Positions 1-17,679 of a stretch of DNA of 17,679 bases are shown piece after piece. The notes beneath the pieces were generated by a model. That model was not told the origin of the DNA, searched no databases, and saw only the letters and a program-made list of their open reading frames with translations. The DNA comes from an uncultured bacterium (GTDB taxonomy: Bacteria; Lernaellota; Lernaellaia; Lernaellales; Lernaellaceae). A program made the translations under genes and the position numbers. Where the stretch lies: assembly GCA_964534375.1 (NCBI GenBank), contig CAZHPN010000133.1, positions 1 to 17,679 of the forward strand. Reading direction: 5' to 3'. How positions within the stretch are numbered: position 1 is the first letter of the stretch; each line of letters opens with the position of its first letter.

Positions 1-1
1 C

Positions 2-163
2 GACAATGACGACAACGACGACAACGACGACAACGACGACAACGACGACAACGACAATGACGACAACGACAATGACGACAACGATGACAACGACAACGAC
101 GACGACGACAGTTCGCCGAGCGACGACGACGACAGTTCGCCGAGCGACGACGACGACGACAGT
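2..163 (+). repeat. Low-complexity (GAC GAC AAC)n coding repeat, plus a 24-bp unit present twice (GACGACGACGACAGTTCGCCGAGC = DDDDSSPS)
   Basis: Directly visible tandem 9-bp and 6-bp units, in frame with the FGE-domain ORF. Confidence 0.9.
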
Positions 164-1024
164 GTTATCGATCCCGGTTTTGTGCGGGTCGATCACGGCA
201 CGTTCGTCATGGGCAGCCCGGCGGATGAGCCGGGCCGGTTCTCCGACGAGGTGGAGCACACGGTCACGCTCACGCACGATTTCGAGACGCTGATCGTTCC
301 GATCCAGCAGGGAGATTTCATCAGCTTGCTGAGTTACGATCCGAGCTACTATCAAAATTGCGGCGATCACTGCCCGGTGGAGTACGTCACCTGGTACGAC
401 GCCTTGGCCTACGCCAATGCGAGTTCCACCGCCGGCAAACTGACCCCGTGTTATGTCTTTGCGGACGTGCAATGCGCCGACGGCACGTCGGAGGACGCCG
501 ACTACCTGGCGTGCATGAACGATACGCAACGCGGCATCGTCTCGGCGACGATCTCGTTGAACGGCGTATCTTCCGTGTACGATTGCACGGGCTACCGACT
601 GCCGACCGAAGCGGAAGCCGAATACGCCGTGCGCGCCGGCACGACGACGGCGTTCTATTCCGGCGCGATCACGTATCCCACCGAGTGCTCGCCGCTCGAT
701 CCGAATCTCGATCCGATCGGCTGGTACTGCGGCAATGACAACACGATCCCCGAGCCGGTCGGCACGCGGGAACCGAATTCACTCGGCCTCTACGACATGA
801 GCAGCGACGTCTGGCAATGGTGCTGGGACCAATACGGCGCGTACCCGACCGGCCCGGTGACGGATCCGGAAGCCCCGGCGAGCGACCCGTTGCCGCGACG
901 GACCGGCCGCGGGTGCAGCTTCGACAACCCGCCCGAGTACTGCCGGTCGGCGTTCCGCTTCAACTGGGCGCCGGGCGATCCGAACGACAGCGTCGGCTTC
1001 CGCCTGGTGAAGTCGCTGAACTGA
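2..1024 (+). CDS. 5'-partial FGE-sulfatase (SUMF1/CLec-fold) domain protein with an N-terminal Asp/Asn-rich linker, probably secreted or a lipoprotein
   Basis: The frame of ORF 182..1024 stays open back to base 2 and reads DNDDNDD...DDDDSSPSDDDDSSPSDDDDDSVIDPGFVRVDHGTFVMGSP. Family motifs: GTFVMGS, PVEYVTWYDA, GYRLPTEAEAEYAVRAGT, PNSLGLYDMSSDVWQWCWD, RGCSF...CRSAFR...GFRLV. The start codon lies outside the window. Confidence 0.9.
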   Translation, partial: DNDDNDDNDDNDDNDDNDNDDNDNDDNDDNDNDDDDSSPSDDDDSSPSDDDDDSVIDPGFVRVDHGTFVMGSPADEPGRFSDEVEHTVTLTHDFETLIVPIQQGDFISLLSYDPSYYQNCGDHCPVEYVTWYDALAYANASSTAGKLTPCYVFADVQCADGTSEDADYLACMNDTQRGIVSATISLNGVSSVYDCTGYRLPTEAEAEYAVRAGTTTAFYSGAITYPTECSPLDPNLDPIGWYCGNDNTIPEPVGTREPNSLGLYDMSSDVWQWCWDQYGAYPTGPVTDPEAPASDPLPRRTGRGCSFDNPPEYCRSAFRFNWAPGDPNDSVGFRLVKSLN

Positions 1025-1034
1025 GCCGATCCCG

Positions 1035-1132
1035 GAAGCGCGGGTGTCCCCACCCGCATCGTAACGAGCAACCGGGGCGGGGGGCGTCCCCGCCCCTTCC
1101 TTTTCGGCCGGGCTGAGGACGCGCGCGCTCTC
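1035..1132. repeat. Cluster of degenerate REP-like GC-rich palindromes (two direct copies, one inverted)
   Basis: AGCGCGGGTGTCCCCACCCGC (1037-1057), GGCGGGGGGCGTCCCCGCCCC (1076-1096) and an inverted copy at 1111-1132 that matches 1034-1055 at 16 of 22 positions. Confidence 0.4.
1074..1104 (+). terminator. Probable intrinsic terminator after the FGE-domain gene
   Basis: Perfect 9-bp stem GGGGCGGGG (1074-1082) / CCCCGCCCC (1088-1096), 5-nt loop, then TTCCTTTT. Confidence 0.6.
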
Positions 1133-1155
1133 AGCGCGACTACGCGAGGCGACCC

Positions 1156-1485
1156 ATGACCCGAGACGACGCCCTTCGCGAATTGGCCCAGGGGAAGAAC
1201 CTCGGCGGGCGTCGCCTCGTCGACCTCGACTTGACGGGCGCGGCGTTTTCCAGCGCGAACCTGGCGGCGACGGTTTTCGAGCGCTGCCGCCTCGCGGGCG
1301 CGACGTTCGCCGGCGCGAATCTCGTCGGCGCGCGGTTCGTGCGGGCCGCAGGTTTGACGCCGGCGACGATCGCGGCGCTCGAACGCGCGGGGGCCGTGGT
1401 CGAACGGCCGCCGTTTCGCCTCGCGCCGCTGGCGGGCTGGCTCGCGATCCTCGCGGCCGCGCTGGCGGCGCTGTTTTGGCGATGA
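1156..1485 (+). CDS. Small pentapeptide-repeat protein with a C-terminal transmembrane helix (109 aa)
   Basis: A(D/N)LXX-type repeats (KNLGG RRLVD LDLTG AAFSS ANLAA TVFER CRLAG ATFAG ANLVG ARFVR). Hydrophobic tail LAGWLAILAAALAALFWR. GAGG lies 6 nt before the ATG. Confidence 0.75.
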   Translation: MTRDDALRELAQGKNLGGRRLVDLDLTGAAFSSANLAATVFERCRLAGATFAGANLVGARFVRAAGLTPATIAALERAGAVVERPPFRLAPLAGWLAILAAALAALFWR

Positions 1486-1494
1486 AAATTGATG

Positions 1495-1586
1495 TTTTTT
1501 CACCGCGAGGACGCAAAGAGCGCAAAGGGCGGCGGCGGACGCGCTCGGGGATTTTGACGCCGCTCGTGCGTCTGGCGGTGAAAAAA
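1495..1586. repeat. About 92-bp imperfect inverted-repeat element (MITE/REPIN-like) between convergent genes
   Basis: Left arm TTTTTTCACCGCgagGACGCAaaGAGCG (1495-1522). Reverse complement of the right arm (1561-1586): TTTTTTCACCGCcaGACGCAcGAGCG. The outer 12 bp are a perfect match. Confidence 0.55.
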
Positions 1587-1624
1587 ACAGCGGGCCCGCG
1601 GTCGCGTGCGGGCCCCGCTGTTTT
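1581..1624 (-). terminator. Intrinsic terminator of the pilin gene, probably bidirectional
   Basis: AAAACAGCGGGCCCGC ... GCGGGCCCCGCTGTTTT forms a long stem with one bulged base. It has T7 on the minus strand and T4 on the plus strand, and lies 16 nt past the pilin stop codon. Confidence 0.8.
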
Positions 1625-1640
1625 CGTCTGTTTTGCGCGG

Positions 1641-2000
1641 CTAGTTGCTGACGACGTAGTAGCCGTTGGCGCTGCCGGTGTTGTGGTGGGTGGTGAAGGT
1701 ATAGCCCGAGGTGTAGCCCGAGGTGTTGAACATGAACGTCACGGACGCGTCTTTGTTGAGATTGGTGTCCCAACTAGTCAACTGAACCAACGAGGTGGCG
1801 TACGAGCCGCCGACCGAACCGCCGGCGTTCTGGTAGAACATTTCTTCCGCGATTTTGCAGTTGTACGACGCGCTCTGGGCCGAGGCGTCATACGCCCGCT
1901 GCCGCAAGGCCGCGAAGTTCGGAATGGCGATCAGCGCCAGAATGCCGATGATCGAAATAACAATCATCAACTCGATCAGGGTGAAGCCTTTGTTTCTCAT
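1641..2000 (-). CDS. pilA: Type IVa major pilin (119-aa prepilin, 114-aa mature)
   Basis: Class III signal MRNKG|FTLIELMIVISIIGILALIAIP with G-1, F1, E5 and P22. AGGAGA RBS 7 nt upstream of the ATG at 2000, so the ORF-track extension to 2195 is not the real start. Its own sigma54 promoter and terminator fit a major pilin. Confidence 0.92.
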   Translation of the reverse strand: MRNKGFTLIELMIVISIIGILALIAIPNFAALRQRAYDASAQSASYNCKIAEEMFYQNAGGSVGGSYATSLVQLTSWDTNLNKDASVTFMFNTSGYTSGYTFTTHHNTGSANGYYVVSN

Positions 2001-2050
2001 GTGTGTTTCTCCTGGTTGAAAAAAATGCCATCGACGCCGGGGACAAACTG

Positions 2051-2067
2051 TGCAAGGCCGGCGCCAA
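2051..2067 (-). promoter_or_regulatory. Sigma54 (RpoN) -24/-12 promoter of the pilin gene
   Basis: The minus strand reads TTGGCGCCGGCCTTGCA: exact GG-N10-GC spacing and close to the TGGCACnnnnnTTGCW consensus, about 50 nt upstream of the ATG. pilA is RpoN/PilR-dependent in Pseudomonas, Myxococcus and Geobacter. Confidence 0.85.
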
Positions 2068-2323
2068 GGCGGGCCGGGTTTCCGGCCGGCGGCCGCCGCG
2101 CCCTCGCGCGACGCCGGCCGCCGTCGCGGGGCATGTTTCGCGCGACAAAAAGGCGGCGCGGCGACCGGTTCCGCCGCCCGGCGCCGCGTTCCCAAGGGGC
2201 GACGCGGGCCCCGGCCGGAAAACGCCGGACGGCAAAATAACGGGGTTTCCGCGATTATTCACGATATCTGCCGTAACTGATATCCCAATATTGCGCGATG
2301 CGGACGCCGGCGCGCGACCTGTA

Positions 2324-2350
2324 CGTTTTGTAAAGCGGCGTTACGAAACG
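2324..2350. promoter_or_regulatory. Dyad-symmetric candidate transcription-factor or enhancer site upstream of the pilin
   Basis: CGTTTTGTAA-N7-TTACGAAACG. The arms match at 9 of 10 positions, in an AT-richer intergenic patch about 260 nt upstream of the sigma54 site. Confidence 0.4.
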
Positions 2351-2384
2351 GAAGACCGCCGCCGCGGGCACCGGCGGGCGAAAG

Positions 2385-4118
<1,734 letters not shown>

Positions 4119-4333
4119 CGCCGAATCCTTTTGTTGGACCGATCTTAGCATTTCCTGCGCAACCGGAGAAACTCACCAATCGTACGCGAGCGCGGCGCGG
4201 CGCGTTGTTTTTTTCCGGTTGCGCCAAACCACTCGAAATTGAGGCGATCCGAGGCTTTACAACCGCGGCGGCAACCACATATTCTCAAGACGTGAAAAGT
4301 ACCGATCGCGATCATGGTGATCTGGGAGAGGCC

Positions 4334-5941
4334 TTGCGGAAGCTGCGGCCGAAAAACTGGCATTTCAGCAACCGGCTGACGTTGATGACGCTCGTTTTCA
4401 CGCTGGCGCCGCTGACGATTTACGTCGGCATCGCGGCGCAACTCTTTCGCCGCAACATCGTCGCGTCGGCGGAAATGGAGCTGCAGCAGCAGGCGAAAGC
4501 CCTCATTATGCTTTGCGAAGCGCAGGAGGCGCTGGACCGGTTGACCAAATCGACGCCGTCGTCCGTCAAGGGCATCGACGCGGTCACCGGCGCCTCGCCG
4601 GGGGGTTGGCGGGAAGGCGCGCAATACCGCTCGTTGCAATCGATCATCATGGGCGCGCGCGTCGCGGCGTCCGGTTACGCCGACGTGTTCAACAGCGACG
4701 GCCGCCTGCTGATCCGGCCGCGCGAGGGGCCGAAGGACGGTTTCGATCCGCAGGAAGAAAGCGCGAACTTTCAGAAAAACATCCGCGAACGCGCGCTGCG
4801 CCTGCCCATCGGCGGCGTCGACACGATCCATTACGACGCGGTCGATGCGCGCGACCCCGCCCGCCGGTCGCGCGCGCGGCTGGCCGGCTTCGGTTACTTC
4901 AAACCGTACGACTGGATCGTGGTCGTCGGCTGCTACGAAGACGAACTGACCGCGCCCTACGCGGACGCCCGCCGGTTGTTTTATTTGATGATCGCGGTCC
5001 TGCCGTTGCTCGTCGGCGGGCCGGTGTTTTATCTCTCGCGGCGGATGATGCAGCCGATCGTGCAACTGACCGAATCCGCCTCGCGCATCGCGCACGGCGC
5101 GTTCGGGTCGGCCGCGCCGTTGGGCTCGCGCGACGAGATCGGCAAACTGACAGGCGAGTTCAATCTCATGCTCAACCGCTTGCACGAAGAGCAGATTCGC
5201 CAATTGCAGGAATGGAACAAAGATCTCGAACATAAAGTCGCGGAGCGAACCTTGGAGTTGGAGAAACGCGCGGCGCAGTTGAGCGGGCTGGCCTTCGATC
5301 TGACCCAGGCGGAAGTCCGCGAACGCAAACGGCTGGCGCAATTCCTCCACGACGATCTCCAGCAGTTGCTGGTCTGCACGAAGCTGTCGGTGTCCGCCGC
5401 GATGGCGAACAGCGCCGACGACAAGGCGCGCGAGTCCCTGGAGGACGCCAAGGCGCTGCTGGATCAATCGATCGCCGCATCGCGCACGCTGACTTCGGAA
5501 ATCTCGCCGCCGATTCTCAACGAAGGCGACCTGGCGGGCGTGCTCGATTGGGCGGCGCGCTGGATGCACGATAAACACGGCCTATCCGTCGAGGTGCGCG
5601 CCGATGCGGAGATCGAAACGCGCTTGGAAGTCCGCGTGCTGTTGTTCCAGGTGGTTCGCGAATTGTTGTTCAATGTCGTCAAGCACGCCGGGGTCGATCG
5701 CGCGGAAATCGCGCTGGCTCGTTGCGGTCCGGCCGAACTCTCGATCGTCGTGCGCGACAACGGCAAAGGCTTCGAGCCCCAAGCCGCGCGTCGCCCGGAC
5801 AAAACCACCGGCGGCTTCGGCTTGTTCAGCATCTGCGAACGCCTCCAATGGATCGGCGGCCGCTGCGAAATCGCCAGCGCGCCCGGCGAGGGCACGGCCG
5901 TCAAACTCTACGCACCAACGGCGGGAGACAGTTCGGGCTAA
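4334..5941 (+). CDS. Membrane sensor histidine kinase (TM-Cache-TM-HAMP-coiled coil-HisKA_3-HATPase; NarX/UhpB class)
   Basis: Cache motifs SGYADVFNSDGRLLIRP and YFKPYDWIVVVG. HAMP: PIVQLTESASRIAHG...DEIGKLTGEFNLM. H-box ERKRLAQFLHDDLQQLL, N-box ELLFNVVKHA, G1 DNGKGF, G2 GFGLFSI...PGEGT. Start uncertain: TTG 4334 follows GGGAG, and GTG 4292 is possible. The 4103 start would overlap the divergent gene. Confidence 0.9.
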   Translation: MRKLRPKNWHFSNRLTLMTLVFTLAPLTIYVGIAAQLFRRNIVASAEMELQQQAKALIMLCEAQEALDRLTKSTPSSVKGIDAVTGASPGGWREGAQYRSLQSIIMGARVAASGYADVFNSDGRLLIRPREGPKDGFDPQEESANFQKNIRERALRLPIGGVDTIHYDAVDARDPARRSRARLAGFGYFKPYDWIVVVGCYEDELTAPYADARRLFYLMIAVLPLLVGGPVFYLSRRMMQPIVQLTESASRIAHGAFGSAAPLGSRDEIGKLTGEFNLMLNRLHEEQIRQLQEWNKDLEHKVAERTLELEKRAAQLSGLAFDLTQAEVRERKRLAQFLHDDLQQLLVCTKLSVSAAMANSADDKARESLEDAKALLDQSIAASRTLTSEISPPILNEGDLAGVLDWAARWMHDKHGLSVEVRADAEIETRLEVRVLLFQVVRELLFNVVKHAGVDRAEIALARCGPAELSIVVRDNGKGFEPQAARRPDKTTGGFGLFSICERLQWIGGRCEIASAPGEGTAVKLYAPTAGDSSG

Positions 5942-6066
5942 ACACGGAGAACACTGCGCGACGGAGCCGCAGCCAAGTTGCCGATTGCGGATTGCAGCGC
6001 AGAGAGCGCCGCAGTGGGCGCCGTGAAAATAGAAGAGCGAAATTGGGAATCAACGGGGCGCCCATT

Positions 6067-6095
6067 TTGCTTTTTTCGCGCTTTCGTCATACAAC
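6067..6095 (+). promoter_or_regulatory. Candidate sigma70 promoter that would give a leaderless transcript
   Basis: TTGCTT-N17-TACAAC, ending 7 nt before ATG 6103. No Shine-Dalgarno sequence is visible. Confidence 0.35.
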
Positions 6096-6102
6096 GGGCT
6101 CC

Positions 6103-6906
6103 ATGATTTCACCGCAAATCCTGCTCACCGACTTCGACGCGCGGCAGTGGATCAACCTGCTGGCGCTGCTCGCGCCGGCGAAGGCGCCGCCGAAAAGTTA
6201 TCTGGTGTGCATTCTGGACGGCGAACGGTGTCTCAAGGCGTGGCACAGCAAGAAGGGCGTGCTGTGGGGTTTCCCGTTTCCGGGCCTCGAGCGGCTCGAA
6301 GAGGCGCGCGAAAGCGCCGGGGCCGACGTCGTCTTGTGCCTGCCGCGCGGGGCCTTGCAAGAGATATTTTATCATGCGCAGGAAGCCGTGCGGCCGTTTG
6401 ACGACGTTGTGAAGCAGGCGCTCGACATGATCGCCGCCGGACGCGACGCGGTCGACCGTGTCGGAACATGGTATCCTCAGAAACCTGTTGATTTACAATT
6501 ATATAAGTATGAAAAATTAGAGAAATACTTTAACAAATTCTGGCCCGATGATTCCGCCCTGGGGCTTTTCGTTTTTGAGGGCAAACAGGTGCACACGTCG
6601 GCGATACTTGGCAAAGATCACGGCGAGATCAACGTGTTCACGACGCTCGACGCGTTTGGCATGTCCGATCAGGCGCTCGATTGGCGCACCAACTGGAAAG
6701 CGCTCGCCGGGATGGTCGCCCAGCGCTTCGCGCCGCTGCACTCGGCGTTGTTCGTCGAGTTGTCGTCGTTGCGCGAAATGCGCGCCGGCCCGCGCCCGCT
6801 CACGTACCTCCGGCTCGCCGAAAAGCGGGGGCGCGCGCTGATCTACCCGAAGCCGTTCGCCCTGAAACTGGCGCTTTGGGCGGGACGCATCTTCAAGGGT
6901 ATGTGA
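6103..6906 (+). CDS. Hypothetical soluble protein (267 aa)
   Basis: Protein-like composition begins at MISPQILLTDFDARQWINLL. The ORF-track extension to 5722 is Arg-rich and overlaps the kinase. The stop is 4 nt before the next ATG, suggesting an operon. No motif recognised. Confidence 0.8.
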   Translation: MISPQILLTDFDARQWINLLALLAPAKAPPKSYLVCILDGERCLKAWHSKKGVLWGFPFPGLERLEEARESAGADVVLCLPRGALQEIFYHAQEAVRPFDDVVKQALDMIAAGRDAVDRVGTWYPQKPVDLQLYKYEKLEKYFNKFWPDDSALGLFVFEGKQVHTSAILGKDHGEINVFTTLDAFGMSDQALDWRTNWKALAGMVAQRFAPLHSALFVELSSLREMRAGPRPLTYLRLAEKRGRALIYPKPFALKLALWAGRIFKGM

Positions 6907-6910
6907 CGAA

Positions 6911-8989
6911 ATGGCGGGCGACTACGCGTTGGACGAAGCGGACGGGCCGTCTCGCCGGCAGGAAACCGCGATCTGGGCGCTGCTCGGAATTGCCTGGCTC
7001 TTTATCTACGGCATTCGCTTTCTGGCGGACTCGGGCTTTGCCGCGGACGAAGCCTCCACCGGCGATCTGGCGAGCGGCCTGGTCGATGGACTGGCGGCGT
7101 CGCACTGGCATTACCAATACCAAACGGGCCATGGCGCCCAGGTGTTTGGCGTGCTCCTCGCGCCATTTTACTATTGGGGCGGCTCGCAGTTTCTCTGGAT
7201 CAAGATCGTAGGCGCGCTCTTCATTGCGGGCGGCGTGTCGGTCTGGGTCCGGTTGGTTCGGCGCGCGTGGGGATTTTCGGCGGCGACGATCTTTTTCCTG
7301 CTGCTGCTCGCGCCCCCGCCGTTTTTGGAAGTGCACGCGCACCACTTTTTCGGCAACCACGTCGAGAGCATTTTCTTTACAGGCTTGCTGATTTGGCAAT
7401 TTCTCAAGATGAACGAACGCGAACCGACGCGTGGCGAGTTCGCGCTGCTGGGCCTCAGCGCAGGCTTTGCTTCGTTTTTTTGCGCGCAAAATTTCGCCAC
7501 GGCGGCCGCGGTTTTTATGGTCGTGGTCTGGCGGTGGGGCCGGCGCGGCGCGGTTGGGCTGATGTGGGCGGCGCCGCTATTCCTGTCGATGATGGCGTTG
7601 AATCTGGCCGATCCGCGGCTCACCGGATTTTTTACGACGCAATCGACGATGCACCCCCACCTCGCCGCGCGTTGGGGGCGGCTGCTCGGACAGTGGCTGC
7701 CGCTCCTGCCGGGTTACGACGGGATATGGCGCGGCGTCTCGGTCGCCACGATGGCCACAGCCCTCATCGGCATGGCGCTGGGGCTGGCGAAGCCGACGCC
7801 GGTCTACCGCAGCGACGGCGCCCCGCAACCCGACTGGCTGATCCGGATCTTGTACCTCTATTTGGCGTTCTTTTTCGCGGCTTACAGCCTGACGAACCAC
7901 GTTTTTCGCGATCCGGACGAAGTGTATTCGCTCGACGGCGCGCGCTACTTGATGCTGGCGTTCATGGCGTTCCTGGCGTTTGCGGCCTACGCCTTGCGAC
8001 GCCTGCCCGGGGCATGGAAATACGTCGTCGCCGCGCCGATTGTCGCGGCCGGATCGGTCTACGCCGCGTCCGGGGTGTCAATGACGCAGGAGTTTTTCGT
8101 CGACAACTGGCGAGCGATGACCGCGATGCGCGGCGACGACTATGACTATTTGATTCGCGCCAACTTGCCGCTGGACGCTCGCCCGAAACCGGAATCCCCG
8201 TTTTCGTTGAAAGTCGTCGCCGCCCTGCCGCGACGGTGGCGCGAGTTCGGCTGCCAGAATCTCGGCGAACGGTTGGCGCCCGACGAGGCGCTGAACCTGG
8301 TGCGCGACCAGCCCGCCTCGCTGGGTCTTTGCCGCGAAACGATCCCGGCCGGCATGGGCGCCAAGATCGCCGGCATGGCCGTGCACGGCCACCCCGAGGC
8401 GCTCGACAATTTTTTGGCGCGCCACGGGAATTATCCGGCGCGGTTGGCCGATCTCTCCTGCAAAGACGCCGCGGAATTCGTCGAGGGCCTGGGTTACGGC
8501 ATCGTGCGCGGCAACGAAGAAAAATCGCCTTTTTTTCGATCGCAGGCGTTTGTCGCCTTGGCCGAAGACGGCCGCGATTGGCGGGAAACGCCGGCCGATT
8601 TGGGGCGGCAACGCGCCGAATTGGCGCCCATCGCGGGGGCGCTGCGGCAATTGACGCCGGCCGATTTTGCGGCCGCCTTTTCGCACGGCGCCGGTCGTCG
8701 GTTGGGTTTCAACAAACTCCTGGGCGGCGTCATGCCAGCGGACTACGTCCGATTTTGGGGCGGTTTCGCGGATTTTCAGCCGACGCCCGAGGCCGTGACG
8801 TCATTCAATGAAGGTGTCCTGGCCGGTCAGGCGCAATTGCTGATCTCGTATTACAACCGCTTCGTTCTGCAGCCGCCGTTTGTCGATCTGCCGGGAATTC
8901 GCGCGGCGTTGGCGCGTCGCGGGGTTTCGCTGCGGGCCGTTGCCGGGCGGGAGAATGAGTTTGCGCTGGAATTCGGAAAAGGCGGGTGA
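6911..8989 (+). CDS. Polytopic membrane protein, probable GT-C-fold (ArnT/PMT-like) glycosyltransferase with a C-terminal soluble domain
   Basis: An acidic DE pair follows TM1 (GFAADEAS). About 10 or more hydrophobic segments in the first ~390 aa, with GNHVES, GLSAGFASF and late RY motifs. A helical C-terminal domain follows. The CDS is secure; the function is inferred. Confidence 0.65.
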   Translation: MAGDYALDEADGPSRRQETAIWALLGIAWLFIYGIRFLADSGFAADEASTGDLASGLVDGLAASHWHYQYQTGHGAQVFGVLLAPFYYWGGSQFLWIKIVGALFIAGGVSVWVRLVRRAWGFSAATIFFLLLLAPPPFLEVHAHHFFGNHVESIFFTGLLIWQFLKMNEREPTRGEFALLGLSAGFASFFCAQNFATAAAVFMVVVWRWGRRGAVGLMWAAPLFLSMMALNLADPRLTGFFTTQSTMHPHLAARWGRLLGQWLPLLPGYDGIWRGVSVATMATALIGMALGLAKPTPVYRSDGAPQPDWLIRILYLYLAFFFAAYSLTNHVFRDPDEVYSLDGARYLMLAFMAFLAFAAYALRRLPGAWKYVVAAPIVAAGSVYAASGVSMTQEFFVDNWRAMTAMRGDDYDYLIRANLPLDARPKPESPFSLKVVAALPRRWREFGCQNLGERLAPDEALNLVRDQPASLGLCRETIPAGMGAKIAGMAVHGHPEALDNFLARHGNYPARLADLSCKDAAEFVEGLGYGIVRGNEEKSPFFRSQAFVALAEDGRDWRETPADLGRQRAELAPIAGALRQLTPADFAAAFSHGAGRRLGFNKLLGGVMPADYVRFWGGFADFQPTPEAVTSFNEGVLAGQAQLLISYYNRFVLQPPFVDLPGIRAALARRGVSLRAVAGRENEFALEFGKGG

Positions 8990-9044
8990 ACGGGCCGGGC
9001 GTGGGCAAATTCCCCCCCCGGGGATTCGGCCGACGTCCTCGCAC

Positions 9045-9073
9045 TTTTGCGCCCGGGGCGATTGTGCTAGCTT
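9045..9073 (+). promoter_or_regulatory. Candidate extended -10 promoter for the phoH operon
   Basis: TGcTAGCTT (9065-9073) with TTTTGC/TTGCGC 15-17 nt upstream, about 55 nt before the GTG start. Confidence 0.3.
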
Positions 9074-9128
9074 GCCGGCCAATTAGTCGGCCTCTTGGGG
9101 GATGGTCGGCGAGTAGGAAAGGCGGCCT

Positions 9129-10127
9129 GTGACAGCGAACGATCCCAACCAAACCCCCGACGCCCCGAGCGTGCTGCTGCCGGACGCCGAGGTGCTGCGG
9201 CACATCCTCGGCCACGGCGACGAGAACCTGCGCGTGATCGAGGAAGCGCTCGGCGTGCGCCTGTCGGTGCGCGGCGACCGCCTGTTCGTCCGCGGGCCGC
9301 AGGAGCATTTCCGCCTCATCAAGCAGCTCTTCGAGGAACTCTACGGCCTGGCGGCGGAGGGCTTTCCGATCTACGCCACCGACGTCGAACATGCGCTGTC
9401 GATCTTGCGCTCGGGCGGCGCCGTTCGCCTGCGGGATATTTTCCTCGATACGGTTTTCGTTTCGGACAAGAAGCGCGTCATCGCCCCGAAGTCGCTGCAT
9501 CAAAAGATGTACATCGACGCGATTCGGCAGCACGACATCGTTTTCGGCATCGGGCCGGCGGGCACCGGCAAGACGTACCTGGCGATGGCGATGGCCGTCA
9601 GCCACCTGGTCAAAGGCGAGACCGATCGCATCGTGCTCGTGCGCCCGGCGGTCGAGGCCGGCGAAAAACTCGGCTTCCTGCCCGGCGACATCGCGGAGAA
9701 GGTGAACCCCTATCTGCGCCCGCTGTACGACGCGTTGCACGAGATGATGCCGTTCGAAAAGGCGCAGCGGCTGATCGAACGGCAGATCATCGAGGTGGCG
9801 CCGCTGGCCTTCATGCGCGGCCGCACGCTCAACGACAGCTTCGTCATTCTGGATGAGGCGCAAAACAGCACGCCCGAGCAGATGAAAATGTTTCTGACGC
9901 GGCTGGGCTTCCATTCGCAGGCGGTCATCACGGGCGACGATACGCAGATCGACCTGCAAAACGGCCAGGAATCGGGGCTGATCGTCGTGCAGCGGATTTT
10001 GCAGAACATTGAGGGCATTGTCTTCGTGCGCTTCGACGAGACCGACGTCGTGCGCCACCACCTCGTGCAGCAAATCATCATCGCCTACGATCGCTACGAC
10101 AAACAGACGCGCAAGGACAAGCCGTGA
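9129..10127 (+). CDS. ybeZ: PhoH-like ATPase (YbeZ/PhoL type, with N-terminal KH-like region)
   Basis: Walker A GPAGTGKTYLA, RPAVEAGEKLGFLPGD, PYLRPLYDAL, APLAFMRGRTL, ILDEAQN, KMFLTRLG, ITGD.TQIDL and DVVRH. GTG start follows AGGAAAGG. Confidence 0.96.
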   Translation: MTANDPNQTPDAPSVLLPDAEVLRHILGHGDENLRVIEEALGVRLSVRGDRLFVRGPQEHFRLIKQLFEELYGLAAEGFPIYATDVEHALSILRSGGAVRLRDIFLDTVFVSDKKRVIAPKSLHQKMYIDAIRQHDIVFGIGPAGTGKTYLAMAMAVSHLVKGETDRIVLVRPAVEAGEKLGFLPGDIAEKVNPYLRPLYDALHEMMPFEKAQRLIERQIIEVAPLAFMRGRTLNDSFVILDEAQNSTPEQMKMFLTRLGFHSQAVITGDDTQIDLQNGQESGLIVVQRILQNIEGIVFVRFDETDVVRHHLVQQIIIAYDRYDKQTRKDKP

Positions 10128-12484
10128 ATGAGCATCCGCCGCGTCCGCGTTCGGCCGGCCGCCTGCGCAAGTGGACCGCCGCGTGGCGCAAGACGCGCCT
10201 CGGCCGTGAAATCCTGACCGAACCGTGGACAATGGCGTTGATTGCGGCGTGCGTGCTGTCGGCGTTGATCACCCCGCGCCTGGGCCTGCCGCTGAAACAC
10301 TTCCGGACCGGCTCGTTTGCCGACTCGGCGATCAAGGCCTACCGCGATTTCGACGTCGAAGACGTGACGAGCACCGAGAAGCGGCGGCAGGAGGCCGCGT
10401 CGTCGGTCCCGCCGGTGTTCGATTTCGACGCGCACGCGGCCGAGCGGCAGGTGAAGAAACTCGACGACGCGTTCGCCGAGATGCGGACCTTCCTCGGCGT
10501 CGAGGACAACGCGGACGGCGGCAAAACCGCGCCGGCGTTGCCGCCGCGGCCGGCGCTGGAGGAGCAGGAAGGCCGCCTATTGCAGGCGCTGGGCGTCACG
10601 CTCGACCGCAAGACGCTCGACTTCCTCGCGAAAGACGGCTATTCGCCGGCGATCGCGGCGGATATCCGCGATCTGTTGAATTACGGGCTGTCGCACCTGA
10701 CCGTGAGCGACCGCAAGTCGCTGCCCGAGCAGACGGCCGAGCGGCTGATCACCTTGCGCGAATTGGGGGCCAAGAAAGAACGGCCGTATGGCAATCTCGA
10801 CCAGATTGTCGACATGTCCCGCCTGCAGGACCAGTTGGAAAAACGGGCGCGGCAGAATATCGACGATCCGCCGCGCCGCGCCGTCGCCCTGGCGATCGCC
10901 TCGGCGTTGACCACGCCGACCCTCGAATACAACATGGCGGCGAGCGAAGAACGGCGCGCCGAAGCCCGCGCCGACGTCGGCCCGAGCATCATCCATTTCC
11001 GGAAAAACCAGTTGATCGTGGCCGAGGGCCAGCAGATTACCGACGACCACCTGCGCATTCTCGCGGCGATGCAGGAAGGGGCGGGCGCCGCGCACACGCT
11101 GACCACCTTCCTCGCCTTTACGGCGATGGTCTTCCTGATGATCGCCGTCGTCTTCCGGTTCGCGAACCGCTACGTCCGCAAATTCAAACCGACGATGCGC
11201 GACTACGCGTTTCTGCTGACCACAGCGGTGTTCGCCGGCGCGATGGCCTGGGTCGCTCGCGAGGTGGCGCCGCCGCTGGCGGATTCGTTCGGCTGGATGA
11301 CGCGCGAATCGATCCGCTATCTTTTCCCGGTCGCGGCGTTCGGGATGCTGATCCGCTTCCTGATGTACAGCGAGGCGGCGCTGGTCTGGGTCGGCTTCGC
11401 GTCGCTGGCCGCCGGGCTGATTATGGACGGCTCGCTGGCCTACGCGATTTATTTCCTGGTCGGCTCGGCGATCGGCGCCCACCAGATCGGCCAGGCGCAA
11501 GGCAGCGGCCGGTTCCTGCGCGCCGGCTTGCTAGTCGGCGTCGGCAACGCGGCCGTGGCGCTGGCGACCCAGCTCATCGGCGACCCCGCGTCGCTGGCGA
11601 CGCCGGCCACGCTGGTCAACCTCGCGGCGGCGGCGCTCGGCGGCCTGCTGACGGGGCCGTTCGTGCTGGCCGCGGTGCATCCGCTGGAGGCGATCTTCGG
11701 TTATACGAGCAACCTGCGGCTGATGGAGTTGGCCAACCTGAACCACCCGCTGCTCGGCCGGATGCTGGTCGAGGCCCCCGGCACGTACCACCACAGCCTG
11801 ATGGTGTCGGCGCTGGCCGAGAAAGGCGCGGAGTCGATCGGGGCCAACCCGTTGCTGGTCAAGGTCGCGGGCCTCTATCACGACATCGGCAAGATCAACA
11901 AGCCGCACTATTTCATCGAAAATCAGATCGAAGGGCAGAACCCGCACGACGGCCTGCCGCCGCACATGTCCGCCCTGATCCTGATCGGGCATGTGCGCGA
12001 CGGGCAGGAACTCGCCCGCCACCACCGCCTCGGCGAACGCATTTCGCAGGTCATCGCCGAGCACCACGGCCGCTCGCGGATCAATTATTTCTACAATCGC
12101 GCCAAGCAGCAGGAGACCGCCGAGCGCGAGAAGGTCAACGAAGAGGAGTTCCGCTATCGCGGGCCGTATCCGCAGTCGAAGGAAGCGGCGCTGGTGATGC
12201 TCGCCGACGTCGTTGAGGCCGCGACGCGCAGCCTCAAGCAGCCGACGCCGGCGCGGATCGAAACCAGCGTCAACGAGTTGATCAGCAACGTGTACAACGA
12301 CGGCCAACTCGACGAGTGCGAGATGACCTTGCGGAACCTGCACGGCGTCGCCGCGCAGTTCACCACCCTCCTCACCGGGCGGTACCATGGGCGGATCGAA
12401 TATCCCGAAAAAGAGCAGCCGAAAAAAGGGAAAATCATCAATCTTCCTGCGAGTGGATCGCCCAACGCCGGCTCCAATCACTAA
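10124..12484 (+). CDS. pgpH: 7TM-HD (HDIG) membrane phosphohydrolase, PgpH-like cyclic-di-AMP phosphodiesterase
   Basis: N-terminal TM, large extracytoplasmic 7TMR-HDED region, multi-TM block, then LMELANLNHPLL, EAPGTYHHS, YHDIGK, HVRDG, EHHG, FRYRGPYPQSKE, MLADVVEAATRSL and RIEYP. Canonical position between phoH and ybeY. The c-di-AMP substrate is inferred from the family. Confidence 0.9.
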   Translation: MNEHPPRPRSAGRLRKWTAAWRKTRLGREILTEPWTMALIAACVLSALITPRLGLPLKHFRTGSFADSAIKAYRDFDVEDVTSTEKRRQEAASSVPPVFDFDAHAAERQVKKLDDAFAEMRTFLGVEDNADGGKTAPALPPRPALEEQEGRLLQALGVTLDRKTLDFLAKDGYSPAIAADIRDLLNYGLSHLTVSDRKSLPEQTAERLITLRELGAKKERPYGNLDQIVDMSRLQDQLEKRARQNIDDPPRRAVALAIASALTTPTLEYNMAASEERRAEARADVGPSIIHFRKNQLIVAEGQQITDDHLRILAAMQEGAGAAHTLTTFLAFTAMVFLMIAVVFRFANRYVRKFKPTMRDYAFLLTTAVFAGAMAWVAREVAPPLADSFGWMTRESIRYLFPVAAFGMLIRFLMYSEAALVWVGFASLAAGLIMDGSLAYAIYFLVGSAIGAHQIGQAQGSGRFLRAGLLVGVGNAAVALATQLIGDPASLATPATLVNLAAAALGGLLTGPFVLAAVHPLEAIFGYTSNLRLMELANLNHPLLGRMLVEAPGTYHHSLMVSALAEKGAESIGANPLLVKVAGLYHDIGKINKPHYFIENQIEGQNPHDGLPPHMSALILIGHVRDGQELARHHRLGERISQVIAEHHGRSRINYFYNRAKQQETAEREKVNEEEFRYRGPYPQSKEAALVMLADVVEAATRSLKQPTPARIETSVNELISNVYNDGQLDECEMTLRNLHGVAAQFTTLLTGRYHGRIEYPEKEQPKKGKIINLPASGSPNAGSNH

Positions 12485-12878
12485 ACTGTTGCGCGACCTC
12501 GCCGTGCAGGCGCTGGCCCGTCTCGGCCGCGGCGGCGAGCGCCTGGAAATCGCGCTGGTGGACGACGAGGAAAGCCGGCGCGTCAACCGGGATTTTCTCG
12601 GGCGCGACCGGCCGACCACCGTCATTTCGTTCGCCGGCGACGGCCCGGGCGACATGGGGCAATTGATCGTCAACGTCGACGAAGCCGAGCGCCAGCGCGG
12701 ACCGGCCGGTTATGGACTTTCGCGGATGTTGGGTTACTATGTCTTGCACGGGATGCTCCATCTGGCGGGCTACGATCACGAACGTGGCGGCGCGGCCGCG
12801 GCGGCGGCAATGGCGGCGAAAGAAGAATCGCTTCAGGAACTGCTGCGTCCGCTGGCGTCCGGCGAGGGAGACGAATGA
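12387..12878 (+). CDS. ybeY: rRNA maturation endoribonuclease YbeY
   Basis: Zn motif HGMLHLAGYDH and NRDFLGRDRPTTVISF, in the expected operon position. The start is ATG 12387 or GTG 12453. Confidence 0.93.
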   Translation: MGGSNIPKKSSRKKGKSSIFLRVDRPTPAPITKLLRDLAVQALARLGRGGERLEIALVDDEESRRVNRDFLGRDRPTTVISFAGDGPGDMGQLIVNVDEAERQRGPAGYGLSRMLGYYVLHGMLHLAGYDHERGGAAAAAAMAAKEESLQELLRPLASGEGDE

Positions 12879-13714
12879 GCGAAAAGGACGAACTGCCGCG
12901 CGGCGGGTGGCGGCGGTTTTTTCGCCGCTTTCGGCGCCCGGCGGACGTGGACAAGGCCACCGAAGAAGCGCTCAGCGACATGGAGGAGAGCGGCTTCATC
13001 GACCCGGAAGAGAGCGAGATGATGCAGGGCGTCCTCGATCTCGACAAAACCACTGCCCGCGAAATTTTCGTGCCGCGCACCGAAATTGTTTTCGTCGACA
13101 CGAAAGCGCCGCTGCCCGAGGTCATCGCCCGGCTTCGGGAGTCGGGCCTCAGCCGCCTTCCGGTCGTCGACGGCAGCGTCGACAAGCCGCTCGGCTTCGT
13201 GCACGTCAAGGATTTGCTGCGATTCTGGGGCCGCGAAAGCGAATATGATCTCACGGCGGTTCTGAAGCCCGCCTTCCACGTGCCGGAATCCAAGAAGCTC
13301 GACGACCTGCTCGAGGAATTCCAGCAAAACCGCGAGAAAATCGCCCTGGTCGTCGACGAATTCGGCGGCACCAGCGGCTTGGTGACGATCACCGACATCC
13401 TGGAAGAGATCGTCGGCGACCTCGGCGACGACGCCGAAACGCGCGAAGAGTCGCGGGTCTTTTTCGCCGACGAGAATATGCTCGTCGTTCCCGGACGCTT
13501 CGCCATCGACTTGTTGCGCGAGCGTTTCGGCGGCGAGGCGCCGGCCGGCGCGTTCAACACGGCCGCCGGCTGGATCCTCGATCGCACGGGGCGCGTGCCG
13601 CAAACCGGCGAGACGTTCGAACTCGACGGCTTCACCGTCAAGATCGAGGCCGCGACGGAGAGGCATATCCGCAAAGTGTCGGTGCGCCGGATGCCGGCCG
13701 CGCCCGACGAATGA
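12875..13714 (+). CDS. corC: CBS-pair plus CorC_HlyC domain protein (CorC/YbeX type, no TM domain)
   Basis: AREIFVPRTEI, SGLSRLPV, GFVHVKDLL, PAFHVPESKKLDDLLEEF, ALVVDEFGGTSGLVTITDILEEIVGD and TAAGWILDRTGRVP. ATGA overlap with ybeY. Confidence 0.92.
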   Translation: MSEKDELPRGGWRRFFRRFRRPADVDKATEEALSDMEESGFIDPEESEMMQGVLDLDKTTAREIFVPRTEIVFVDTKAPLPEVIARLRESGLSRLPVVDGSVDKPLGFVHVKDLLRFWGRESEYDLTAVLKPAFHVPESKKLDDLLEEFQQNREKIALVVDEFGGTSGLVTITDILEEIVGDLGDDAETREESRVFFADENMLVVPGRFAIDLLRERFGGEAPAGAFNTAAGWILDRTGRVPQTGETFELDGFTVKIEAATERHIRKVSVRRMPAAPDE

Positions 13715-13727
13715 GCGCCGCTCGCGG

Positions 13728-15383
13728 ATGACTCGCCTGCGAAAAATCATTTGGACGACCTCTGGTCTGGCGGCCCTGCAAGTCGCGCTGTCTTGGAACC
13801 GCTCCGTCTATGACGACGCTTACATCACCTTTCGTTACGCCCGCAATCTGGCCCGCGGCCTCGGGCCGGTCTACAACGCCGGCGATCGCGTCGAGGGCTG
13901 CACCGCGTTTCTGCAGATGGCGCTGCTGGCCCCGTTCGCGCGGCTCGGCGTCGATTTGCGCTTGGCCGCCGCCGTCATCGCCTTCGCCTGCCTGACGGCG
14001 GTCGCCGCGGCCGGCGCGCGGTTCATCATCCGCGCGGAAGCCGCCGCCGGCGAACCAACCGCGTGGCCGTGGTTCTTCGCGCTGATGCTCGTCGCCTGCC
14101 CGCCGACCGTCTATTACGCACTCTCCGGCTTGGAAACGATCTGGTTCGCCGCCGCCGCGTTCGCCGCCTTGTTGCTCGCGGCGGGCGAAGCGGAGGCCGA
14201 TCGCCCTCCGCTCGCCTCGGCCCTGGCGGCGACGGTCGCCGCCTTGCTGCGGCCCGACGGCGTCGTGCTGGCCGGCGCGATCGGCGTGTTCTGGCTGACG
14301 TGCGCGCCGCGGCGCCGCCTGGCGCGGGCGGCGGTGTTCGGCGCGGCGTTCGCCGTGCTGTACGGCGCGTATTTCGCCTGGCGGTATTCGTATTACGGCT
14401 GGCTGCTGCCCAACACCTATTACGCCAAGGTCGACGGAATCAGCCTGCGGTTGACACTGCGCGGGTTGCTGTACGTTGCGCGTTCGACGCCGTCGATGCT
14501 ATTCCCGGCCGTGCTCGTTTGGTTGCTGGCGCAGACGCTGCACCGCCGCTTGCCGTTGGCGCTTTGGGAAAAAGCCTTTCTACTGGCGATCGGCGCCCAA
14601 GTCGCGCTGGCTGCGGCGACCGGCGGCGACTACATGCCCTACTACCGCTTCCTTCAGCCGGCGTGGCCGCTGTGTCTGCTGCTGATCTGGGGGCTGAGCC
14701 GCAAGCTGGCCGCCGATGTCAGCCCCGGCGGCCGGATGGCGCGGTGGTGGCGGCTGCGCTTGTCGGTTGGCGGTGTCGTCGCGCTGGCGCTGGCAGTGAA
14801 CATTTTGCTGTGGCTCGCCGATTTCAACGGGCTCAAGGCGATGATCGCCTCCAGCCTGACGCGTTCGTGGGAGCGGACGGCCGAGCAGTTGAAGCCGCTG
14901 CTGCCGCGCGACGCGGTGGTCGCCGCCGACGCGATCGGCGCGGCGGGCTACATCGGCGATCTGCCGTTGATCGACATCATGGGCTTGACCGACGCGACGA
15001 TCGCCCACCTGCCGATTGCCACGGGCAAGGGCATGGCCGGCCACGAGAAATACAGCCCGGATTATATTCTGTCGCGGGCGCCCGATTTCATTCTCACCTG
15101 CACGATGGAATGGCCGCGCCCGGCGCCGGCCTGCCTCGGACCGCGCGCCGAGACCGACACGATGCGGCTGGCGCCGCGGGTTCGCGAGCAATACGTGTAC
15201 GCCAATCACGCGATTCCCGGCGGCTACGTCGGCACGTATCTGCGCCGCGATCGCCTGGGCCGCGCCGGATACGACGGCTGGTTCGCCAGTTACCAAACGA
15301 TCGGCCTGGAGGATCTCGCGCCCACGGACCACGACTTTAAAGGGTTCTTGCGTTATTCGCCGAACGGCCCGGCCGGACACTGA
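13728..15383 (+). CDS. GT-C-fold membrane glycosyltransferase, AftB-like arabinofuranosyltransferase family
   Basis: The N-terminal loop DDAYITFRYARNLARGLGPVYNAGDRVEGCT resembles the AftB-type DD...RN...G.GPV.N.GERVE motif. Also SGLET, RPDG, PNTYYAK, GGDYMPYYRF, IDIMGLTD and GHEK, with many TM helices. Sugar specificity is unknown. Confidence 0.75.
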   Translation: MTRLRKIIWTTSGLAALQVALSWNRSVYDDAYITFRYARNLARGLGPVYNAGDRVEGCTAFLQMALLAPFARLGVDLRLAAAVIAFACLTAVAAAGARFIIRAEAAAGEPTAWPWFFALMLVACPPTVYYALSGLETIWFAAAAFAALLLAAGEAEADRPPLASALAATVAALLRPDGVVLAGAIGVFWLTCAPRRRLARAAVFGAAFAVLYGAYFAWRYSYYGWLLPNTYYAKVDGISLRLTLRGLLYVARSTPSMLFPAVLVWLLAQTLHRRLPLALWEKAFLLAIGAQVALAAATGGDYMPYYRFLQPAWPLCLLLIWGLSRKLAADVSPGGRMARWWRLRLSVGGVVALALAVNILLWLADFNGLKAMIASSLTRSWERTAEQLKPLLPRDAVVAADAIGAAGYIGDLPLIDIMGLTDATIAHLPIATGKGMAGHEKYSPDYILSRAPDFILTCTMEWPRPAPACLGPRAETDTMRLAPRVREQYVYANHAIPGGYVGTYLRRDRLGRAGYDGWFASYQTIGLEDLAPTDHDFKGFLRYSPNGPAGH

Positions 15384-15437
15384 ACGGGGATAATGGCGCG
15401 CGAACCGGCGGCCGGCGGCGGGTTTTCGAAGCGGCGG

Positions 15438-16022
15438 TCAGCAGTCGAGATATACGCGATAAGCGATCGTGCTCGTGCTGTCTTTGCCGCAGGCGTCGGC
15501 GACGCCCAAATGAAAGTCGTGCGGTCCGCAGTCGATGCTGGAGAAAATCGCCATCGGTACGATGTAGCCGTAGCCGCCGGGCAGCTTGGCCACGGCCGCG
15601 GTCACCGGCGCCTGAACAAAACTCGCTAGCGGCTCGCCGTCACAGGCGTCGGCCGCCGGCATCGCGATCGTGACGACGGGTACAAACTGCGTTTGGTCGA
15701 GACCCCAATAAATCTCGCCGCCGTTCAGGTTGCACTGGGCGTCCTTGTAACGGAACCACAAGACCACCATGTTGTTCACCGCGACGGCATTCGCGCGCTT
15801 AATGTGGAAAAAGCCGTCGCTGGACGCGGGCAGAACGTTGTACGGAGCGCTCGCCGGATCCCGGACCACGAACACGGGCTGGCCGATCTCCGGCGCCGTG
15901 TCGCCGGCGCACGGATTGGGCGTAGCCACCGAAACGCTCACGGGCTGGCCGCAGCCGGCCGCGGCCAGTGCGGCGAACGTCGCCGCCGCAAACACCCAAG
16001 TCATCACGCGTCGCGAATTCAT
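15438..16022 (-). CDS. Hypothetical Cys-rich lipoprotein (194 aa)
   Basis: MNSRRVMTWVFAAATFAALAAAG|C is a basic n-region, an h-region and a lipobox AAGC. The mature part is beta-rich with six more Cys. The ORF-track extension to 16967 overlaps the M23 gene and is Arg-rich. Confidence 0.8.
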   Translation of the reverse strand: MNSRRVMTWVFAAATFAALAAAGCGQPVSVSVATPNPCAGDTAPEIGQPVFVVRDPASAPYNVLPASSDGFFHIKRANAVAVNNMVVLWFRYKDAQCNLNGGEIYWGLDQTQFVPVVTIAMPAADACDGEPLASFVQAPVTAAVAKLPGGYGYIVPMAIFSSIDCGPHDFHLGVADACGKDSTSTIAYRVYLDC

Positions 16023-16086
16023 TCGTTGGCTCGCTTGCAAGTGGTTGGCGGCACGGCGCCGACCGCGGCCGCCGTGCGACGTGCAG

Positions 16087-16115
16087 ATAATCGACAATCC
16101 GGCCGCGCTCGTCAA
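16087..16115 (-). promoter_or_regulatory. Candidate sigma70 promoter for the lipoprotein gene
   Basis: The minus strand reads TTGACG-N17-GATTAT in the 110-nt gap, about 65 nt upstream of ATG 16022. Confidence 0.45.
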
Positions 16116-16132
16116 TGCGCCGCCGTTCGCGT

Positions 16133-17236
16133 TCAGTCCGGCGCGTCCACGCGTGCGAACAGCCGTTCGAGCTTGTCGCGGACCGCGATGAAATTGACCC
16201 GTTCGGCGGCGGGAATCTCGGCCCGGTTGGACTCGTGCAACTCCAGCGGGCTGACGGCCTGCGGCGGCGCGTCGCCGCTCTGGCGAAAGGTGCGGTAGAG
16301 GAAACCTGTGCCCTTGGCGCGGCCGGTGTCGCCGGCCAGCCCGACGATGTCGCCGGCGGCGAGGGTCGCCCCCTCGGCCGTTTTTTCGCCGAGCATGTCC
16401 AGATGGGCGAACCAGGCGAGCGCGTCGTTCTCGGAATAGCGGACCTCGACGCTGCGGCCCAGCGCCGGCATATCCCAATTCACGCGCAGCACGCGGCCGG
16501 CAAAGGGCAGAATGACATTGGTGTTGCGCGGCACGTCGAAATAGAGGCCCTGCGCGCCCAGGCTTTCCACGGACGCGTGTTCCATGTCGGCCGGGGCGAG
16601 CGGCGGCTGCTCCATCGTCTCGGCGATGCAGGCGCCCGTTTCGTCGTAGTAGGGCGACGGCGTTTTCTGGACCTGCGGATAATAGATGAAAAACTGCGGC
16701 CGGCCGTCGCGGCCGTGCTGCCGCCAGAAGCCGTACAACGGCACGCGTTCGGCGCGCGCCGCCGGGTTGAAGGCGATCTTGATCAATTCTTCGCGACGAA
16801 AGTCGCGCTTCGGGTCGAGCTGCCAGCGCAGGGCGCGCAGCAGGCGTTCGGCCACCGTGCCCGCGTTCTCCTTGTATTCGTCCGGCAGCGCGTCGCGGAT
16901 CGACGCGGTCACGCCGCCCTTGAACCGAAACGCCAAGGCGCAGACGTCGCCCTCGACCGCGAACCAACGCAACGCTTGCGGCGTCGGCTCGGGCGACGCG
17001 GCGGCCGGGCCGACCGTGGCCGCGGGCGCGGCGGCTGCGGCGGCCGACGGGCGGACCTTGGCCGGGCGGGCGGTCCGCCAGCGCGGCGCAAGAAAGACAG
17101 TCGCCAGCACGGCGACGCCGAAAAGCGCGGCGAGCGCGACAACGTGCAACGCAAATTGTTCGGGCCGAGGATCGGGGCGGTTCCGTTTCGCGGGCCGGCG
17201 ACGCGGCAGGCCCGACGGCGGGTCGAGCTCAGACAT
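16133..17236 (-). CDS. Membrane-anchored M23/LytM-domain protein with degenerate Zn ligands
   Basis: N-terminal TM and Ala/Pro linker. C-terminal M23 scaffold: G..F.VPRNTNVILPFAGRV, GRSVEV, AWFAHL, GATLAAGDIVGLAGDTGRA and VSPLE. The HxxxD and HxH motifs are missing. Confidence 0.85.
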   Translation of the reverse strand: MSELDPPSGLPRRRPAKRNRPDPRPEQFALHVVALAALFGVAVLATVFLAPRWRTARPAKVRPSAAAAAAPAATVGPAAASPEPTPQALRWFAVEGDVCALAFRFKGGVTASIRDALPDEYKENAGTVAERLLRALRWQLDPKRDFRREELIKIAFNPAARAERVPLYGFWRQHGRDGRPQFFIYYPQVQKTPSPYYDETGACIAETMEQPPLAPADMEHASVESLGAQGLYFDVPRNTNVILPFAGRVLRVNWDMPALGRSVEVRYSENDALAWFAHLDMLGEKTAEGATLAAGDIVGLAGDTGRAKGTGFLYRTFRQSGDAPPQAVSPLELHESNRAEIPAAERVNFIAVRDKLERLFARVDAPD

Positions 17237-17678
17237 GCAGGGTTCCGGCGTCGTTGCGGCGGATGCGCAGCAGCGCGCTGCCGTGCGCCGGGATCGGGCC
17301 GACGCGCATCAGGCCGTCTTGTTGCAGCACCGGCCGCTTCTGCCACACGTCGACGATCTCCTCGACCTTCGCCAAATCGTCGGGCGAGAGAAATTCTTTC
17401 AGGTCGAGCACGGGCGAAATCGCACGCCGGCCGTAATTGATGACCTGCAGCAGCCAGCCGTCGGTCGCGCGCGCCACGAGGCGGGTCGGGAATTCGCCGG
17501 CGTCGAAGTCGAGCGGCCGCATCTCCGCGCCGCGGTGGGCGAGCGCGGACTTGACCAATTCGAGGCGCTCCGGCGGATATTCGGTCATGTCGTCGCTGAG
17601 CAGGAACATGCCGCCGGAGACGGCCGCGAGCGAGGCGAAGGTCTGAATTTCCGGCAGCGTCAGCTTGTTTTTCTTGGC
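17229..17678 (-). CDS. 5'-partial gene: C-terminus of a probable GH36 alpha-galactosidase
   Basis: The frame is open to the window edge and reads AKKNKLTLPEIQTFASLAAVSGGMFLLSDDMTEYPPERLELVK. This matches the LT..E......A.SGG...SDD.....ERL segment that follows the DPD acid/base motif in GH36/GH27-clan enzymes. A beta-rich tail follows, with an 8-nt overlap with the M23 gene. The catalytic residues lie outside the window. Confidence 0.65.
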   Translation of the reverse strand, partial: AKKNKLTLPEIQTFASLAAVSGGMFLLSDDMTEYPPERLELVKSALAHRGAEMRPLDFDAGEFPTRLVARATDGWLLQVINYGRRAISPVLDLKEFLSPDDLAKVEEIVDVWQKRPVLQQDGLMRVGPIPAHGSALLRIRRNDAGTLHV

Positions 17679-17679
17679 G

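Follow-up and report, generated by a model that had tools for sequence, protein, structure and literature searches.

The sensor histidine kinase encoded at positions 4334-5941 of the window, that is, of the whole stretch of 17,679 nt that was analysed, probably represents a class of ApbE substrate not described before: a Cache redox sensor carrying covalent FMN. Its + strand ORF, 4103..5941, is open from ATG 4103 and encodes ...LTKSTPSSVKGIDAVTGASPGGWREGAQY..., and the database copy of the kinase (P0005), which starts at TTG 4334 and counts 535 aa, matches with 100% identity and coverage. The architecture, TM-sCache-TM-HAMP-HisKA_3-HATPase over 4334-5941, comprises the following features.

4334..5941, + strand: sensor histidine kinase gene, 535 aa from TTG 4334 (Pfam Cache_3-Cache_2, HAMP, HisKA_3, HATPase_c)
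4376..4447, + strand: TM1, residues about 15-38, read from the sequence, within the long helix 11-73 of the AlphaFold2 model
4511..4540, + strand: periplasmic helix segment LCEAQEALDR, residues 60-69, invariant, holding the lone invariant Cys61 (4514-4516)
4541..4576, + strand: variable linker, residues 70-81, varying in both length and sequence, coil in the model
4577..4597, + strand: ApbE-type flavinylation motif D82-A-V-T-G-A-S88, with Ser88 (4595-4597) as predicted FMN acceptor
4598..4609, + strand: conserved motif tail, P89 (33/35 rows) and W92 (invariant)
4610..4948, + strand: single-Cache (sCache_2-like) core, containing the conserved strand GYFKPYDWI
4976..5038, + strand: TM2, residues about 215-235, read from the sequence (model helix 207-234)
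5033..5188, + strand: HAMP domain (PF00672, 45.5 bits)
5321..5512, + strand: HisKA_3 dimerisation and phospho-acceptor domain (PF07730, 37.1 bits), H-box FLHDDLQQ
5633..5920, + strand: HATPase_c catalytic domain (PF02518, 48.5 bits)

Judged from sequence and structural model, the sensor domain is a single Cache of the sCache_2 type, with a long N-terminal helix and a PAS-like alpha/beta core between two TMs. Pfam Cache_3-Cache_2 scored 37.4 bits on it (cut-off 27.7) and sCache_2 23.2 bits, slightly below its cut-off of 25; no PAS family of Pfam was matched in the kinase. Foldseek matched the core to 5g4y, 3ub9, 2qhk and 4k08 (E-values 3e-5 to 2e-4), and the Protein Atlas neighbours of the sensor were generic Cache clusters only. 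The transmitter, as its H-box DHp and HATPase_c indicate, is of the HisKA_3 (NarX/UhpB/DesK) type. A preliminary description of this DNA had assigned the kinase to the NarX/UhpB class, which holds for the window's protein and for P0008 (HisKA_3), and not for the other members of the family, which carry HisKA and are paired with a sigma-54, NtrC-type regulator.

The codons GAC GCG GTC ACC GGC GCC TCG place DAVTGAS at exactly 4577-4597 (residues 82-88) in the + strand ORF, between the helix after TM1 and the Cache core, just where the preliminary description had located it. This sequence satisfies D-x-x-[S/T]-G-A-[S/T] strictly, with Ser as terminal acceptor; according to the consulted part of a 2025 review (PMC12052999), seven residues of this published motif are enough as a tag. 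The N-terminus, MRKLRPKNWHFSNR, is basic and cytoplasmic, and since it is followed by TM1, then by TM2 and a cytoplasmic HAMP, residues 82-88 are predicted to be extracytoplasmic, the side that had been proposed for them. The segment had also been called flexible-looking, and in the AlphaFold2 model helix 11-73 is indeed followed by coil (74-88) ahead of the Cache core, with pLDDT < 50 at residues 79-83 and 85-88. The motif loop thus placed is predicted to be accessible in the compartment where ApbE acts.

The motif, relaxed at its glycine as D-x-x-[ST]-x-A-[ST], was kept in 32/32 family proteins spanning the region, down to about 30% identity (fragment P0035 was left out of this count because its sequence starts after the motif region), and in 35/35 aligned rows. 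Over the 35 rows, D82 and A87 were invariant (entropy 0) and S88 nearly so (entropy 0.19; Ser in 34, Thr in 1), position 85 was Thr in 25 and Ser in 10, and the two x positions varied (A25/G3 and others, V20/I8 and others). Position 86 was G22/S7/R3/K2/Q1 by rows; counted over the 32 proteins it gave 20 strict matches (Gly), 6 Ser and 6 R/K/Q. The acceptor was Ser in 31/32 members, the only substitution seen being a Ser-to-Thr exchange in the most divergent one, DGVSGAT. Residues 74-80, by contrast with the motif, had the highest entropy of all 7-mers in the periplasmic domain and contained indels, and the lowest-entropy 7-mer fell in the LCEAQEALDR helix segment, where C61, E62, A63, Q64, E65, A66 and R69 were invariant in 35/35 rows. 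When metagenome loci were seeded by [ML]LCEAQEA alone, the motif was found downstream in 23/23. The check that had been suggested, whether D..[ST]GA[ST] stays while its flanks vary, therefore came out in favour of the motif, with 32/32 proteins and 23/23 loci keeping it (relaxed at the Gly position) beside a hypervariable linker. As read from these alignments, the pattern of conservation obeys the constraints of the ApbE motif itself.

Two observations on the same positions speak against flavinylation. This genome (G000) has four sensor paralogues, one of which, reading DAMTRAS, is among the 6/32 members that have R, K or Q in place of the motif glycine; in the part of the review consulted (PMC12052999), a G-to-A change in the motif is said to roughly halve flavinylation of a tested substrate. 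The acceptor is near-universally Ser (31/32), whereas ApbE prefers Thr, a Thr-to-Ser change costing 10-55% according to the same part of that review. Apart from this, an obligatory Cys61-Cys200 disulfide was considered and rejected, the second Cys (GCYEDE) being Ala or Ser in many members.

Loop and motif appear to go together with this family. Searching 1.84 billion representatives with phmmer gave 298 matches at E <= 1e-3; among the best 150 of these, six with E <= 1e-15 had alignments running from N-terminal helix to motif loop (read by eye), and the other 148 matches listed were non-family proteins without the motif at the homologous place, most of them covering the Cache core only. In closer sCache relatives without the motif the linker is shorter, and in more distant Cache relatives loop and motif are both missing. 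P0040, P0044, P0066 and P0075, the motif-less relatives that were aligned, differ from the kinase sensor by a shorter linker and by having neither D..[ST]GA[ST] nor the CEAQEALDR helix, though several keep the Cys.

We looked for the enzyme that would modify such a loop. As the preliminary description had noted, apbE is absent from the window; the genome, where a check had been advised, has a single copy elsewhere (G000:C10:42982-44052; profile match 43132-43977, 244.9 bits). The product carries a lipoprotein signal, with lipobox LALAAC, and keeps SGDYE, NH-ILD and other family-invariant residues. The companion check, for apbE beside the homologues, turned out negative: when the ApbE of this genome was compared by tblastn with 36 sensor loci (23 from metagenomes, 13 from genomes; 1.1-20.7 kb), 0 matched, so that the gene-neighbourhood argument fails. 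In G005 the apbE and sensor genes lie on the same contig, 160 kb apart. ApbE was present in 11/11 sensor-bearing genomes of the phylum, in 16/17 phylum genomes and in 45/61 genomes searched overall; since 16/17 phylum genomes have it in any case, its co-occurrence with the sensor (11/11) is uninformative. The sensor family is also found outside the phylum, for example in L049 and L057, which are known from contig pieces.

With Pfam models on the draft genome, G000 (94% complete) gave no match to FMN_bind, DUF2271, NQR2_RnfD_RnfE or Rnf-Nqr; DUF3570 gave no match either, but the search's own control was equally silent. G003 (98% complete) and G006 (84%) keep both ApbE and the sensor, and FMN_bind, RnfD and DUF2271 were not found in these drafts with Pfam models. 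On the basis of Pfam models and draft genomes, then, G000 and two relatives appear to have an ApbE without a known substrate family. A further limit to this argument is a conserved gene downstream of apbE and translationally coupled to it, whose product has no assigned function and could be the real partner of ApbE. Orphan apbE genes occur in 4% of genomes according to the consulted text of Meheust et al. (PMC8238504), which implies unidentified substrates. By Pfam, the kinase sensor domain is in none of the proven substrate families FMN_bind, NQR2_RnfD_RnfE, DUF2271 and DUF3570; if flavinylated, it is a new ApbE substrate class.

Other observations on the genomic setting count against flavinylation. 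Neither a response regulator nor redox genes lie near the window's copy of the kinase, and a cognate NarL-type regulator is absent from the window; to this are added the missing apbE adjacency and the membership in no proven substrate family.

A complex of ApbE with sensor residues 39-214, FAD and Mg was then modelled. The three runs gave ipSAE values of 0.94, 0.93 and 0.93, against 0.02 for the best of 3 controls, figures which stand outside the tool's calibration because of our own alignments and the riding ligands; the tool's ipSAE mark is reached by 116/157 solved complexes and by 2/215 mismatched pairs. Contact agreement between runs was at least 71% and partner pLDDT at least 78. In the modelled interface, sensor residues 80-92 face ApbE residues 204-209, 230-238 (T-S-G-D-Y), 264 and 266: the motif stretch is held in the active-site cleft of ApbE, with the invariant T-S-G-D-Y, S264 and T266 as its lining, and sensor residues 65, 68 and 69 make contacts as well. 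The model, whose score expresses its own confidence, supports binding of the motif loop by ApbE. The consulted part of the 2025 review (PMC12052999) names no solved ApbE-substrate complex, and the phrase "in complex with" is absent from the text of the review.

Could the loop nevertheless be an ordinary, unmodified part of the Cache domain (a ligand lid or contact, a dimer or partner interface), which resembles the motif by convergence on the small residues T-G-A-S-P? We consider this unlikely, though with a real share of the probability. The sCache_2 relatives PscD (5g4y), TlpB (3ub9) and 4k08 bind small ligands without a cofactor, as their structure titles indicate, and Cache domains are generally seen as ligand binders in the available part of a recent preprint (bioRxiv 10.64898/2026.02.01.703092). 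An unmodified loop would also accommodate the R, K or Q of 6/32 members where ApbE substrates have Gly, the 0/36 loci with adjacent apbE, and the finding that an unrelated propeller family keeps GA[ST]P by itself as a structural turn. It accounts poorly, however, for invariant positions that coincide with those of the ApbE motif while the x positions vary, for a sole acceptor substitution that is Ser to Thr, and for a loop that is disordered in the model although invariant. The complex model, which puts the loop in the ApbE cleft (ipSAE 0.93 against 0.02 for controls), and the three genomes that keep ApbE without any known substrate found also argue against it.

Under the preferred reading of a flavinylated sensor, ApbE, a periplasm-facing lipoprotein, would take FAD and link FMN by a phosphoester bond to Ser88, on the flexible loop that connects the Cache core with the long N-terminal helix. 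Once tethered, the flavin would lie against a conserved face of the Cache domain, formed by W92, the FKPYDW strand and the CEAQEALDR helix with Cys61, and from there would signal the redox state of either the periplasm or the electron carriers in it. Its oxidation or reduction would shift the N-terminal helix and, through TM, HAMP and DHp, the kinase output. A flavin-Cys61 chemistry can be imagined, as a thiol/disulfide or adduct switch across the dimer helix. FMN attachment, a flavin seat in or on the Cache fold, redox as the signal and any role of Cys61 are all what we infer.

The homologues suggest what such a sensor might control. In six loci (L049, L054, L055, L056, L057 and L061) the kinase gene is followed by a sigma-54 regulator and a Peptidase_M54 gene, and faces a cluster of two GCV_H-like genes, NrfD, Tat-Fer4_11 and cytochrome c, with multiheme-cytochrome/cytochrome-b fusions upstream. 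A broader proposal can be put forward tentatively, with somewhat less than even confidence: this would be the first extracytoplasmic sensor domain with a covalent flavin, in which a Cache domain, having gained an RnfD-like tag, undergoes maturation by ApbE and monitors the redox poise of the periplasmic electron-carrier pool, possibly with flavin-Cys61 chemistry, its sigma-54 output being directed to NrfCD-type quinone modules and multiheme cytochromes, and ApbE being kept solely for the sensors where Rnf/Nqr were lost. This last point, if true, would explain some of the orphan-apbE genomes.

The same neighbourhoods bear on another reading, in which a flavin is attached but serves electron transfer: the domain would shuttle electrons between periplasmic cytochromes and a further acceptor, the kinase part serving to regulate or tether it. 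Multiheme cytochromes and NrfCD-type modules do stand beside homologues, and all characterised ApbE substrates are electron-transfer proteins in the consulted text of Meheust et al. (PMC8238504). Yet every family member is a complete HAMP-DHp-ATPase kinase, no stand-alone sensor form was found in a search without length limits, and the sigma-54 response regulator adjoins the kinase in all eight HisKA-type loci tested (none is near the window's HisKA_3 copy). The sensor module is, moreover, 79-82% identical while the transmitter alternates between HisKA and HisKA_3, and thus behaves like a sensory input module. A purely electron-transferring flavin is therefore improbable.

It is very improbable that Ser88 or Thr85 receives another modification (O-glycosylation, phosphorylation), or that proteolysis or maturation takes place at the loop, ApbE being uninvolved. 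Invariant loops rich in Ser/Thr and with predicted disorder are typical modification sites, and 8 loci share a conserved Peptidase_M54 gene downstream of the regulator; but neither a glycosyltransferase nor a kinase is a conserved neighbour of the homologues, and the ApbE docking result counts against it. We know of no other modification system that uses D-x-x-[ST]-G-A-[ST].

As for chance, the strict D..[ST]GA[ST] occurs 32 times in 7,470,081 residues of this genome (all 29,723 stop-to-stop ORFs >= 100 aa, six frames), a rate of about 4e-6 per residue, or ~8e-4 expected per 176-residue domain. The earlier caution that a seven-residue match can be fortuitous is sound for a lone match, since one somewhere in a genome is still expected; it does not extend to the kinase motif, which is beyond chance because it is conserved in 32/32 proteins, 35/35 rows and 23/23 loci. 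That the match is functionless and purely fortuitous, a reading to which the 32 or so strict matches in six-frame ORFs and an exact, unconserved match in another exported protein lend colour, is refuted by the conservation of the sequence to about 30% identity beside a hypervariable linker, and we give it practically no credit. The exported protein in question, a beta-propeller lipoprotein (contig C3, same genome), served as negative control: its DAVTGAT is kept by 0/16 homologues.

Among known systems, the flavinylated sensor that we favour is closely comparable to NqrB/RnfD (PF03116), in which ApbE installs a phosphoester-linked FMN on the last Thr/Ser of the motif; around the site the two sequences are almost identical. 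RnfD of the relatives, identified by PF03116 (E 4e-121), reads DAVTGATPLG or DTVTSASPLG, and the sensor DAVTGASPGGW or DAVTSASP..W; a Pro following the acceptor, a Ser in position 5 and Ser as acceptor all occur in RnfD too, the sites are extracytoplasmic in both, and the same enzyme would serve both. RnfD is, however, a polytopic subunit of an ion-pumping redox complex and the sensor motif a loop of a kinase Cache domain, with no homology beyond roughly 9 residues of motif. FMN_bind proteins (NqrC, RnfG, NosR and PplA; PF04205), DUF2271 and DUF3570 share the motif class with the sensor, and differ by its Cache fold, its lack of apbE adjacency and its predicted role in signalling rather than electron transport. 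The logic of discovery resembles that of DUF2271 and DUF3570, as given in the consulted text of Meheust et al. (PMC8238504): a conserved [S/T]GA[S/T] in exported proteins where apbE has no known substrate, although these authors used the genomic association of apbE to find both. The main text of Meheust et al. 2021 (PMC8238504) does not mention kinase, Cache or sensor, nor do the 5.4 k characters of its supplementary text, large gene-cluster tables aside, mention kinase or Cache; kinase, sensor and signal are not mentioned by Huang et al. 2024.

On the side of sensors, no class in bacteria that senses the outside of the cell is larger than the Cache domains, which were reportedly thought to be cofactor-free until a heme-Cache preprint of 2026. 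In that preprint (bioRxiv 10.64898/2026.02.01.703092), as far as its available part goes, sCache_heme (DUF3365/Tll0287) is an extracytoplasmic sensor with one Cache domain that acquired a short insertion with a covalent-cofactor motif, and it is fused to signalling outputs, which likens it to the kinase sensor; its c-type heme, however, sits on CXXCH between beta3 and beta4, whereas here FMN would be attached by ApbE to a Ser in the loop between N-terminal helix and core. As CXXCH is absent throughout the sensor domain, the latter appears from its sequence to be an analogue of sCache_heme and not a member. Cytoplasmic PAS-flavin sensors (Aer, NifL and MmoS with FAD, LOV kinases with FMN), in the partial sources consulted, share a PAS-like fold and relay the redox or photochemical state of their flavin through an adjoining helix to a kinase or receptor, and in LOV domains a conserved Cys likewise stands beside the flavin; unlike the kinase sensor they are cytoplasmic, PAS and not Cache, and bind flavin non-covalently (or as a transient Cys adduct). 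The sCache_2 domains of PscD (5g4y), TlpB (3ub9) and Adeh_3718 (4k08) have the same fold, membrane topology and YF.P.DW strand, and differ in binding small molecules directly.

To our knowledge, ApbE-type flavinylation is known so far only in electron-transfer proteins. If the sensor is flavinylated, signalling would join the roles of protein flavinylation, and there would be a second case, chemically different, of a sensor domain that took up a short motif for cofactor attachment. It would also answer, in one case, how a bacterium measures redox directly outside the cytoplasmic membrane, and the domain would make a compact, genetically encodable, self-fluorescent periplasmic redox reporter. 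Some of the orphan-apbE genomes left open in the consulted text of Meheust et al. 2021 (PMC8238504) would gain a candidate substrate.

Other candidates around ApbE were set aside. The C3 propeller/phosphoesterase lipoprotein was rejected as substrate on account of its 0/16 homologues with DAVTGAT, and a multi-TM protein 3 kb upstream of apbE because its DGFSGAS lies inside a TM stretch and its tandem paralogue is without motif. The notion of an ApbE acting as FAD pyrophosphatase only was dropped too: the position separating the two Ftp classes is Asp in the G000 ApbE (read from the alignment) and does not discriminate, since both classes transfer FMN to protein substrates according to the consulted part of PMC4767422, which makes the class uninformative. 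The gene that overlaps the apbE stop codon may be a partner of ApbE, but it was discarded as motif carrier, ..HESGAT.. being missing from the G004 orthologue.

Re-translation of the + strand placed the DAVTGAS motif exactly where the preliminary description had it, in the sensor region of the histidine kinase, whose features are as follows.

4103..5941, + strand, open reading frame of the sensor histidine kinase (by translation)
4334, + strand, TTG start of the kinase as held in the protein collection (P0005, 535 aa, 100% identity and coverage), from which residues are numbered
4577-4597, + strand, DAVTGAS, D82-S88 (codons GAC GCG GTC ACC GGC GCC TCG)
Sensor region of the kinase, Cache_3-Cache_2, the Cache_2 half only (Pfam 37.4 bits, cut-off 27.7)
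HAMP domain of the kinase (Pfam 45.5 bits, cut-off 25)
HisKA_3 domain of the kinase (Pfam 37.1 bits, cut-off 24)
HATPase_c domain of the kinase (Pfam 48.5 bits, cut-off 26.4)

Behind a basic N-terminus, two hydrophobic helices (~15-38 and ~215-235) flank the Cache region, with HAMP following the second, so that the motif should be extracytoplasmic. The AlphaFold2 model for residues 1-235, built from a 35-row alignment (mean pLDDT 81.5), has a single long helix (11-73), a coil (74-88) and then the Cache core. The segment earlier described as flexible-looking is this coil, with pLDDT below 50 at residues 79-83 and 85-88. In Foldseek the model matched single-Cache sensors (5g4y, 3ub9, 2qhk and 4k08, E 3e-5 to 2e-4).

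The six-frame ORFs of the source genome (100 aa or longer) contain 32 matches to the strict motif D..[ST]GA[ST] in 7.47 million residues. A single such match is no proof, and conservation settles the question. A word-seeded search with the sensor region yielded 31 proteins, 30 of them aligning over their full length, and the family set comprises 33 once two from an exhaustive phmmer search are added; the fragment P0035, which begins past the motif region, was dropped. All 32 family proteins covering the region show D..[ST].A[ST] in the corresponding position, and the linker is the most variable part, so the motif is indeed kept while its flanks vary. In the 35-row alignment, D82, A87 and W92 are present in 35/35 rows and P89 in 33/35; column 85 holds T25 S10, column 86 G22 S7 R3 K2 Q1, and column 88, the predicted acceptor, S34 T1, the sole substitution being Ser to Thr in DGVSGAT of P0036 and of the locus L016. 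Columns 83 (A25 G3 T2 S2 and others) and 84 (V20 I8 and others) are looser. The fixed columns of this putative flavinylation motif are the ones fixed in the ApbE motif as published, D-x-x-[S/T]-G-A-[S/T] (PMC12052999), and variation falls on the x positions. In the same rows, linker residues 74-80 are the highest-entropy 7-mer of the periplasmic domain, with varying length as well, and the LCEAQEALDR helix upstream of the linker is the lowest-entropy stretch.

A metagenome scan seeded on [ML]LCEAQEA alone gave 23 loci, with the motif downstream in 23/23. Against 1.84 billion representatives, phmmer returned 298 matches at E <= 1e-3, the best 150 of which were assessed by eye: only six with E <= 1e-15 had alignments that span both the N-terminal helix and the motif loop, and the rest of these 150 were not family members, most matching the Cache core only. 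Outside the family, the phmmer matches had the relaxed pattern at unrelated positions only (9 proteins, residues 344-679). In the alignment, the motif is missing from closer sCache relatives (P0040, P0044, P0066 and P0075), and their linker is shorter. Elsewhere in the source genome, L042:3473-6139 (G000:C3:73472-76138) encodes an exported lipoprotein, a YncE/lactonase-type beta-propeller fused to a phosphoesterase of the phospholipase C / acid phosphatase family. Its exact DAVTGAT is kept by 0/16 homologues (39-77% identity), GA[ST]P alone being conserved; judged from these sequences it is a chance match, and serves as a negative control.

Several points count against flavinylation. An apbE gene beside the homologues, which the preliminary description had proposed looking for, was adjacent to the kinase in 0/36 sensor loci; in the genome G005, 160 kb separates the two. 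Six of the 32 family members replace the Gly by R, K or Q, at a position where even a G-to-A change halved labelling of a tested substrate, and 31 of the 32 have a Ser acceptor, the preference of ApbE being for Thr (both PMC12052999). By Pfam, the sensor domain lies outside every proven ApbE substrate family. RnfD of relatives (PF03116, E 4e-121) reads DAVTGATPLG in G005 and DTVTSASPLG in the genome G060, and RnfG of relatives reads DALTGATISPRA. Set beside DAVT[GS]ASP of the sensor, they provide natural precedents for the Pro that follows the acceptor, for Ser at position 5 and for Ser as the acceptor itself.

The enzyme on which the reading depends is present. The source genome (381 contigs, 94.4% complete) encodes one ApbE (244.9 bits), which begins with a lipoprotein signal (MKSF...LALAAC) and aligns to solved FAD:protein FMN transferases (E ~1e-34), with the SGDYE and NH-ILD segments retained; an alignment of 17 ApbEs from relatives has twelve invariant columns. 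Because ApbE is near-universal in the phylum (16/17 genomes), its presence in 11/11 sensor-bearing genomes is uninformative. Excerpts of Meheust et al. describe the discovery of DUF2271 and DUF3570 through orphan-apbE logic (PMC8238504). Profile searches of the source genome gave 0 matches for FMN_bind, NQR2_RnfD_RnfE and Rnf-Nqr (each positive in 4/14 control genomes) and for DUF2271 (2/14), and in G003 (98% complete) and G006 (84%), which have ApbE and the sensor, FMN_bind, RnfD and DUF2271 were not found, all these absences resting on draft genomes and Pfam models. DUF3570, at 0 in the source genome and 0/14 in the controls, allows no inference, its control being silent again for G003 and G006. 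Rnf-type substrates are present in the remaining sensor-bearing genomes of the phylum. The source genome has four sensor paralogues, all with LCEAQEA[LI]DRL and the motif, and the other genomes one each.

The orphan-ApbE argument is weakened by a gene overlapping the end of apbE, its start lying 8 bases ahead of the stop codon (L039:10046-10900, G000:C10:44045-44899). Its product (284 aa, one N-terminal TM helix, no Pfam family) might be the real partner of ApbE or a candidate substrate; its orthologue in G004 also directly follows apbE (L031:2414-3265, 39% identity), and its SGAT is not conserved.

Binding of the sensor loop by ApbE is supported by one complex prediction, of ApbE with sensor residues 39-214 (alignments of 17 and 35 rows, respectively), FAD and Mg, a model made with custom alignments and ligands, outside the predictor's calibration. 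Its ipSAE was 0.94, 0.93 and 0.93, against 0.02 for the best of three controls; the predictor's ipSAE mark is passed by 116/157 solved complexes and 2/215 mismatched pairs. Contacts agree by at least 71% between runs, with partner pLDDT of at least 78. The confident interface comprises sensor residues 65, 68-69, 72, 74-78, 80-92, 121-124 and 190-193 and ApbE residues 204-209, 230-238, 264 and 266 (numbering of the modelled chain); the 204-209 strand pairs with sensor 82-85, and 230-238 is the invariant T-S-G-D-Y. Recall of a known complex is a less likely source of this score, since the text of a 2025 ApbE review contains no 'in complex with' wording and excerpts of it name no solved ApbE-substrate complex.

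The proposed flavinylated sensor has strong sequence evidence behind it. The novelty would lie in the combination, ApbE substrates and Cache kinases each being known kinds. Full-text searches (flavinylation or ApbE with kinase, Cache and redox-sensor terms; large PMC8238504 supplementary tables excepted) found no such domain in print. The records retrieved for flavinylation, histidine kinase and ApbE held one Brucella flavoproteome survey and nothing further; none of the matches listed joined flavinylation with 'sensor kinase', those for flavinylation and Cache were irrelevant by titles and abstract starts, and among the matches listed for ApbE, two-component system, redox sensor and FMN none appeared relevant. 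The words 'kinase', 'Cache' and 'sensor' are absent from the main text of PMC8238504, as are 'kinase', 'sensor' and 'signal' from Huang et al. 2024; the 2025 review uses 'kinase' once, where the structure of ApbE is compared with that of kinases, and 'sensor' never.

In the mechanism we propose, ApbE would attach FMN to Ser88, and the tethered flavin would pack against a conserved Cache face made of W92, the FKPYDW strand (also part of the docking interface in the complex model) and the invariant CEAQEALDR helix. The redox state of the flavin would then alter the N-terminal helix, and with it kinase output. A flavin-thiol switch through Cys61 is possible, as pure speculation: this is the only invariant periplasmic cysteine, the second, at GCYEDE, not being conserved, and motif-less relatives often retain the Cys61 position.

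Redox genes are present in several homologue neighbourhoods. A sigma-54 NtrC-type regulator follows the kinase in eight Pfam-tested loci (L002, L045, L046, L048, L049, L057, L061, L062), and after the regulator comes a Peptidase_M54 gene in eight (L046, L049, L054, L055, L056, L057, L061, L062). In six loci, representing about three lineages (L049 and L051-L056 are mutually close), the kinase operon faces an opposite-strand redox cluster, which together with Peptidase_M54 spans the following intervals.

L049:13088-17737, redox cluster and Peptidase_M54
L057:7101-12401, redox cluster and Peptidase_M54
L061:13017-18206, redox cluster and Peptidase_M54
Also in L054, L055 and L056

The cluster encodes two GCV_H-like proteins of 223-273 aa, depending on the locus; one has an N-terminal TM helix, and in neither is a lipoyl-lysine context obvious. 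It also encodes NrfD, a Fer4_11 protein with a Tat signal and a C-terminal anchor, and usually a small cytochrome c. We know of no NrfCD-type module that includes such GcvH-like proteins. Multiheme cytochromes c or cytochrome c/b561 fusions lie upstream in L049, L053 and L054. The cluster was not found in L002, L045 and L060, and the L062 contig ends shortly past its Peptidase_M54 gene, the downstream side being outside its scope. From gene order, we infer that a quinone/Fe-S/cytochrome neighbourhood facing the periplasm is the expected target of a periplasmic redox sensor.

The assignment to the NarX/UhpB class holds for the window's copy, which has HisKA_3, but does not extend to the family, which has HisKA except in P0008. 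The window's sensor domain is nevertheless 76-82% identical to its closest HisKA-type members, and since identity stays this high across the two transmitters the sensor behaves as a mobile module. Among its relatives P0008 has HisKA_3 and P0006 and P0007 have HisKA, the break falling past HAMP and the coiled-coil (~residue 320); the mosaic looks, from these sequences, like a recent domain swap. No response regulator was found within the window, and this copy is an orphan among an opposite-strand GxGYxYP protein, membrane proteins without assigned function and a housekeeping block.

2385-4151, - strand, GxGYxYP-family protein, lipoprotein-like signal, then a long Asp/Asn run (DDDDNDNDNDDDNDDDNNDDD)
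6100-6906, 6911-8989 and 13728-15383, + strand, three sizeable ORFs, no Pfam family at E <= 0.001
9129-13714, + strand, housekeeping block (PhoH-like ATPase, 7TM-HD membrane phosphohydrolase, YbeY endoribonuclease, CBS/CorC protein)

The 692-aa ORF among the three encodes a polytopic membrane protein with a faint DUF6044 match (E 0.0076). The same acidic D/N-rich tether follows the signal in several other predicted lipoproteins of the source genome and its relatives (for example L040:5791-7077, L040:10354-11826 and L061:3429-7203).

Within the source genome, the paralogue closest to the window's kinase (L040, on G000:C44, 12489-13345; 76% sensor identity, motif DAISGAS) is broken in the assembly: tblastn aligned 12489-13010 with residues 1-175 and 13151-13345 with residues 171-235, the two pieces being separated by ~140 additional bases and a shift of frame. 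Its counterparts in a metagenome (L045:9956-11707) and in the protein collection (P0007) are both intact at 583 aa, and the break reflects an assembly error or else a recent disruption.
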